DNA of 61,297 nt from NCBI GenBank assembly GCA_030656575.1, contig JAUSPO010000030.1, positions 1 through 61,297 of the forward strand. Direction: 5' to 3'. Positions 1 through 61,297 of this stretch are shown piece after piece. Every line of letters starts with the position of its first letter. The first letter of the stretch is position 1. Both the position numbers and the translations under genes were made by a program. Under the pieces are notes generated by a model. That model ran no database searches, was not told the DNA's origin, and saw only the letters and a program-made list of their open reading frames with translations. This DNA comes from Bacillota bacterium. GTDB taxonomy: Bacteria; Bacillota; Dethiobacteria; DTU022; UBA8154.

Positions 1-97
1 CGGGGCCTTTCTCCCGGATATTGATGGGTTGTTACCAGTGGCACTTTATCTTCCATCTTGCGATATTTTTTCTCTTGTGTTAAGTTATTCACAGCAG

Positions 98-188
98 TCT
101 CATTTCCGTTGCCGTTTTATTCTCAGTTTGCTTGCCGGAAACTCTCAGTTTGACTGCCGGAAACTCTCACTTTGCGCTGCCGTTTACA
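98..188. mobile_element. IS21-family-like terminal region (four ~22 bp tandem subrepeats ending in ...GTTTACA)
   Basis: Repeats TCTCA(g/t/c)TT...TGCCG at 98, 121, 143 and 165, ending in CA (reverse complement TGTAAACGGCA...). Multiple subterminal repeats with TG...CA ends are typical of IS21 family ends. Confidence 0.65.
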
Positions 189-531
189 CTTGAACAGAGT
201 TTTGCAGAAAGACGGCAAAATACCTATGAAAAATAAAGATAAAATAAACGATCTACTTGGAACAACTGAATGGGAAAATGAAATATACTATGAGTCACCC
301 CAAATGTCATTATTCGGAGATCGAGAAAAAGAAAGAGTTACTATAGAAAGTATTGGAAGATATGTTATCAAGAGATTAAAATTAGTATTTCCAGGAGTTT
401 CAGAAAAATCGATGGTACTTAGGAATCAAAACAATTCGCCGTTATTTATCTTATGTTTTGCAACAAGTAATCCTAAAGCAAGTAATATTTCGCTTAAGGT
501 AGCAGACCATATATTAACACATACATATTAA
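189..531 (+). pseudogene. 3' fragment of three-Cys-motif partner protein (TcmP-like), truncated by IS end
   Basis: LGTTEWENEIY...LRNQNNSPLFILCFATSN resembles the TcmP C-terminus. It lies directly upstream of DUF5131, and the 5' codons of the called ORF derive from the IS end. Confidence 0.6.
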
Positions 532-575
532 AATAGTTAACAAGGGATAACACTTATGAAAGGAAGTATCAAGCT

Positions 576-1299
576 GTGGCTCTAAAATCAAAAATTGAAT
601 GGACAGAAAATACATGGAACCCTGTAACTGGTTTGCACAAAAATTTCTGATGGGTGTAAACATTGCTATGCTTTTACTATGGCTAATAGGCTAAAAACTA
701 TGGGTAATGCCAAGTACTCAAATGGGTTTAATATAACGGTTCACAATTATTGTTTGGAAGAACCATTTAAATGGAAGAAGCCTTCTTTGATTTTTGTTAA
801 TTCAATGTCCGACTTATTTCACGAAGAAATTCCAGTAGAGTTTATTAAAAAAGTATTTGATGTAATGAATAGAGCTTCACGACATACTTTTCAGGTATTA
901 ACAAAAAGAGCAGAAAGGTTGTATGAGTTGGCAGATTATCTTAATTGGACACCAAATATATGGCAAGGAGTAACGGTTGAAAGCGAGAAATACAAAGGAA
1001 GGATAGACTATCTAAAAGAAGTGCCAGCAAAAGTGAGGTTTATTTCTTTTGAACCTTTGATAAATGAAGTAAATAATATAAGTCTTGCAGGGATTGACTG
1101 GGCAATTGTAGGTGGTGAAAGTGGGTATCGAGCAAGGGAAATGAAGCAAGAATGGGTTTTATCTATTAAAAAAGAATGTGAAAGTCAAGACGTAAATTTT
1201 TACTTTAAACAGTGGGGTGGATTTAATAAAAAAAGGAACGGCCGAATTTTGTTAGGCAAAACCTGGGATGCAATGCCTCAATTAACATCCGTGGGATAG
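576..1299 (+). pseudogene. DUF5131 (phage Gp37/Gp68-like) protein with +1 frameshift near 632
   Basis: GTG576 reads MALKSKIEWTENTWNPVTG and stops at 648. The +1 frame from 634 reads CTKISDGCKHCYA into ORF 679-1299 (FVNSMSDLFH, LTKR, SFEPL, GGESG, FKQWGG). Confidence 0.85.
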
Positions 1300-1385
1300 T
1301 ATGTGACCATAATGAGCAATTCAGGAAACATATTTATGCTAAAGCTTTTCTATTTATAGCTTTTTGGCAGGTTGATATTGAAAGG

Positions 1386-1756
1386 ATGAAAACAATGCCT
1401 ATAGTAAATATTTCTCCCGAGTTCTTCAATAATGATGCTCAAACAAATTTTAATCCACTAACTCTGCAGACCCAGGATTGGACTTAAAACAATTTGCGTT
1501 AGCTCCAACAAATATTCTTTTTGAAGGCATCAGGGGTACTGGCAAAACTCATATTCTTAAAATGTTAAGAGATGAGCGCCTAGCTATACCTAGACGAGTA
1601 TATACTGATCGTCACATGAATTTTGTAGCTGATGCTCTAAAAAATATTGCCGTAAGGAAAGAAAAGGAGGGAATACTGCTTCCAATATCTAGTTGCCTAC
1701 TTTTCGTGGCCAAAAATGCTGATTTTCAAATGGCCATTGACATCAGCACGATTTGA
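1386..1756 (+). pseudogene. Chimeric relic: P-loop ATPase N-terminus joined to a tyrosine phenol-lyase/tryptophanase-like C-terminal fragment
   Basis: Walker A GIRGTGKT followed abruptly by RLAIPRRVYTDRHMNFVADAL. The upstream ATG1386 frame stops before the P-loop frame. Confidence 0.5.
1706..1742. mobile_element. Second IS21-like end remnant
   Basis: GTGGCCAAAAATGCTGATTTTCAAATGGCCATTGACA; reverse complement begins TGTCAATGGCCA with a repeated TGGCCA. Confidence 0.45.
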
Positions 1757-2216
1757 GATGCTATAGAAATATTCTTTCTGTGTATTAGGGTTTTTTATGG
1801 GAGTGCCTGTCTTTAATCCAATACTGGGAATTATCGCAGGATTTTTCATTGGCAGAAAACTATATTACGAAAAAGCAGAGCCCCAGAAATCTATAGAACG
1901 ATTACAGGGTTAGTATTTTTACTGTGTATGTAATTTTTATATATCACTAACATCCGCATATATTGCCATGATAAACCCAGCCGATACCGCCAGAAACATC
2001 CAAGGCATGCTTAATAATACATCCTTTACGATAACTAGTCCAATGCTAATTGGCTTAATTTTTTTTGGGGGGGCGCTGGGGTTAGCTTTCTCCCAATAAT
2101 GGTTAACAAGGATATCCGCAATAGTTGCTTATAATAGATAAGCCAATGAAAAAAGAAGGAAATATTTTTCCCTATGTTGAATGAATACAACTATATTGTA
2201 TAAGGAGTGATGTGTA

Positions 2217-2762
2217 ATGCCTGATAAAAGAACAGTATGTTCTATTGCAGATTCTATAGTGTTTGATTATATTCCCATAAAAATTAGAAACGTAATCGAT
2301 AGAAATATCAGAATTTCTGAAGATATCAGAGCAGTTGTAAGGGGAATGAATGATGAAACCTTAGTAGTAACAAATAAGGGTGCCTATATCATAAAAAAAG
2401 GAGAATGCAAATTTTTTTCCTATGATAATATTCTGGCAGAGAAAAATGTCTCTAGAGTTTACAGAAGGGGTAGATTTGAAATAGCATTGGAGGGAAAGGG
2501 AAGGGTTAGGTTACCCGACGAGAGCAAAGAACCCGACTTTGGACCGGACCCTGTCCCAAACGTAGTTAATTTTCCCTGGTCGAAGGCTGAGTTATTTACA
2601 AAGGCTGAAGAAATCCTATCCATAAATAAAGAATTACATGATGCTAGAACAGGTCTGTCCAGTGAATCTAAGCTTGAAGAAAAAGATTTTGTCCAGGAAT
2701 TAATGCAAGAAATAAAAAACCTTAATGAGCAGCTGGCAAAATTGAAGAAAGAAAAGAAATAA
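2217..2762 (+). CDS. Hypothetical protein with C-terminal coiled coil
   Basis: 181 aa ORF with AAGGAGTG RBS; no family recognised. Confidence 0.65.
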   Translation: MPDKRTVCSIADSIVFDYIPIKIRNVIDRNIRISEDIRAVVRGMNDETLVVTNKGAYIIKKGECKFFSYDNILAEKNVSRVYRRGRFEIALEGKGRVRLPDESKEPDFGPDPVPNVVNFPWSKAELFTKAEEILSINKELHDARTGLSSESKLEEKDFVQELMQEIKNLNEQLAKLKKEKK

Positions 2763-2861
2763 GAAGAGACAGTAAAGCCTAGAACTGGGGTAGCTGGGGA
2801 GAGGTGAGCTCTGCAACCTCAGCCTGGATACCGGAGGCGAATATTTTATGGAGGGTATCTT

Positions 2862-3084
2862 ATAAAGGATTTCGAGAAACTTGGCGTGTTTTACCTCGGC
2901 AAGGTGTATGACTCGGATGGCGCTCAGCTGCTCAATGACCTGGTTCTTTACATCAAAAGACCTGACCACTCATGCCGTGATCATCGGCATGACGGGAAGT
3001 GGTAAGACCGGGCTGGGGATTGGGCTCCTGGAGGAAGTTGCCATAGACCATATCCCGGTGATTGTCATTGACCCCAAGGGTTGA
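2862..3084 (+). pseudogene. HerA/DUF87-like ATPase N-terminal fragment, frameshifted and truncated
   Basis: [16 protein letters not shown]...LVLY, frameshift, then [28 protein letters not shown]...IDPKG stop. Confidence 0.7.
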
Positions 3085-3162
3085 AAAGAAAACCATTGTC
3101 ACACATAAAATTCTATCATATTTGTCAGATTCAACCCCGGCGGGTAGGGGGCATTTACAGGC

Positions 3163-4779
3163 TTGAAAGGTAAGCGCTGGATCCTATTTTTTATATTGTT
3201 AACAGCAAGCCTACTGACGGCCGTTCTTTATATTATGCCTTTAACGCCCTCAGCCGCTTCAGCCCTTTCAACTATCTTTGTTACTAACCAGGGGCAAGAC
3301 AGTGGTGAAACCCATGTCCTTGATCAGGATCAGTCCAAACAGCTCATTAATGCCTTGCAGGGCACTACTGAAAATGAACTCCCTGAAGATCTGGAAGCTG
3401 CTTATGATATGACTCTGCACCTGAAAGGTTTCTTCCCGCGCCATTATCAGGTGTTCGTGACATCCTCCCGGGATGTATATTTAAGGCGCTCTATTAGCAG
3501 CAGGCTTATTCGTTCAAAAGACGCTTCTTTCTTTTATAGCCATGAAGCTTTCCATAGCCTTTACATTTTTGGGCAGATGCCTGATTTACGAATAGTAGCT
3601 CAGGATGAAGAAATATTTCCCCAGGTCCGGAAGCGACAGTGGCAGTTTCTTAGGTGGGACAACCAATGGTCTGATGGTAGGCTGCTGCCATTATCTGAAC
3701 CCTCCGAAAAATGGCCCGCGCTTAAATCTGCAGAGAACGATCTTACTTTTACTGTCGATCCTGTGCCTGACAGGATTTTTCTGCATGTGACTGATCCCAC
3801 AGGAAAAACCGTTTTTGAAGATACTCTTCCTGGTGGGCAGTTACCCGGTTTCCATCACAACGGCCTTTATGATTACCGGTTGAGCCTTTTTTGGGAAGAT
3901 GAGACTCAGCCGTACCGTGGTCAATATGAAGCCTATTTTTCTGTGAAAATTGAGTTGCCGCCGGTCTTTGAATTGCCGGGGCCCTCGATCGTTCAGGGAG
4001 AACTGGTTGCTTTTTATGCCCATCGTATTCCTGAAGGGGTTATGCCGGTGCTGGAGCTGGATATTGATTATCGGTTACAGTTTTTCCCGCACGAAGACGG
4101 ATATGTAGCATATCTGCCTACCCATTACGGCACCACCCCGGGTGAATACCTTTTAATCTACGGCCTGGAAGGAGAACCTTTAAAAGAGAGCACTTTGATC
4201 GTGCTGCCACGGGACTTTCACATCCAACACCTGAGTGTAACTCCCGGCATAGCAGCGTCAACCCAAAATGAAGCTGCCTATGAGCAATTTGCCCGTTATT
4301 TTCCCAAAGCACGGGAAACCAGCGCAGATGAACGTTACTACAATCAACCATTTGTTCTGCCTGTTTCAGGCCGACTGACCACTGAATTCGGGGAAACACG
4401 TTATGTGAACAATGCACCCACATCGTCACGCCATTCAGGTTTGGACATTGCTGCCCCCACCGGCACGCAAATCGTTGCCACTAATAATGGCCGCGTGACA
4501 CTGGCGATGGATTTAATCCTTACCGGTAATACTATAGTAATAGATCACGGCCAGGGGCTATTCAGCGTTTACTTTCATATGCATGAGCTTTTTACAGAAG
4601 AAGGGCAGTTGGTAGAACGGGGAGAAACTGTAGGCACTGTAGGTTCCACCGGCTTCTCCACGGGGCCTCATCTGCACTTTACTATGTCTTACTACCAGCA
4701 CAACTTAGAACCTGGTTATTTTTTGGTTGGCGAACCAATCACTTACGAAAACGCGCGTCGCCATCTTCGGGTACAATAG
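3163..4779 (+). CDS. M23 family metallopeptidase, exported
   Basis: N-terminal signal/TM segment; HSGLD, HGQG and GPHLH M23 motifs. Confidence 0.9.
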   Translation: MKGKRWILFFILLTASLLTAVLYIMPLTPSAASALSTIFVTNQGQDSGETHVLDQDQSKQLINALQGTTENELPEDLEAAYDMTLHLKGFFPRHYQVFVTSSRDVYLRRSISSRLIRSKDASFFYSHEAFHSLYIFGQMPDLRIVAQDEEIFPQVRKRQWQFLRWDNQWSDGRLLPLSEPSEKWPALKSAENDLTFTVDPVPDRIFLHVTDPTGKTVFEDTLPGGQLPGFHHNGLYDYRLSLFWEDETQPYRGQYEAYFSVKIELPPVFELPGPSIVQGELVAFYAHRIPEGVMPVLELDIDYRLQFFPHEDGYVAYLPTHYGTTPGEYLLIYGLEGEPLKESTLIVLPRDFHIQHLSVTPGIAASTQNEAAYEQFARYFPKARETSADERYYNQPFVLPVSGRLTTEFGETRYVNNAPTSSRHSGLDIAAPTGTQIVATNNGRVTLAMDLILTGNTIVIDHGQGLFSVYFHMHELFTEEGQLVERGETVGTVGSTGFSTGPHLHFTMSYYQHNLEPGYFLVGEPITYENARRHLRVQ

Positions 4780-4796
4780 CCTGGCTAAGGAAGAAA

Positions 4797-4839
4797 ATGA
4801 CAGAGGGGAAGTTGACAGGTACCCCGTCCCCTTGTCATT
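4797..4839. repeat. REP-like intergenic hairpin (TGACAGAGGGGA...CCGTCCCCTTGTCA)
   Basis: Imperfect inverted repeat sharing CCGTCCCC with the elements at 31.9 kb and 57.3 kb. Confidence 0.5.
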
Positions 4840-4890
4840 TATGTTCCCTCAAATACGACAGATAAAAAGCTGTAAAGGAAAGTAAAGATT

Positions 4891-5229
4891 ATGAATGTAC
4901 AAATATATGGTATTAAAAGATGTTTTGATACTAAAAAAGCTGAGCGGTATTTTAAAGAAAGAAAGATAAAGTTTCAATTTGTTGACTTAACTATAAAAAG
5001 TTTAAGTAAGGGAGAATTGCACAGCGTTAAAAATGCTGTTGGGTTAAGCAGCCTAATTAACAGTAAATCAAAAGACTATAAAAGATTGAATATGGATCGT
5101 ATTTTTACTGCTTCTCTTAAAGAGGAGATACTTTTAAATAACCCCACCCTTTTTAGAACGCCTATTGTCCGGAACGGTAAAGAAGCAACAGTAGGCTATG
5201 AACCGGAAGTTTGGAATAGGTGGGAATAG
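4891..5229 (+). CDS. ArsC/Spx family protein
   Basis: IYGIKRCFDTKKAERYFKER...RTPIVRNG thioredoxin-fold ArsC-like signature. Confidence 0.85.
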   Translation: MNVQIYGIKRCFDTKKAERYFKERKIKFQFVDLTIKSLSKGELHSVKNAVGLSSLINSKSKDYKRLNMDRIFTASLKEEILLNNPTLFRTPIVRNGKEATVGYEPEVWNRWE

Positions 5230-5431
5230 AGAAGTAAAATTGGTCTGCGAAATGCAAAATGGTCTGTAAAGAGATACAAACGGAACTAACCAAAACTAAT
5301 TAACCTATTAGGGTGCCAAAGGCATAAAGGGAGGCGCCCTTTTTATTTCCCAGGATAACAGCTTTAGGCTATAATAGAATTATATCTTAGAATATTTAGA
5401 GAGAATCTCCGAATATGAAAGGAATGTTTAA

Positions 5432-7624
5432 ATGAGCAGGGTAGTGGTTTTGGCTGAAAAGCCTTCTGTTGGGAGGGACCTGGGCAAAGTTTTAAATTGT
5501 CATAAAAAAGGAAATGGCTTTTTGGAAAATGATAAATATATCGTTACCTGGGCCCTTGGACATTTAGTTACATTGGCCGATCCAGAGGAATATGATCAGA
5601 AATATAAGTCATGGCGGATTGAAGATCTTCCCATGCTGCCTTTTCCTTTAAAGCTTGTCGTTATCAAGCAAACTGGAAGGCAGTTTAATATTATAAAAGA
5701 GCTTCTCAATAAAAAAGATGTGGGTGAGATTATTGTTGCCACTGATGCGGGCCGTGAGGGTGAGCTTGTGGCCAGGTGGATTATAGAGAAGGCCAAAGTA
5801 AAGAAGCCCATCAAGCGGCTTTGGATTTCTTCTGTTACAGATAAGGCAATCAGGGATGGCTTCAATAATCTGAAAAACGGCAGGGATTATGAAAATCTTT
5901 TCGCATCTGCTGTGGCACGGGCCGAAGCTGACTGGATTGTGGGTATTAATGCCACCCGGGCTTTAACCTGTAAATTTAATGCCCAGCTATCCTGTGGAAG
6001 AGTTCAAACTCCGACTCTTGCTATTATTGCCGGCAGGGAAGAGGAGATTGGGAACTTCAAACCAAAAACCTATTATGGTATTGCTGCTGCAGCCGGTGGT
6101 TTAAAAATGGTATGGCAGGATCGCCAATCAAAAGATATAAAAACCTTTAACAAGGAAAGATGCGATAAAATTCTTGTCACTCTCCAAAATAAAATTGCTG
6201 AGATTGTGGAAGTAAATAAGGTTTACAAAAAAAGCTTTGCTCCTCAGCTTTATAATTTAACAGAACTGCAAAGAGATGCAAATAGAATTTTCGGGTATTC
6301 AGCCAAGGAAACACTTACTATTATGCAGGGTCTCTATGAAAGTCATAAGGTTTTAACTTATCCCAGAACTGATTCCAGATATATTCCCACAGATATCGTG
6401 GATACTTTAAAGGATCGAATTAAGGCCTGCGGGCGCGGGCCCTATACAGAAAAAGCTTTAAAGGCCTTAAAAACTCCCATAAGCTTAGGAAAAACCTTTG
6501 TTGATAATAGCAAGGTCACAGATCATCATGCCATTATACCTACAGAGCAGCCTCTTTCTCTTGGTTCCTTAAGCGATAAGGAAAGAAAGATATTTGACTT
6601 GGTTGTGAAACGCTTTTTAGCTGCCTTATATCCTCCCTTTGAGTACGAGCAGACCACAATAAAAGCTAAAATTGGAGATGAGCTTTTTATGGTTAGGGGA
6701 AAAACTGTTATTAATCAGGGCTGGAAGGAAGTCTATGAAAACAATTTTGAAGATGATGAGGATGAAAAAGAGGAGCTTTTGGAGCAAATACTGCCAGTCG
6801 TAAATAAGGGGGATAAATTAAAAATATCTGCTCTTAATCAAACAAAAGGAGAGACTAAGCCGCCGGCGCGTTTTAATGAAGGAAGCCTCCTTGCAGCAAT
6901 GGAAAATCCCGTCAAATACATGGGCAATGAAAAGAAGGATCTAATTAAAACAATTGGAGAAACGGGGGGCCTTGGGACGGTTGCCACAAGGGCAGATATT
7001 ATCGAAAAACTGTTTAACAACTTCCTCATCGAAAAGAAGGGAAAAGATATTTTTGTCACATCCAAGGCGAGGCAGCTTCTTGAACTGGTCCCTGAGGATT
7101 TAAAGTCTCCCGCATTAACAGCACAATGGGAGCAGAAGCTTGGTGCAATCGCCAGGGGTTTACTTAATAAAAATACTTTTATTAATGAAATGCAAAACTA
7201 TGCAAAGGTTGTAGTTAACGAGATAAAAAGCTCCAGAGAGATTTTTAAACACGATAACCTTACCAGAAACAGATGCCCAGAGTGCGGCAAATATATGCTT
7301 GAGGTAAATGGTAAAAAGGGTAAAATGCTCGTCTGTGAGGACAGGGAATGCGGCCATAGAAAAGGTGTCTCCAAAATAACCAATGCCAGATGCTCGATCT
7401 GTCATAAAAAGTTGGAGCTGCGCGGAGAAGGGGAAGGCCAAATATTTGTATGCGCCTGCGGCTTCAGGGAGAAGCTTTCTGCTTTTAATGAGAGGAAGAA
7501 GAAGGAGAAAAGCAATATTTCAAAGAAAGAGGCCTCACAATATCTGAATGAGCAGAGAAAAGCCGGGAGCGACCCGATCAATTCGGCCCTTGCAGATGCT
7601 CTTGCAAAGCTTAAGCTCAAGTGA
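5432..7624 (+). CDS. topB: DNA topoisomerase III
   Basis: AEKPS, ATDAGREGE, SCGRVQTPTL, catalytic TYPRTD, C-terminal zinc ribbons. Confidence 0.95.
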   Translation: MSRVVVLAEKPSVGRDLGKVLNCHKKGNGFLENDKYIVTWALGHLVTLADPEEYDQKYKSWRIEDLPMLPFPLKLVVIKQTGRQFNIIKELLNKKDVGEIIVATDAGREGELVARWIIEKAKVKKPIKRLWISSVTDKAIRDGFNNLKNGRDYENLFASAVARAEADWIVGINATRALTCKFNAQLSCGRVQTPTLAIIAGREEEIGNFKPKTYYGIAAAAGGLKMVWQDRQSKDIKTFNKERCDKILVTLQNKIAEIVEVNKVYKKSFAPQLYNLTELQRDANRIFGYSAKETLTIMQGLYESHKVLTYPRTDSRYIPTDIVDTLKDRIKACGRGPYTEKALKALKTPISLGKTFVDNSKVTDHHAIIPTEQPLSLGSLSDKERKIFDLVVKRFLAALYPPFEYEQTTIKAKIGDELFMVRGKTVINQGWKEVYENNFEDDEDEKEELLEQILPVVNKGDKLKISALNQTKGETKPPARFNEGSLLAAMENPVKYMGNEKKDLIKTIGETGGLGTVATRADIIEKLFNNFLIEKKGKDIFVTSKARQLLELVPEDLKSPALTAQWEQKLGAIARGLLNKNTFINEMQNYAKVVVNEIKSSREIFKHDNLTRNRCPECGKYMLEVNGKKGKMLVCEDRECGHRKGVSKITNARCSICHKKLELRGEGEGQIFVCACGFREKLSAFNERKKKEKSNISKKEASQYLNEQRKAGSDPINSALADALAKLKLK

Positions 7625-7652
7625 ACTCGTTTCAGCAAGCTGAATAACAAAA

Positions 7653-7685
7653 AAAAGCTCTGCAGTTAAGAACTGCAGAGCTTTT
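7653..7685. terminator. Bidirectional intrinsic terminator
   Basis: AAAAGCTCTGCAGTT-AAG-AACTGCAGAGCTTTT between convergent genes. Confidence 0.85.
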
Positions 7686-7707
7686 GATAAGTCGATGCAA
7701 ATTGTGT

Positions 7708-8013
7708 TTAGAAACGTGATCTGCTGGGCTGGTAGCAGTCTTTGCAATAAACAGGTTTTTCACCTGTTGGTTTGAAAGGCACTTCAGCAACCTTGCCGCA
7801 TCTGGCACATGTGGCTTTGAACATTTCACGTGGTGACCGTGAAAAGCTACCACCGCGTTGTCCAGAACGCTGACGTTTATTGATTTCACGACAGCTGGAA
7901 CACCGGGATGGTTCGTTTTCAAAGCCCTTGGAAGCATAAAATTCCTGCTCGCTGGCAGAGAAAACAAACTCGTTTCCACAATCACGACAGCTTAGATTCT
8001 TATCAGTGTACAC
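7708..8013 (-). CDS. Zinc-ribbon / CxxC-x17-CxxC domain protein
   Basis: CRDC...EQEFYASKGFENEPSRCSSC and CARC-x17-CKDC; GGAGG RBS. Confidence 0.9.
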   Translation of the reverse strand: MYTDKNLSCRDCGNEFVFSASEQEFYASKGFENEPSRCSSCREINKRQRSGQRGGSFSRSPREMFKATCARCGKVAEVPFKPTGEKPVYCKDCYQPSRSRF

Positions 8014-8135
8014 TAGATAAAACCTCCTTCGTTGGTTATTAGTCCCTACTTGGTATGGCTTAGTTCCGGAGGCTTTTACAAGTGTAGACCTGATTCATCC
8101 TTTTACCGAAGCCATCATCATTTCAAGACAATTAC

Positions 8136-8164
8136 ATTTTACATTATTTTTCTTGCATTATCAA
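8136..8164 (-). promoter_or_regulatory. SigA-type promoter of the zinc-ribbon gene
   Basis: Minus strand TTGATA-17 nt-TAAAAT. Confidence 0.55.
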
Positions 8165-8253
8165 GCACTGATTAACTTATGTTTAGCGCAGGAGAAGCTT
8201 TTTATACTTATTGGGGCAATGAATTTTTATAAATTATAAATAATTGCATAGAT

Positions 8254-9201
8254 TTATATCTCAATAAAATCTTTGAGCAGACAATGTTCACTTCTGTTTT
8301 CGCATGGGTCAAGACAGTAAAGGGGTGTTGACATGTATTTTTCGCCCCTGTCAGGAATAATTGTGACAACAACACCCTCCTGCAGGCCTATTGCCACCTG
8401 GACCGCCACATAAAAAGCTGCGCCGGCACTCATTCCGGAAAAAATTCCTTCCTCCCGGGCAAGACGTTTGGCCATTGTGAAAGCGTCATCATCGGAGACG
8501 TTTATCTTTTCATCGAGGAAGTCGGGTTTATATATCTCGGGGACGATTGCTTCTTCCATGTTTTTTAAACCCTGTATTTTATGGCATTGGAAAGGTTCAA
8601 CGCCGATGATCTTAATAGCTGGATTAAATTCTTTAAACCGCTGTGAGCATCCCATTAACGTACCCGTTGTTCCCATTCCTGCTACGAAATGAGTAATCTT
8701 GCCTTCTGTTTGCTCCCAGATTTCCAGGGCTGTGGTTTCATAATGGGCAAGGGCATTATCTGTATTGCCAAATTGGTTCGGCATAAAGTAACGTTCGGGA
8801 TTTTTGGAATATAGTTCCCGGGCTTTTTCAATAGCCCCATCCGTTCCTTTTTCACCAGGTGTCAGTAAAATCTCTGCGCCAAAAGCTTCTATCATTCTTC
8901 GCCGTTCTTCACTCATCCATTCGGACATGGTTACCAAGAGGCGGTATCCCTTAACTGCTGCGACAAGAGCCAACCCAATGCCTGTATTTCCGCTGGTGGG
9001 CTCCAGAATTATTTTATCTTTAGTTAGTTGGCCTGTCTTTTCTGCCATTGTAATCATGAAATAAGCAATGCGATCTTTTATGCTCCCTCCGGGATTGGTC
9101 CCTTCCAGCTTTACGGCCAAGGTTACCCGGGGGTTCGGGTTAAGCCTGTTAACCTTTATTAATGGAGTCTGACCAATTGTTTCCAGTAAATTTTCTTTCA
9201 C
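8254..9201 (-). CDS. PLP-dependent cysteine synthase (CysK/CysM family)
   Basis: NPGGSIKDR (PLP lysine), EPTSGNTG, GMGTTGT, PDRGEKY. Confidence 0.92.
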   Translation of the reverse strand: MKENLLETIGQTPLIKVNRLNPNPRVTLAVKLEGTNPGGSIKDRIAYFMITMAEKTGQLTKDKIILEPTSGNTGIGLALVAAVKGYRLLVTMSEWMSEERRRMIEAFGAEILLTPGEKGTDGAIEKARELYSKNPERYFMPNQFGNTDNALAHYETTALEIWEQTEGKITHFVAGMGTTGTLMGCSQRFKEFNPAIKIIGVEPFQCHKIQGLKNMEEAIVPEIYKPDFLDEKINVSDDDAFTMAKRLAREEGIFSGMSAGAAFYVAVQVAIGLQEGVVVTIIPDRGEKYMSTPLYCLDPCENRSEHCLLKDFIEI

Positions 9202-9414
9202 TCAGCTAGCACCCCCTGCATTTAATTCATCAAATTAGCGACATACCCCATTTACGTACTAATTATAACATACCTATGACTTTGTGTTTAAAATTATTTC
9301 AGCCTGTAAACATAAATGGCATAGGAAAAAATAACTTTTTTTATTGTTTGCGCTGGCATTGACATTGATCCTTATTTGAGATATCATTTACAATTAATTA
9401 AATAATTGCAGCAG

Positions 9415-9516
9415 TCCTTATCCAGAGAGGCAGAGGGAACGGCCCTGTGAAGCCCGGCAACCGGAGTTGTAAATTCGGTGCCAATTCCGTCAGGATTAAA
9501 TCCTGAAAGATAAGGA
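9415..9516 (+). ncRNA. SAM-I (S-box) riboswitch
   Basis: CTTATCCAGAGAGG-CAGAGGGA-CGGCCC-TGAAGCCCGGCAACC...GGTGCCAATTCC...GAAAGATAAG upstream of met genes. Confidence 0.97.
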
Positions 9517-9535
9517 GGGGATACCCGAGTATTAT

Positions 9536-9560
9536 CCTCTTCTTAGGAAGAGGTTTTTTA
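9536..9560 (+). terminator. Riboswitch expression-platform terminator
   Basis: CCTCTTC-TTAG-GAAGAGG followed by a T run. Confidence 0.85.
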
Positions 9561-9606
9561 TTTTTTTGGGAAGATAAGATTATACTAAAGACTAGGGGGA
9601 ATTAAA

Positions 9607-10890
9607 ATGGATTTAAGTAAGCTCGGGTTTTCAACCAGGAGTGTTCATGCAGGTGCGGGTCCGGATCCTACTACAGGCGCAAGGGCCGTTCCAATTTACC
9701 AAACAACATCATTTGTATTTCGTGATACGGAACATGCCGAGGCATTATTTGCATTGAAGGAAGCGGGCAACATTTACTCACGGATCATGAATCCAACAAA
9801 CTCAGCACTGGAAGAACGAATAACTTCCCTAGAAGGTGGTGCGGGTGCGCTGGCCCTTGCTTCCGGGCAGTCAGCTATTTCACTTGCCTTATTAAATATC
9901 TGCGGCCAGGGGGATGAAATTATCTCTTCTTCAGGCCTTTACGGTGGAACATATAATCTTTTCAGCCATACTTTTGCTAAGTTTGGTATCAAGGTTTTTT
10001 TTGCCGGGGAAGGAGAGAAGGATCACTTCAAAAGATACATAGGGGAAAAGACGAAAGCATTCTATGTGGAAACATTGAGCAATCCACGACTGGACCTGCC
10101 TGACCTGGAAGGCCTGGCAGATCTTGCCCGGGAAACCGGGGTGCCCCTTATCGTTGATAATACCCTATTGACTCCTTTTCTTTTCAAACCTCTGGATTGG
10201 GGGGCTAATCTAGTGGTTTATTCTGCAACAAAGTATTTGGGGGGCCACGGTAATTCTATCGGGGGAATAATTGTGGACGGGGGAAATTTCCCCTGGAATA
10301 ATGGAAAATTTGCTGATTTATCAGAAGGAGATCCAACCTACCATAATATCAGTTATACTGATACTTTTGGTCCCAGCGCTTTTATTGTCAAGGCGAGGGT
10401 TCATCTCCTGCGGGATCTGGGCCCGGCGATGAGTCCTTTTAATGCTTTTCTATTCTTACAGGGGCTGGAAACTCTTTCTTTAAGAATGAAGAAGCATGTT
10501 CAGAACGCACAGGAAGTGGCAAAATTCCTTCATAGTCATAAAGGGGTGAAATGGGTTAATTACCCCGGCCTGCCATCCGGCCATTCTTACGGGAGAGCAC
10601 AGCGCTGCCTGCCTGAAGGAGCTGGGGCTATTATAACGTTTGGCCTTGCCGGCGGTAGCATAGGAAGCTTTATTAATTCCTTAAATCTTTTTTCGCTGCT
10701 GGCCAATGTGGGGGACGCCCGTTCTCTGGTCATTCATCCTGCGGGGACTACCCACCAACAGCTTTCTGAGGCTGAAAGGAACTTAGCGGGGGTCAGTGAT
10801 GACTTGATTCGTATTTCAATTGGCATCGAGGATGCTGAAGATCTAATCGCTGATTTAAAGCAGGCACTGGAAAGGTCTGAGCTAAGATGA
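9607..10890 (+). CDS. metY: O-acetylhomoserine aminocarboxypropyltransferase (sulfhydrylase)
   Basis: [35 protein letters not shown]. Confidence 0.93.
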
Positions 10891-12053
10891 ACCCGTCTGA
10901 GGGCCGCTTTATAACAGGCGGTGAAAATATTTACCCTTCATATGAAGGAGACTATTATTTTACTTTTGCAGAGCCGCCGGATCGTTATATTCTTGAAAGC
11001 GGGATGCCTCTTGGCCCCATTACGGTCAATTACCAGACATATGGGACACTTTCTCCAAGTGGTGATAATGCAGTTTACCTTGCCCATGCGTTAACGGGGG
11101 GTTCACTGGCCGGCAAGCACCCAAAACCGGAGAAGGAGAGCGGCTGGTGGGAGCCCCTCGTAGGCCCGGGGAAGGCTTTTGACACTGATCGTTATTTTGT
11201 AATCTGCAGTAATGTATTAGGAAGTTGTTACGGCACCACGGGTCCTTCTTCAATTGATTTATCCAGGGGTAAAAATTTTGCCATGAACTTTCCCGTTGTT
11301 ACCATTGGCGATATGGTAAGAGTACAGAAGAAATTGCTTGATCATCTCGGCGTCAGGGAACTGGTTTGCGCAGCAGGTGGCTCCATGGGCGGCATGCAGG
11401 CTTTACAGTGGGCAGTATATTATCCTGATATGGTTCGGAGTGTTATTGCCGTGGCCTGCTCTGCCGTTTTTTCACCTATAGGGATTGCTTTTAATCAGGC
11501 TGAACGAAAGGCTATCATGAATGATCCTTCCTGGCGGCAGGGAGACTATTATGGAACAAGTTTCCCCTATAACGGGTTATCTCTTGCCAGGATGATTGGC
11601 ACTATTACTTATCGCAGCAATGAATCTTTTGAACAGCGCTTTGGCCGGTCTTTTCAGAATGCTGAAATGTGTAATCAATTTGCCTTCCATGAGCAGTTTG
11701 CAGTGGAAAGCTATTTGAATTACCAGGGAGAAAAGGTAACCTACCGCTTTGACCCGAATTCTTATCTTTACCTCTCCAAAGCTATGGATCTGCACGACCT
11801 GGGAAGAGGGTTCACTTCATTCCAGGCAGCGCTGAAGCGTGTTCGCTGTCCCGTTTTTCTGATGGGCATAAACACGGATATTCTCTTTTATCCCCAGGAA
11901 GTGCGCGGACTTGCCGTCGAAATGAGGCGTTGTGGCATAGATGCTCTTTATGAAGAGTTGAAGTCTCCTCATGGCCATGATTCATTCCTTATTGAATTTG
12001 AGGAGATGGAAAAATATATTAAATATTGTCTCTCTGAGGGCGAAAAACAGTAG
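10887..12053 (+). CDS. metX: Homoserine O-acetyltransferase
   Basis: HALTG, GGSMGG nucleophile elbow, HGHDSFL; overlaps the metY stop (ATGA). Confidence 0.93.
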
Positions 12054-12159
12054 ATTTTGGTTTATTGGGGGGGGCTATCTTCCCAATATGGGTATTGTTA
12101 GAAAAATTATTCTTTAATATATGTCAATCTGTGGTATAATAAAATGAATTTGAAACTAC

Positions 12160-12194
<35 letters not shown>

Positions 12195-12316
12195 GAGATA
12201 ACCGTCGAAACCGAAGGATCTTGGATACGGTGATATTTCCGAAATAATTGTTAAAAAAGAAAGGGGGGCTGCCTTTTCTGTGCGGGGACATCTCCTATTG
12301 CAGGAAGGGCGACATT

Positions 12317-12934
12317 TTGATCCTTGAAAGATTAGAGGTAGGTTCTTTTGCTTCAAACTGCTACCTTGTTGCCTGTCCGGAGACAAAGCAAGCTATAATA
12401 ATAGATCCTGGCGCTGAAGGCAAGTTTATTATCAAACGTGTTAATGAACTTGGACTGAACGTTAAATATATTATTAATACACATGCTCATATTGATCATA
12501 TTGGGGCTAACGGTGATGTTAAGGAAGCCTTTAACGTTCCAATACTTGTTCATGAGGCGGAAGCCCCAATGTATCGAAGTCCTCAGTCAAGCCTTGCTCT
12601 TTTTATGGGTAAGAATAAAATGGCGCCGCCTGATCAAACCCTTAAAGAAGGCGATCTGCTCGAGTTGGGGAGTTTAACTATTAAGGTCCTGGATACTCCC
12701 GGACACACTGCCGGGGGTATTTGTCTTGATATCAATGGTGTTCTCTTTTCCGGGGATACTCTTTTTAACAGTTCTATTGGACGCACCGACCTGCCGGGAG
12801 GTTCTTACCGGCAGATCCTTGAAAGTATCCGGGAAAAGATTTTAATTTACCCTGATAATACAAAGGTTTTTCCTGGCCATGGGCCTCCAACAACAGTTGG
12901 GGATGAGCGTCGTTATAATCCTTTTCTAACATAG
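12317..12934 (+). CDS. MBL-fold metallo-hydrolase (glyoxalase II-like)
   Basis: THAHIDHIG, TPGHT, FSGDTLF, PGHG; likely start TTG12317. Confidence 0.9.
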   Translation: MILERLEVGSFASNCYLVACPETKQAIIIDPGAEGKFIIKRVNELGLNVKYIINTHAHIDHIGANGDVKEAFNVPILVHEAEAPMYRSPQSSLALFMGKNKMAPPDQTLKEGDLLELGSLTIKVLDTPGHTAGGICLDINGVLFSGDTLFNSSIGRTDLPGGSYRQILESIREKILIYPDNTKVFPGHGPPTTVGDERRYNPFLT

Positions 12935-13049
12935 GCAAGTAACATAGGCAAAAACATAATAAATAGTATATTTTTAAGATGCATTTTGGTATAATTGCAG
13001 AAGTGTACCTAAACGCTTATTCTTTTAAACTGTGGAAGAGGTGATTATC

Positions 13050-13508
13050 ATGATTACAAAGCCGGAAAGATTCTTAATTGTAGCAGCGACAGCAGAGGCA
13101 AATCATGCCTTAACGGCATTTGATGCAGCTTTACTAAAAGCAGGTATCGGGAATGTTAACCTCGTAAGGCTCAGCAGCATCCTCCCCCCGGGATGTAAAG
13201 AAGAAAAAGACGGAATAAATTTTCCACCCGGTGCTTTTGTGCCTACGGCCTATGGGGCCATCTGCAGTGAAAAAGAAGGGGAATTACTGGCAGCGGCTGT
13301 TGGCATAGGTTTTTCTGAAGATAGTTTTGGAGTTATTATGGAGCATTCGGGAAATTGCAGCGCTGAAGCTGCCGTGGCCAAAGTTGAGGAAATGATTAGG
13401 GAAGCATTTGCAAACCGGGGCGTAGAGCTGAAGGGAATAAAAGTAAAAAGTGTGGAACACAGGGTGGAAAAAGCAGGTGCTGCCCTGGCTGCTGTAGCTC
13501 TTTGGTAG
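13050..13508 (+). CDS. pdaD: Pyruvoyl-dependent arginine decarboxylase
   Basis: AFDAALLKAGIGNVNLVRLSSILPP with Ser-Ser autocleavage site. Confidence 0.88.
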   Translation: MITKPERFLIVAATAEANHALTAFDAALLKAGIGNVNLVRLSSILPPGCKEEKDGINFPPGAFVPTAYGAICSEKEGELLAAAVGIGFSEDSFGVIMEHSGNCSAEAAVAKVEEMIREAFANRGVELKGIKVKSVEHRVEKAGAALAAVALW

Positions 13509-13515
13509 GAGTGAC

Positions 13516-13550
13516 TCAGAATTCAGAATTCAGTAGTCAGAATTCAGGAT
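13516..13550. repeat. Heptamer tandem repeat (TCAGAAT-like) x5
   Basis: TCAGAAT TCAGAAT TCAGTAG TCAGAAT TCAGGAT. Confidence 0.85.
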
Positions 13551-13595
13551 GCCTGGATAAAAACAACAATATTAGCGCGAGGTTGGTGAAGAGGT

Positions 13596-14429
13596 TTGGA
13601 AATGGAGCTCTGGTATACTGAAAAGCAGACTCCCGGCCTGGGGCTTTCCTGTAAAATAAAAGAAACCTTATACCGGACGAAAACAGATTATCAGGAATTG
13701 GCAGTTCTTGATACTTTTCAATTTGGGCGTATGCTGGTTTTAGACGGCATGGTCCAGACAACAATCGCCGACGAGTTTGTTTACCATGAAATGATTACCC
13801 ATATCCCTATGCGGACTCACCCAAACCCCCGGAATGTGCTTGTTATTGGAGGTGGCGATGGGGGAGCTGTAAGGGAAATAATCAAATACCCAGATCTGGA
13901 GAAGGTCACACTGGTGGAAATTGATACAGAGGTTGTTAACGCCTCAAAAAGGTTTCTGCCTGAAATTAGTTCCTTCCTTGAAGATTCCAGGGTTAATGTC
14001 ATGATTGCTGATGGAATAGAATATGTCCGCTCCCATGAAGAGGCCTTTGATGTTATCATCGTTGACTCAACAGAACCAGTCGGCCCGGCGGTGGGGTTAT
14101 TCGGTTCTCCCTTTTATGAGGGAGTGTTCAGAGCCTTAAAAGAGGATGGCATTTTAGTTGCACAAACTGAATCTCCTTTTTTTAACGCTGATTTAATCCG
14201 TACTGTATACAGGAGGATTAAAGCTATTTTTCCTCTTGCTCATCTTTATCTGGCTTCTGTGCCAACATACCCAAGCGGCTTGTGGAGTTTTACGATGGGT
14301 TCTAAACGGTATACTCCCCTGGAGCCGGCGGGAAAATGGAGTCCAGAGGATACTAAGTATTATACTTCAGATCTTCACACCAGTTCTTTTTCCCTTCCCC
14401 GTTTCGTACAGGACCTATTAAAAGACTAA
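13596..14429 (+). CDS. speE: Polyamine aminopropyltransferase
   Basis: [33 protein letters not shown]. Confidence 0.95.
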
Positions 14430-14454
14430 AAAACAACAGGAAGGTTATGAAACG

Positions 14455-15321
14455 ATGTCCTCATTGCTACCCCTTACGGAAAATACGGGTATTTTCATGG
14501 CCTCCGGCAGTGAGTTGGAAAAGGCGAAAGGAGTAATCCTGGGTGCCCCTCTTGATGATACAAGCTCTTTCAGGTCGGGCAGCCGCTTTGCTCCTTCGTC
14601 CGTTCGAACAGTCTCCAGGGCTCTGGAAGAACACAGCATCTATCTGGCAAAGGATTTAAGGGATATCTCCTTTTACGATGCCGGAGATCTTGTTTTTCCT
14701 GCCGGAGGAATCAGCTCTTCGCTGGAGATAATCTCCACAGGAGTATCACGCTGTTTAGAGATGGGCAAAAAACCTTTTCTCATAGGTGGAGAACATACTG
14801 TAACTTACGGCGCTGTGAAGGGATGCCTGGATTTTTACAAAGAAATTACCGTTATTTTTATTGATGCTCACGCAGATCTGCGTCCCACTTATCAGGGAAT
14901 AGAGCATTCACATGCAGCTGTTGCTTATCTGTTACAGCAGTTAAAAGGCATAACCCTCTATCAGTTTGGAGTGCGTTCCGCTGACAAAGAAGAAATGTCT
15001 ATACTGGCAAAGGGAAATGCCTCTCTCTTTTCAGTGCTTAAACCTTTAAAAACATTACTTCCCAGGCTTAAAAATTCTTTCCTTTATATTACACTGGACA
15101 TAGATGTAGTGGACCCTGCTTTTGCGCCGGGAGTCTCTGCTCCTGAACCGGGGGGAATTTTTTCCGGAGAGGTTCTGGAGATTTTTTCGTTATTTCAGGA
15201 TTATAAGGAACAGATCATCGGCTTTGACCTGGTGGAAATCTGCCCTCCTTATGATCATTCCCAGATAACAGCAATTTTGGGCGCAAAAATTATGCGTGAA
15301 GCATTACTTTCCCTGTTGTAA
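14455..15321 (+). CDS. speB: Agmatinase / ureohydrolase
   Basis: GGEHT, DAHAD, DIDVVDPAFAPG. Confidence 0.9.
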   Translation: MSSLLPLTENTGIFMASGSELEKAKGVILGAPLDDTSSFRSGSRFAPSSVRTVSRALEEHSIYLAKDLRDISFYDAGDLVFPAGGISSSLEIISTGVSRCLEMGKKPFLIGGEHTVTYGAVKGCLDFYKEITVIFIDAHADLRPTYQGIEHSHAAVAYLLQQLKGITLYQFGVRSADKEEMSILAKGNASLFSVLKPLKTLLPRLKNSFLYITLDIDVVDPAFAPGVSAPEPGGIFSGEVLEIFSLFQDYKEQIIGFDLVEICPPYDHSQITAILGAKIMREALLSLL

Positions 15322-15338
15322 TTGAAGTAAAGGCTTAG

Positions 15339-17003
<1,665 letters not shown>

Positions 17004-17172
17004 ATTACTTTTGGCGTATTTTATTATTGAGGAATGATATTACAAGTAGCAAAATAATATAATTATAGATATTAAACTTTGTAATTAATGATCGTTCCTT
17101 CCGCTCACCCCGGGTAAAAACCTGTTCTTTTCTTCCTGAAATGGTTCTATTGCCTGGTGGAAAGGAGAAACT

Positions 17173-17841
17173 ATGTTTAAAAGGTTTTTCGTAGTTTTTT
17201 TCAATACACTGTTTCACCCAAAAAAAGGTTTTGCCCGTATTTCTGAAAATCGAAATATTTGGAATGGTTTGGTCGTATACTTACTCATCAACCTGTTCGT
17301 ATCCCTGGCAGCAATTTATTTTACCCATGGCAGGTCAGTGCAGGAGGGTTTTTATCTTCCGCCAGAGTTTCCCCCATTTTTTACTCCTGAAATAATTGAA
17401 GGTGTATTTCGTTTTGTACCTTTGGTAAACCTATTATTGCAGTTAGTGTTCGTTCCTCTCTATTTTCTGCTTATGGTTGGAATTCTCCATCTTGTGGCAG
17501 AGCTTTTCGGGGGAAAGGGCAGCGTTTCAAGCCTGGGGGCTGTTCTGGGATATGGGCATATCCCATATCTGATTATAGCTCTTGGCTTTTTGACACGTGA
17601 TACTGCTCTAAATATCATTGGTTTACTGACTATAGCTGCTTTTCTATGGTCATTATGGCTTAAGATAGTGGGACTGAAGATTGTAAATGAATTTTCATGG
17701 GGCCGTACCGTGTTGGTTTATTTTATGCCGGTTATCAGCCTTACAGCAGCTTTTCTCATTTTTATGCTCCTCTCAATCGTCTTCTTAACTCCACTATTGA
17801 TGCAGATTATTGATGGATTTATTTCAGTGCCGTATTTCTAG
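17173..17841 (+). CDS. Yip1-family membrane protein
   Basis: LFHPKKGF start, several TM helices, LHLVAELFGGKG. Confidence 0.75.
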   Translation: MFKRFFVVFFNTLFHPKKGFARISENRNIWNGLVVYLLINLFVSLAAIYFTHGRSVQEGFYLPPEFPPFFTPEIIEGVFRFVPLVNLLLQLVFVPLYFLLMVGILHLVAELFGGKGSVSSLGAVLGYGHIPYLIIALGFLTRDTALNIIGLLTIAAFLWSLWLKIVGLKIVNEFSWGRTVLVYFMPVISLTAAFLIFMLLSIVFLTPLLMQIIDGFISVPYF

Positions 17842-17875
17842 TCTTGGGGAAAACATCGAAAGGAGAAGGTAAAAA

Positions 17876-18730
17876 ATGAATCTTGTTAGATTAGGCGACG
17901 TTCTGGGGCCTGCTGAAAAGGGCGGTTATGCAGTGGGAGCGTTTAATGCCAATAACATGGAAATTGTCCAGGCTATTATTGAAGCTGCAGTGGAAGAGCG
18001 TTCGCCGGTAATAATACAGGCTAGTCAGGGGGCTATTAAATATGCCGGTCTTGAATTTATTGTGGCGCTTGTAAAAACAGCAGCTCAGAATGCAGATGTC
18101 CCAGTAGTTTTACACCTCGATCATGGAACGGATTTTGCTCAAGTGATGCGCTGCATACGTCATGGGTTCAGCTCTGTCATGTACGACGGTTCCAAGCTGC
18201 CTCTTGAAGATAACATTTTAATGACCAGCCGTGTGATTGAAATTGCCCGGGCAGTCGGTGTATCTGTCGAGGCAGAATTGGGTAAAATCGGGGGAACTGA
18301 AGATGATGTTTCTGTTGAGGAGAGAGATGCGCTATTTACAGATCCCAGGGAAGCAGAGATATTTGCAAGGGAGACGGGTGTTGATGCCCTTGCCATAGCT
18401 ATTGGAACAGCTCATGGTGTTTATAAAGGGGAGCCTAAACTGGATTTTCCCCGCTTAAAAAGGATAAGGGAACTTACGGATGTCCCTATCGTGCTGCACG
18501 GATCCTCCGGTGTCCCTGATGATGCTATCCGGCAGGCGGTAGAACTGGGAGTAAGCAAGATCAATATTGATACTGACATTCGCCAGGCATTTATGGGAAA
18601 AGCTGCTGAGCATATGAGGGAAAATCCTGATAATATAGACCCACGAAAACTGCTGGCGCCGGCTAAAGAAAGCGCCAAAAAAATCATTAAAGAAAAGATG
18701 CGTCTATTCGGTTCTGCCGGAAAAGCTTAA
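17876..18730 (+). CDS. fba: Class II fructose-bisphosphate aldolase
   Basis: HLDHG, SVEAELG, GTAHG, VLHGSSG. Confidence 0.95.
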   Translation: MNLVRLGDVLGPAEKGGYAVGAFNANNMEIVQAIIEAAVEERSPVIIQASQGAIKYAGLEFIVALVKTAAQNADVPVVLHLDHGTDFAQVMRCIRHGFSSVMYDGSKLPLEDNILMTSRVIEIARAVGVSVEAELGKIGGTEDDVSVEERDALFTDPREAEIFARETGVDALAIAIGTAHGVYKGEPKLDFPRLKRIRELTDVPIVLHGSSGVPDDAIRQAVELGVSKINIDTDIRQAFMGKAAEHMRENPDNIDPRKLLAPAKESAKKIIKEKMRLFGSAGKA

Positions 18731-18762
18731 GGTGAAAAATAATTTTTTAATGGGAGATTAGC

Positions 18763-19434
18763 ATGGTTAAATTTTTTCTTGATTCAGCCAACCTGGAGGA
18801 AATAGAAGAATCTGTTTCGTGGGGAGTTATTTCCGGAATAACGACAAATCCTACATTAATAGCTAAAGAAAGCGGCATGTCCTTTGAGCCAATGGTTAAA
18901 CAGATATGTGCACTGCTTGGAAATAATCCCGTAAGTGTGGAAGTGTTGGGTACGGATACAGACAGTATGGTTAATGAAGCGCGGCTGCTGTCTGCTGTTG
19001 CCTCTAACCTGGTCGTGAAAATACCCATGGGTATAGAAGGGTTAAAAGCCGTTTACAGATTAAACCAGGGGAAAAAGAAGATAGCATGTAATGTCACCCT
19101 CGTTTTTTCTGTAAACCAGGCTCTACTTGCCGCACGGGCAGGAGCAGCCTATGTTAGCCCCTTTGTCGGGCGTCTTGATGATATTAGCTGGGATGGGGTC
19201 GGACTTGTAAGGGAAATGGCAGGTGTTTTTAAAATACATGGAATAAAGACGGAGATTATTTCAGCAAGTATCCGTCATCCACGTCATGTCCACGAAGTGG
19301 CGGCAGCAGGATCAGATATTGTAACTGTCCCTTTTTCTGTTTTGCGGCAGATGGCCAATCATCCCCTTACCGATTTGGGTGTGGAACGTTTTTTGCGTGA
19401 TTGGGAACGCTCACGTGAGAGTGAGGAGATGTAG
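18763..19434 (+). CDS. fsa: Transaldolase / fructose-6-phosphate aldolase
   Basis: GITTNPTL, VVKIP, YVSPFVGRLDD. Confidence 0.93.
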   Translation: MVKFFLDSANLEEIEESVSWGVISGITTNPTLIAKESGMSFEPMVKQICALLGNNPVSVEVLGTDTDSMVNEARLLSAVASNLVVKIPMGIEGLKAVYRLNQGKKKIACNVTLVFSVNQALLAARAGAAYVSPFVGRLDDISWDGVGLVREMAGVFKIHGIKTEIISASIRHPRHVHEVAAAGSDIVTVPFSVLRQMANHPLTDLGVERFLRDWERSRESEEM

Positions 19435-19474
19435 TTAAAATACTGCAAATCTTAAAGGGGGAGGAAGCTAATTT

Positions 19475-20476
19475 ATGGAACGGGAGCTGGCTTTGGAATT
19501 TGTACGGGTAACGGAGGCGGCTGCCCTGGCAACAGGGAGGCTGATGGGTCGGGGGGATAAGATTGCTGCCGATAATGCTGCTGTGGAGGCTATGCGTATG
19601 GCTTTTGACACAGTATATATCGACGGAGTTGTAGTAATAGGTGAAGGTGAAATGGATGAGGCTCCCATGCTTTATATCGGTGAAAAAGTAGGGGCCGGCA
19701 CACCTCCACTTGTTGATGTTGCGGTTGATCCCCTGGAAGGTACTAATCTAGTTGCAAAGGGTCTCCCAAATGCTCTTTCAGTCTTAGCGGTTGCTCCCCG
19801 GAACTGCATCCTGCATGCTCCTGATATGTATATGGATAAAATCGCTGTTGGCCCCAGGGCTGTGGGCTGTATTAACCTGGATGCCACTGTTGAGGAGAAT
19901 ATAAAGAGAGTTGCAGCAGCTTTAAAAAAAAAGGTGGAGGATGTTGTGGCCATCATCCTTGATCGGCCCCGCCATGAGTATATTATCAATGAACTCCGCC
20001 GGCTGGGTGCACGGGTAAAGCTCATCAGTGACGGGGATGTTTCTGCTGCGATTGCAACTGCTGTTGATTGGACTGGCGTGGATATTCTTTTCGGTATAGG
20101 CGGCGCTCCGGAAGGAGTACTGGCAGCGGCTGCCCTTAAGTGCCTTGGTGGGGAAATCCAGGGTAGGCTTGTTCCGGAAGACGAGAGGGAAAGAACTAGG
20201 ATTATAAGTATGGGTTTGGAAAATCCCGAACAGCTGCTGCTTATGAAAGACTTAATCAAAGGAGACGATGTAATTTTCGCCGCCAGCGGGATCACGGACG
20301 GCGATTTCCTCCAGGGTGTAAGGTACGCCGGGGATCGGGCCACTACTCATTCAGTTGTGATGAGGAGCATGACCGGGACAGAACGCTTTATTAAGGCTAC
20401 CCATCGGCTGGACATTAAACCTCATTATGTTGCAAGAGGCTGCTCCGGAGGGCTTAATCCGAGGGACAGGGGGTAA
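19475..20476 (+). CDS. glpX: Class II fructose-1,6-bisphosphatase
   Basis: [29 protein letters not shown]. Confidence 0.96.
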
Positions 20477-20527
20477 CCTGGGGCTGCAGACTCATGAGTT
20501 GGCAAAAACCGGGGTATAATAGAACAT

Positions 20528-21523
20528 ATGTGGCTAATGTTTTTCTTCAGCGCTGCCTTAATTGTTACTGCTGGCACACTGTTAACCAAAAATGCTGAAA
20601 AAATTTCAAAGGGGTTTAATTTAAGCACTGTCTGGGCAGGAGCCCTTCTGCTGCCCCTGGCTACTTCTTTACCAGAGCTGGTTACATCCTACAGAGCTGC
20701 CATCATCAGGGCTCCTGATTTGGCTGGAGGAAATATCTACGGCAGTATTATTTTTAACCTTACCCTAATTGGCTTGATTGACATGGTGCAGGGAAGAGGT
20801 CCGCTTAAGGCCAGACGTAAGAAAAGCCTGATTTTAACTGCTCTCCTGAGTATTACTGTGATCATTTTATCAATGCTTGGTGTTATTTTGGCATTGCCTT
20901 ATCGTATTGGCTGGGTAGGTATTGACAGTATCAGTATCCTTATTGCTTACCTGGTGGGAAGCAAAATAATTATCGGTTTTGAAAATAAGTCCCAAAACAG
21001 GGACAGGCATGGTCAGAAAACTCGTACTGCGCCTGCAGTTTCAAAGACGAAAGAATTTTATCATGCACTGGCATTATTTTCCTTTGCCGCGGTAATAATT
21101 ATTATTGCTGGAACAAACCTGACAGACGCCGCTGATTTAATCTCTTCCGAGACTGGCCTGAACAGGACCCTTGTAGGTTCCATCTTTATTGCGGTCACCA
21201 CTTCCCTTCCTGAACTGGTAACAACCATGACAGCAGTTCGACTTGGTTATGTGGAAATGGCCATCGCAAATGTTTTCGGGGCAAATCTTTTTAACATATT
21301 AATTTTCTTTTTTACTGATCTTTTCTACTCTCCTGGCCCACTTTTTAACGACCTGTCCCCTCAAAATTTAATTACTGCTCTAATGGGAATTCTCTTAACT
21401 ACGGTAGTAATTTTTACCCTTGTTTATCCATCGCGTCGACAGTTTTTAAGAATGGGTATTCCGTCATTCATAATCATCTTTGGTTATCTGTTAACTTTTA
21501 TTTTCCTTTTTTCATTCCAATAA
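20528..21523 (+). CDS. Sodium:calcium antiporter family protein
   Basis: Two ATSLPE/TTSLPE alpha repeats and many TM helices. Confidence 0.88.
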   Translation: MWLMFFFSAALIVTAGTLLTKNAEKISKGFNLSTVWAGALLLPLATSLPELVTSYRAAIIRAPDLAGGNIYGSIIFNLTLIGLIDMVQGRGPLKARRKKSLILTALLSITVIILSMLGVILALPYRIGWVGIDSISILIAYLVGSKIIIGFENKSQNRDRHGQKTRTAPAVSKTKEFYHALALFSFAAVIIIIAGTNLTDAADLISSETGLNRTLVGSIFIAVTTSLPELVTTMTAVRLGYVEMAIANVFGANLFNILIFFFTDLFYSPGPLFNDLSPQNLITALMGILLTTVVIFTLVYPSRRQFLRMGIPSFIIIFGYLLTFIFLFSFQ

Positions 21524-21561
21524 ATAAACAAAATCAGAAAGAAAGTGAGAGTAAGTATTTT

Positions 21562-22806
21562 ATGCATTTAAGTGAACTGGAAGCTATGAATCTTGATGAA
21601 CTGCACCTTATCGCCAAAGAAACCGATATCAAGGGCGCAGGAAATCTCAAAAAAAAGGATCTGATCTTTGCCATTTTAAAACAAGAGGCAGAGTCGGAAG
21701 GACTCATTTTTACACAGGGTGTTTTGGAGATAATGGGCGACGGCTATGGTTTTTTACGCCGTGTCAACTACCTTCCCCATGAAGACGATATTTATATATC
21801 AGCTTCTCAAATTCGCCGTTTTGGCCTGCGAACGGGAGATGTTGTTTCCGGGAAGGTGCGGCCTCCTAAGGAAAATGAACGTTATTTTGCCCTTTTGCAT
21901 GTGGAGGCGGTTAACAACGAGGACCCTGAAAAAGCTTTAGGGCGTCCGTTTTTTTCAGAATTAATTCCTATTCATCCCGATGAGCAGTTAATTCTTGAAA
22001 AGGATACCGATGATATGGCCACACGTATTATTGATCTTCTCATTCCTATTGGAAAGGGACAGCGGGGACTGATTGTATCGCCTCCTAAGGCAGGAAAAAC
22101 CATTTTATTAAAAAAAATTGCCAATAGTTTAACAGAGAATTATCCTTCTCTGGAACTCATTGTCCTGCTCATTGATGAAAGGCCCGAAGAGGTTACGGAT
22201 ATGCGAAGATCGGTAAAAGGAGAAGTTTTGAGTTCAACTTTTGATGAGAAACCGGACAACCATATCCGCCTGGCCGAACTTGTCTTTGAAAGGGCTCAGC
22301 GGCTCGTGGAACAAGGCCGTGATGCCGTGATCCTTCTTGACAGCATTACCAGGCTTACTCGGGCATATAACCTCGTTATTCCTTCCAGCGGAAGGACGCT
22401 TTCCGGTGGTATCGACCCTGCTGCTTTTTATAAACCCAAGCGTTTTTTTGGGGCGGCCCGTAACATTGAAGGAGGAGGAAGCCTTACAATACTTGCCACA
22501 GCCCTGGTGGAAACAGGAAGCCGCATGGATGATGTGGTTTATGAAGAATTCAAGGGCACTGGCAACCTGGAACTGCATCTGGATCGTAAAATTGCTGAAC
22601 GAAGACACTTTCCCGCCATAGATATAACCCGATCCGGTACCCGCCGTGAGGAGCTGCTCCTTGACAGTAACACCATAGAATTAATGTGGGCTCTGCGCCG
22701 TACCATGAATGTTACTTCAGCAGCAGAATTTTTAGAGGCTCTTACCGGACGGTTGAAGAAAACAGTGGACAACGCTTCTTTTCTGGCAAACCTTCACAAT
22801 TTATAG
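21562..22806 (+). CDS. rho: Transcription termination factor Rho
   Basis: [30 protein letters not shown]. Confidence 0.98.
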
Positions 22807-22901
22807 CATAACTGCCATTTCTCTGGAGAATCCTATCTAGCAGTTGCATAATTATTTTCTTTGAGTAAAGAATAAGAACAGGTATAACAGGGAGTGGCAA
22901 A

Positions 22902-23888
22902 ATGATACAATCTAAAAGACGAAAAAAGAACCTTTGGTTACGCTCGCCTATTACCGTAGTTTTACTGGTAGTGTTTGCAGCAGTGGGTTATTTAGCCTTT
23001 TTCCCAATGCAGGCTGAAGCATCAGGCAGATCAGCAGATACATTTAAGCCTGTATATTTTAACCAGCTGGAAAAATACAGCTTCGAGGTGGAGCTGCATA
23101 GGAAAGAAGAAGAAAGGCGCAGTAGAGAAGAAGCCCTGGAAAAAGCTGTCGTACGCCATATTGTAATGAGGGGAGAAACTCTAAGCAGGATTGCTGCTTT
23201 ATATGAAACGGATATTTCATCTCTGATTTCCTGGAACAGGTTAAGCAACCCAAACCTGATCCATCCCGGTCAGGCTCTTGATATTCTTACTATTAAAGGT
23301 GCTTTGTACAAGGTCCGAAACGGCGATACTCTGGAAGCTATCGCCCGTGTTTATCAAGTTGAACCCCAGTTAATATCTTCTTTCAACCTCTTGGAAGAGT
23401 CTTCGCAGCTAACCTCCGGGAAGAATCTTGTTATCCCCGGAGGGGTTGTTCCTCAGCCAGTGCGACGGACAGTTCAGCCTACGCTATTGGCATCCCGTGG
23501 AGATGGGGAATATCCCCAACCACCTGTTATGCAATGGCCTTTAAAAGGAAAAATAACTTCACTATTTGGTTGGCGCGGCAGTTCTTTTCATTATGGTTTG
23601 GACATTGCTGCTCCTCGTGGAAGGCAGGTTAACGCTGCAGCGTCAGGTGTTGTGGATTATGCCGCTTATAAAGGTGGTTATGGGTTAGTGCTGATTATTA
23701 ATCACGGCAGCGGATGGTCTACTCTTTATGCTCATAATTCCAGTCTGCTGGCACAAGTAGGCCAAAATGTAGCTTCCGGACAGCCTATTTCTTTGGTTGG
23801 CGCAACGGGGGATGCTACCGGCGACCATCTTCACTTGGAGATTATTTATTATAACAGAAGGCTTGACCCCCTTCCTTATTTACCTTAG
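22902..23888 (+). CDS. LysM-LysM-M23 peptidoglycan endopeptidase
   Basis: TM anchor, two LysM repeats, HYGLD / YAH / HLH motifs. Confidence 0.92.
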   Translation: MIQSKRRKKNLWLRSPITVVLLVVFAAVGYLAFFPMQAEASGRSADTFKPVYFNQLEKYSFEVELHRKEEERRSREEALEKAVVRHIVMRGETLSRIAALYETDISSLISWNRLSNPNLIHPGQALDILTIKGALYKVRNGDTLEAIARVYQVEPQLISSFNLLEESSQLTSGKNLVIPGGVVPQPVRRTVQPTLLASRGDGEYPQPPVMQWPLKGKITSLFGWRGSSFHYGLDIAAPRGRQVNAAASGVVDYAAYKGGYGLVLIINHGSGWSTLYAHNSSLLAQVGQNVASGQPISLVGATGDATGDHLHLEIIYYNRRLDPLPYLP

Positions 23889-24031
23889 TATCTTTCCGGA
23901 GGGACGATCGGGAAAAAGAGGCTTTTGGGTGTTGCCAAAAGTCCCTTTTTTGTGTTATTATATATTTCGTCTGTAAAAAATTTATTATTGTCAAATAGAA
24001 ATGTTCATTTTTTTGAAAAGAGGTGATTTTA

Positions 24032-24232
24032 GTGAAAAAGGAACTGCACCCTCAATATGAAAAAACTACGATTAGCTGTGCTTGTGGTTCAACGTACGAA
24101 GTGGGTTCCACGAAAAAGGAGATGAAAGTGGAGATCTGTTCCAACTGCCATCCTTTTTTTACTGGTAAGCAAAAATTTGTTGATACCGGAGGCCGTGTAG
24201 AGCGGTTTAAACGTAAATACGGCAGGGACTAA
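24032..24232 (+). CDS. rpmE: 50S ribosomal protein L31 (Zn-binding type)
   Basis: CACG...[13 protein letters not shown]...GGRVERF. Confidence 0.97.
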
Positions 24233-24258
24233 AAAGTATAGCTTAAGAATTTTGCCGG

Positions 24259-24288
24259 CAGGGCTCATTAATGAAGCCCTGTTTTTTT
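24259..24288 (+). terminator. Intrinsic terminator after rpmE
   Basis: CAGGGCT...AGCCCTG followed by T7. Confidence 0.75.
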
Positions 24289-24372
24289 AAAGAATAACTA
24301 CCTCAGCTAACCGCTGCCAGTTAGTTCTATCCTGAGCAGCATAAAAAACAGGTTGGTTTGTAGAAAGCAGGT

Positions 24373-25257
24373 GTGAAAATGACGGAAGAGAAGCACAATA
24401 TTGGTGGGCAGGCCGTGATTGAGGGAGTCATGATGCGCAATAAGTCCCAGGTGGCTATTGCCGTCAGGCAGGGTGAAGGCGGAATATCCGTACAGAAAAA
24501 AACCTACAACTCTTTCGGCGAGCGGTATTCATTTTTAAAATGGCCTCTTTTTAGGGGGATTGTGGCTTTTTTTGACGCCTTAATACTAGGCTTTCAGTCA
24601 CTTTCAATATCTGCTGAGCAGGCACTCGGTGAAGAGGAAGAAGAACTAAAGGGATGGGAATTACCTTTGACAATGGTTATCTCCCTGGCGGCAGGTGTAG
24701 GTCTTTTTATTCTACTGCCCACTGTTTTAATGAAATATTTAAGACAGGGAGTGGAAATGCCGCTCTTATTAAACCTTGGAGAGGGCGGCCTGCGTCTTCT
24801 CATTTTCCTGATCTATATCTTTTTGATCTCCCGATGGCAGGAAGTGGGGCGTGTTTTCCAGTATCACGGTGCTGAACATAAGGCTATTGCCTGCTTTGAA
24901 GCAGGGCAGGAGCTTACCGTGGAAAATGCGCGTAATTTCAGTCCTTTACACCGTCGCTGTGGGACCAGTTTTTTGCTGGTAGTGATGGTTACCAGTATTT
25001 TATTGTTTTCTTTTTTTGGATGGCCCGTCTTGTGGCAGAGAATTCTAATCCGGCTTTTACTTTTACCTCTGGTCGCAGGTATATCTTATGAAGCTATCAA
25101 ACTGGCCGGTAAAAAAGATAATATATTTACAAGGCTAATTTCTCAACCGGGTCTTTGGTTACAGCATTTAACAACTAAAAAACCTGGTGATGAGCAGATA
25201 GAAGTGGCAATTTCCGCCCTACAGGCAGTCTTGCCGGAAGGGTCATCGGAAATCTAA
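24373..25257 (+). CDS. DUF1385 membrane protein
   Basis: GGQAVIEGVMM, YHGAEHK, HRRCGTSF. Confidence 0.92.
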   Translation: MKMTEEKHNIGGQAVIEGVMMRNKSQVAIAVRQGEGGISVQKKTYNSFGERYSFLKWPLFRGIVAFFDALILGFQSLSISAEQALGEEEEELKGWELPLTMVISLAAGVGLFILLPTVLMKYLRQGVEMPLLLNLGEGGLRLLIFLIYIFLISRWQEVGRVFQYHGAEHKAIACFEAGQELTVENARNFSPLHRRCGTSFLLVVMVTSILLFSFFGWPVLWQRILIRLLLLPLVAGISYEAIKLAGKKDNIFTRLISQPGLWLQHLTTKKPGDEQIEVAISALQAVLPEGSSEI

Positions 25258-25335
25258 TGGAAGTGTCGAGGGATGAGTCGCTTACAGGATGATGAAAAGC
25301 TTTAAATAAATGGTATCAGAAAGATACGGAGGTAA

Positions 25336-26418
25336 TTGGAAGTCATGTGGAAAAGATTACACATTTTGGAAGAACATTTTAATTTCCTGGAGGAAAAACT
25401 CAGCGATCCAGAGATAATTAAAGAACAGCAGAAATGGCAGCAGTATGCCCGCGAACACGCTGATCTTATGGAGACGATAGAGAGTTATCGCCGCTTACAA
25501 AGGGTAAAAGATGAACTGCGGGAAGCAAAGGAGATGCTTGGAGCGAAAGAAAACCTGGATGAAGATATGGTTCAATACCTAAAGGACGAAATCTCCAGGC
25601 TTAGCGGTGAGGAAGAAAGACTCGAAGAACATATGAAGGTACTTTTACTGCCCAAGGATCCTAACGATGAAAAGGATGTTATTATTGAACTGCGTGCGGG
25701 GACAGGTGGCGAAGAAGCCGCTTTATTTGCTGCGGTTTTGCTGCGAATGTATCTGCGTTTTGCCGAAAAGAAACAGTGGACTACAGAAATTCTAAGCTCT
25801 CATCCTACGGATATTGGTGGTTTTAAAGAAATATCTTTCTCTATCAAAGGCCGGGGCGCTTACAGCCTTTTAAAATTTGAAAGTGGGGTTCACCGGGTAC
25901 AGAGGATCCCAACTACAGAATCAGGTGGCCGCATTCATACTTCAGCAGCTACTGTGGCAGTTTTGCCCGAAGTAGATGATGTGGAACTGAAGATTAATCC
26001 ACAGGAGTTAAGAATAGATACTTTTTGCTCAACAGGACCTGGAGGGCAGAGTGTAAATACGACCCAGTCAGCTGTGCGTATCACACACCTTCCCACTAAT
26101 ACAATTGTTTCCTGTCAGGATGAAAAATCCCAGCTAAAGAATCGGGATAAGGCAATGAGGGTCCTCAGAGCCCGCATCCTGGATAAAATGATTGATGATC
26201 AGCAGAAAGAGCAGGCCGAGGAAAGAAAAAGCCAGGTTGGTTCAGGTGATCGCAGTGAGCGAATCCGTACTTATAATTTTCCCCAAAACAGGATCACGGA
26301 TCACCGTATTGGTTTAACACTCCACAAATTAGACCAGGTTCTTGAAGGAGAACTGGAACCTATTTTTGAAGCTTTGATCTCTTATGATCGGACTGAGCAG
26401 CTTAAACAAGCCAGGTAA
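25336..26418 (+). CDS. prfA: Peptide chain release factor 1
   Basis: [12 protein letters not shown] (PxT motif), GPGGQ, RTYNFPQ. Confidence 0.97.
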
Positions 26419-26443
26419 ATGCCAGAAAAAGGGGGTTTTTGAA

Positions 26444-27316
26444 ATGATAAGTATCAAACAGGCCTTAATTGAGGCCTCTTCTTTTTTGCGCGAAAATGGC
26501 TTATCTTCCCCCCGGGATGAAGCAGAACTGCTGTTGGCTTTTCTCTTAAAAAAAGGAAGGCTTTATCTATATGCTCATGGAGAAAATGAATTACCTCTTA
26601 ATTTGAGGGAAGAATACAGGAAAATGCTTTTCCGTCGCAGTGAAGGGGAGCCCTTTGCTTATCTCACTGGTAAAAAAGAGTTTATGGGGCTTTCTTTTCT
26701 CGTGGAAGAAGGGGTGCTCGTCCCACGTCCTGAAACGGAGCATCTCGTAGAAACAGCTTTGGAATGGATTAGTTTATTGTTTCCACAGTCCCGGGACGGA
26801 AAGACGCTGCGCATTCTGGACCTGGGTACAGGCTGCGGCAATCTTGCTGTTTCCCTGGCGTATCATCTTCCCAATGCTTTTTTGGCAGGGGTTGATATTT
26901 CTGCAAAAGCTCTGCAGCTGGCCCTTATAAATGCCAGGAGAATGGATGTTGAAGAAAGGGTTGCCTATTATTGTGGAGATTTCTGGAATGCCCTGCCAGA
27001 AGATGATTATCGGTTTGATGTAGTGGTTTCAAATCCCCCTTATATTCCCCGCTTAGAGATCCCTTTGCTATCTTCAGAAGTGCAAAAAGAGCCCCGTCAG
27101 GCCTTAGATGGTGGTGTCGACGGCCTGGATGCTTACAGGGAGATTTTCAGGGGCATCAAAAAACACCTGCGCTCCCCTGGTTTTTTGGGATTGGAAGTGG
27201 GTGAAGGCCAGGCTCAAAATATTGTTGCCATGGGATGCAGGTTAGGCTTTGTAAATAAGGTTGAAATTGTCAGAGATTATGCCGGAATAGAAAGAATTGT
27301 AATGTTCCAGATCTGA
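26444..27316 (+). CDS. prmC: Release factor glutamine methyltransferase
   Basis: PRPETE, DLGTGCG, SNPPY; follows prfA. Confidence 0.95.
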   Translation: MISIKQALIEASSFLRENGLSSPRDEAELLLAFLLKKGRLYLYAHGENELPLNLREEYRKMLFRRSEGEPFAYLTGKKEFMGLSFLVEEGVLVPRPETEHLVETALEWISLLFPQSRDGKTLRILDLGTGCGNLAVSLAYHLPNAFLAGVDISAKALQLALINARRMDVEERVAYYCGDFWNALPEDDYRFDVVVSNPPYIPRLEIPLLSSEVQKEPRQALDGGVDGLDAYREIFRGIKKHLRSPGFLGLEVGEGQAQNIVAMGCRLGFVNKVEIVRDYAGIERIVMFQI

Positions 27317-27323
27317 TCTTTTG

Positions 27324-27743
27324 TCAGTCCAGGTTTTTACCTGTAGAGGTGATTGTTAGCCTGCCGTGCTTAACACCTTTGACACTGATAAGGCGTTCTG
27401 CCAACTGCCGGACATCCTTGGCTATTCCTTTCACAGACAGGACTTCAAGGCAGTTGTAGTGGTCCAGATGCATATGCATTGTTGAAAGAATCAGTTCATA
27501 AAAATCATGTTGTAATTCCACAAGCAGGTCACTTAAGCCCCTAACATGGTGGTCGTAGATAAGCGTTACAGTTCCGGCTACCTCTTCCTTTTCATTCTCC
27601 CATTCAACCTCCACAAGCTGGTTTCGGATTAAATCACGGATTGCTTCTGAGCGGTTATTATAACCTTTGTTTACAATCAAGCTGTCAAACTTGTTTAGAA
27701 GGTCCTCATTAATTGATACTCCAAAACGAACAAGATCCGCCAT
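27324..27743 (-). CDS. nikR: Nickel-responsive regulator NikR
   Basis: RFGVS ribbon-helix-helix, NRSEAIRDLIR, YDHH, HMHLDHYNCLE. Confidence 0.95.
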   Translation of the reverse strand: MADLVRFGVSINEDLLNKFDSLIVNKGYNNRSEAIRDLIRNQLVEVEWENEKEEVAGTVTLIYDHHVRGLSDLLVELQHDFYELILSTMHMHLDHYNCLEVLSVKGIAKDVRQLAERLISVKGVKHGRLTITSTGKNLD

Positions 27744-27767
27744 GCCGCGCCTCCTCCTGATTAGTTA

Positions 27768-27875
27768 TTGGATGTTAGATGTTGGAGGTTAGATTTTTGG
27801 TTAGAGACGGCTGCCGCTGTCACTTTTTTTTAGCCTTTACTTCTAACCTCAAACTTCAAATTTCCAACTTCCAGA
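27768..27875. repeat. Oppositely oriented degenerate heptamer tracts (TTRGARG and complement)
   Basis: TTGGATG TTAGATG TTGGAGG TTAGATT ... TTCTAAC CTCAAAC TTCAAAT TTCCAAC. Confidence 0.6.
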
Positions 27876-28024
27876 CTGTATTATATCATAGTCCTGAATT
27901 ATTTAACCATAATAATGTCTAAAAAATGGAAATATAGCTCATACTACTTAATGAGGAACAAATAATACTAATTATGCTGTAGTATGGCGAACTTATCTTA
28001 TTATTTTTTCGGGAGGAAGGACTT

Positions 28025-28873
28025 ATGTATAATTACAAAAAAGTTGTGATCAGCGGGGTAAATACTTACAATTTACCCACAATTAGCTGGAAGGAAATGA
28101 AAAGTCTTTTTATACGGTTGGCTGATGGAGAGAAGGCAGTAAGAGAAGAGCTTATAAATTGCAATTTGAAACTTGTTCTAAGTGTCCTGAAAGGCTTCAC
28201 TAATCGTGGGGAAAACATGGACGACCTCTTCCAGATCGGGTGTATAGGATTAATGAAGGCAATTGATAATTTTAAACTGGAACACAGTGTTAATTTTTCT
28301 ACATATGCCGTTCCTATGATCCTTGGAGAAGTTAAACGCTACCTGAGGGATAACAATTACGTGCATATGAGTCGGTCTTTAAAAACAACTGCACAGAAAA
28401 TTCAGAGCGTAAGGGATAATCTGCTTCAGAAAAATCAAAAAGAGCCAACCTTAACGGAACTTGCTTATGAGATGGGTATAACACCAGAAGAAATAGTTCT
28501 CGCGTATAATGCCAATATGGAGCCCTTATCTTTTTTTGAGCCGGTTTTTAGTGACAGCACGGATCCTCTGCATATTATTGACCTTTTAAAAGATGTGGAT
28601 AACGATGATGAACGCTGGCTGGAAACAATAGCTTTGAAGGAGGCTCTGGAAAAGCTAAGTCCCCGGGAAAGATACATTCTCATCGCCCGCTTCTTCCAGG
28701 GTAAGACCCAAATGGAAGTAGCCCAAAAAGTTGGGATTTCCCAGGCCCAGATATCCAGAATTGAAAAATCCGCTTTGCGTTTTGTTCGCAGTTATTACAA
28801 TGAGCAGGGGAGCAGGGAAGAGCAGAGAGAGAGCCATACCTCCGCAGGCGGGGAGGCATCAAAAAGAGGATGA
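28025..28873 (+). CDS. SigG-like sporulation RNA polymerase sigma factor
   Basis: KVVISGVNT..LP, DDLFQIGCIGLMKAIDNF, YLRDNN, GKTQMEVA..GISQAQISR. Confidence 0.88.
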   Translation: MYNYKKVVISGVNTYNLPTISWKEMKSLFIRLADGEKAVREELINCNLKLVLSVLKGFTNRGENMDDLFQIGCIGLMKAIDNFKLEHSVNFSTYAVPMILGEVKRYLRDNNYVHMSRSLKTTAQKIQSVRDNLLQKNQKEPTLTELAYEMGITPEEIVLAYNANMEPLSFFEPVFSDSTDPLHIIDLLKDVDNDDERWLETIALKEALEKLSPRERYILIARFFQGKTQMEVAQKVGISQAQISRIEKSALRFVRSYYNEQGSREEQRESHTSAGGEASKRG

Positions 28874-29613
28874 AATTAATAAGGTTATTATTTTCGAATA
28901 TAATAAGGTACTTTTCTGCGCATTTTTCAAAGGTAATATATATTTTAGCACTTTTTGTTTTGGTTTCAGGTGTAACAATTTTTTGTATGGAAAGGATTCA
29001 TCCGACGGGTGAAGAACCATCTCAACAGGAAGATTTTGTATACGCTGAAACCGGTGATATTATTCGTTTCCACGTGAAGGCTAACAGTAATAGTCCCGGG
29101 GATCAGGGAATTAAAAATTATCTGGCTGAGAAAATAATACGTCTCTACGAACCCGTATGGAGTCAGTGTGAGAGTAGTGAGGAACTTCGCCTTTTGCTGT
29201 CAGAAAATGAAGAGGCCATGGAGAATACTGCCCGTGAAATTTTAGCGGAGAAAGGTTTTACTTATGATGTGAATGTTTCTTTGGAAAAGGGTCTTTTCCC
29301 GGCAAGATTTTATGCAGGGGAATTCTACCCGCCTGGTGAGTATGAAGCGCTTTACATGGTAATTGGAGAGGGTACTGGAGAAAACTGGTGGTGTGTTCTT
29401 TTTCCTCCTTTATGTTTTGCTGTTGTTCCCAGTCCTTCTCTAAGCATGGGAAATGCTGATCATGAACAGGCAGGTCAGAAGGCGGAACTCAGCCTTGCTG
29501 AGTCCGGAAAAAAGGATGATTTTGACAATAAAGTTGGCAAAAAAAATAGTGGAAATGAAAAAATAAAAATCCGTTTTTGGGTGATCGAACTATTCCAAAA
29601 ATTGCGGATTTAA
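28870..29613 (+). CDS. spoIIR: Stage II sporulation protein R
   Basis: IRFHVKANSNS..DQ, FPARFY, GEGTGENWWCVLFPPLCF. Confidence 0.95.
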   Translation: MKLIRLLFSNIIRYFSAHFSKVIYILALFVLVSGVTIFCMERIHPTGEEPSQQEDFVYAETGDIIRFHVKANSNSPGDQGIKNYLAEKIIRLYEPVWSQCESSEELRLLLSENEEAMENTAREILAEKGFTYDVNVSLEKGLFPARFYAGEFYPPGEYEALYMVIGEGTGENWWCVLFPPLCFAVVPSPSLSMGNADHEQAGQKAELSLAESGKKDDFDNKVGKKNSGNEKIKIRFWVIELFQKLRI

Positions 29614-29716
29614 TTATTTTACAGATTCTTGGTTTTTAAAAAAGGGGAAAGAAAAACGAATCGAGAATTCTACTAAGTAAAAGCAGAAAAATAAACAGTA
29701 ACAAAACCAGGAGGAT

Positions 29717-31330
29717 TTGCCCTATATGTATTGGCTTTTAGCTGCAGGTATGCTTGGCGGTCTCGGTTTGTTCCTTTTTGGGATCCAGATGATGGCTTCG
29801 GGGATGCAGAAAATTGCCGGAGAAAAGCTCAGGCGCATTCTCGAAGTCCTGACAGGTAAACCTATTATTGGGGTGTTTACCGGTATTCTTGTTACTATTC
29901 TCGTCCAGAGCAGCAGCACCACAACAGTCATGCTGGTAGGTTTTGTTAATGCCGGTTTGATGAACCTATCCCAGGCAGTGGGAGCGATCATGGGTGCCAA
30001 TATTGGGACCACTATTACCGCCCAGATCATCTCTTTTAAACTGGAGTATTTAGCGCTTCCTTTCGTAGGTATTGGAGGCCTTTTAAATTTTTTTGGCCGC
30101 CGAAGGGTATACCGTTATATGGGACAAACCATGCTGGGTTTTGGCCTTTTGTTTATGGGTATGGTTACCATGTCTGAGGCTATGTACCCTTTAAGGGAAA
30201 ATGCTACATTTTTAAACCTTTTGGTAATGTTCGGTCAACGGCCGCTGCTGGGTATCTTATTTTCCGCTCTTTTTACTGCGGTTATACAGAGCAGCAGCGG
30301 GGCAACAGGGATCATTATTGCCCTCAGCCTGCAGGGCCTGATTTCTGTCGAGTCGGCTATTCCCCTGATCCTGGGAACAAATATAGGAACCTGTGTTACG
30401 GCAATGCTTGCCAGTGTGGGAGCATCTATCTCGGCAAGGAAAGCAGCGGTTTCACATGTTCTCTTTAATGTTATCGGTGTGCTGCTTGCGCTTATTTTTT
30501 TGAGGCCATTTACGGCAATAATTCTTGAAACTGCTACCACGGTCGCCCGTCAAACAGCAAATGCTCATACTATTTTTAACGTACTAAATACAATTATTGT
30601 CTTTCCTTTCTTTAAATATTTTATTCGCCTCGTCAACTACATTATCCCCGGCGAAGATGTATCCGTGGATATAGGACCGAAATATTTGGACAAAAGAATG
30701 ATGAAAGCCCCTGCTGCTGCAATTAGGGCCAGTAAGCAGGAGCTTTTGAGAATGTCCAATATGGCCCGGGATATTGTGCAGGAGTCCATAGATGTTTTTT
30801 GCAATGGAAGCCGCAAAAAAATACCCCATATCATGCAGATGGAGGATCTTGTTGATGGGCTGGAAAAAGAAATAAACTTGTATTTACAGGAGCTCTCCCA
30901 GCATTCCCTTACACGGCAGCAGGCCACAGTAGTGGCCGGGATCATGAGTGCTGCAAACGATGTTGAGCGAATTGCCGACCATGGGTGTAATATTGCCTAT
31001 ATTTCTGAGATGGTCCTGGATGATAAGCTTCAGGTTACTGCAATGGCCAAGGATGAAGTCTACAGCCTCTTTAAAAAGGTGGATGAAATGATGGCAGGTG
31101 CTATTGAAGCGATGGCATCGGAGAATGTCCATCTCGCCAAAGAAGTTGTCCGGAAGGATGATATTGTAGATGAAATGGAAAGGACCTTAAGGAAAAGTCA
31201 CATTGAACGAGTGAATCGTAAAGAGTGTATTCCCGCATCCGGGGTTATATATCTGGATGTTTTGAGTAATCTGGAGAGGGTTGCTGATCATTGTGTCAAT
31301 TTAGGTAATATTGTAGCGGGTGATTTCTAG
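29717..31330 (+). CDS. Na+/phosphate cotransporter with PhoU-like C-terminus
   Basis: Two QSSS repeats, GANIGTT, C-terminal ERIADH/ERVADH. Confidence 0.93.
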   Translation: MPYMYWLLAAGMLGGLGLFLFGIQMMASGMQKIAGEKLRRILEVLTGKPIIGVFTGILVTILVQSSSTTTVMLVGFVNAGLMNLSQAVGAIMGANIGTTITAQIISFKLEYLALPFVGIGGLLNFFGRRRVYRYMGQTMLGFGLLFMGMVTMSEAMYPLRENATFLNLLVMFGQRPLLGILFSALFTAVIQSSSGATGIIIALSLQGLISVESAIPLILGTNIGTCVTAMLASVGASISARKAAVSHVLFNVIGVLLALIFLRPFTAIILETATTVARQTANAHTIFNVLNTIIVFPFFKYFIRLVNYIIPGEDVSVDIGPKYLDKRMMKAPAAAIRASKQELLRMSNMARDIVQESIDVFCNGSRKKIPHIMQMEDLVDGLEKEINLYLQELSQHSLTRQQATVVAGIMSAANDVERIADHGCNIAYISEMVLDDKLQVTAMAKDEVYSLFKKVDEMMAGAIEAMASENVHLAKEVVRKDDIVDEMERTLRKSHIERVNRKECIPASGVIYLDVLSNLERVADHCVNLGNIVAGDF

Positions 31331-31367
31331 AGATGAAGGCTGGAGTTCCCTCCAAGTATCTTATTGA

Positions 31368-31835
31368 ATGGTGATTATGGTGAAGAAAAAAATCAACGAA
31401 ATAGAAAATCAATTTAAGGAACATCGCCTCACTCCACAGAGAAGGTTAGTCCTTGAAATTTTCCTTGAAAACAGGGAAAGACACCTTAGTGCGGAGGAGG
31501 TCTATCACTTCAGCAGAAATAAAGGGAAAGATATAGGGCTTGCCACTATTTATCGTACTCTGGAACTCCTTGTACAGTTAGGACTTTTACGAAAAATGTA
31601 CTTTGGAGATGGCAGAAGTCGTTACGAGCTTGAAAAGGTTGACGTAAACGAACATCACCACCATCACCATCTTATCTGTTTGAACTGCGGTGAGATTTTA
31701 GAAGTTGAAGAAGATCTTCTTCACCAGCTGGAGGAGATTGTTGAAAAAAAACACCATTTTTTCATTGAGAACCATAACCTGCAGTTTTATGGGTATTGCA
31801 GCAGTTGTGGACGGGAGTATGAAGAAAAAAAATAG
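31368..31835 (+). CDS. Fur family transcriptional regulator
   Basis: LTPQR, HLSAEEVY, GLATIYRTL, HHHHHHLICLNCG, CSSC. Confidence 0.93.
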   Translation: MVIMVKKKINEIENQFKEHRLTPQRRLVLEIFLENRERHLSAEEVYHFSRNKGKDIGLATIYRTLELLVQLGLLRKMYFGDGRSRYELEKVDVNEHHHHHHLICLNCGEILEVEEDLLHQLEEIVEKKHHFFIENHNLQFYGYCSSCGREYEEKK

Positions 31836-31865
31836 GTAACTACTCAGATAAAAGATAAGTGAAGC

Positions 31866-32127
31866 ATGGGGACGGTTCGAGCGTCACCGTAGCGTAGCGA
31901 AGACTTGGGGACATTCATAGGGGACATTCCCCGCAGGGGTGTGTTCCCATACCACTTGAAAAATGGGGTGTGTCGCCTTACCATAGCTAGTGGGAAGACG
32001 ATGGAACCGTCCCCAAGCTTTGCGTCCCGAGCGATTAAGTAACCTATTGGCTGAGTAGTTACAAAAATAGAACACATTCCCTTATAGTTGGAAGCAGCAG
32101 AACCGTCCCCGTGCTTCCCCGTGCTTC
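31866..32127. repeat. Composite REP-like element (GGGGACGGTTC...GAACCGTCCCC enclosing GGGGACATTCC/GGTGTGT hairpins)
   Basis: Blocks near-identical to 57282-57437; sub-hairpins also at 50853-50902 and 53655-53748. Confidence 0.85.
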
Positions 32128-32179
32128 CGGATAAGGTTCGGAATATTCCGCATTATGGAGCAGGAAGGAGAAAAAAAAT

Positions 32180-32968
32180 ATGCTTTCCAGCAAAGAAAAA
32201 GAAAAACATCTGGAAGAAATTCTCGGAGGAATGGCTGGAATTCTAGTGGCATTTTCAGGAGGAGTTGACAGCACATACCTTCTTGCAAAAGCAAAAGAAA
32301 AGTCGAAGGGGAAAATAATGGCCGTTACGGCTATTTCCCCACTGCATCCTTTAAGGGAGATAGAGGAAGCAAAAGAAAGAGCGTATCAACTGGGAGTTGA
32401 ACATATCCTTCTGGAAAGCAAGGAACTGGAGAATGTCGAATTCCGGGACAATCCTCCTCATAGATGCTATCTTTGTCGTAAGATTCTCTATGCGCATTTT
32501 CGGGAGGTAGCCCGTGAAAACGATCTCTCATTTGTATTAAATGGAAGTAACAGGGACGATGGAGAAAAAGCACGGCCTGGTATGAGGGCTGCAGTTGAGC
32601 ATGATATTCGTTCTCCTTTACAGGAAGTGGAACTAAATAAAAAGGAAATTCGGGAGCTTTCCAAAGATGCCGGTCTTACTACCTGGGATAAACCGGCACT
32701 GCCCTGCCTGGTCACACGCTTTCAATATGGAGAACAACTTACACTTACAAAATTGGAGCAGGTGGAACGCGCAGAAGATTACTTACGCTCTATAGGTCTG
32801 GAAAAGCTGAGGGTTCGTTATCATGGAGAAATTGCCAGGCTGGAACTGGAGAGTTCTGCTTTTGAGGAAGTCGTTGCCAGACGAAAAGAAATTGCTATCG
32901 TTATGCAAAAACTGGGATTTACTTATGTTACAATTGATCTTTGTTCTGCTATGGAGCTTAAGGAGTAA
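32180..32968 (+). CDS. larE: ATP-dependent sulfur transferase LarE
   Basis: PP-loop AFSGGVDS, RCYLC, RPG, PCLVTRF, RVRYHG. Confidence 0.88.
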   Translation: MLSSKEKEKHLEEILGGMAGILVAFSGGVDSTYLLAKAKEKSKGKIMAVTAISPLHPLREIEEAKERAYQLGVEHILLESKELENVEFRDNPPHRCYLCRKILYAHFREVARENDLSFVLNGSNRDDGEKARPGMRAAVEHDIRSPLQEVELNKKEIRELSKDAGLTTWDKPALPCLVTRFQYGEQLTLTKLEQVERAEDYLRSIGLEKLRVRYHGEIARLELESSAFEEVVARRKEIAIVMQKLGFTYVTIDLCSAMELKE

Positions 32969-33059
32969 ATCCTGACCTACCCTGTATATTGCCTGCTATC
33001 TTTTTCTTACAACAGACGGTGGATGGGCAAACTTTACTAAATTTTTTTGCTGGTTTCTC

Positions 33060-34298
33060 TTATTCTGACTCCTGTGTAGTTACATTAAACCTGGTCAGGA
33101 CATAGTGATAAATTTGTTTGAGAGGGATTCCTTTTTCCCTTGCAATACTAAGGCAATCCTCGTATTCAGGTGCCATATTGTAATAATCAGGGTATGGTCC
33201 TGCTACTTTTACCCTTACCGTTCCCCAGGGTGTTTCTACGGGTACGTGTTTCCGGGGCAGCATTATTTTTTCCACACTCTGACGCCTGTATCCAAGGGTC
33301 GTAGTTTCGCGCAGGAGAATCTGTCCTAATTGATGAGAAATGCGGGGGTTTGCCAGAATGGTTATTTTAACGGCAGGCCTGTTTTTTTTCATCTGTATAG
33401 GGGTAAAATATACATCCAGGGCACCGCATGAAAAAAGGCATTCCATAACATGATCATAAATCTCCGGATTCAGATCATCAATGTTTGCTTCTATTATTTC
33501 CACAGGTTCGGACAGCAGGCTTTCATCCGAGGGGATGTTGGAATTATGGGGTTCCAGTTTGGATGATGAGGTCCTGCCCTGAAAAGATCGGATTATATTT
33601 GGGTAGTCAAAGTCCCTGGAACCCGCTCCATAGCCTATCTTTTCCACGATCATGGGAGGTAGAGCCGAAAAGCCTGAACAGAGGGCCCCCAGTATGGCCG
33701 CTCCAGTGGGGGTGACGGTTTCTTCCTGCAGGGGCAGTCCGTAACAGGGGATACTGTGGTCCTTAATAATTTCCATAGTCGCAGGAGCCGGAAGAGGAAT
33801 CCTGCCGTGGCTTGTTTTGGCCCAGCCGCTTCCCAGGGGAAGTGGTGACGCATAAATTGTATGGATACCCAACATCTCAAGAGCAGCAGCGCTTCCAACA
33901 ATATCAAGAATAGAATCTACTGCTCCTATTTCGTGGAAATGGACATGATCTTCACTAATGCCGTGAACTTTGGCTTCTGCCCTTGCCAGGGTTTGGAAAA
34001 CAGCAAGGCTTTTTTCCTGTACACCGGGTGAAAGTTTTGATGAGCGGATCATGTTGGTAATTTCAGGAAGATGCCTGGGAGGTTGTTTTTCTGTAACAGT
34101 AATAATTAACTGAAGAGCTCTAAAGCCATTCTTTTTTGTGATAACTGTTTCAATTGCATATCCCTCCAAAGGAAGAAGCGTTAATGCGGCTTTAAGCTGA
34201 TCAAGGTCCAGATCAAGGTCCAGCAGGGAAGATAGGATCATATCCCCGGCGGCGCCTGCAGAGCAGTCAAAATAAAGGACTTCCATAGCTGATTTCAC
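33060..34298 (-). CDS. larC: Nickel pincer cofactor biosynthesis protein LarC
   Basis: DCSAGAAGDM, HFHEIGAVDSILD, TPTGAAIL, MKKNRP, PEYEDC. Confidence 0.95.
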   Translation of the reverse strand: MKSAMEVLYFDCSAGAAGDMILSSLLDLDLDLDQLKAALTLLPLEGYAIETVITKKNGFRALQLIITVTEKQPPRHLPEITNMIRSSKLSPGVQEKSLAVFQTLARAEAKVHGISEDHVHFHEIGAVDSILDIVGSAAALEMLGIHTIYASPLPLGSGWAKTSHGRIPLPAPATMEIIKDHSIPCYGLPLQEETVTPTGAAILGALCSGFSALPPMIVEKIGYGAGSRDFDYPNIIRSFQGRTSSSKLEPHNSNIPSDESLLSEPVEIIEANIDDLNPEIYDHVMECLFSCGALDVYFTPIQMKKNRPAVKITILANPRISHQLGQILLRETTTLGYRRQSVEKIMLPRKHVPVETPWGTVRVKVAGPYPDYYNMAPEYEDCLSIAREKGIPLKQIYHYVLTRFNVTTQESE

Positions 34299-34386
34299 CT
34301 TCCTTTAGTACAAATTAATTATATCAAAAAAAGTAAGGCTATGGTAATATTTTAGAAAGGTTTATCTTCATGGAGGTGTAGATATT

Positions 34387-35457
34387 TTGCCGTGGGAGAC
34401 CGTTAATGGAACAATGATTCTTAAAGCATTAAACCCCCATCAGCAGGAAGAAGCGCTGCAGCTGGCAGCAGGCATCCTCAAAAAAGGGAAGATTGTAGCT
34501 TTCCCCACAGAGACTGTGTATGGTCTGGGTGCTGATGCATTGAATCCTGAAGCGGTGTCACAAATTTATGATATTAAAATGAGGCCTGCAGATAATCCCC
34601 TTATCGTTCACGTTACAGGATTGGACCAGCTCGCGGAACTTGTCTTGGAAATCCCTTCTGAGGCATCAATCCTTGCCGGGTATTTCTGGCCTGGTCCCCT
34701 GACTATTGTATTACCCAAAAAGGAATTAGTCCCGGATATAACCACTGCCGGCCTTTCTTCTGTAGCTGTGCGTGTTCCTTCACACCCCCTGGCTTTGAAG
34801 CTTATTGGCGCCGCAGGTTTGCCTGTGGCTGCGCCCAGTGCTAATCTTTCCGGTCGGCCCAGTCCCACTACGGCAGAGCATGTCTTAGAGGATTTGGCCG
34901 GTCGCATTGAAGCTGTGCTGGATGGAGGACCATCTTCCGTTGGCGTGGAATCTACAGTGATCAGCCTTGTTTCAAAGCTGCCTGCACTGCTCAGACCGGG
35001 AGGGGTTACCCTGGAAATGTTAGAGAACGTATTAGGTAAAAAAATACTTGATCTTACCAACAGTGGTAAGGAAATTCGTGGAATTCCTCCGGCACCGGGA
35101 ATGAAATACAGACATTATGCTCCCAAAGCGCCACTTTATCTTGTTGAAGGGGATGAAGCCTTTCAAAGGCAGCAGTTAGTTTCTTTAAGTGAAGGACTGA
35201 TCATGCAGGGAAGAAAAGTGGGTATGCTGGTTTGCGAAGAATCAAAAGAACTCTTTTCGGCCCAGGTTGTGAAAGTGATGGGTTCAAGGAGAGAGCCTCA
35301 GGTAGCTGCAGAACGTCTTTTTAGCGCTCTGCGTGAGATGGATAAATTAGAAGTGGATGCCATAGTTGCAGAAGGTTTTGATGAGAAGGGGATGGGAAGA
35401 GCCGTCATAAATCGCCTGCGGAAGGCCGCAGTTCAGGTCATTAAGCAGGAACCATAA
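34387..35457 (+). CDS. sua5: L-threonylcarbamoyladenylate synthase (Sua5/YwlC)
   Basis: PTETVYGL, KMRPADNPLIVH, APSANLSG, PGMKYRHYAP. Confidence 0.95.
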   Translation: MPWETVNGTMILKALNPHQQEEALQLAAGILKKGKIVAFPTETVYGLGADALNPEAVSQIYDIKMRPADNPLIVHVTGLDQLAELVLEIPSEASILAGYFWPGPLTIVLPKKELVPDITTAGLSSVAVRVPSHPLALKLIGAAGLPVAAPSANLSGRPSPTTAEHVLEDLAGRIEAVLDGGPSSVGVESTVISLVSKLPALLRPGGVTLEMLENVLGKKILDLTNSGKEIRGIPPAPGMKYRHYAPKAPLYLVEGDEAFQRQQLVSLSEGLIMQGRKVGMLVCEESKELFSAQVVKVMGSRREPQVAAERLFSALREMDKLEVDAIVAEGFDEKGMGRAVINRLRKAAVQVIKQEP

Positions 35458-35497
35458 GTAATGGAAATATCTCCACGAGGAAGGCAGGTGGACAAAG

Positions 35498-35983
35498 CTG
35501 CAAAGCAATTATATTCTCTTTGTCTGTACGGGTAATACTTGCCGCAGTGTTATTGCGCAGGGATTATTTGAAAAGATGTGGAAGCAAATAAAAGGTAATA
35601 TGTATAATCTTGAGGTTTCTTCTGCCGGGGTGGGAGCGATGGATGGAATGAATGCCAGCCCTGAAGCATTGGAAATTCTAAGGGGAGAAGGAATAGATTT
35701 TAGCAGGCATCGATCAAGGGCCCTTACCCCTGAAATGGTGAAGAGAGCGTGGAACATTTTTACGATGACCCGTGCTCAGAAAAATTACATTCTTGCTAAC
35801 TTTCCCGGGGCGGAAGGTAAAGTATGGATTATGAAGGAATACGCCTTTGGATTGGATAGAGGGGATATATCAGATCCTTATGGAATGGGGATAGAAACCT
35901 ACCGTCTGGCCGCAGGTGAAATTGAAAATGCCTTGAAGAAAATTATTGTCAATTTAGATCGCTTAGAAGAAAAACCAGGATAA
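35498..35983 (+). CDS. ywlE: Low-molecular-weight protein arginine phosphatase (YwlE-like), probable CTG start
   Basis: In-frame ILFVCTGNTCRS lies upstream of the listed ATG35576; DISDPYG; syntenic between sua5 and rpiB. Confidence 0.85.
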   Translation: MQSNYILFVCTGNTCRSVIAQGLFEKMWKQIKGNMYNLEVSSAGVGAMDGMNASPEALEILRGEGIDFSRHRSRALTPEMVKRAWNIFTMTRAQKNYILANFPGAEGKVWIMKEYAFGLDRGDISDPYGMGIETYRLAAGEIENALKKIIVNLDRLEEKPG

Positions 35984-36081
35984 AAAAGAACCAGTGCAGG
36001 AAAAAATTAATTAGAAGCGAACTATTTAATATTAACCTGTCCCATAACATTTCCAATCCTATAAAAGGAGATTAGGAAAAA

Positions 36082-36531
36082 TTGAAGATTGCACTTGCTT
36101 CTGACCACGCCGGTTTTCGTTTAAAAGAACAGATCAAGGAATATTTGATTGCAAAAGATAAAAAGTGTCATGATTTTGGAACTTATGATGAAGATCCTGT
36201 AGATTATCCCGATCTGGCTTATGTAGCTGCTGATGCAGTACATAGAGGGGATTTTGACAGGGGGATCCTTGTTTGCGGGACAGGTATAGGTGTTGCCATC
36301 ACAGCAAACAAAGTTCGGGGAATTAGGGCTGCTCCGTGCAGTGACATTTTTTCGGCTCGCTGCGCCAGAGCACATAATGATGCTAATATCCTTACTCTGG
36401 GAGCACGAGTCATTGAAAAAGAAACGGCTTTGGAGATTGTTGAAACCTTTCTTCAGACTTCCTTTGAAGGTGGGAGGCATCTTAGACGGTTGGAAAAAAT
36501 TCAAAACCTGGAAGATAAATGCCTTTCGTAA
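36082..36531 (+). CDS. rpiB: Ribose-5-phosphate isomerase B
   Basis: SDHAG, DYPD, CGTGIG, HNDAN, GGRH. Confidence 0.96.
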   Translation: MKIALASDHAGFRLKEQIKEYLIAKDKKCHDFGTYDEDPVDYPDLAYVAADAVHRGDFDRGILVCGTGIGVAITANKVRGIRAAPCSDIFSARCARAHNDANILTLGARVIEKETALEIVETFLQTSFEGGRHLRRLEKIQNLEDKCLS

Positions 36532-36597
36532 ACAATATATAGGGTGATAACCCCATGGTAGAGGAGAATTTAGCACGAAAGGGGGCTGAGCCTGGTT

Positions 36598-37881
36598 ATG
36601 TATAATGAATCAGGCCGTAAAATGCGAGTTGAGGATACTGACGGCAAAAAAAAATTGCAGGTAATTGACCCTCAGGTGGCAGGAGCCATTGAAGATGAAA
36701 AACGTCGCCAACAGGAAAAAATAATATTAATTGCATCGGAAAATTATGCAAGTCAGGCGGTATTGGAAGCGCAGGGCTCTGTTCTTACCAATAAATATGC
36801 TGAAGGTTATCCCGGGAAAAGGTATTACGGAGGTTGTGAATATGTTGACATCGTCGAGGATCTTGCCCGGGAAAGAGCTGTTCAACTTTTCGGAGCCGAC
36901 CATGCAAATGTCCAGCCGCATGCCGGCGCAGCAGCAAACATGGCTGTTTTCTTTGCTGTATTAAAGCCCGGTGACCCTATCCTGGGCATGGATCTGGCCC
37001 ATGGGGGCCATTTGACCCACGGAAGTCCCGTTAATATGTCCGGTAGATATTTTAACTGCGAAAGTTACGGTCTGGACCCCCAAACAGGATACATTGATAT
37101 GGAAGAGGTAAGGATGCTGGCGAAAAAACATTCCCCCCGTCTTATTATTGCCGGGGCCAGTGCCTACCCGCGCAAAATTGACTTTTCTGCTTTTGAAGCT
37201 ATTGCCCGTGAGGTGGGGGCGTACCTGATGGTTGATATGGCTCATATTGCCGGGCTGATTGCAGCAGGTCTGCATCCGAATCCTGTCCCTCACGCAGAGT
37301 TTGTGACCAGTACTACTCATAAAACCCTTAGGGGTGCCAGGGGGGGGCTTATACTTTGCCGCAGTGAATTTGCCCGTGCTGTGGATAAAGCCGTTTTCCC
37401 CGGAGTTCAGGGTGGGCCCCTGATGCATTCTATTGCGGCAAAAGCAGTTGCCTTTAAAGAGGCTCAGGGAGAGGAGTTTGTAATGTACCAGGAGCAGGTT
37501 TTAAAAAATGCTGCGGTACTGGCAGAAAGTCTGCTATCACTGGGTTTTGAACTTGTTTCCGGCGGCACTGACAATCATCTTCTTCTCGTTGATTTGAGAA
37601 ATAAAAAGATAAAAGGCCGGGATGCAGAGATCCTCCTTGATGAGGTGGGGATTACTGTGAATAAAAACGCTGTACCCCATGATCCCGAGCCTGCCATGAC
37701 GACAAGTGGAATTAGAATCGGAACTCCTGCGGTAACATCACGGGGGATGAAGGAGTCGGAAATAAAAATTATTGCGGAACTTATCAACCGTGTTTTTGAA
37801 GCGGGGAAAGATCCTTTAGTGAAAGTCCAAATAAAGCGCAGGGTTAAAGACATATGCTCTGCCTTTCCGCTCTATGTCTAA
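36598..37881 (+). CDS. glyA: Serine hydroxymethyltransferase
   Basis: [33 protein letters not shown]. Confidence 0.98.
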
Positions 37882-37929
37882 TTGGAAGTTAGAGGTTAGA
37901 GGTTGGAGATTGGGAAAGGGGTGTTTGTT

Positions 37930-38385
37930 TTGAGACCATCCTGGGATAGTTATTTTTTGGAAATAGCTTCTGTCATTGCAGAGCGTTCAACCTGTCTTCG
38001 CCGTAAGGTGGGGGCAGTTCTTGTTAAAGATAAGCGCCTGCTCACAACGGGTTATAACGGTGCTCCAGCAGGCCTTTCTCACTGCCTGGAAGCAGGTTGT
38101 ATCCGGCAGCAAAAAAATATCCCCTCCGGAGAACGACATGAGCTTTGCCGGGGTCTTCATGCTGAGCAAAATGCTATAATACAGGGTGCCCTGCACGGGG
38201 TTTCAATTAAAGGCGCTGACCTTTACTGTACTCACCACCCGTGTTCTTTATGTGCCAAAATGCTTGTAAATGCAGGGACAAAAAGGGTAATTCTAAGGGA
38301 AAGCTATCCCGATGCACTCGCTCGGGATATCTTTGAGGAAGCCGTCATCAAAGTGGTTGTTTCTCAAGCCAAAGGAGATTTTTAA
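37930..38385 (+). CDS. dCMP deaminase family protein (ComEB-like)
   Basis: RPSWD, TGYNG, HAEQNA, PCSLC. Confidence 0.92.
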
Positions 38386-38386
38386 A

Positions 38387-39403
38387 GTGACAAAACCTCT
38401 TCCTGCCTGGAAAAAAGGACTGGGCATTTCCCTGGCGTTGAGTATTGTTACGGCACTCTTTGTGTTTATCTACAATTTTGATGAGGACACCCTGGAAAGT
38501 CTGCTCTTAGTCAGGATTGAATATCTCCTTGCTGCTCTATTGATGGTTTTTCTCCTCTGGATAATTGAGGGGTTGCGCATCAAATTATTGGTCTCTACTT
38601 TGAGCTGTAAGGAAAGCATATCAATATTTGCTGCAATGCAGGTTTTTCTAGTGACCTTTTTTTTCGCATCTGTTACACCCCTTGCGGCAGGTGAATGGCC
38701 TGCCCATATTTATGCTTTGAACAGACTTGGGCTTTCCCTTGGAGAATCATCTGCAGTTACATTGACCAGATCTTTTCTCACCAAGCTTGTTTTTACAATT
38801 ACGGCAATTTCAATGCTGATTTTTTTTCGGGGGAGACTGGTGCCCAATTTTCTTAACCAGATATTTTTATATGCTGTTTTTGTATCTGTGATAACCGTAT
38901 TTTTCTTACTATTTGTTTTATGGAAACCCACCGTTTTGGACTGGTTCCTATGTAAAGCAGTAACTTTTTCCTGGGGGAAGTATTTTTTTAAAAACACCCC
39001 CCGGGGTAAAAAAATATATGAGTTTTTAGGATACGAACTCCAGGAGTTTTTAAAGACGACCCGTTCCCTTAACCGTTTCAAAGCAGGTAATTTGATCGCC
39101 ATTATTATCTTAACGATTGCTTTCTGGATATGTTTTTTTAGTATTGGTCCTGTCATATTGATCGGTCTAAACAAGCCTGTACCTTATCTGCAGGCTTTGA
39201 TCTGGCTTACCGTCATACAGATGATTATTGTTTATATTCCTATTCCGGGTGGGAGCGGTGTTGCTGAGTTAAGCCTTGCCAGCATCTTCGTGTTTTTCGT
39301 TCCATCTTCGGTTGTGGGAATTTTTGTTGTTGCATGGCGTTTTTTTACGTATTATCTGCTGCTCTTTTTTGGAGGAATATTTGCTCTGGGCAGTTTAAAG
39401 TAG
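38387..39403 (+). CDS. Lysylphosphatidylglycerol synthase TM-domain (flippase-like) protein
   Basis: TPLAAGEWP, PIPGGSGVAE, WRFFTYY; RBS before GTG38387. Confidence 0.85.
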   Translation: MTKPLPAWKKGLGISLALSIVTALFVFIYNFDEDTLESLLLVRIEYLLAALLMVFLLWIIEGLRIKLLVSTLSCKESISIFAAMQVFLVTFFFASVTPLAAGEWPAHIYALNRLGLSLGESSAVTLTRSFLTKLVFTITAISMLIFFRGRLVPNFLNQIFLYAVFVSVITVFFLLFVLWKPTVLDWFLCKAVTFSWGKYFFKNTPRGKKIYEFLGYELQEFLKTTRSLNRFKAGNLIAIIILTIAFWICFFSIGPVILIGLNKPVPYLQALIWLTVIQMIIVYIPIPGGSGVAELSLASIFVFFVPSSVVGIFVVAWRFFTYYLLLFFGGIFALGSLK

Positions 39404-39405
39404 TT

Positions 39406-39495
39406 GAAGGAGAACATGTTATTGATGCAATTAGAGGAAGAGGAACAAAGGTAATGCTCAGAATTCCTTTACCCCCGGAGAATTGCAAGCTATAA
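39406..39495 (+). pseudogene. C-terminal relic of a sensor histidine kinase
   Basis: EGEHVIDAIRGRGTKVMLRIPLPPENCKL* resembles the terminal HATPase_c GxGT strand. Confidence 0.45.
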
Positions 39496-39664
39496 CCACC
39501 TATGCAGCCTTTCATCTAGTATTAATGAGGTTACGTAAAGGTTTCTTCATGCTGTGACCACTATATACCAAGTAGTGGTTTTTTTGATGATAGTATGCAT
39601 TTCTAATGGTTTTACTATCTATCAGGTGATTATGCGCTACTTCAGAGGTAATATCTTGTTAATA

Positions 39665-39760
39665 TAGGGAACAACCCTAATTTATGTAATAAATTATAGG
39701 GAAAACATGAAAAAATAATATAACAAAAAAAGGGTTTTATAGAATAACGAAGAATATATC
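39665..39760 (+). promoter_or_regulatory. Regulatory block copy 1: TAGGG-N5-CCCTA palindrome, half-site and SigH-like promoter
   Basis: Duplicated at 41236-41330; AGGGTTTT...GAATA with 21 nt start-to-start spacing. Confidence 0.65.
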
Positions 39761-39839
39761 AGTATAAAGATCTTTACAATGCAAGGTGGTGAGAGATATT
39801 AAAATAAATATAATAATAAGTGGCTTTATTTGCGTATGT

Positions 39840-39857
39840 TTGTGAAATAATTCACTA
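39840..39857. promoter_or_regulatory. Putative Rex operator
   Basis: TTGTGAAATAATTCACTA versus consensus TTGTGAA-N4-TTCACAA. Confidence 0.65.
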
Positions 39858-39894
39858 TTTAAGAAAAATAATTAAATTATGAGAAGAGAGAGAG

Positions 39895-41151
39895 TTGTCA
39901 ATTGTGAAAACAGAAAGCACAATAAATAGAGTAGTTCAAGCCAGAGTAGTAGACAAGGGGTGGCAAGTGACATTTGCTGGGATGGGTATCAACCTTGCTC
40001 TCGGTATTCTTTACTCCTGGAGCGTCATGGCACAGTTCCTGAGGGAATCAATGAATTGGACGGCAATAAGCTCACAACTTCCCTACATGATCGCTTGTGG
40101 TGTTTTTGCCATATTAATGATTCCTGGTGGTCGCATGCAGGATAAACTGGGTCCCCGGGTAGTTTTGATGGCCTCGGCGATTTTTGCAGGTTTAGGATTG
40201 ATAGGTTCCTCTTTCTTTTTAAGCGTTGCTGGACTTGCAATATTTTTCGGCATATTTTTTGGGACGGCTATGGGGTTGGGTTACTCCTCAACCACTCCGG
40301 CTGCTATAAAATGGTTTGGACCGGAAAAGCGTGGACTGGTAACCGGACTTGTCGTGAGCGGTTTTGGTATGGCTTCTGTTTATGCTGCTCCCCTTTCAAG
40401 GTCTCTATTAACATCACTTGGAATGTCAACAACGTTTTTAATTCTCGGTATATCATTTTTAATAATTATGCTGTTGCTTGTTCAGTTCATCAGCAATCCG
40501 CCTGCAAATTATGTTCCGGCTGGAACGACTTCCACCCTTAAGAAAAAAATGGAACAGGAGAGTTCACAGAAAGATTATGAATGGCACGAAATGTTAAAAA
40601 CGCCCCAATTTTACTTTATCTGGTTTATGTTCTGCTTTGGATCCCTGGCTGGATTAATGGTTATCGGCCAGCTTTCCAGCATTGCTCTTGAGCAGGCAAA
40701 TTTATCTTTGGGCTTTGTCCTGGTAGCTATTCTTGCTATTTTTAATGCAGGTGGAAGAATAATTGGTGGTATTATGTTTGATAAAATAGGCAGAACCAAA
40801 ACCCTGTTTATTATTTTTTCCATTCAGGCCATTAACTTTTTATTATTTGGTACTTACAATACCCTTATGCTGCTGCTGATTGGAACTGTTATTGCCGGTT
40901 TCTGTTATGGGGCATGCCTGTCAGTGTTTCCGTCAATAACAGCTGGCTTTTTCGGGGTTAAAAACCTGGGAGTTAATTATGGGCTGGTGTTTGTTGCCTG
41001 GGGAGCAGGAGGGGTGTTTGGCGGACTTACCGGTGGTCTAGTACGTGACTTGACCGGCACTTATCTTACCGCATATATGATTGCTGCTTTGCTCTGTATC
41101 GTCGGCACAGTCATGGCTTTCTTTATAAAAGCTCCTCAAAAACAAATTTAA
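39895..41151 (+). CDS. OFA family MFS transporter (oxalate/formate or lactate antiporter-like)
   Basis: NLALGILYSWS, GRMQDKLGPR, KWFGPEKRGLVTG, NAGGR, FGVKNLGVNYG; 12 TM helices. Confidence 0.9.
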   Translation: MSIVKTESTINRVVQARVVDKGWQVTFAGMGINLALGILYSWSVMAQFLRESMNWTAISSQLPYMIACGVFAILMIPGGRMQDKLGPRVVLMASAIFAGLGLIGSSFFLSVAGLAIFFGIFFGTAMGLGYSSTTPAAIKWFGPEKRGLVTGLVVSGFGMASVYAAPLSRSLLTSLGMSTTFLILGISFLIIMLLLVQFISNPPANYVPAGTTSTLKKKMEQESSQKDYEWHEMLKTPQFYFIWFMFCFGSLAGLMVIGQLSSIALEQANLSLGFVLVAILAIFNAGGRIIGGIMFDKIGRTKTLFIIFSIQAINFLLFGTYNTLMLLLIGTVIAGFCYGACLSVFPSITAGFFGVKNLGVNYGLVFVAWGAGGVFGGLTGGLVRDLTGTYLTAYMIAALLCIVGTVMAFFIKAPQKQI

Positions 41152-41235
41152 AAAAAATCTACAAAAAGGATGCGCTGAAAGAATGTATCAAGGATTCCGC
41201 CAATTTTAAAGTAGTGAAAGTATTTGTTCTTAGAA

Positions 41236-41330
41236 TAGGGAACAACCCTAATATATGAGAAAGATTTAGGGAAAAAACATGAGGAAATTAAAATGAAAAA
41301 AAGGGTTTTAAGGAAAAGCGTTGAATATAT
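41236..41330 (+). promoter_or_regulatory. Regulatory block copy 2
   Basis: TAGGGAACAACCCTA, TAGGGAAAAAACATGA and AGGGTTTT...GAATAT as in copy 1. Confidence 0.65.
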
Positions 41331-41569
41331 TATAGGGAGGGAAGTGTCTAAAAGGAATTTCTTGAATTACACGCGGAAGATTGAGGAAGGGTGTGCACGA
41401 TGATCTTATCGGCACATAAGCTGACGAGGCAGGAGATATCTCTTTGATCATATCATCTGTATAAATATTTTTGGAATTGCAGGGATTAGCAAAGGGTTGT
41501 CGAATTCTTAAGTGTTTAACCACAAAAGCCTTTTTCATTTATGAATCGAGTGATATGTTTTGGGTAAAT

Positions 41570-41739
41570 CCAGATGGGAATACCTGCAGGGGCTGGCTTT
41601 GTGACCCAGCTGGCGCGGCTACTTGCACTGTCTGGCATAAGCTTTTTTTCTTGTCTCTGAGCCGCGGGTGTTTTGGTAAACAAGCAAAATCATCGTCTGG
41701 TTTGGTGTACAAGACATGGCCGTAAGAAGAAGGTAAGCA
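41570..41739 (-). pseudogene. Degraded transposase fragment
   Basis: With frameshifts it reads CLPSSYGHVLYTKPDDDF-LFTKT-RGSETRKKAYAR, resembling from memory the C-terminal part of Firmicute DDE transposases. Confidence 0.45.
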
Positions 41740-42094
41740 TTCTTTTTTTTGGATACTGGCTTGGCTCTTAGTGCAGTGGAGAGCGTAATTTAATGCGCTG
41801 ACGTTTCTCGTCCTTTCTGTTATACTGCATTTCCCAAATCTTTAAATATCTCTTATTATTTCCATTTTAAGCTGTCGAGAGATTCTGTAGGGAAAAAAGT
41901 CTCCAAGAAAGTACTAAGAAAATGAAAGGGGGCGTCATGGGTAAGGAAAAGAGCAGATACTCAGTGAACAGGCTAGTAGTTTGTATTTACGGTGTCGTAG
42001 AGAGGATGCACATAGCCATATGTGAAATTTTGATTTCATGTGTTTGGATATTTATACCCCGTTTTTGGTTAAACCATTTAAAGGTTGGTGAAAT

Positions 42095-42697
42095 ATGTCT
42101 ATTCAAGTAAAAGAACTCATTGATAAGATTAGAAATGAGGGTGTCCTGGCTGCAGAGAATGAGGCGGAGAAGATCGTTGCTGAGGCCGAGGGAAAAGCAG
42201 CTCAGATTATCAAAGACGCTAAGATCAAGGCTGAATCGTACAAAGCTCAAGCCGAGAAAGAAATTGAAAAACAGGAAGCTGCCGGTCGGGAAGCGTTAAA
42301 GCAGGCTGCCCGGGATGTTTTGATTGGCTTGGAAAAGCAAATTATGAAACGATTCGAGGCAGTAATAAGTGAATCTGTGGATACCGCGCTAACAACGTCT
42401 CTAACAGAGAAGCTTATTACTGACTTGGTTCATGCGTGGGCTGAAAAAGGCGAAGAAGGCATCAAGGTTATCCTCTCCTCAAAAGATGCCAAAGAATTAA
42501 AGGACAGTTTAAAAGTGAAGTTGTCTCAGCACTTTAAAGAGGGGGTGGAAATCATTCCCTCTCCAAAGTTTGCCAAAGGTTTCCGTATCGGTGGCAGCAG
42601 CGGGGCTCTGTACGATTTTTCCAAAGAAGGTATAGCGGAGGTTTTAGCAGAGGCTCTTTCCCCCGACCTTGCGGCAGCTTTAAAAGAGGCAATCTGA
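42095..42697 (+). CDS. A/V-type ATP synthase subunit E
   Basis: LIDKIRNEGV, coiled coil, GFRIG, YDFS; first gene of the operon. Confidence 0.88.
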   Translation: MSIQVKELIDKIRNEGVLAAENEAEKIVAEAEGKAAQIIKDAKIKAESYKAQAEKEIEKQEAAGREALKQAARDVLIGLEKQIMKRFEAVISESVDTALTTSLTEKLITDLVHAWAEKGEEGIKVILSSKDAKELKDSLKVKLSQHFKEGVEIIPSPKFAKGFRIGGSSGALYDFSKEGIAEVLAEALSPDLAAALKEAI

Positions 42698-42716
42698 GTA
42701 TTGGGAGGAAAACGTC

Positions 42717-43262
42717 TTGAGACATTATTATTACACGATAGCTGCTTTGGAAACTATTAGGCTGGAAGACAAAGTCCCCATCAGCGAGGCCAAGTTTCTG
42801 CAGTTTGCAGAAGACACCCTAAATGCGAAAGATTACCAAGTCCTGCTCAAAAGCCGTTGGGGCCTTACTGAGCCAACAGGCTTATTTTTCGCTGACCGGA
42901 TTCTCTCCTGGGAAAAAGAACTACGGCTGGAATTGGGTAAAGCCCGGATTTTGAAACTACAGTTCGACCCACTTCCGGTTCTACCGGCGTCCGATGGTAA
43001 CGATGCCTTGCTGGAAAAAGTGCGTGCAGCCCTGGCTCTGGATTCGCCATTGGATGCGGAACGTTTTCTGGATCATTTGCGGTGGAGTTTTATAGAGGAC
43101 ATGAGTGCTTGCCACTTTTTTGACCTCGAGGCTTTAGTCGTGTACTATTTTAAACTTCAGATTGCTTTGCGTCAGGAGAAATTTCAGAAGGAGCTTGGTC
43201 AGGAGTCTTTTGAAAAGGCATACGCTGCCGTAACTGAAAGTTTTAATATAACTACGCTATAG
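42717..43262 (+). CDS. DUF2764 family protein (subunit C-like partner of the A/V-ATPase)
   Basis: YYYTIAAL, WEKELRLEL, HFFDLEALVVY; positioned between subunits E and A. Confidence 0.8.
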   Translation: MRHYYYTIAALETIRLEDKVPISEAKFLQFAEDTLNAKDYQVLLKSRWGLTEPTGLFFADRILSWEKELRLELGKARILKLQFDPLPVLPASDGNDALLEKVRAALALDSPLDAERFLDHLRWSFIEDMSACHFFDLEALVVYYFKLQIALRQEKFQKELGQESFEKAYAAVTESFNITTL

Positions 43263-43269
43263 AAATGGG

Positions 43270-45024
43270 ATGAAGATGATTAACAAGGTAATTGGAGTTA
43301 GCGGAAATATGGTTTCTGTGGAATTCACCGGCGAAGCTTCGATGAACGAAGTCTGTTACATCATTACCGGGGGAAAGAAATTAAAATCCGAGGTCATCCG
43401 TATTAAGGGTAATGTGGCTGATGTCCAGGTCTTTGAGATGACTACGGGAATTGGTGTGGGGGAAACTGTTGAATTCACCGGTGAGTTATTGAGTGTGCAA
43501 CTGGGCCCTGGTTTGCTGGGGCAGGTATATGACGGACTGCAAAACCCCTTACCCAAGCTGGCGGCTGAATGTGGATTTTTTCTGGATCGGGGCGTGTATC
43601 TCTCGGCCCTCGACGAGACTAAGGTGTGGAAATTTACCCCGTCTGTGGAAGCCGGTGCCAAAGTTGAAGCCGGTGAACAAATCGGTTTTGTCAGAGAAGG
43701 TATTTTCAACCATTGGATTATGGTGCCATTTCACCTTGACGGTGTTTTGACCGTAAAGCGCATCGTTGCGGCAGGGGATTACACCATTAAAGACATTGTG
43801 GCGGAGGTTGAAGATGAAAAAGGTGACCTTCACCCTTTGACGATGGTTTTTAACTGGCCTGTAAAAAGGGCTATTAAGAGCTATGCAGAGCGCTTGAAAC
43901 CATCGGAAACATTGATTACAAAATTAAGGATTATTGACACTTTTATTCCAGTGGCTAAAGGCGGCACTTACTGCATTCCCGGTCCATTCGGTGCCGGCAA
44001 GACGGTCCTGCAGCAGGTTACTTCCAGAAATGCAGAAGTGGACGTGGTTATCGTCGCCGCTTGTGGTGAACGTGCCGGTGAGGTGGTGGAGACTTTAAAA
44101 GAGTTTCCAGAGTTGATCGATCCGAAAACTGGTCGCTCTTTGATGGAAAGGACCATCATTATATGCAACACTTCCTCCATGCCGGTAGCGGCCCGGGAAG
44201 CTTCCGTCTATACAGCTGTCACCATGGCCGAGTATTACCGCCAGATGGGTCTGAATGTTCTTCTGCTGGCAGATTCAACTTCACGGTGGGCCCAGGCCAT
44301 GCGCGAAATGTCTGGCAGACTGGAGGAAATCCCCGGAGAGGAAGCATTTCCTGCGTACTTGGAGTCCTTGATTGCCGGCTTCTACGAGCGGGCTGGCATT
44401 GTCCGTCTCAAGAGTGGCGCTATAGGTTCGGTAACCATCGGCGGCACTGTTTCGCCTGCTGGCGGTAACTTTGAGGAACCGGTGACCCAGGCCACCTTGA
44501 AGGTTGTGGGAGCCTTTCACGGCTTGTCACGCCAGCGATCTGACGCTCGCAAGTACCCTGCTATCCACCCCCTGGAGTCATGGTCAAAATATAAGGGCAT
44601 CATCGATGAGCAAAAAACGGATTATGGTCGCTCTATTCTCTTTAAGGGCGATGAGGTAGACCAAATGATGAAAGTGGTTGGTGAAGAAGGGACCTCACTG
44701 GATGATTATATTATTTATCTCAAATCGGATTTTTTGGATTTCGTTTATATCCAGCAGAACTCTTTTGACCCTGTGGATAATGCCGTTGAGCCTGAGCGTC
44801 AACAGTATACCTATGATATTATCATGGATATCCTGACGGCCAAATTAAATTTTGCCAGCAAAGAGGAAGCCCGTTCCTGGTTTAATAAGGTACGCCAGAA
44901 CTTCCTTGACTATAACGGCAAAAAATGGAAGAGTGACGAGTTCAATAAACTGGAAATAACCATCTCTCAATTGCTGGCCGATAAGAAAATAGGTGTCGAA
45001 GCTGATGCCGAGTTTTTAGGCTAA
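43270..45024 (+). CDS. atpA: A/V-type ATP synthase subunit A
   Basis: PGPFGAGKT, CGERAGE, NTSSMPVAAREAS, ADSTSRWA. Confidence 0.97.
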   Translation: MKMINKVIGVSGNMVSVEFTGEASMNEVCYIITGGKKLKSEVIRIKGNVADVQVFEMTTGIGVGETVEFTGELLSVQLGPGLLGQVYDGLQNPLPKLAAECGFFLDRGVYLSALDETKVWKFTPSVEAGAKVEAGEQIGFVREGIFNHWIMVPFHLDGVLTVKRIVAAGDYTIKDIVAEVEDEKGDLHPLTMVFNWPVKRAIKSYAERLKPSETLITKLRIIDTFIPVAKGGTYCIPGPFGAGKTVLQQVTSRNAEVDVVIVAACGERAGEVVETLKEFPELIDPKTGRSLMERTIIICNTSSMPVAAREASVYTAVTMAEYYRQMGLNVLLLADSTSRWAQAMREMSGRLEEIPGEEAFPAYLESLIAGFYERAGIVRLKSGAIGSVTIGGTVSPAGGNFEEPVTQATLKVVGAFHGLSRQRSDARKYPAIHPLESWSKYKGIIDEQKTDYGRSILFKGDEVDQMMKVVGEEGTSLDDYIIYLKSDFLDFVYIQQNSFDPVDNAVEPERQQYTYDIIMDILTAKLNFASKEEARSWFNKVRQNFLDYNGKKWKSDEFNKLEITISQLLADKKIGVEADAEFLG

Positions 45025-45045
45025 CGACCCAAGGAGGGTGTAAAT

Positions 45046-46344
45046 TTGCAAAAAGTATATAGTAAAATTGAATCAATCTCTGGAAACGTTATTACAGTGA
45101 CTGCTGCGGGAGTGCGTTATAAGGAGCTTGCCGTTGTGGGAACCAGGTATGGTTCTTCTTTGGCGGAAGTTATCCGTCTGAAACGTGATGAAGTGGCCTT
45201 GCAGGTGTTTAATGGCGGAAGGGGCGTATCTACCGGGGATGAGGTCAGATTTTTGGGGGAACCCATGAAGGTTTCCTTTTCCGATAACCTTTTAGGGCGG
45301 ATCTTTGATGGTTCAGGACGACCACGGGATGGCGGTCCTGAGCTCACTGATTCTATGATTGAAATCGGCGGGCCTTCCGTCAACCCCGCCAAGCGTATTA
45401 TTCCTCGCAGGATGGTTCGCACTGGGATTCCTATGATCGACCTTTTTAATACGCTGGTGGAGTCGCAGAAGCTGCCAATATTTTCTGTTTCGGGAGAACC
45501 TTATAACGAACTTCTGGCCAGGATTGCCCTGCAGGCTGAGGTTGACCTTATTATTCTCGGAGGCATGGGGCTTAAATACGATGACTATCTTTTCTTCAAG
45601 GAGACCCTGGAAAAGGGTGGCGTGCTGTCTCGGACAGTCTTTTTTGTGCATACCGCTTCTGACCCTGTGGTGGAATCCCTGCTGGTGCCTGATATCGCTT
45701 TGGCTGTAGCGGAGAACTTTGCCATCCATGGCAAGCGGGTACTGGTGCTGCTGACAGACATGACTAACTTTGCCGATGCTATGAAGGAAATTGCTATTAC
45801 CATGGAGCAGGTTCCGTCTAACCGTGGATACCCCGGAGACCTTTATACCCAGTTAGCTTCCCGATATGAAAAGGCTGTTGACTTTGATGGGTCAGGTTCC
45901 ATCACTATCCTTGGGGTGACGACCATGCCCGGGGATGATGTTACCCACCCTGTCCCGGATAACACCGGCTACATTACTGAGGGCCAGTTTTATCTGCGCA
46001 ATGGCCGCATAGAACCATTCGGCTCCCTGTCCAGGTTAAAACAGCAGGTAAACGGTGATACCCGGCCAGATCATCGCGCTATGATGGACGGCATGATAAA
46101 ACTGTACGCTGCCTACAAAGAGTCCCTGGAGAAGAAATCCATGGGTTTCAAAATGTCAACCTGGGACGAGAAGCTTTTGACTTATGGCGATATGTTTGAA
46201 CGGGAAATGATGGATCTTTCCGTGAACATTCCCCTGGAGTCTGCCCTAGACAAAGGCTGGGAAATTCTGGCCAGCTGTTTTGAGCCGGAGGAAACAGGGT
46301 TAAAGTCGGAACTGATAGCCGAATACTGGCTGAATAAGGTGTAG
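45046..46344 (+). CDS. atpB: A/V-type ATP synthase subunit B
   Basis: [38 protein letters not shown]. Confidence 0.97.
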
Positions 46345-46347
46345 GCC

Positions 46348-46947
46348 ATGGCAAAAATAAAATTTACCAAAAATGAATTAAAAAAACAAAAAGATGAGCT
46401 CAAAAGGTTTCAGCGCTATTTGCCGACACTGGTTCTGAAGAAGCAGCTGCTGCAGATGGAGATACGGCAAGTTGAGGTGCAAATAAAAGTGAAACGCCTG
46501 GAGCGGGAAAACATGTACTCGGAGCTGATGAACTGGGTTCATGTATTTGGAGAGGAGATAAACCTTGCCGAGCTGGTCAAAGTTAAAGAGGCAGATTTAA
46601 GCTCCACCAACATCGCCGGTGTGGATATCCCTGTTTTTCGGGGAATTAAATATGAGAACATTCCCTATGACCTTATGGTATACCCCCTGTGGGTGGATGC
46701 CGGCATCAAAAAGCTGCAAGAAATTTCTTCTACGGACATGGAACTGTCTGTCTTGGAAAAGCAGGCACTCTTATTGGCAGATGAGCTGAGAATTACCACA
46801 CAACGAGTCAACCTGTTCGAAAAGGTAAAGATACCTGAAACAAAGGAAAACATCCGGCGTATCAACATTTTCCTTGGCGATCAACAGACAGCAGCCGTTG
46901 TGCGGGGCAAGATGTCTAAAAGTAAACTGGTCAGGGGGGCGGCGTAA
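46348..46947 (+). CDS. atpD: A/V-type ATP synthase subunit D
   Basis: TKNELK, YLPTL, TTQRVNLFEKVKIP. Confidence 0.93.
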   Translation: MAKIKFTKNELKKQKDELKRFQRYLPTLVLKKQLLQMEIRQVEVQIKVKRLERENMYSELMNWVHVFGEEINLAELVKVKEADLSSTNIAGVDIPVFRGIKYENIPYDLMVYPLWVDAGIKKLQEISSTDMELSVLEKQALLLADELRITTQRVNLFEKVKIPETKENIRRINIFLGDQQTAAVVRGKMSKSKLVRGAA

Positions 46948-46950
46948 GCA

Positions 46951-48900
46951 ATGATTATAGAGATGAAAAAAATATCGATGGTTGTCCAAACCAAAGATAA
47001 AGAATCAACTCTTGATTTGCTGGGGGAGCTTGGCCTTGTCCACCTGGAGGACTTTCAGTGTTCTTCCCCGGACGTAGAGGATGCTATGGCCAAAAAGAGC
47101 AGGGCGGAAGCTGCCTATACTTTTTTGGCGGAATTCAAAACCAAGGAAGAACTGCCCCCACCATCTTTAAGTCCAGTTGAGGCGGTAGAGGATGTGTTGC
47201 AGATCGGGGAGAATCTTCAGGCCGTTAAGGAGCGGGCAGTATTTTTGGACAAGAGAATTACCGAACTGCAAAGCTGGGGGGATTTTGATCCCGAAGACTT
47301 TAAATTCCTGGCGGTCAAAGGCTACCATCTTAAAATCTATTATGTTTCCCGTGAGAAACTCGAAAGAATGAATGATATCGAGGGTGACGTAGTGGTTTTA
47401 AGAGAGGATAAAAAAGGTCTTGCTTTTGCCCATATTACCAGAGAGCCCGTGACCCTGGAGGAATTTGACGAATTTATCATTCCTCCTCAAAGCCTCAGCG
47501 CTATGCAAACAGAAAAAAATGAATTATCGGAGAAAATCGCGGAACTTACGGGAAAAGCACAATATTATTATGGTCTCAGGCCTGCTATAAAGGTCTATGT
47601 GGATAGTTTGGAGTCGAATCTGCAATATTGGATTGCCAAAGCAAATGCGATGGATGAAGAAAACCTCACGGCTGTCGTCGGTTATCTTCCAGTTGACGGG
47701 ACGGAGGCCGTACAAAGTTGGGCTCGCCAAAATTCTGTCGCCATAGCCATAACAGATCCTGACCCGTCAGACCCCATACCCACTCTAGTCCGCAATCCCA
47801 AGTGGTTGGAAATTGTCAGTCCTGTTTTTAAGTTTATGGGCACGGTGCCCGGCTATCAGGAATTGGATATCAGCCTCTTTTTCCTTTGTTTTTTCACCAT
47901 ATTCTTTGCGATGATTATCGGGGATGCTGCCTATGGTGCCATCTTTTTCCTGGGAGGATTAGGGTTAGTATTTTACTACAGCATGTTCAAAAGAGAGAAG
48001 CCGCCTTTGGCTGCATGGCTTTTTACCTTCCTTGGTATGGTCACAGTAGTTTGGGGGAGTATAAACGGTTCCTGGTTTGGAAGTCCTGAACTGATCAAGG
48101 GCACTTTCCTGGAAAGACTGATAGTCCGCCAGTTGACGGAGGGATTCAGCGTTTATACCCCCGCTGGGGAATTTTATAAGGAATTAAGAAGTCAGGATGT
48201 CATTATGCTGTTATGTTTCATTATTGCTTTAGTCCATCTGACTATCGCTCAGGTTTGGAATTTTTTACAAGCTGTAGCCCAACGTTCCCTGCAAGCTGTG
48301 GGTCAGGTTGGATGGATGCTAATAAACTTTGGTCTCTTCTACCTGGTTTTAGATATGGTGATGAGCTTTAATCTTGACGAGGCATTAGGTGCGGGAGGTC
48401 TTGTCTCGAGCGCGAGTTTAAATTTAATTTTTGGCGGATTAGGACTGGTGGTCCTCTTCGGCTCACAAGAGGGTCGCTTTTTTAAAGGGATTCTTGCAGG
48501 CCTTGGAGGGGTGCCGAACACTGTCCTGGGGTCTATTGGAGCTTTTGGTGATATCATTTCCTATGTAAGGCTTTTCGCCATGGGTCTGGCTGGAGCCGAA
48601 ATCGCGAAAAGTTTTAATAATATGGCCGGCGGCCTTTTATCGGGTAATACCATCATTATAGGAGTACTGATATTGTTTATAGGGCACATTTTTAATTTCG
48701 TGCTATGCGTCTTGGGAGTGTTAGTTCACGGAATTCGTTTGAAAATGCTGGAATTCTCCGGCCGTCTTGGTATACAGTGGTCCGGTCACGAGTATAACCC
48801 TTTCAGCGTCCGGAGAGATATCGCCTACCCAGCAGCGATGTCTGCTAAAACACGAAGAGTGAGCCCCGCTGTTGGTAGTGTATCGGAAATCATAAGCTGA
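46951..48900 (+). CDS. A/V-type ATP synthase subunit I (a)
   Basis: PGYQELD, IIGDAAYG, DIISYVRLFAMGLA, HGIRLKMLEF. Confidence 0.93.
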   Translation: MIIEMKKISMVVQTKDKESTLDLLGELGLVHLEDFQCSSPDVEDAMAKKSRAEAAYTFLAEFKTKEELPPPSLSPVEAVEDVLQIGENLQAVKERAVFLDKRITELQSWGDFDPEDFKFLAVKGYHLKIYYVSREKLERMNDIEGDVVVLREDKKGLAFAHITREPVTLEEFDEFIIPPQSLSAMQTEKNELSEKIAELTGKAQYYYGLRPAIKVYVDSLESNLQYWIAKANAMDEENLTAVVGYLPVDGTEAVQSWARQNSVAIAITDPDPSDPIPTLVRNPKWLEIVSPVFKFMGTVPGYQELDISLFFLCFFTIFFAMIIGDAAYGAIFFLGGLGLVFYYSMFKREKPPLAAWLFTFLGMVTVVWGSINGSWFGSPELIKGTFLERLIVRQLTEGFSVYTPAGEFYKELRSQDVIMLLCFIIALVHLTIAQVWNFLQAVAQRSLQAVGQVGWMLINFGLFYLVLDMVMSFNLDEALGAGGLVSSASLNLIFGGLGLVVLFGSQEGRFFKGILAGLGGVPNTVLGSIGAFGDIISYVRLFAMGLAGAEIAKSFNNMAGGLLSGNTIIIGVLILFIGHIFNFVLCVLGVLVHGIRLKMLEFSGRLGIQWSGHEYNPFSVRRDIAYPAAMSAKTRRVSPAVGSVSEIIS

Positions 48901-48931
48901 AATAAAATATAACTATAAGGAGCGTAATAAT

Positions 48932-49378
48932 ATGGTTGAGTATGGATTAATGGGTATCGGTGCAGCACTTGCTCTTGCTGCTGTAGGTTCCGGATTGGGC
49001 ATCGGTGCGGCTGGGCAGGCAGTTATTGGGGCGTGGAAGAGGGCTTTTATGCAGAATAAGCCGGCGTCATTTATGTTGTTGGCTTTCACAGGTTTCCCTC
49101 TGTCCCAGACTTTTTACGGCTTGATTTTAATGAATACCATCGTGGCATCAGCGCACCTTTTGGAAAGCGGGGTTATACTTGGAATCGGCATTTTTGGCGG
49201 CTTGGCCATCGGAGCTTCCGCCTATGCGCAGGGCGTGGCTGGTGCCGCCGCCGTTGACGCTTTTGGAGAAACGGGCAAAGGGTTCACCAACTATGTTTTG
49301 GTTCTGGGTGTTATAGAATCCGTTGCTTTGCTGGCAATGGTGTTTTTGATGACTATCATCACCACCATCGCAGGGTAA
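48932..49378 (+). CDS. A/V-type ATP synthase subunit K (c), 4-TM
   Basis: Gly-rich hairpins, PLSQTFYG, AQG, IES. Confidence 0.92.
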   Translation: MVEYGLMGIGAALALAAVGSGLGIGAAGQAVIGAWKRAFMQNKPASFMLLAFTGFPLSQTFYGLILMNTIVASAHLLESGVILGIGIFGGLAIGASAYAQGVAGAAAVDAFGETGKGFTNYVLVLGVIESVALLAMVFLMTIITTIAG

Positions 49379-49485
49379 TTTCCCGGCGGGCATGTCTCCC
49401 CTTGCAGTACTTGGAAAAAGCAAGGGATCCGGGCTATACCTTACATGTAGGATATAAGAAAAGCTTGTAATTTTAATCTCTTGAT

Positions 49486-49530
49486 ATATGCAAATAAGGC
49501 AGGGATAATATCCCTGCCTTATTTGCATAT
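49486..49530. terminator. Perfect 21-bp inverted repeat between the convergent ATPase operon and ldh
   Basis: ATATGCAAATAAGGCAGGGAT-AAT-ATCCCTGCCTTATTTGCATAT. Confidence 0.8.
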
Positions 49531-49639
49531 TCCGTTGCAGATTAGCACTTTGCTGCAGAACAGCCCTTACCAGATGATGAAAATAATCCGGATTAATGGT
49601 CTCCAACCGGGTTTCGGTTTATAGGCTTGGTTTCGGTGC

Positions 49640-50596
49640 TCACGAATGCCGGGCAAACGTTTCCGTGAACTCTATTGGAAGTGATCTTTTGACAACTTCT
49701 GCTGAGCGTATAAAGTTCCGTTTTTCTTCATCATTCAGTTCAAAGGGAATAATATTTTCCACGCCATCCCTTCCCAGGACACAGGGAACACTGAGATAAA
49801 TATCTTTCACGCCATAATTGCCATCTATAAGTGAAGAGACTGTCAGTACGGAATGCTCATCACGCAAAATACTTTCCGCTATTCTTCGCAGAGCAAGGGC
49901 AATAGCATAGTAAGTTGCGCCTTTTTCGCTGATTATCTCATAGGCAGATTCCCGTACTTTTTGTATGAGATCGTCTCTTTTTTTGGATGAGCATACATTA
50001 GTGCAGGTTTCACAAAAGGCTGTAAGAGGAATTCCTGCAACATTTGCGGTACTCCAGAGGGGAACTTCCGAATCACCGTGTTCTCCGATCACATAGGCAT
50101 GAATATTCCGGGGATCAATATTACAGCGGGCGCTTAAAAGATGCCGGAAACGTGAAGTATCCAAGACTGTCCCTGAACCTATTATTCTTGAGTGAGGAAG
50201 ATTAGAAAATTTCCATACCACATAAGACATAATATCGACTGGATTGGTTACCACAATAAAAATGGCATCAGTATTATGTTCTAAAATATCTGTGAGTATT
50301 TCTTTCATGACCCCCGTATTGATCTCCACAAGATCCATACGTGTCTGCCCTTGTTCCTGAGAGGCTCCTGCAGTGATAATTATTATATCCGCGTTTTTGC
50401 AATCTTCATATTCACCTGCATATATATGAACAGGCTTAATGAAAGAAGCCCCGTGACTGAGATCCATCGCTTCACCATGGGCCTTTTCTTTTTTTTTATC
50501 AATTAATACGATTTCCTGGGCTGTCCCGCCAAGCATTAGAGCATAAGCTGTAGTAGAACCTACAAAACCAGCTCCTATAATTACAACTTTGGCCAC
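49640..50596 (-). CDS. ldh: L-lactate dehydrogenase
   Basis: GAGFVG, GQTRMDL, TNPVD, GTVLDTSRF, GEHGDS, KGATYY. Confidence 0.95.
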   Translation of the reverse strand: MAKVVIIGAGFVGSTTAYALMLGGTAQEIVLIDKKKEKAHGEAMDLSHGASFIKPVHIYAGEYEDCKNADIIIITAGASQEQGQTRMDLVEINTGVMKEILTDILEHNTDAIFIVVTNPVDIMSYVVWKFSNLPHSRIIGSGTVLDTSRFRHLLSARCNIDPRNIHAYVIGEHGDSEVPLWSTANVAGIPLTAFCETCTNVCSSKKRDDLIQKVRESAYEIISEKGATYYAIALALRRIAESILRDEHSVLTVSSLIDGNYGVKDIYLSVPCVLGRDGVENIIPFELNDEEKRNFIRSAEVVKRSLPIEFTETFARHS

Positions 50597-50788
50597 ATTT
50601 CCCCCACCTTTCATTCATAAACAAAGTCAGGTCAAAAAAACTTAATGTTTTAGATATAACCGTGTTTCCACTTTTTATACTAACCATCATGTCTCTGTGG
50701 ACCTATGAACAAAATGAGGTTAATAAGAAAACAATGTATCCCTCAGATGACGTCGCAATGTAAAATGGTTACCTGCTTTTGCTACCCC

Positions 50789-51044
50789 GGGTGGTAAATG
50801 CTGAGACGGAAAACGGTTTCCCGCGGAAAGCTCTAAGGCTCAACTCCAGGCCATAGGGGACATTCCTCTGCAAGAGGTGTGTCCCCATACCTTGAAAAAA
50901 TGGACTTCCCCGGCGGAACTCCCATCCTGGTCGTCGCCAAGCCTGCTGACATCGTGTCAGCAGGGTCACCTCCAGCCTTACGTTTCGCCAAGAGCATTTA
51001 AACCGCAGGAAACAGAGTTATTCCGTCAACAGCATTCACCACCC
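50789..51044 (-). ncRNA. Unassigned structured non-coding unit, copy A (with inserted REP-like hairpin)
   Basis: Long terminal stem GGTGGTGAATGCTG.../...CAGCATTTACCACC; core homologous to 51261-51474. Confidence 0.6.
50853..50902. repeat. REP-like hairpin GGGGACATTCC...GGTGTGTCCCC
   Basis: Same family as 31.9, 53.7 and 57.3 kb. Confidence 0.85.
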
Positions 51045-51260
51045 CTCCTACTAACGAACACAAACCTGCTGTTCATAACTATAATGAGATGACTGCTATC
51101 AAAACACTCTGTTTTCCTCAGATGGCAGATGAATGTAGGTTGCCAATTATGTCGCGAAGCAAAAAGTTACCGTAGTACTTCAAGTGGAACTTGGAGTAAA
51201 CTATATCCTTCGCCATCCCACCATGTATTTAAGATGGTTCCACCACCTGTGTACCTCCCA

Positions 51261-51474
51261 GGTGGTGATCGCTGTTGGCAGAGACGACTTAGTTCAAGTA
51301 GGTCATAAGCTCTCGGCGAAGCGTAAGCACGAAGGTAACTCTGCTGACAGGACGTCAGCAGACCCGTGGACGACCTGGACGGGAGTTCCCACGGGGAAGT
51401 TATCGTAGTGCCGGAGCTGAGGCGATAGAGCTGACCACTTGAACTTGGAGACTCTGCTTCAGCGACTCACCACC
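51261..51474 (+). ncRNA. Unassigned structured non-coding unit, copy B
   Basis: Terminal stem GGTGGTGATCGCTG.../...CAGCGACTCACCACC with compensatory changes relative to copy A. Confidence 0.6.
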
Positions 51475-51538
51475 CTACTACCCACAGATGGTGCAGGAAT
51501 GTAGGCCCCCGATTTGTGCAGCGAAATAAAAAGTTTAC

Positions 51539-51623
51539 GGTGAAGCGAGAAATGGAGACGATCCAGTTTGACTGGATGTCAGATGCTAGCAGACGACCAT
51601 AGACGGGAGTTCTGCCGGGGGAG
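51539..51623 (+). repeat. Partial third copy (core only) of the structured unit
   Basis: GGTGAAGCG...hairpin...GACGACC-ATA-GACGGGAGTTCTGCCGGGGGAG. Confidence 0.6.
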
Positions 51624-51764
51624 CAAAAGCGAATACCTTACGTATAGAGGAAGTGTATCCAGAAGTAATAGGAAAATGGCAGAAACAGTTATTTTCTGTT
51701 ATTGCGCATTATTTTCTATCAAATTGAATATAATATATTGAAAAGGCAGGGAAGGGAGATTCTT

Positions 51765-52067
51765 GTGAAAGGAGTTAGTAATTTCCTGATAGATTTATCC
51801 CAAAGGTTGTTAGGAGAAAAAAGTGAAGTATCTTCGGAAAAGAATTCTGTAAGCAGCGCTTCTCTTTTGGAAAAGGCAAAGCTGGACTGGTATGCAGCAA
51901 TTTCTCTTTTTAATAATCTGACCGATCAGGATCTGGTTGATCATGCTATTTTTAATCTTAATGCAGTTGAAAGACGTTATTCCTATTTACTGAAGGAAGC
52001 ACGGAGAGAACACGAAATACAGAAAAGTTATTTTAGAGAGGAGGAAGAGTTAAAAGGATATGATTAA
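51765..52067 (+). CDS. yaaL: YaaL / DUF2508 family protein
   Basis: DWYAAISLFNNLTDQDLVDHAIFNLNAVERRYSYLLKEAR. Confidence 0.85.
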   Translation: MKGVSNFLIDLSQRLLGEKSEVSSEKNSVSSASLLEKAKLDWYAAISLFNNLTDQDLVDHAIFNLNAVERRYSYLLKEARREHEIQKSYFREEEELKGYD

Positions 52068-52332
52068 TTTTGATCTAAATTTTATTCTTGCGTTTTTCTT
52101 TGGAATTATAGTTCTGTATATTCTGGCACGCCTTTTGTATTTTCCCTTCAAAATATTTATACGTTTTCTTGGCAGTGCAGTTCTTGGGGGGATTATGCTG
52201 GCTCTTTTTAATTTAATAGGAACGATCTGGGGTGTTCAGATCGGATTAAATGTTATCACGGCTGCAATTACAGGATTTATGGGAGTTCCCGGCATCATAT
52301 TAATTTTTCTTCTACAGCGCATAACTTCTTAA
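52060..52332 (+). CDS. bofA: Pro-sigmaK processing inhibitor BofA
   Basis: Three TM helices, IGLNVITA..GFMGVPG; follows yaaL. Confidence 0.88.
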   Translation: MINFDLNFILAFFFGIIVLYILARLLYFPFKIFIRFLGSAVLGGIMLALFNLIGTIWGVQIGLNVITAAITGFMGVPGIILIFLLQRITS

Positions 52333-52440
52333 AAACTATCGGTCATACTGTATTATTTAACCAGCTTATTAGGGCTGGTTATTTTATTTGGATATGTTAG
52401 TATTATATAAAGAATGTACTGCATTTGGAGGAATACATAA

Positions 52441-53583
52441 GCGCCCAGGGTAGATATTCTGGAGACAGGAGAACAGGTTCTTGTTTTCCGGGAGGAAGAT
52501 GGATGGTATAAAATACGCTCCTCGAAGGGTTTTCTTGGGTATGCTCCCAAGAAGGAACTTCATTTTACTGGTATTTCATCAGAGTGGGAGCATGTTTCAA
52601 AAGAAGAACCATCCTGGCGTCCCCTGGGAAGCAGAATTAGTTTAGTCTGGGAGCATGTCGTTAATAAATCACCATCGTTAGAAACTATCAAGCCCATGCC
52701 TGGAATAAATGTTATTTCTCCTACCTGGTTTCATCTAAGGGATGAAGAAGGAAACCTCACAAACCTGGCTGATTCCAGTTACGTGAATTGGGCCCACGGA
52801 AAAGGTTACCAGGTCTGGGCTTTGGTCAGCAATAACTTTGACCGGGATTTAACTGCGGCAGTATTACGCAGCAGCGAAAAAAGAGAAAGAGTTATAGACC
52901 AGCTTTTAGCTTTTTCTGCATTATATAATCTTGATGGAATCAATGTGGATTTTGAAAATATGTATCCTGAAGATCGGGATAATTTAACACAGTTTATGAG
53001 GGAACTGGCGCCTCTGGCACGTGAGCAGGGGCTGGTTCTTTCCATAGACGTAACCTTTATATCCGGCAACCTCTACTGGTCCCTTATCTATGACCGCGCT
53101 GCTCTGGCAGACGCTGCAGATTATATTATTGTGATGGCTTACGATGAACATTGGGGGACAAGCCCTGTGGCCGGTTCGGTAGCTTCATTGCCATGGGTGG
53201 AACGAGGGCTGCAGAGAGTGCTGAGGGAAGTCCCAGCGGACAAGCTTATTCTTGGGCTGCCTTTATACACACGTCTCTGGGAAATAGAATATCTGGAAGG
53301 TGGTGCAGAGAAGGTCGCTTCCAGGGCTTATGGCATGGACAGAATACAAAACATTCTTGCCGAAGAAGGGGTGCAGCCCGTATTTAATGAAGAGAGCGGT
53401 CAAAACTATGCCTCCTTCGACAGGGGAGATAGGCATTACAAAGTATGGGTTGAGGATCTCATTTCCCTTGAGAGTAGAATAGACCTGGCTGAGAAATATG
53501 GACTTGCAGGAGTTGCCGCCTGGAGAAGGGGATTTGAAAGTGAGGAAGTCTGGGAACTTTTTAGCCGCAGACTAAAACGTTAA
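52441..53583 (+). pseudogene. SH3 + glycoside hydrolase family 18 (spore cortex-lytic-like) protein lacking its N-terminus
   Basis: Open frame from 52441 (SH3-like GWYKIRSSKGFLGY) has no start codon until ATG52696; ISPTWF, DGINVDFE, VMAYDEH, AAWRRG. Confidence 0.65.
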
Positions 53584-53654
53584 GTAATAGAAACAGAACC
53601 TCATTGACAGGGATTGTGGATAGTGGCATAATCATACCGTGTGAAAGTAAGCAG

Positions 53655-53748
53655 AAGCATAGGGACACACCAATTTTTGCAGAGGTAAGGGGACACACCG
53701 TCTTTCAAAAGGTAAGGGGACACACCTCATCGAGGAATGTCCCCGAAG
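53655..53748. repeat. REP-like cluster (GGGACACACC x3, GGAATGTCCCC)
   Basis: Reverse-orientation copies of the hairpin family. Confidence 0.8.
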
Positions 53749-53759
53749 GGGTTGTTAGG

Positions 53760-53990
53760 ATGGATCTGTTTATTACTCTTATAATTATTTTAATCATAGT
53801 TTTCTGGCCCCGGCATGGCCAGATACGCTATTATCTTCTTCTTATTGCCGGCATATTTATTTTTATTATTGCCCTTCTTTTTGCTCCCGTACTGCTTCTT
53901 TCGCCTCTTTTCTATATCGGCATGGCAGTTTCCGCAGCCCTTATGATTTATAAAGTTATTACAAAGGACAGACATGATCGTAAAAAATAA
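53760..53990 (+). CDS. Small hydrophobic membrane protein
   Basis: 76 aa with about three TM segments; start reassigned downstream of the repeat cluster. Confidence 0.6.
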   Translation: MDLFITLIIILIIVFWPRHGQIRYYLLLIAGIFIFIIALLFAPVLLLSPLFYIGMAVSAALMIYKVITKDRHDRKK

Positions 53991-54114
53991 TTGTAACAGG
54001 ATACGGTGATATTTTTCCGAAACAATAATTCTTTTGGGAAGAAGTGAATTAAAAGGTATTCTGAATTCTGAATACCTTTATTAAGTTAATAAATAAGGTA
54101 ACAAATTTTTGTTA

Positions 54115-55485
54115 CTAAAGAGGACTGGCGGCTTCCTTGAGTGAGGGAGTTAAGGAAAAAAAAGACTTGTATTGTTTAATATACCAGAGAGAAAGGAGAA
54201 AAGAGAGCAGGTCTGCTAACGGAAAGGCTATCCATACCCCTGTTAACTTAAAGATGGGGGGAAGAATAAGTAATAACGGAATTAAAAACAGCACTTGGCG
54301 GGACAAGGATAAAAGCAATGCTGCTCTTGCATTTCCCAGAGCCTGAAAGACCCCGCTGGTAACCATCGAAACGCCGATAGTAAATGAGATGATGAAAATG
54401 ATCCGCAGAGCAAACTGTCCTGACTCAATAGCCGCTGCATCATTGGTAAAGATCAGCATGATCTGCTTTGGAAAGAGCATAATCATGAGGAAAGCAATTA
54501 CAGCTATTAATGTTGCAGCTTTCATACCCAACAGAATCGACTCGCTGATACGTTTGGGCTGTTTTGCACCGTAATTGAATCCCACAATAGGTAGAAGGCC
54601 CTGAACAACGCCATTCATCGGCATGATCGAAAACATCAGTACCTTGTGGATGATCCCGAATACGGCAACTGACAGGTCTCCGCCGTAAATGAGCAGCATG
54701 TTATTAGCTACAACTAACATAATGCTCAAAGAAGAAAAACGGACAAATGCTGATGCACCGATAGCCAACACTTCTTTAATAAGTGGAATCCTGGGGCGCA
54801 AATTAGAAATCTTGAAGGATAAGGTGCTTTTACCTGAAGCAAAATATACGAGTATATAGAGTGCACCAGCTACTTGAGATAATACAGTGGCAATAGCTGC
54901 CCCCTTAATGCCCATACCGAATCTGAAAATAAAAATCGGAGTCAGGATAATATTTAAGCAGGATGAAATTAGCATGGCCGCCATGGCAGTTTTGGCACTA
55001 CCTTCGGAACGCACAATATTACCCATGGAAAATAAAAAAGCAAAAAAGACGGTGCCAAATAAAATAATCCCTAAATAATCCCGGGCATAAGGCATAATTG
55101 TATCACTTGCTCCAAAGAGGCGAAGCAGCGGTGTAAGCATGCTCAAACCGAAAAAGACCCCGATTATGCTGACGATCAGGACTAGGCCTATCACATTTCC
55201 AAATACTTGATCTGCTTCGTCTGGATTATTTGAGCCAAGTCTTCTTGATATTACTGATGCCCCCCCGATACCAAGAGCCCCTGCGATTGAGGAGATAATC
55301 ATTTGGGCGGGGAAGGCAATTGATGCCCCGGCAACTCCTAAAGTCCCAACACCTCTGGCAATAAAGATGGTGTCGACAATATTATAAAAGCCCATCATAA
55401 ATAAACCTATAAAAGCAGGAACACCTAATTCAGTTAACAGCTTTGGAATAGGCTCTTTTCCCAGACGCTCACTTTGTTGACTCAT
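54115..55485 (-). CDS. MATE family efflux transporter (MepA-like)
   Basis: YNIVDTIF, RSEGSAK, GIKGAAIAT, GFNYGAK; 12 TM helices. Confidence 0.95.
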   Translation of the reverse strand: MSQQSERLGKEPIPKLLTELGVPAFIGLFMMGFYNIVDTIFIARGVGTLGVAGASIAFPAQMIISSIAGALGIGGASVISRRLGSNNPDEADQVFGNVIGLVLIVSIIGVFFGLSMLTPLLRLFGASDTIMPYARDYLGIILFGTVFFAFLFSMGNIVRSEGSAKTAMAAMLISSCLNIILTPIFIFRFGMGIKGAAIATVLSQVAGALYILVYFASGKSTLSFKISNLRPRIPLIKEVLAIGASAFVRFSSLSIMLVVANNMLLIYGGDLSVAVFGIIHKVLMFSIMPMNGVVQGLLPIVGFNYGAKQPKRISESILLGMKAATLIAVIAFLMIMLFPKQIMLIFTNDAAAIESGQFALRIIFIISFTIGVSMVTSGVFQALGNARAALLLSLSRQVLFLIPLLLILPPIFKLTGVWIAFPLADLLSFLLSLWYIKQYKSFFSLTPSLKEAASPL

Positions 55486-55993
55486 GAAGATCCTCCTCTA
55501 ATGCATCAATCCTTAAATCATTACAGCATAAATTGGCCTTATTCCTATCATTTTGGATATATACTATTGCATTCTCGAACATTTTAGTTAATAGTTTTAA
55601 GGCTGTTTCGATCTCTTCTTCCGTCATTCCTTCACTTAATATAGTAGTCCAACGCTCTAGAATTGAATATAAACGGGGTTTAAACTCTATAGCTTTTTGG
55701 GTTAAAAATATCTGGTTGGAGCGAAGATCCTTTATATTTTTTTCCCGGGTCACATATCCTGCCTGTTCTAATTTGTCTAGAGCACGGGCTGTTGTGCTCT
55801 TATCAATATTTAAATGATATGCCAGCTTTTCTTGCGATAATCCGTCCTGTTGATATAGAGCAAATAAGAATAAAGCCTGCCCTTTTCCAATATTGAATGG
55901 TTCTAATTCATCCGTGATGTAGATTTGAAAATAGCGGAATAACAGAGAAATCAATTTTCCAATGGACATAGTAAGCATATTATTTTGCTCCAT
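55469..55993 (-). CDS. MarR family regulator
   Basis: SQEKLA, DKSTTARALDKLE, DLRSNQIFLT. Confidence 0.92.
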   Translation of the reverse strand: MEQNNMLTMSIGKLISLLFRYFQIYITDELEPFNIGKGQALFLFALYQQDGLSQEKLAYHLNIDKSTTARALDKLEQAGYVTREKNIKDLRSNQIFLTQKAIEFKPRLYSILERWTTILSEGMTEEEIETALKLLTKMFENAIVYIQNDRNKANLCCNDLRIDALEEDLHESTK

Positions 55994-55995
55994 TC

Positions 55996-56058
55996 GTTGC
56001 ATATGCAACTTTAATTATTATATTATATTCATAAATTAGATAGTTGTCAATGCAACTA
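55996..56058. promoter_or_regulatory. Two palindromic putative MarR operators
   Basis: GTTGCATATGCAAC (55996-56009) and TAGTTGTCAATGCAACTA (56041-56058). Confidence 0.6.
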
Positions 56059-56063
56059 AAAAA

Positions 56064-56110
56064 GAACTGCTTCAAAAAGCTGATGAATTGTATCAGCTCT
56101 TGAAGCAGTT
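56064..56110 (-). terminator. Long hairpin downstream of the hydrolase gene
   Basis: AACTGCTTCAA..AGCTGAT / ATCAGCT.TTGAAGCAGTT preceded by an A run on the plus strand. Confidence 0.6.
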
Positions 56111-56153
56111 ACTTGGTAATTTATTCATTGATCTGCGTTCTTCCTCTGTAGGA

Positions 56154-57098
56154 TCAGCGGATATCCATAGGAATAAGATTATTGAGACGGTTAAAATAGG
56201 CTTCTTCCAAGCTCAGCTGATCATTAAAGATTAGCGTTGCCCAATAAGAAAAGTCGGCTTTATGTTTAAAGCGGAGGTCCATTAGTTTCACAAAATACCT
56301 GCCTTTATCCTCCCAGTGCGTAATATGGTAAAAGGAAGTAAACTGACAGAATAGGCGTCCTGGCGCCGTTTGTAGTGCTTTAAATATTAATGGACTGGAT
56401 GTTTTTCTGTCCATATGGCTGCAGTTACTGGTATTTTGGTCAATATAATTATGTGTCCCAACAATAATTTCCCGCGTCCCTTCAATACAAAAATCCCAGG
56501 AAAACATTCCTCGAAGAGCAGGCATAACTGCCAGCCTGTCCATTCCAGGTTTAAGGCCGTAAGCTTCCCTTAGGAAATATTCAACTCTTTTTCTCATTTT
56601 CAAGCGTATAAACAAGTATATAATTACGCCTGAAAAACCTATCAGAGCTGCTTTTTGAGGATTATGCCAGGCAAAAATAACAGGCAGAAAAAGCATGATA
56701 AGAATTGGATCAAAAAACATTAACAGGTTACCTGCTTGTCGTTTTCCTGAAAGTGGCCACAAAAGCTTGGTCCCATAAGAGTTAAAAAAATCAAGAATTC
56801 CATGGGAAACTGCTCCAAATAGTGCCCAATAAAAGTATTGTAGAACGTTTCCTCCAAAATCCACAAATATTATCCCGGAGATTATAGCAGAAAGAAGTAA
56901 AAAACCTCCTAGAGAATGTGTAATTCCCCTATGGTTTCTTATGAAGGAAAGATCCCCTTTGAGCATTGTAACTACATCTAGATCAGGCATTATAGCTCCC
57001 ATGATGGCAGCACAATAGAGGGGGTTGTATGCTGAGATAGGTTGTCCCGACAGAGCGCCCACGCCTATGCCAATAATTGCATGACTTATAGGATCCAA
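56154..57098 (-). CDS. YdjM-like inner-membrane metal-dependent hydrolase
   Basis: DPISH, PDLD, HRGITHS, SHGILDFFNSYGT. Confidence 0.88.
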   Translation of the reverse strand: MDPISHAIIGIGVGALSGQPISAYNPLYCAAIMGAIMPDLDVVTMLKGDLSFIRNHRGITHSLGGFLLLSAIISGIIFVDFGGNVLQYFYWALFGAVSHGILDFFNSYGTKLLWPLSGKRQAGNLLMFFDPILIMLFLPVIFAWHNPQKAALIGFSGVIIYLFIRLKMRKRVEYFLREAYGLKPGMDRLAVMPALRGMFSWDFCIEGTREIIVGTHNYIDQNTSNCSHMDRKTSSPLIFKALQTAPGRLFCQFTSFYHITHWEDKGRYFVKLMDLRFKHKADFSYWATLIFNDQLSLEEAYFNRLNNLIPMDIR

Positions 57099-57281
57099 TT
57101 TCTTCTCCTCCATTGTTGTTGCAAGGTAAAAATATAAGAAGTTAACATAATATATCAATTAATTATAACATAAATAAAGAGGAAATTTTTGATGTAAATT
57201 GTAACCTCATAGGAAGATAGTGGAAAGAATATAATTAAGGTAACTCAGAGTAAAGCATTAACAAGAAATGGAGACCTGAGA

Positions 57282-57437
57282 CATGGGGACGGGTTTTAGG
57301 AACGGGGACACACCTCTTACAGAGGAATGTCCCCATGCAATGTCACCGCAGCGCAGCGGAGACTTGGGGACATTCCCCGCAGGGGTGTGTCCCCTTACCT
57401 TAACGAGTGGGAAGACGATGGAACCGTCCCCGTGTCT
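57282..57437. repeat. Composite REP-like element
   Basis: CATGGGGACGG...GACTTGGGGACATTCCCCGCAGGGGTGTGTCCCC...AGTGGGAAGACGATGGAACCGTCCCC, matching 31866-32015. Confidence 0.88.
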
Positions 57438-57509
57438 TGCGTAGCGAAAAGCAGAAGGGAAAATGGAAACTGTTGGCCTGAGTTACCTTAATTAAAATGC
57501 TACTTTGCA

Positions 57510-58346
57510 TTAATTATTGTCTCGTGGGTTTTCTCCTGATTCCCCGGGTAAGGGGATATACTGTACTGAAGGCCTTCGCGAGGGGGGGTGGGTGTAGAAT
57601 GCCATAAGGCTGTAAATTTCCCAGGGGACATCGTTGGAAATACTGAGCCCAAACTCTTTTAATATTTCACTTGTGAGGGGAAAATCATGGGTCCAGCGGC
57701 CTTGGCTGAGGACCCGCGCTATACCACGGGACTTCTCTTCGTCCATATGTTTTAGCAGGATGCGATAAATAGTGTCTTCCACCTGCTTGACTGCTTTTGT
57801 TGCAATATCTGCTAAGATGAGAGTCTGGTCATCAAGGCGGTTTTTGTTTTTTAATTCCACTGCTTTTAAAATAGAGACAGCGGGATAACTTCCTATCTGA
57901 GGGTCAACAGGCCCAAGGACAGCATTCTCGTCCATGATAATTTCGTCAGCAGAAAGGGCGATCATCGTGCCTCCCGACATAGCATAATGTGGAACAAAGA
58001 CAGTGACCTTTGCCGGGTGCTTTTGTAAGGCTGCAGAGATTTGTTCAGAAGCTAAGATCAAGCCGCCTGGGGTATGAAGAATAAGATCAATAGGAACATG
58101 GCCGGGAGTAAGGCGTATGGCCCGAAGAATTTGTTCCGAGTCCTCAATGTTAATAAATCGAGTAAGGTTGACTCCAAGGAAACTAAGAAACTCCTGCCTG
58201 TGAATAAGAGTAATAACCTGAGAGTTTCTTTTTTTCTGGAGTGAGCGCAGGACTTTGAAGCGGGCGGCATTAATTCGATATTGTCGTAGAAACGGTAAAA
58301 ATACGGAAATAATAAATAAGAGCAAAACTATCTGAAAAAGATTCAA
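57510..58346 (-). CDS. SDH family (DUF114) Clp-fold serine protease
   Basis: LIHRQE, LHTPGG, YAMSGGT, LGPVDPQ, WTHD. Confidence 0.92.
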   Translation of the reverse strand: MNLFQIVLLLFIISVFLPFLRQYRINAARFKVLRSLQKKRNSQVITLIHRQEFLSFLGVNLTRFINIEDSEQILRAIRLTPGHVPIDLILHTPGGLILASEQISAALQKHPAKVTVFVPHYAMSGGTMIALSADEIIMDENAVLGPVDPQIGSYPAVSILKAVELKNKNRLDDQTLILADIATKAVKQVEDTIYRILLKHMDEEKSRGIARVLSQGRWTHDFPLTSEILKEFGLSISNDVPWEIYSLMAFYTHPPSRRPSVQYIPLPGESGENPRDNN

Positions 58347-58525
58347 TTAAATCCTCCTAAAACGTGTTATCCTGATTTCTTTTAGTAATTAGCATTATTT
58401 TTACCTATAATAAAAATAATAACAGAATGCTTTAACGGCAATATTTTCAAAACTCTATAATATTTTCCAAATAATATTTGAGAATGGAATTATGATCGTT
58501 TAAAATAGAAATGTGAGAAAAACCT

Positions 58526-60454
58526 TTGAAGAAGGTGTCAGAGTATATGGGCGAGATTTATCCTGCTAATCATCAACTGGAAATAATGAAAAAGAAATAT
58601 CCGGAAAAGTTTGCATCAGAAGATAAAATCTTTAGTCATATTCATGCCGGTGACAGAATTTTTATAGGTACAGGCTGCGGCGAACCCCAATACCTGGTCC
58701 GCGCCCTTATAAATTATGTGGAATCCAACCCCAAAGCGTTCTTTGATGCGGAGATTCTGCATGTGTGGACACTGGGAGTTGCGCCTTATACGAATCAAAA
58801 GTTTAAAAATAACTTTCGGCACAATTCTTTTTTTATTGGGAAAAACACAAGGGAAGCGGTAAATACGGGAATGGCAGACTATACTCCAATCTTTGCATCG
58901 GATGTTCCAGAACTGTTTCGCCGTAGATTGGTGCCGGTTGATGTTGCTTTCATTCAGACATCACTGCCTGATAATCATGGTTACCTGAGCCTTGGAATTA
59001 GTGTTGATATCGTTAAAGCGGCAGTGGAAAACGCATCACTGGTCATAGCACAGGTTAATCCTCAAATGCCCAGGATCCATGGGGATACCTTTATAAATAT
59101 TAAAGATCTAAATTTTCTTATACCTTATGAAGAGCCTTTATTGGAATATGAAGTATCCGCAAATAATGAAATATCGCAAAAAATAGGAAAGTATGTTTCT
59201 CAGATAGTGGAAGATGGTGATACTATTCAAGTGGGCTATGGGAGCCTGCCAAATGCTATACTCGGCAACCTTGCCAACAAAAAAAACCTGGGCATACACA
59301 CTGAGCTGTTGAACGATGGTATTGTGGACCTTATGAAAAAGGGTGTTGTGGACAATAGCAGAAAGACAATTGATCGGGGAAAAACTGTGGCATCTTTTTG
59401 TATGGGTAAAAAGGAAACATACGAGTATCTTCATGATAACCCATCCATAGAATTCAGAACGATTGACTACACAAATAACCCTATCATCATTGCTATGAAT
59501 AAAAATATGGTGGCTATTAACAGCGCGTTGGAGATCGATCTTACTGGCCAGGCCACGGCAGAATCCCTTGGAAAGACTTTCTACAGCGGTATTGGAGGCC
59601 AGGCGGATTTTATGCGTGGAGCGGTCCTGGCACAGGGGGGTAAGACCGTCCTCGCCCTGCCGTCCACAACAGAAGGCCACGAGGTTTCAAGAATTGTGCC
59701 TTTCCTTAAAGAGGGGGCAGGGGTATCATTAACCCGCGGTGACATACATTATGTAATCACGGAATATGGTATTGCCTACCTGCACGGGAAAAACATCAGG
59801 GAAAGGGCGATGTCTTTAATATCCATCGCTCATCCCAAATTCCAGCCATGGCTTATCGGGGAAGCAAAAAAACTAGCTCTGATCTTTAAAGATCAGGCTT
59901 TTATTCCAGGAAAACGGGGAGAGTATCCCCGGGAACTTGAAACGCGAAGAACAACGAAAATGGGGCTGAGCTTTTTGTTAAGGCCTGTAAAAATAAGTGA
60001 TGAACCGTTATTGAAAGACTTCTTTTATTCCCTTTCAGAGCGATCAATGTATAAGAGGTTTATTTCAAGACGAAAGGATATGCCCCATGAAATGCTGCAA
60101 AACTTTTTCGTTGTAATCGATTACACACAGGTAATGGTCATAGTTGCAGTCACTGAGCATGAAGGCAAAGAAGTGATTATAGGTGTTGGACAATATGGCA
60201 TAAATGAAGGTACGCTAACTGCAGAGGTAGCTTTGGTTATTAAGGATGATTTTCAGAGTAAAGGTATTGGCGCTGAATTACTTTCTTACCTGGCATATAT
60301 AGCAAAAAAACAGGGATTAGTGGGTTTTACAGCGGAAGCTCTTCCGGACAATAAAGAAGTTCTCCACTTATTAGAAAAAATTGGCTTTGAAGTCGAAAAA
60401 AGATTTAATGCCGGAGTCTATTTAATGGATATAGCACTTCGGGAAAAGTTGTAG
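58526..60454 (+). CDS. Acetyl-CoA hydrolase/CoA-transferase fused to a GNAT domain
   Basis: TIQVGYG, GIHTE, SGIGGQADF, TEYGIA; C-terminal GNAT motif FQSKGIG. Confidence 0.92.
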   Translation: MKKVSEYMGEIYPANHQLEIMKKKYPEKFASEDKIFSHIHAGDRIFIGTGCGEPQYLVRALINYVESNPKAFFDAEILHVWTLGVAPYTNQKFKNNFRHNSFFIGKNTREAVNTGMADYTPIFASDVPELFRRRLVPVDVAFIQTSLPDNHGYLSLGISVDIVKAAVENASLVIAQVNPQMPRIHGDTFINIKDLNFLIPYEEPLLEYEVSANNEISQKIGKYVSQIVEDGDTIQVGYGSLPNAILGNLANKKNLGIHTELLNDGIVDLMKKGVVDNSRKTIDRGKTVASFCMGKKETYEYLHDNPSIEFRTIDYTNNPIIIAMNKNMVAINSALEIDLTGQATAESLGKTFYSGIGGQADFMRGAVLAQGGKTVLALPSTTEGHEVSRIVPFLKEGAGVSLTRGDIHYVITEYGIAYLHGKNIRERAMSLISIAHPKFQPWLIGEAKKLALIFKDQAFIPGKRGEYPRELETRRTTKMGLSFLLRPVKISDEPLLKDFFYSLSERSMYKRFISRRKDMPHEMLQNFFVVIDYTQVMVIVAVTEHEGKEVIIGVGQYGINEGTLTAEVALVIKDDFQSKGIGAELLSYLAYIAKKQGLVGFTAEALPDNKEVLHLLEKIGFEVEKRFNAGVYLMDIALREKL

Positions 60455-60587
60455 AGGTAATTTTCCCTCCTCCTTTGTCTTTAGGACATGATTATCCCTT
60501 TCTGTTCATAAAATCTAGAGACGAAAAGGTTTTTATGAGAGGAATTTAATTTTTCAGGGCAAAAGCGCCCAAAAGGGGGAGGAAGTT

Positions 60588-61297
60588 ATGCGTTTCCTGG
60601 CTAAGAAAGCTGTGAGGTGGGGCCTTGTTGTTTTGATTTTAGTCTTAATCTGGGCAGGGTATCAGGTGCTAATGGAACGGAGTGCAGGTATACCGGAGGA
60701 TGAACAGAACCAGGCCCTAAAGGAAGATGTGGAAGGGAGTGAGGAATTAAGTGCAATGGAAGATATCTCAAAAAAGGAAATAAAAATTCAGTATTTAGGC
60801 CATGCTTCTTTTCTGGTGGAAGCAGACGAACTGCGTATTCTAATGGATCCGTTTTCACCCCAGGTCGGCTATGGCACATTGGAGTTAGAGGCTGATCTTA
60901 TTACTGTCAGCCATGAACATATGGACCATAATTATGTGGCCGCCGCTCCTGATGCAAAAGTTTTGAGGGGCCTGACCTCTGATGGCCTGGGCTGGGAAGA
61001 AATTTCTTATTCAGTGGGTGAAATGAGTATCACCAGCATTCCCACTTACCATGATAAAGCTTCAGGTAAGCTAAGGGGCCGTAATTCCATATTTATATTT
61101 GATTTGGGAGATATACGTTTGGTCCATCTGGGAGATTTGGGCCACCTTCTTAATGAAGGGGACGTTGAAAAGCTGTTACCTGTGGATGTCCTCCTGGTGC
61201 CAATGGGCGGCCATTATACTATTGATGCTATGGAGGCGAGGCAGGTGGTTGAGCAGTTAGTTCCATCTGTGGTCGTGCCCATGCATTACCAGACTAA
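60588..61297 (+). CDS. MBL-fold metallo-hydrolase with N-terminal TM anchor (runs off the window; missing from the ORF track)
   Basis: ATG60588 after GGAGG; YLGHASF, DPF, SHEHMDH, HLGDLGH, PMHY; no stop codon before the window end. Confidence 0.88.
   Translation, partial: MRFLAKKAVRWGLVVLILVLIWAGYQVLMERSAGIPEDEQNQALKEDVEGSEELSAMEDISKKEIKIQYLGHASFLVEADELRILMDPFSPQVGYGTLELEADLITVSHEHMDHNYVAAAPDAKVLRGLTSDGLGWEEISYSVGEMSITSIPTYHDKASGKLRGRNSIFIFDLGDIRLVHLGDLGHLLNEGDVEKLLPVDVLLVPMGGHYTIDAMEARQVVEQLVPSVVVPMHYQT

What the first reader, a model, noticed from the sequence alone, without database searches (positions are those of the whole stretch)
50741..51623. Array of an unassigned, covarying structured non-coding unit between ldh and yaaL
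Seen: ~0.9 kb without a credible ORF carries two full copies (50789-51044 on minus, 51261-51474 on plus) and one core-only copy (51539-51623) of one unit. The unit runs GGTGGTGA-nn-GCTG-TTG...GCTCT-YGGCGAARCGTAAG...GRAGGTRAC-[hairpin]-GACGACC-nn-GAYGGGAGTTCC-nn-CGGGGAAGT...GGAGYTGAG...TAGAGC...CAGC-nn-TYACCACC. The ~40-bp outer stem differs in sequence between copies but stays paired (ATGCTG/CAGCAT vs TCGCTG/CAGCGA; ACGGA/TCCGT vs GCAGA/TCTGC; TTTCCTGCGG/CCGCGGGAAA vs GTTCAAGT-GGTCA/TGACC-ACTTGAAC). The inner hairpin is replaced in copy C (TCCAGT-TTG-ACTGGA). Mismatches in copy A read as G-U wobbles only in the GACGACC sense. Inference: selection on single-stranded structure plus an invariant core, as expected for an undescribed ncRNA/ribozyme class or a folded non-autonomous mobile element. 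I do not recognise it as any Rfam family.
Basis: partly seen in the sequence, partly recalled or inferred. Interest (0 to 1): 0.9.

Follow-up and report, generated by a model that had tools for sequence, protein, structure and literature searches.

The report
Structured non-coding mobile repeat family
The spacer between ldh and the yaaL-like gene is filled with copies of a ~215-300-base non-coding repeat that is scattered through this and related genomes and keeps an elaborate fold through compensating mutations, so it is a real but unclassified folded mobile element whose moving enzyme and RNA role are unknown.

Summary
Units at 50789-51043 (-) and 51261-51475 (+) fold far better than shuffles (z -8.7, -8.6). 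No Rfam 15 family matches.

It is not a local array. A covariance model finds 20 sense-strand units in this genome and hits in 22 of 33 genomes of the family. Hits are sparse elsewhere in the order and phylum. Named Syntrophomonas records also hold it.

On 35 copies, 92.8% of cells pair against 67.3% when shuffled. 69 of 75 pairs change on both sides. G-U outnumbers A-C 95 to 35, so one strand is selected to fold.

All 20 units in this genome are intergenic, with no partner gene. In related genera the unit has a ~75-nt leader and a conserved 14-nt tail, sits after a ..TAAC word and forms head-to-tail arrays. In S. wolfei the same core lies inside a terminal-inverted-repeat element with 6-bp target duplications.

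Verdict: a new structured, non-autonomous mobile repeat family. Ribozyme or trans-acting RNA roles are untested. No RNA data were available.

The parts
49640..50614 (-). Left flanking gene, L-lactate/malate dehydrogenase (context only).
   Evidence: Pfam Ldh_1_N 2.2e-47 and Ldh_1_C 2.7e-47.
50775..50790 (.). Left arm of a 16-nt inverted repeat that brackets the whole cluster. The partner arm is 51615-51630.
   Evidence: the repeat finder I2: 94% complementary, 824 nt between the arms. Its meaning is unknown.
50789..51043 (-). Unit A: a full 255-nt unit of the A subfamily.
   Evidence: CM 113.1 bits, E 4e-25. Fold -137.5 kcal/mol, z -8.66. Four other A-type copies in the genome at 86-89% identity.
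50851..50900 (.). A GC-rich hairpin repeat of about 40-50 nt nested inside unit A. It is absent from B-type units.
   Evidence: It appears as an insertion relative to B in the alignment. The same segment gives 31 blastn-short hits in 22 contigs of the genome.
51049..51055 (+). A tail-like or target-like word (TACTAAC) abutting unit A, followed by a decayed leader-like stretch.
   Evidence: Read. It is the same word that precedes leaders and ends tails in related genomes.
51118..51218 (+). A degenerate, internally deleted unit: the 5' part of a C-type unit plus a 3' stem fragment.
   Evidence: 51118-51173 resembles 51484-51543. CM with filters off gives 5 bits, E 0.099 at 51121-51218.
51200..51260 (+). 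Decayed leader upstream of unit B.
   Evidence: It aligns with the upstream 20-70 nt of other B copies. Leader sequences occur only next to units.
51261..51475 (+). Unit B: a full 215-nt unit. Outer stem 51261-51274 pairs with 51460-51474. Rod helices run to 51340/51398. Tip hairpin 1 is 51341-51361 (loop AGGAC). Tip hairpin 2 is 51363-51395.
   Evidence: CM 247.2 bits. Fold -116.6 kcal/mol, z -8.61. Helix coordinates. Ten other B copies at 86-94% identity.
51476..51483 (+). Remnant of the conserved 3' tail after unit B.
   Evidence: Compared with the tails. Weak, by eye.
51487..51623 (+). Unit C: the 5' ~60% of a C-type unit, truncated just after tip hairpin 2.
   Evidence: 79-84% identity to C-type units at four other loci over 51500-51623. 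CM with filters off: 51564-51621, 14.2 bits, E 5e-4, model positions 80-138. Full C-type units exist elsewhere.
51615..51630 (.). Right arm of the 16-nt inverted repeat that brackets the cluster.
   Evidence: the repeat finder I2.
51702..52067 (+). Right flanking gene, DUF2508 (YaaL family), followed by bofA (context only).
   Evidence: Pfam DUF2508 2e-10. BofA 1.2e-17 for 52060-52332.

Best explanation
The 0.9-kb spacer is a pile-up of four copies of a non-autonomous, non-coding mobile repeat: two complete, one internally deleted and one truncated. Each unit is about 215-255 nt, or about 300 nt with its leader and tail.

On one strand the unit folds into a long interrupted rod of about 75 base pairs, ending in two hairpins. 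The two-hairpin tip keeps its sequence. It includes a hairpin with an AGGAY loop and a GACC..GGAYGGGA segment. The rod keeps only its pairing.

Shown:
- dispersal and copy-number variation;
- intergenic position;
- lack of any encoded or neighbouring partner protein;
- compensatory evolution of the fold;
- an excess of G-U(T) over A-C, which means a single strand of fixed polarity is what is selected;
- in Syntrophomonas wolfei, classic terminal inverted repeats with 6-bp target duplications around the same core.

Inferred: the fold is needed for the element's own propagation, as a single-stranded DNA or RNA intermediate or recognition structure read by an enzyme supplied in trans. In the window's family the element enters next to a short ..TAAC word, without a variable target duplication. 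Because its own tail ends in that word, new copies land beside old ones and build clusters like this one.

Which enzyme moves it, and whether it is transcribed, is not known.
For: Multi-copy and dispersed:
- 11 B-type copies at 86-100% identity.
- 20 sense-strand units by CM: 11 B, 5 A and 4 C or mixed.
- 19 of 20 are free of any ORF of 120 aa or more. One is touched at its edge by about 46 nt.

Distribution:
- Family: 22 of 33 genomes including this one, with 1 to 41 matches per genome.
- Order: family f1 20/32, f3 3/73, f5 2/7, f2 0/1, f4 0/1.
- Phylum sample: 7 of 151 including this genome.
- Named records include S. wolfei subsp. methylbutyratica JCM 14075 and other Syntrophomonadaceae.

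Structure:
- 92.8% of cells paired against 67.3% shuffled (0 of 500 shuffles reach it).
- 69 of 75 pairs change on both sides. Slid controls pair at 31-47%.
- G-U 95 against A-C 35.

No partner gene:
- Single-copy loci lie between housekeeping genes: yggT|ylmH, rplI|ssb, lysA|asd.

Ends:
- In genome G001, 9 of 20 copies have a full leader by a strict pattern, and all 9 are preceded by TAAC. 10 of 20 show the 14-nt tail by a strict pattern. More are visible in the alignment, together with head-to-tail arrays.
- The same leader and tail occur in another genus.
- S. wolfei: a 16-nt terminal-repeat motif occurs 112+122 times, against 0 for the control. 14 of 19 copies have exact flanking repeats of 6 nt or more.

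Clusters like the window's recur on contigs C103, C127, C136, C85 and C173.
Against: - No mobilising enzyme was found. Presence of IS110-type (12 of 33 genomes), RVT_1 (14 of 33), Y1_Tnp (3 of 5) and TnpB (4 of 5) does not track element copy number. No unit lies next to such a gene.
- No empty site was recovered for the window's family, so its insertion is inferred, not seen.
- The copies in this genome are old (86-94% identity), and their leaders and tails are decayed.
- In three genomes of one genus a unit sits at the same locus and is about as conserved as the neighbouring coding sequence. This could mean an in-situ function rather than selfish spread.
- The same core occurs inside two different 'shells': leader and tail, or inverted repeats with duplications. 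This suggests the core may have a function of its own.
- The pair counts come from an alignment fitted to the model, which leans towards the structure.
- Orientation against GC skew in this genome (11 of 16 A+B units opposite to the leading strand) is the reverse of what IS200/IS605-type single-strand insertion would predict.
Confidence: 0.6

Rival explanations
1. The conserved two-hairpin tip plus rod is a functional RNA carried as cargo, and mobility is secondary. Candidate roles are a guide-like, bridge-like or decoy RNA that recruits a protein encoded elsewhere, or a ribozyme.
For: - The tip sequence is conserved across genera while the rod only covaries.
- G-U exceeds A-C, which fits RNA.
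- The same core sits in two unrelated mobilisation shells.
- Orthologous copies are retained at one locus in three genomes, at coding-like conservation.
- No Rfam family matches, so it would be a new class.
- Passages read in PMC10055086 say that gene-less PATE elements often encode guide RNAs used in trans. This is a precedent only.
Against: - No promoter-like or terminator-like site in the window spacer, and none obvious in the conserved leader (by eye).
- Orientation relative to neighbouring genes is about random (12 sense, 17 antisense).
- No co-occurring protein family among the four tested.
- Many copies are truncated or interrupted.
- G-T wobbles are also tolerated in folded single-stranded DNA.
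Confidence: 0.2
2. It is a gene-less derivative of an IS200/IS605-type transposon (PATE-like). It would move as single-stranded DNA by a Y1 transposase in trans, with the unit at the right end serving as a TnpB-type guide-RNA scaffold.
For: - In the window's family there are no terminal inverted repeats at the outer ends and no variable target duplication.
- There is a conserved short word on the left flank (TAAC, 9 of 9 strict leaders) and a related word at the right end.
- The fold is strand-specific.
- The left end has a hairpin.
- Y1_Tnp genes exist in this genome, with 11 matches.
- The topology matches the description in PMC10055086 (passages read).
Against: - The left-end hairpin has no twin at the right end (by eye).
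- Y1_Tnp gave 0 matches in two genomes with 26 and 36 element matches, and only a partial match in the one with 41.
- TnpB is absent from a genome with 19 element matches.
- No CM hit lies beside any tnpB gene of this genome.
- Orientation against GC skew is the opposite of the lagging-template rule: 11 of 16.
- The left-flank similarity often extends to about 12 nt, more than a 4-5-nt motif.
Confidence: 0.1
3. It is an ordinary DDE-transposase MITE. The 'structure' is only the by-product of long terminal inverted repeats that must match each other.
For: - In S. wolfei the element has 16-17-nt terminal inverted repeats and 6-bp duplications.
- In this genome the unit's ends are an inverted repeat (the outer stem).
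Against: - Covariation also covers the inner, asymmetric helices 5-12, which are not inverted copies of each other.
- The inner tip is the conserved part and the termini are the variable part. This is the reverse of a transposase-bound inverted repeat.
- The G-U over A-C asymmetry is not expected for a double-strand constraint.
- No target duplication is seen in the window's family.
- No transposase was found beside the five solo terminal repeats examined.
Confidence: 0.1
4. It is a cis-regulatory leader or terminator of ldh or the yaaL-like gene, or a decayed protein-coding fragment.
For: Units A and B each point towards the adjacent gene in the window. The same is seen in a second locus on C103.
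Against: - Copies lie beside unrelated genes in all orientations.
- No terminator-like site.
- ORFs are at most 74 aa, with no Pfam hit.
- Indels and compensatory pairs do not respect a reading frame.
Confidence: 0.02

Closest known systems
ERIC/IRU and similar structured intergenic repeats of bacteria (Correia, RUP, BOX). The reviews PMC3184786, PMC10969869 and PMC3049150 were seen only as search listings and abstract starts. Details below are recalled.
   Same: Short, non-coding, intergenic and multi-copy. Imperfect long palindromes that fold as a single strand. Size variants arise from internal insertions or deletions and from modular build-up. The moving enzyme is often unknown.
   Different: This unit is larger, at 215-300 nt. 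It has an asymmetric, multi-helix, sequence-conserved tip. Its termini vary between genera while its interior is conserved. It occurs in lineages far apart within Bacillota. No sequence relation to those families was tested or expected.
PATE-type gene-less IS200/IS605 elements that encode guide (omega) RNAs (PMC10055086, passages read).
   Same: No protein gene, many copies and a structured RNA-like body near one end. A conserved flanking word and a related terminal word. Mobilisation and use in trans.
   Different: No matching hairpins at the two ends. No link to Y1 or TnpB genes. The rod-shaped 75-bp fold matched no Rfam model, including those Rfam holds for IS605-orfB and HEARO RNAs. That Rfam holds such models is recalled.
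Classical MITEs (terminal inverted repeats plus target-site duplication).
   Same: The S. wolfei form meets both features. It shows deletion derivatives and nested small insertions.
   Different: The window's family shows neither a terminal inverted repeat at the true outer ends nor a variable duplication.
HEARO / IscB omega RNA, as a historical analogue (recalled).
   Same: A large covarying RNA-like motif, first noticed as a multi-copy, mobile-looking repeat without a known function.
   Different: HEARO lies next to its protein gene. This unit has no neighbouring partner.

Membership tests
Any Rfam 15 family | Covariance-model match at or near the family's gathering score. | tested here: not met
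   Window 48000-54000 in E-value mode: only three chance-level hits (E 0.36-0.95), none credible on the unit. Eight loci from relatives, including S. wolfei: only a PyrR site elsewhere.
Classical MITE | Short, non-coding, many dispersed copies. | tested here: met
Classical MITE | Terminal inverted repeats at the outer ends. | tested here: inconclusive
   Met in S. wolfei. In the window's family the unit's outer stem is an inverted repeat, but the conserved element extends beyond it (leader, tail) and those outer ends are not inverted repeats.
Classical MITE | Variable target-site duplication. | tested here: not met
   None at copies of this genome or G001. Met only in S. wolfei, in 14 of 19 copies.
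Classical MITE | A cognate autonomous IS with the same ends. | tested here: not met
   Five ORFs beside solo S. wolfei terminal repeats are DegV, an SLH protein, ThyA, an ABC ATPase and one with no Pfam family. ORFs beside solo leaders in G001 are housekeeping or toxin-antitoxin genes. The sample was limited, not the whole genomes.
IS200/IS605-derived PATE with guide RNA | A conserved short flanking motif and a related terminal motif, with no inverted repeat and no duplication. | tested here: met
   TAAC precedes 9 of 9 strict full leaders. The tail ends in ..TAA.
IS200/IS605-derived PATE with guide RNA | Similar subterminal hairpins at both ends. | tested here: not met
   The left-end hairpin has no counterpart near the right end (by eye).
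IS200/IS605-derived PATE with guide RNA | A Y1 transposase and TnpB/IscB available, with the nuclease gene carrying the same scaffold. | tested here: not met
   Y1_Tnp in 3 of 5 genomes and TnpB in 4 of 5, not tracking copy number. No CM hit beside tnpB in this genome.
IS110-family bridge RNA | Lies beside, or co-occurs with, a DEDD recombinase. | tested here: not met
   PF01548 is in 12 of 33 genomes. It is present in 4 of 5 genomes of a genus without the element, and absent from two genomes with 19 and 36 element matches.
Group II intron or other retroelement RNA | Intron RNA domains, or co-occurrence with a reverse transcriptase. | tested here: not met
   No Rfam intron hit. RVT_1 is in 14 of 33 genomes and absent from the genome with 41 matches.
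Self-cleaving ribozyme or trans-acting ncRNA | A discrete transcript and catalytic or binding activity. | not testable with these tools
   It needs wet-lab work or strand-specific RNA-seq of a carrier.

The most novel reading that the evidence does not exclude
The invariant two-hairpin tip on a covarying rod is a new class of mobile-element-borne functional RNA. It would be a guide-like, bridge-like or decoy RNA that works with a protein encoded elsewhere. It has been captured by at least two different mobilisation systems: leader and tail in the window's family, and inverted repeats with duplications in Syntrophomonas.
Probability: 0.2. Interest if true: 0.85.

Novelty: new variant of a known kind. 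Interest (0 to 1): 0.55.

Why it matters
Large covarying RNA-like motifs with no assigned family are rare. Some that first looked like odd mobile repeats later proved to be guide RNAs of programmable nucleases (recalled: HEARO, IS605-orfB).

This family offers hundreds of natural variants and a well-supported 75-pair structure. It also has a cultivable carrier, Syntrophomonas wolfei subsp. methylbutyratica, with near-identical young copies. Its transcription, partners and mobility can therefore be tested directly.

It also explains contig breaks and clustered 'junk' spacers in these environmental genomes. If it is only a selfish repeat, it is still an unusual one. Its interior, not its ends, is what is conserved.

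Tried and rejected
Database and literature searches that led nowhere:
- Rfam on the window and on relatives gave nothing.
- Plasmid and phage collections in distant blastn mode gave no match.
- The viral contig pattern scan gave 0.
- Public runs: no RNA holder was listed, only DNA holders.
- Literature searches on Syntrophomonas + MITE, Syntrophomonas wolfei + repeats/ncRNA, and Syntrophomonas + covariation/RNA motif found nothing describing this element. This covers only the held library. Subscription papers and supplements could not be seen. The Extended Data on PATEs of PMC10055086 were not seen.

Partner-protein hunts that failed:
- Neighbours of single-copy units.
- ORFs beside solo leaders.
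- ORFs beside solo S. wolfei terminal repeats.
- Family-wide presence of IS110 and RVT_1, and Y1 and TnpB in five genomes.

Ideas considered and dropped:
- 'Mini' core-only copies as an ancestral regulatory RNA: they are degraded full copies.
- The leader as an independent repeat: it occurs only beside units.
- A bridge-RNA-like test for 6-mers of the terminal word inside the unit: only a CGCCAC/GTGGCG word shared with a stem, nothing convincing, on 11 units.
- Orientation tests gave no consistent bias.
- Promoter and terminator scan of the spacer: 0 and 0.
- Integron attC, dif/Xer, IS91 and IS607 were considered from memory and dropped, because the end words and repeat symmetry do not fit. 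None was tested with a tool.

Rows dropped before counts:
- For one search I removed 11 of 49 rows of alignment A4: 5 antisense images, 5 truncated hits and 1 duplicate.
- For one search I removed 6 near-duplicate rows of 35.

This is the same report with that field filled in.
Full report
**What is in the window**

The ldh gene (49640-50614, minus strand) and a DUF2508/YaaL-family gene (51702-52067, plus strand) are confirmed by Pfam. The 1.1 kb between them has no ORF longer than 74 aa. The three longest ORFs have no Pfam hit.

The spacer holds four copies of one unit:
- Unit A, 50789-51043 (-), complete.
- Unit B, 51261-51475 (+), complete.
- A 3'-truncated C-type unit at about 51487-51623 (+).
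- A badly degraded unit at about 51118-51218 (+).

Units A and B fold with z-scores of -8.66 and -8.61. None of 200 shuffles folds as well. Unit A also carries a nested GC-rich hairpin of 40-50 nt (50851-50900). That hairpin is itself a dispersed repeat, with 31 blastn-short hits in 22 contigs. A 16-nt inverted repeat (50775-50790 and 51615-51630) brackets the cluster.

**It is a dispersed family, not a local array**

A similarity search of the window's own genome finds 11 near-full B-type copies at 86-100% identity. My blastn finds five A-type copies at 86-100% and five C-type pieces.

I built a covariance model, R1, from the 11 B copies. It has 216 positions and 75 pairs. It recovers 20 sense-strand units in this genome: 11 B, 5 A and 4 C or mixed. 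The other 12 of its 32 matches are antisense images or weak.

19 of the 20 units are free of any ORF of 120 aa or more. One is touched at its edge. Clusters like the window's recur on five other contigs. Unit G+C is 0.54-0.60, against 0.43 for the genome.

**Distribution**

- Family: 22 of 33 genomes including this one, with 1 to 41 matches each. One genus scores 0 of 5.
- Order: f1 20/32, f3 3/73, f5 2/7, f2 0/1, f4 0/1.
- Evenly drawn phylum sample: 7 of 151 including this genome.

A pattern taken from the conserved tip finds 98 stretches in named genome records. They include:
- Syntrophomonas wolfei subsp. methylbutyratica JCM 14075, in many contigs;
- other Syntrophomonas and Syntrophomonadaceae MAGs;
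- MAGs titled Bacillota, Clostridia, Firmicutes or Dethiobacteria bacterium;
- MAGs titled Desulfovibrio or Desulfovibrionaceae;
- single hits in a few other titles.

Several titled records seem to be the same assemblies as same-family handles. I therefore do not read the Desulfovibrio titles as cross-phylum spread.

Viral contigs gave 0. Plasmid and phage collections gave no match.

**The fold is real and strand-specific**

The test used 35 sense copies from about 22 genomes aligned to R1:
- 92.8% of cells form standard pairs, against 67.3% after shuffling (0 of 500 shuffles reach it).
- 69 of 75 pairs show changes on both sides, in 605 cells.
- Sliding the partners by 1-3 columns drops pairing to 31-47%.
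- All 12 helices contain compensated pairs.

Two caveats apply. The alignment is fitted to the model, and related copies are not independent.

In my own count on 38 rows, after dropping 11 antisense, truncated or duplicate rows, Watson-Crick cells number 2369, G-U 95 and A-C 35. My hand tally of the structure-agnostic MAFFT alignment gives about 27 to 9. This asymmetry means a single strand of the 'sense' polarity is what selection sees. That strand could be RNA or folded single-stranded DNA.

Across 29 non-redundant copies, positions conserved at 90% or more are concentrated in the two tip hairpins and a few junction words. The rod only covaries. Helix coordinates for unit B are given in the parts list.

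**Ends and insertion behaviour**

In this genome the 3' boundary of homology is sharp. Upstream homology is ragged, at 0-70 nt. The upstream 'leader' occurs only beside units.

In a related genus, 20 copies were aligned with their flanks. They show the full architecture:
- a short word ending in TAAC;
- a leader of about 75 nt with its own hairpins;
- the unit;
- a conserved 14-nt tail ending in the same word.

Copies often sit directly after the tail of another copy, head to tail. By strict patterns, 9 of 20 copies have a full leader, all 9 after TAAC, and 10 of 20 have the tail.

The leader gives 43 matches in that genome, 20 and 2 in two others of the genus, and 0 in two genomes of another genus. 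The same leader and tail occur in a third genus. A fourth genus has the word directly before the unit, with no leader. No variable target duplication or outer inverted repeat is seen in these genera.

In S. wolfei subsp. methylbutyratica, copies are 269-271 nt and many are identical. They have 16-17-nt terminal inverted repeats. 14 of 19 have exact flanking direct repeats of 6 nt or more. The terminal motif occurs 112+122 times in that genome, against 0 for the reversed control.

These S. wolfei elements are modular. They range from 139 to 421 nt. The core may be complete, deleted, or interrupted one to three times by a ~52-nt two-hairpin module.

**Search for a partner**

- Single-copy units lie between housekeeping genes.
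- Solo leaders and solo terminal repeats sit beside ordinary genes.
- Y1_Tnp was found in 3 of 5 genomes, TnpB in 4 of 5, IS110-type recombinase in 12 of 33 and RVT_1 in 14 of 33. None tracks element copy number.
- No unit lies next to any of these genes in this genome (one search compared).

**Transcription**

No RNA run holds the region; this is recorded as a step that gave nothing, not as evidence. The spacer has no promoter-like or terminator-like site by the simple scan.

Orientation relative to neighbouring genes is near random in other genomes: 12 sense, 17 antisense, 5 convergent, 3 divergent. In S. wolfei it is 8 sense and 3 antisense. In this genome, 11 of 16 A+B units oppose the GC-skew leading strand, while all 4 C or mixed units follow it. 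The sample is small and not independent.

**Conservation in place**

In one genus a unit sits at the same yggT|ylmH locus in three genomes. It aligns at about the identity of the neighbouring coding sequence, while the rest of the spacer does not align. One genome has different outer stems.

**Interpretation**

The best-supported reading is a new family of structured, non-autonomous mobile repeats. Mobility is shown directly only in S. wolfei, by target duplications and identical copies. In the window's family it is inferred from dispersal, copy-number variation and arrays.

The fold is under selection on one strand. I think selection for propagation, through a folded single-stranded intermediate or recognition structure, is most likely.

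Three facts keep a cargo-RNA function alive at about 0.2: the core is conserved inside two different shells, a copy is retained in place across three genomes, and the tip is nearly invariant.

A PATE-like IS200/IS605 origin fits the end words but fails on hairpin symmetry, enzyme co-occurrence and orientation. A plain inverted-repeat MITE fails on the conserved asymmetric interior, the wobble asymmetry and the missing duplications. Regulatory-leader and decayed-gene readings are excluded for practical purposes.

**Novelty and score**

No Rfam family and no paper in the held library describes the element. The kind, folded intergenic mobile repeats, is known. This variant is unusual in size, in its conserved asymmetric core and in having two mobilisation shells. 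I rate it a new variant of a known kind, interest 0.55.

Noticed in passing
window 50851-50900; also 57304-57334, 53709-53749, 31916-31963: A GC-rich hairpin repeat of 38-50 nt (REP-like) is dispersed in the genome, with 31 blastn-short hits in 22 contigs. One copy is nested inside unit A, and all five A-type units carry it.
   Followed up: partly
G000 contigs C90, C47, C166, C161, C42, C69: Six Y1_Tnp-domain open frames of 248-297 aa, among 11 Y1_Tnp matches in all. They could be REP-associated transposases paired with the small hairpin repeat. None lies next to a structured unit.
   Followed up: no
L204-L214 (S. wolfei subsp. methylbutyratica, G115): The inverted-repeat elements are modular, at 139-421 nt. 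A ~52-nt two-hairpin module is inserted one to three times at different points of the core, or stands in a triple tandem. Its hairpin resembles the hairpin in the leader of the window's family.
   Followed up: partly
window 50775-50790 and 51615-51630: A 16-nt inverted repeat (94% complementary) brackets the whole cluster of units. Its origin is unknown; it may be a recombination scar.
   Followed up: no
window 49485-49531: A near-perfect long hairpin between the ATP-synthase-c-like gene and the 3' end of ldh. It gave two chance-level Rfam hits (sraA, MIR5743) and looks like a bidirectional terminator.
   Followed up: no
L087, L090, L078 (genus g4, yggT|ylmH spacer): A unit occupies the same locus in three genomes. 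Two share outer stems and the third has different, still complementary, outer stems. This suggests conversion or repeated insertion at one site.
   Followed up: partly
record titles versus handles: Some MAG records titled Desulfovibrio or Desulfovibrionaceae carry many copies, but appear to belong to the window's own (Bacillota-type) family. The titles are probably mislabels, not evidence of cross-phylum transfer.
   Followed up: partly
G001 contig ends: Many leaders and units lie at contig ends (11 of 18 fetched regions were cut by a contig end). The repeat therefore breaks short-read assemblies, and copy numbers are lower bounds.
   Followed up: no
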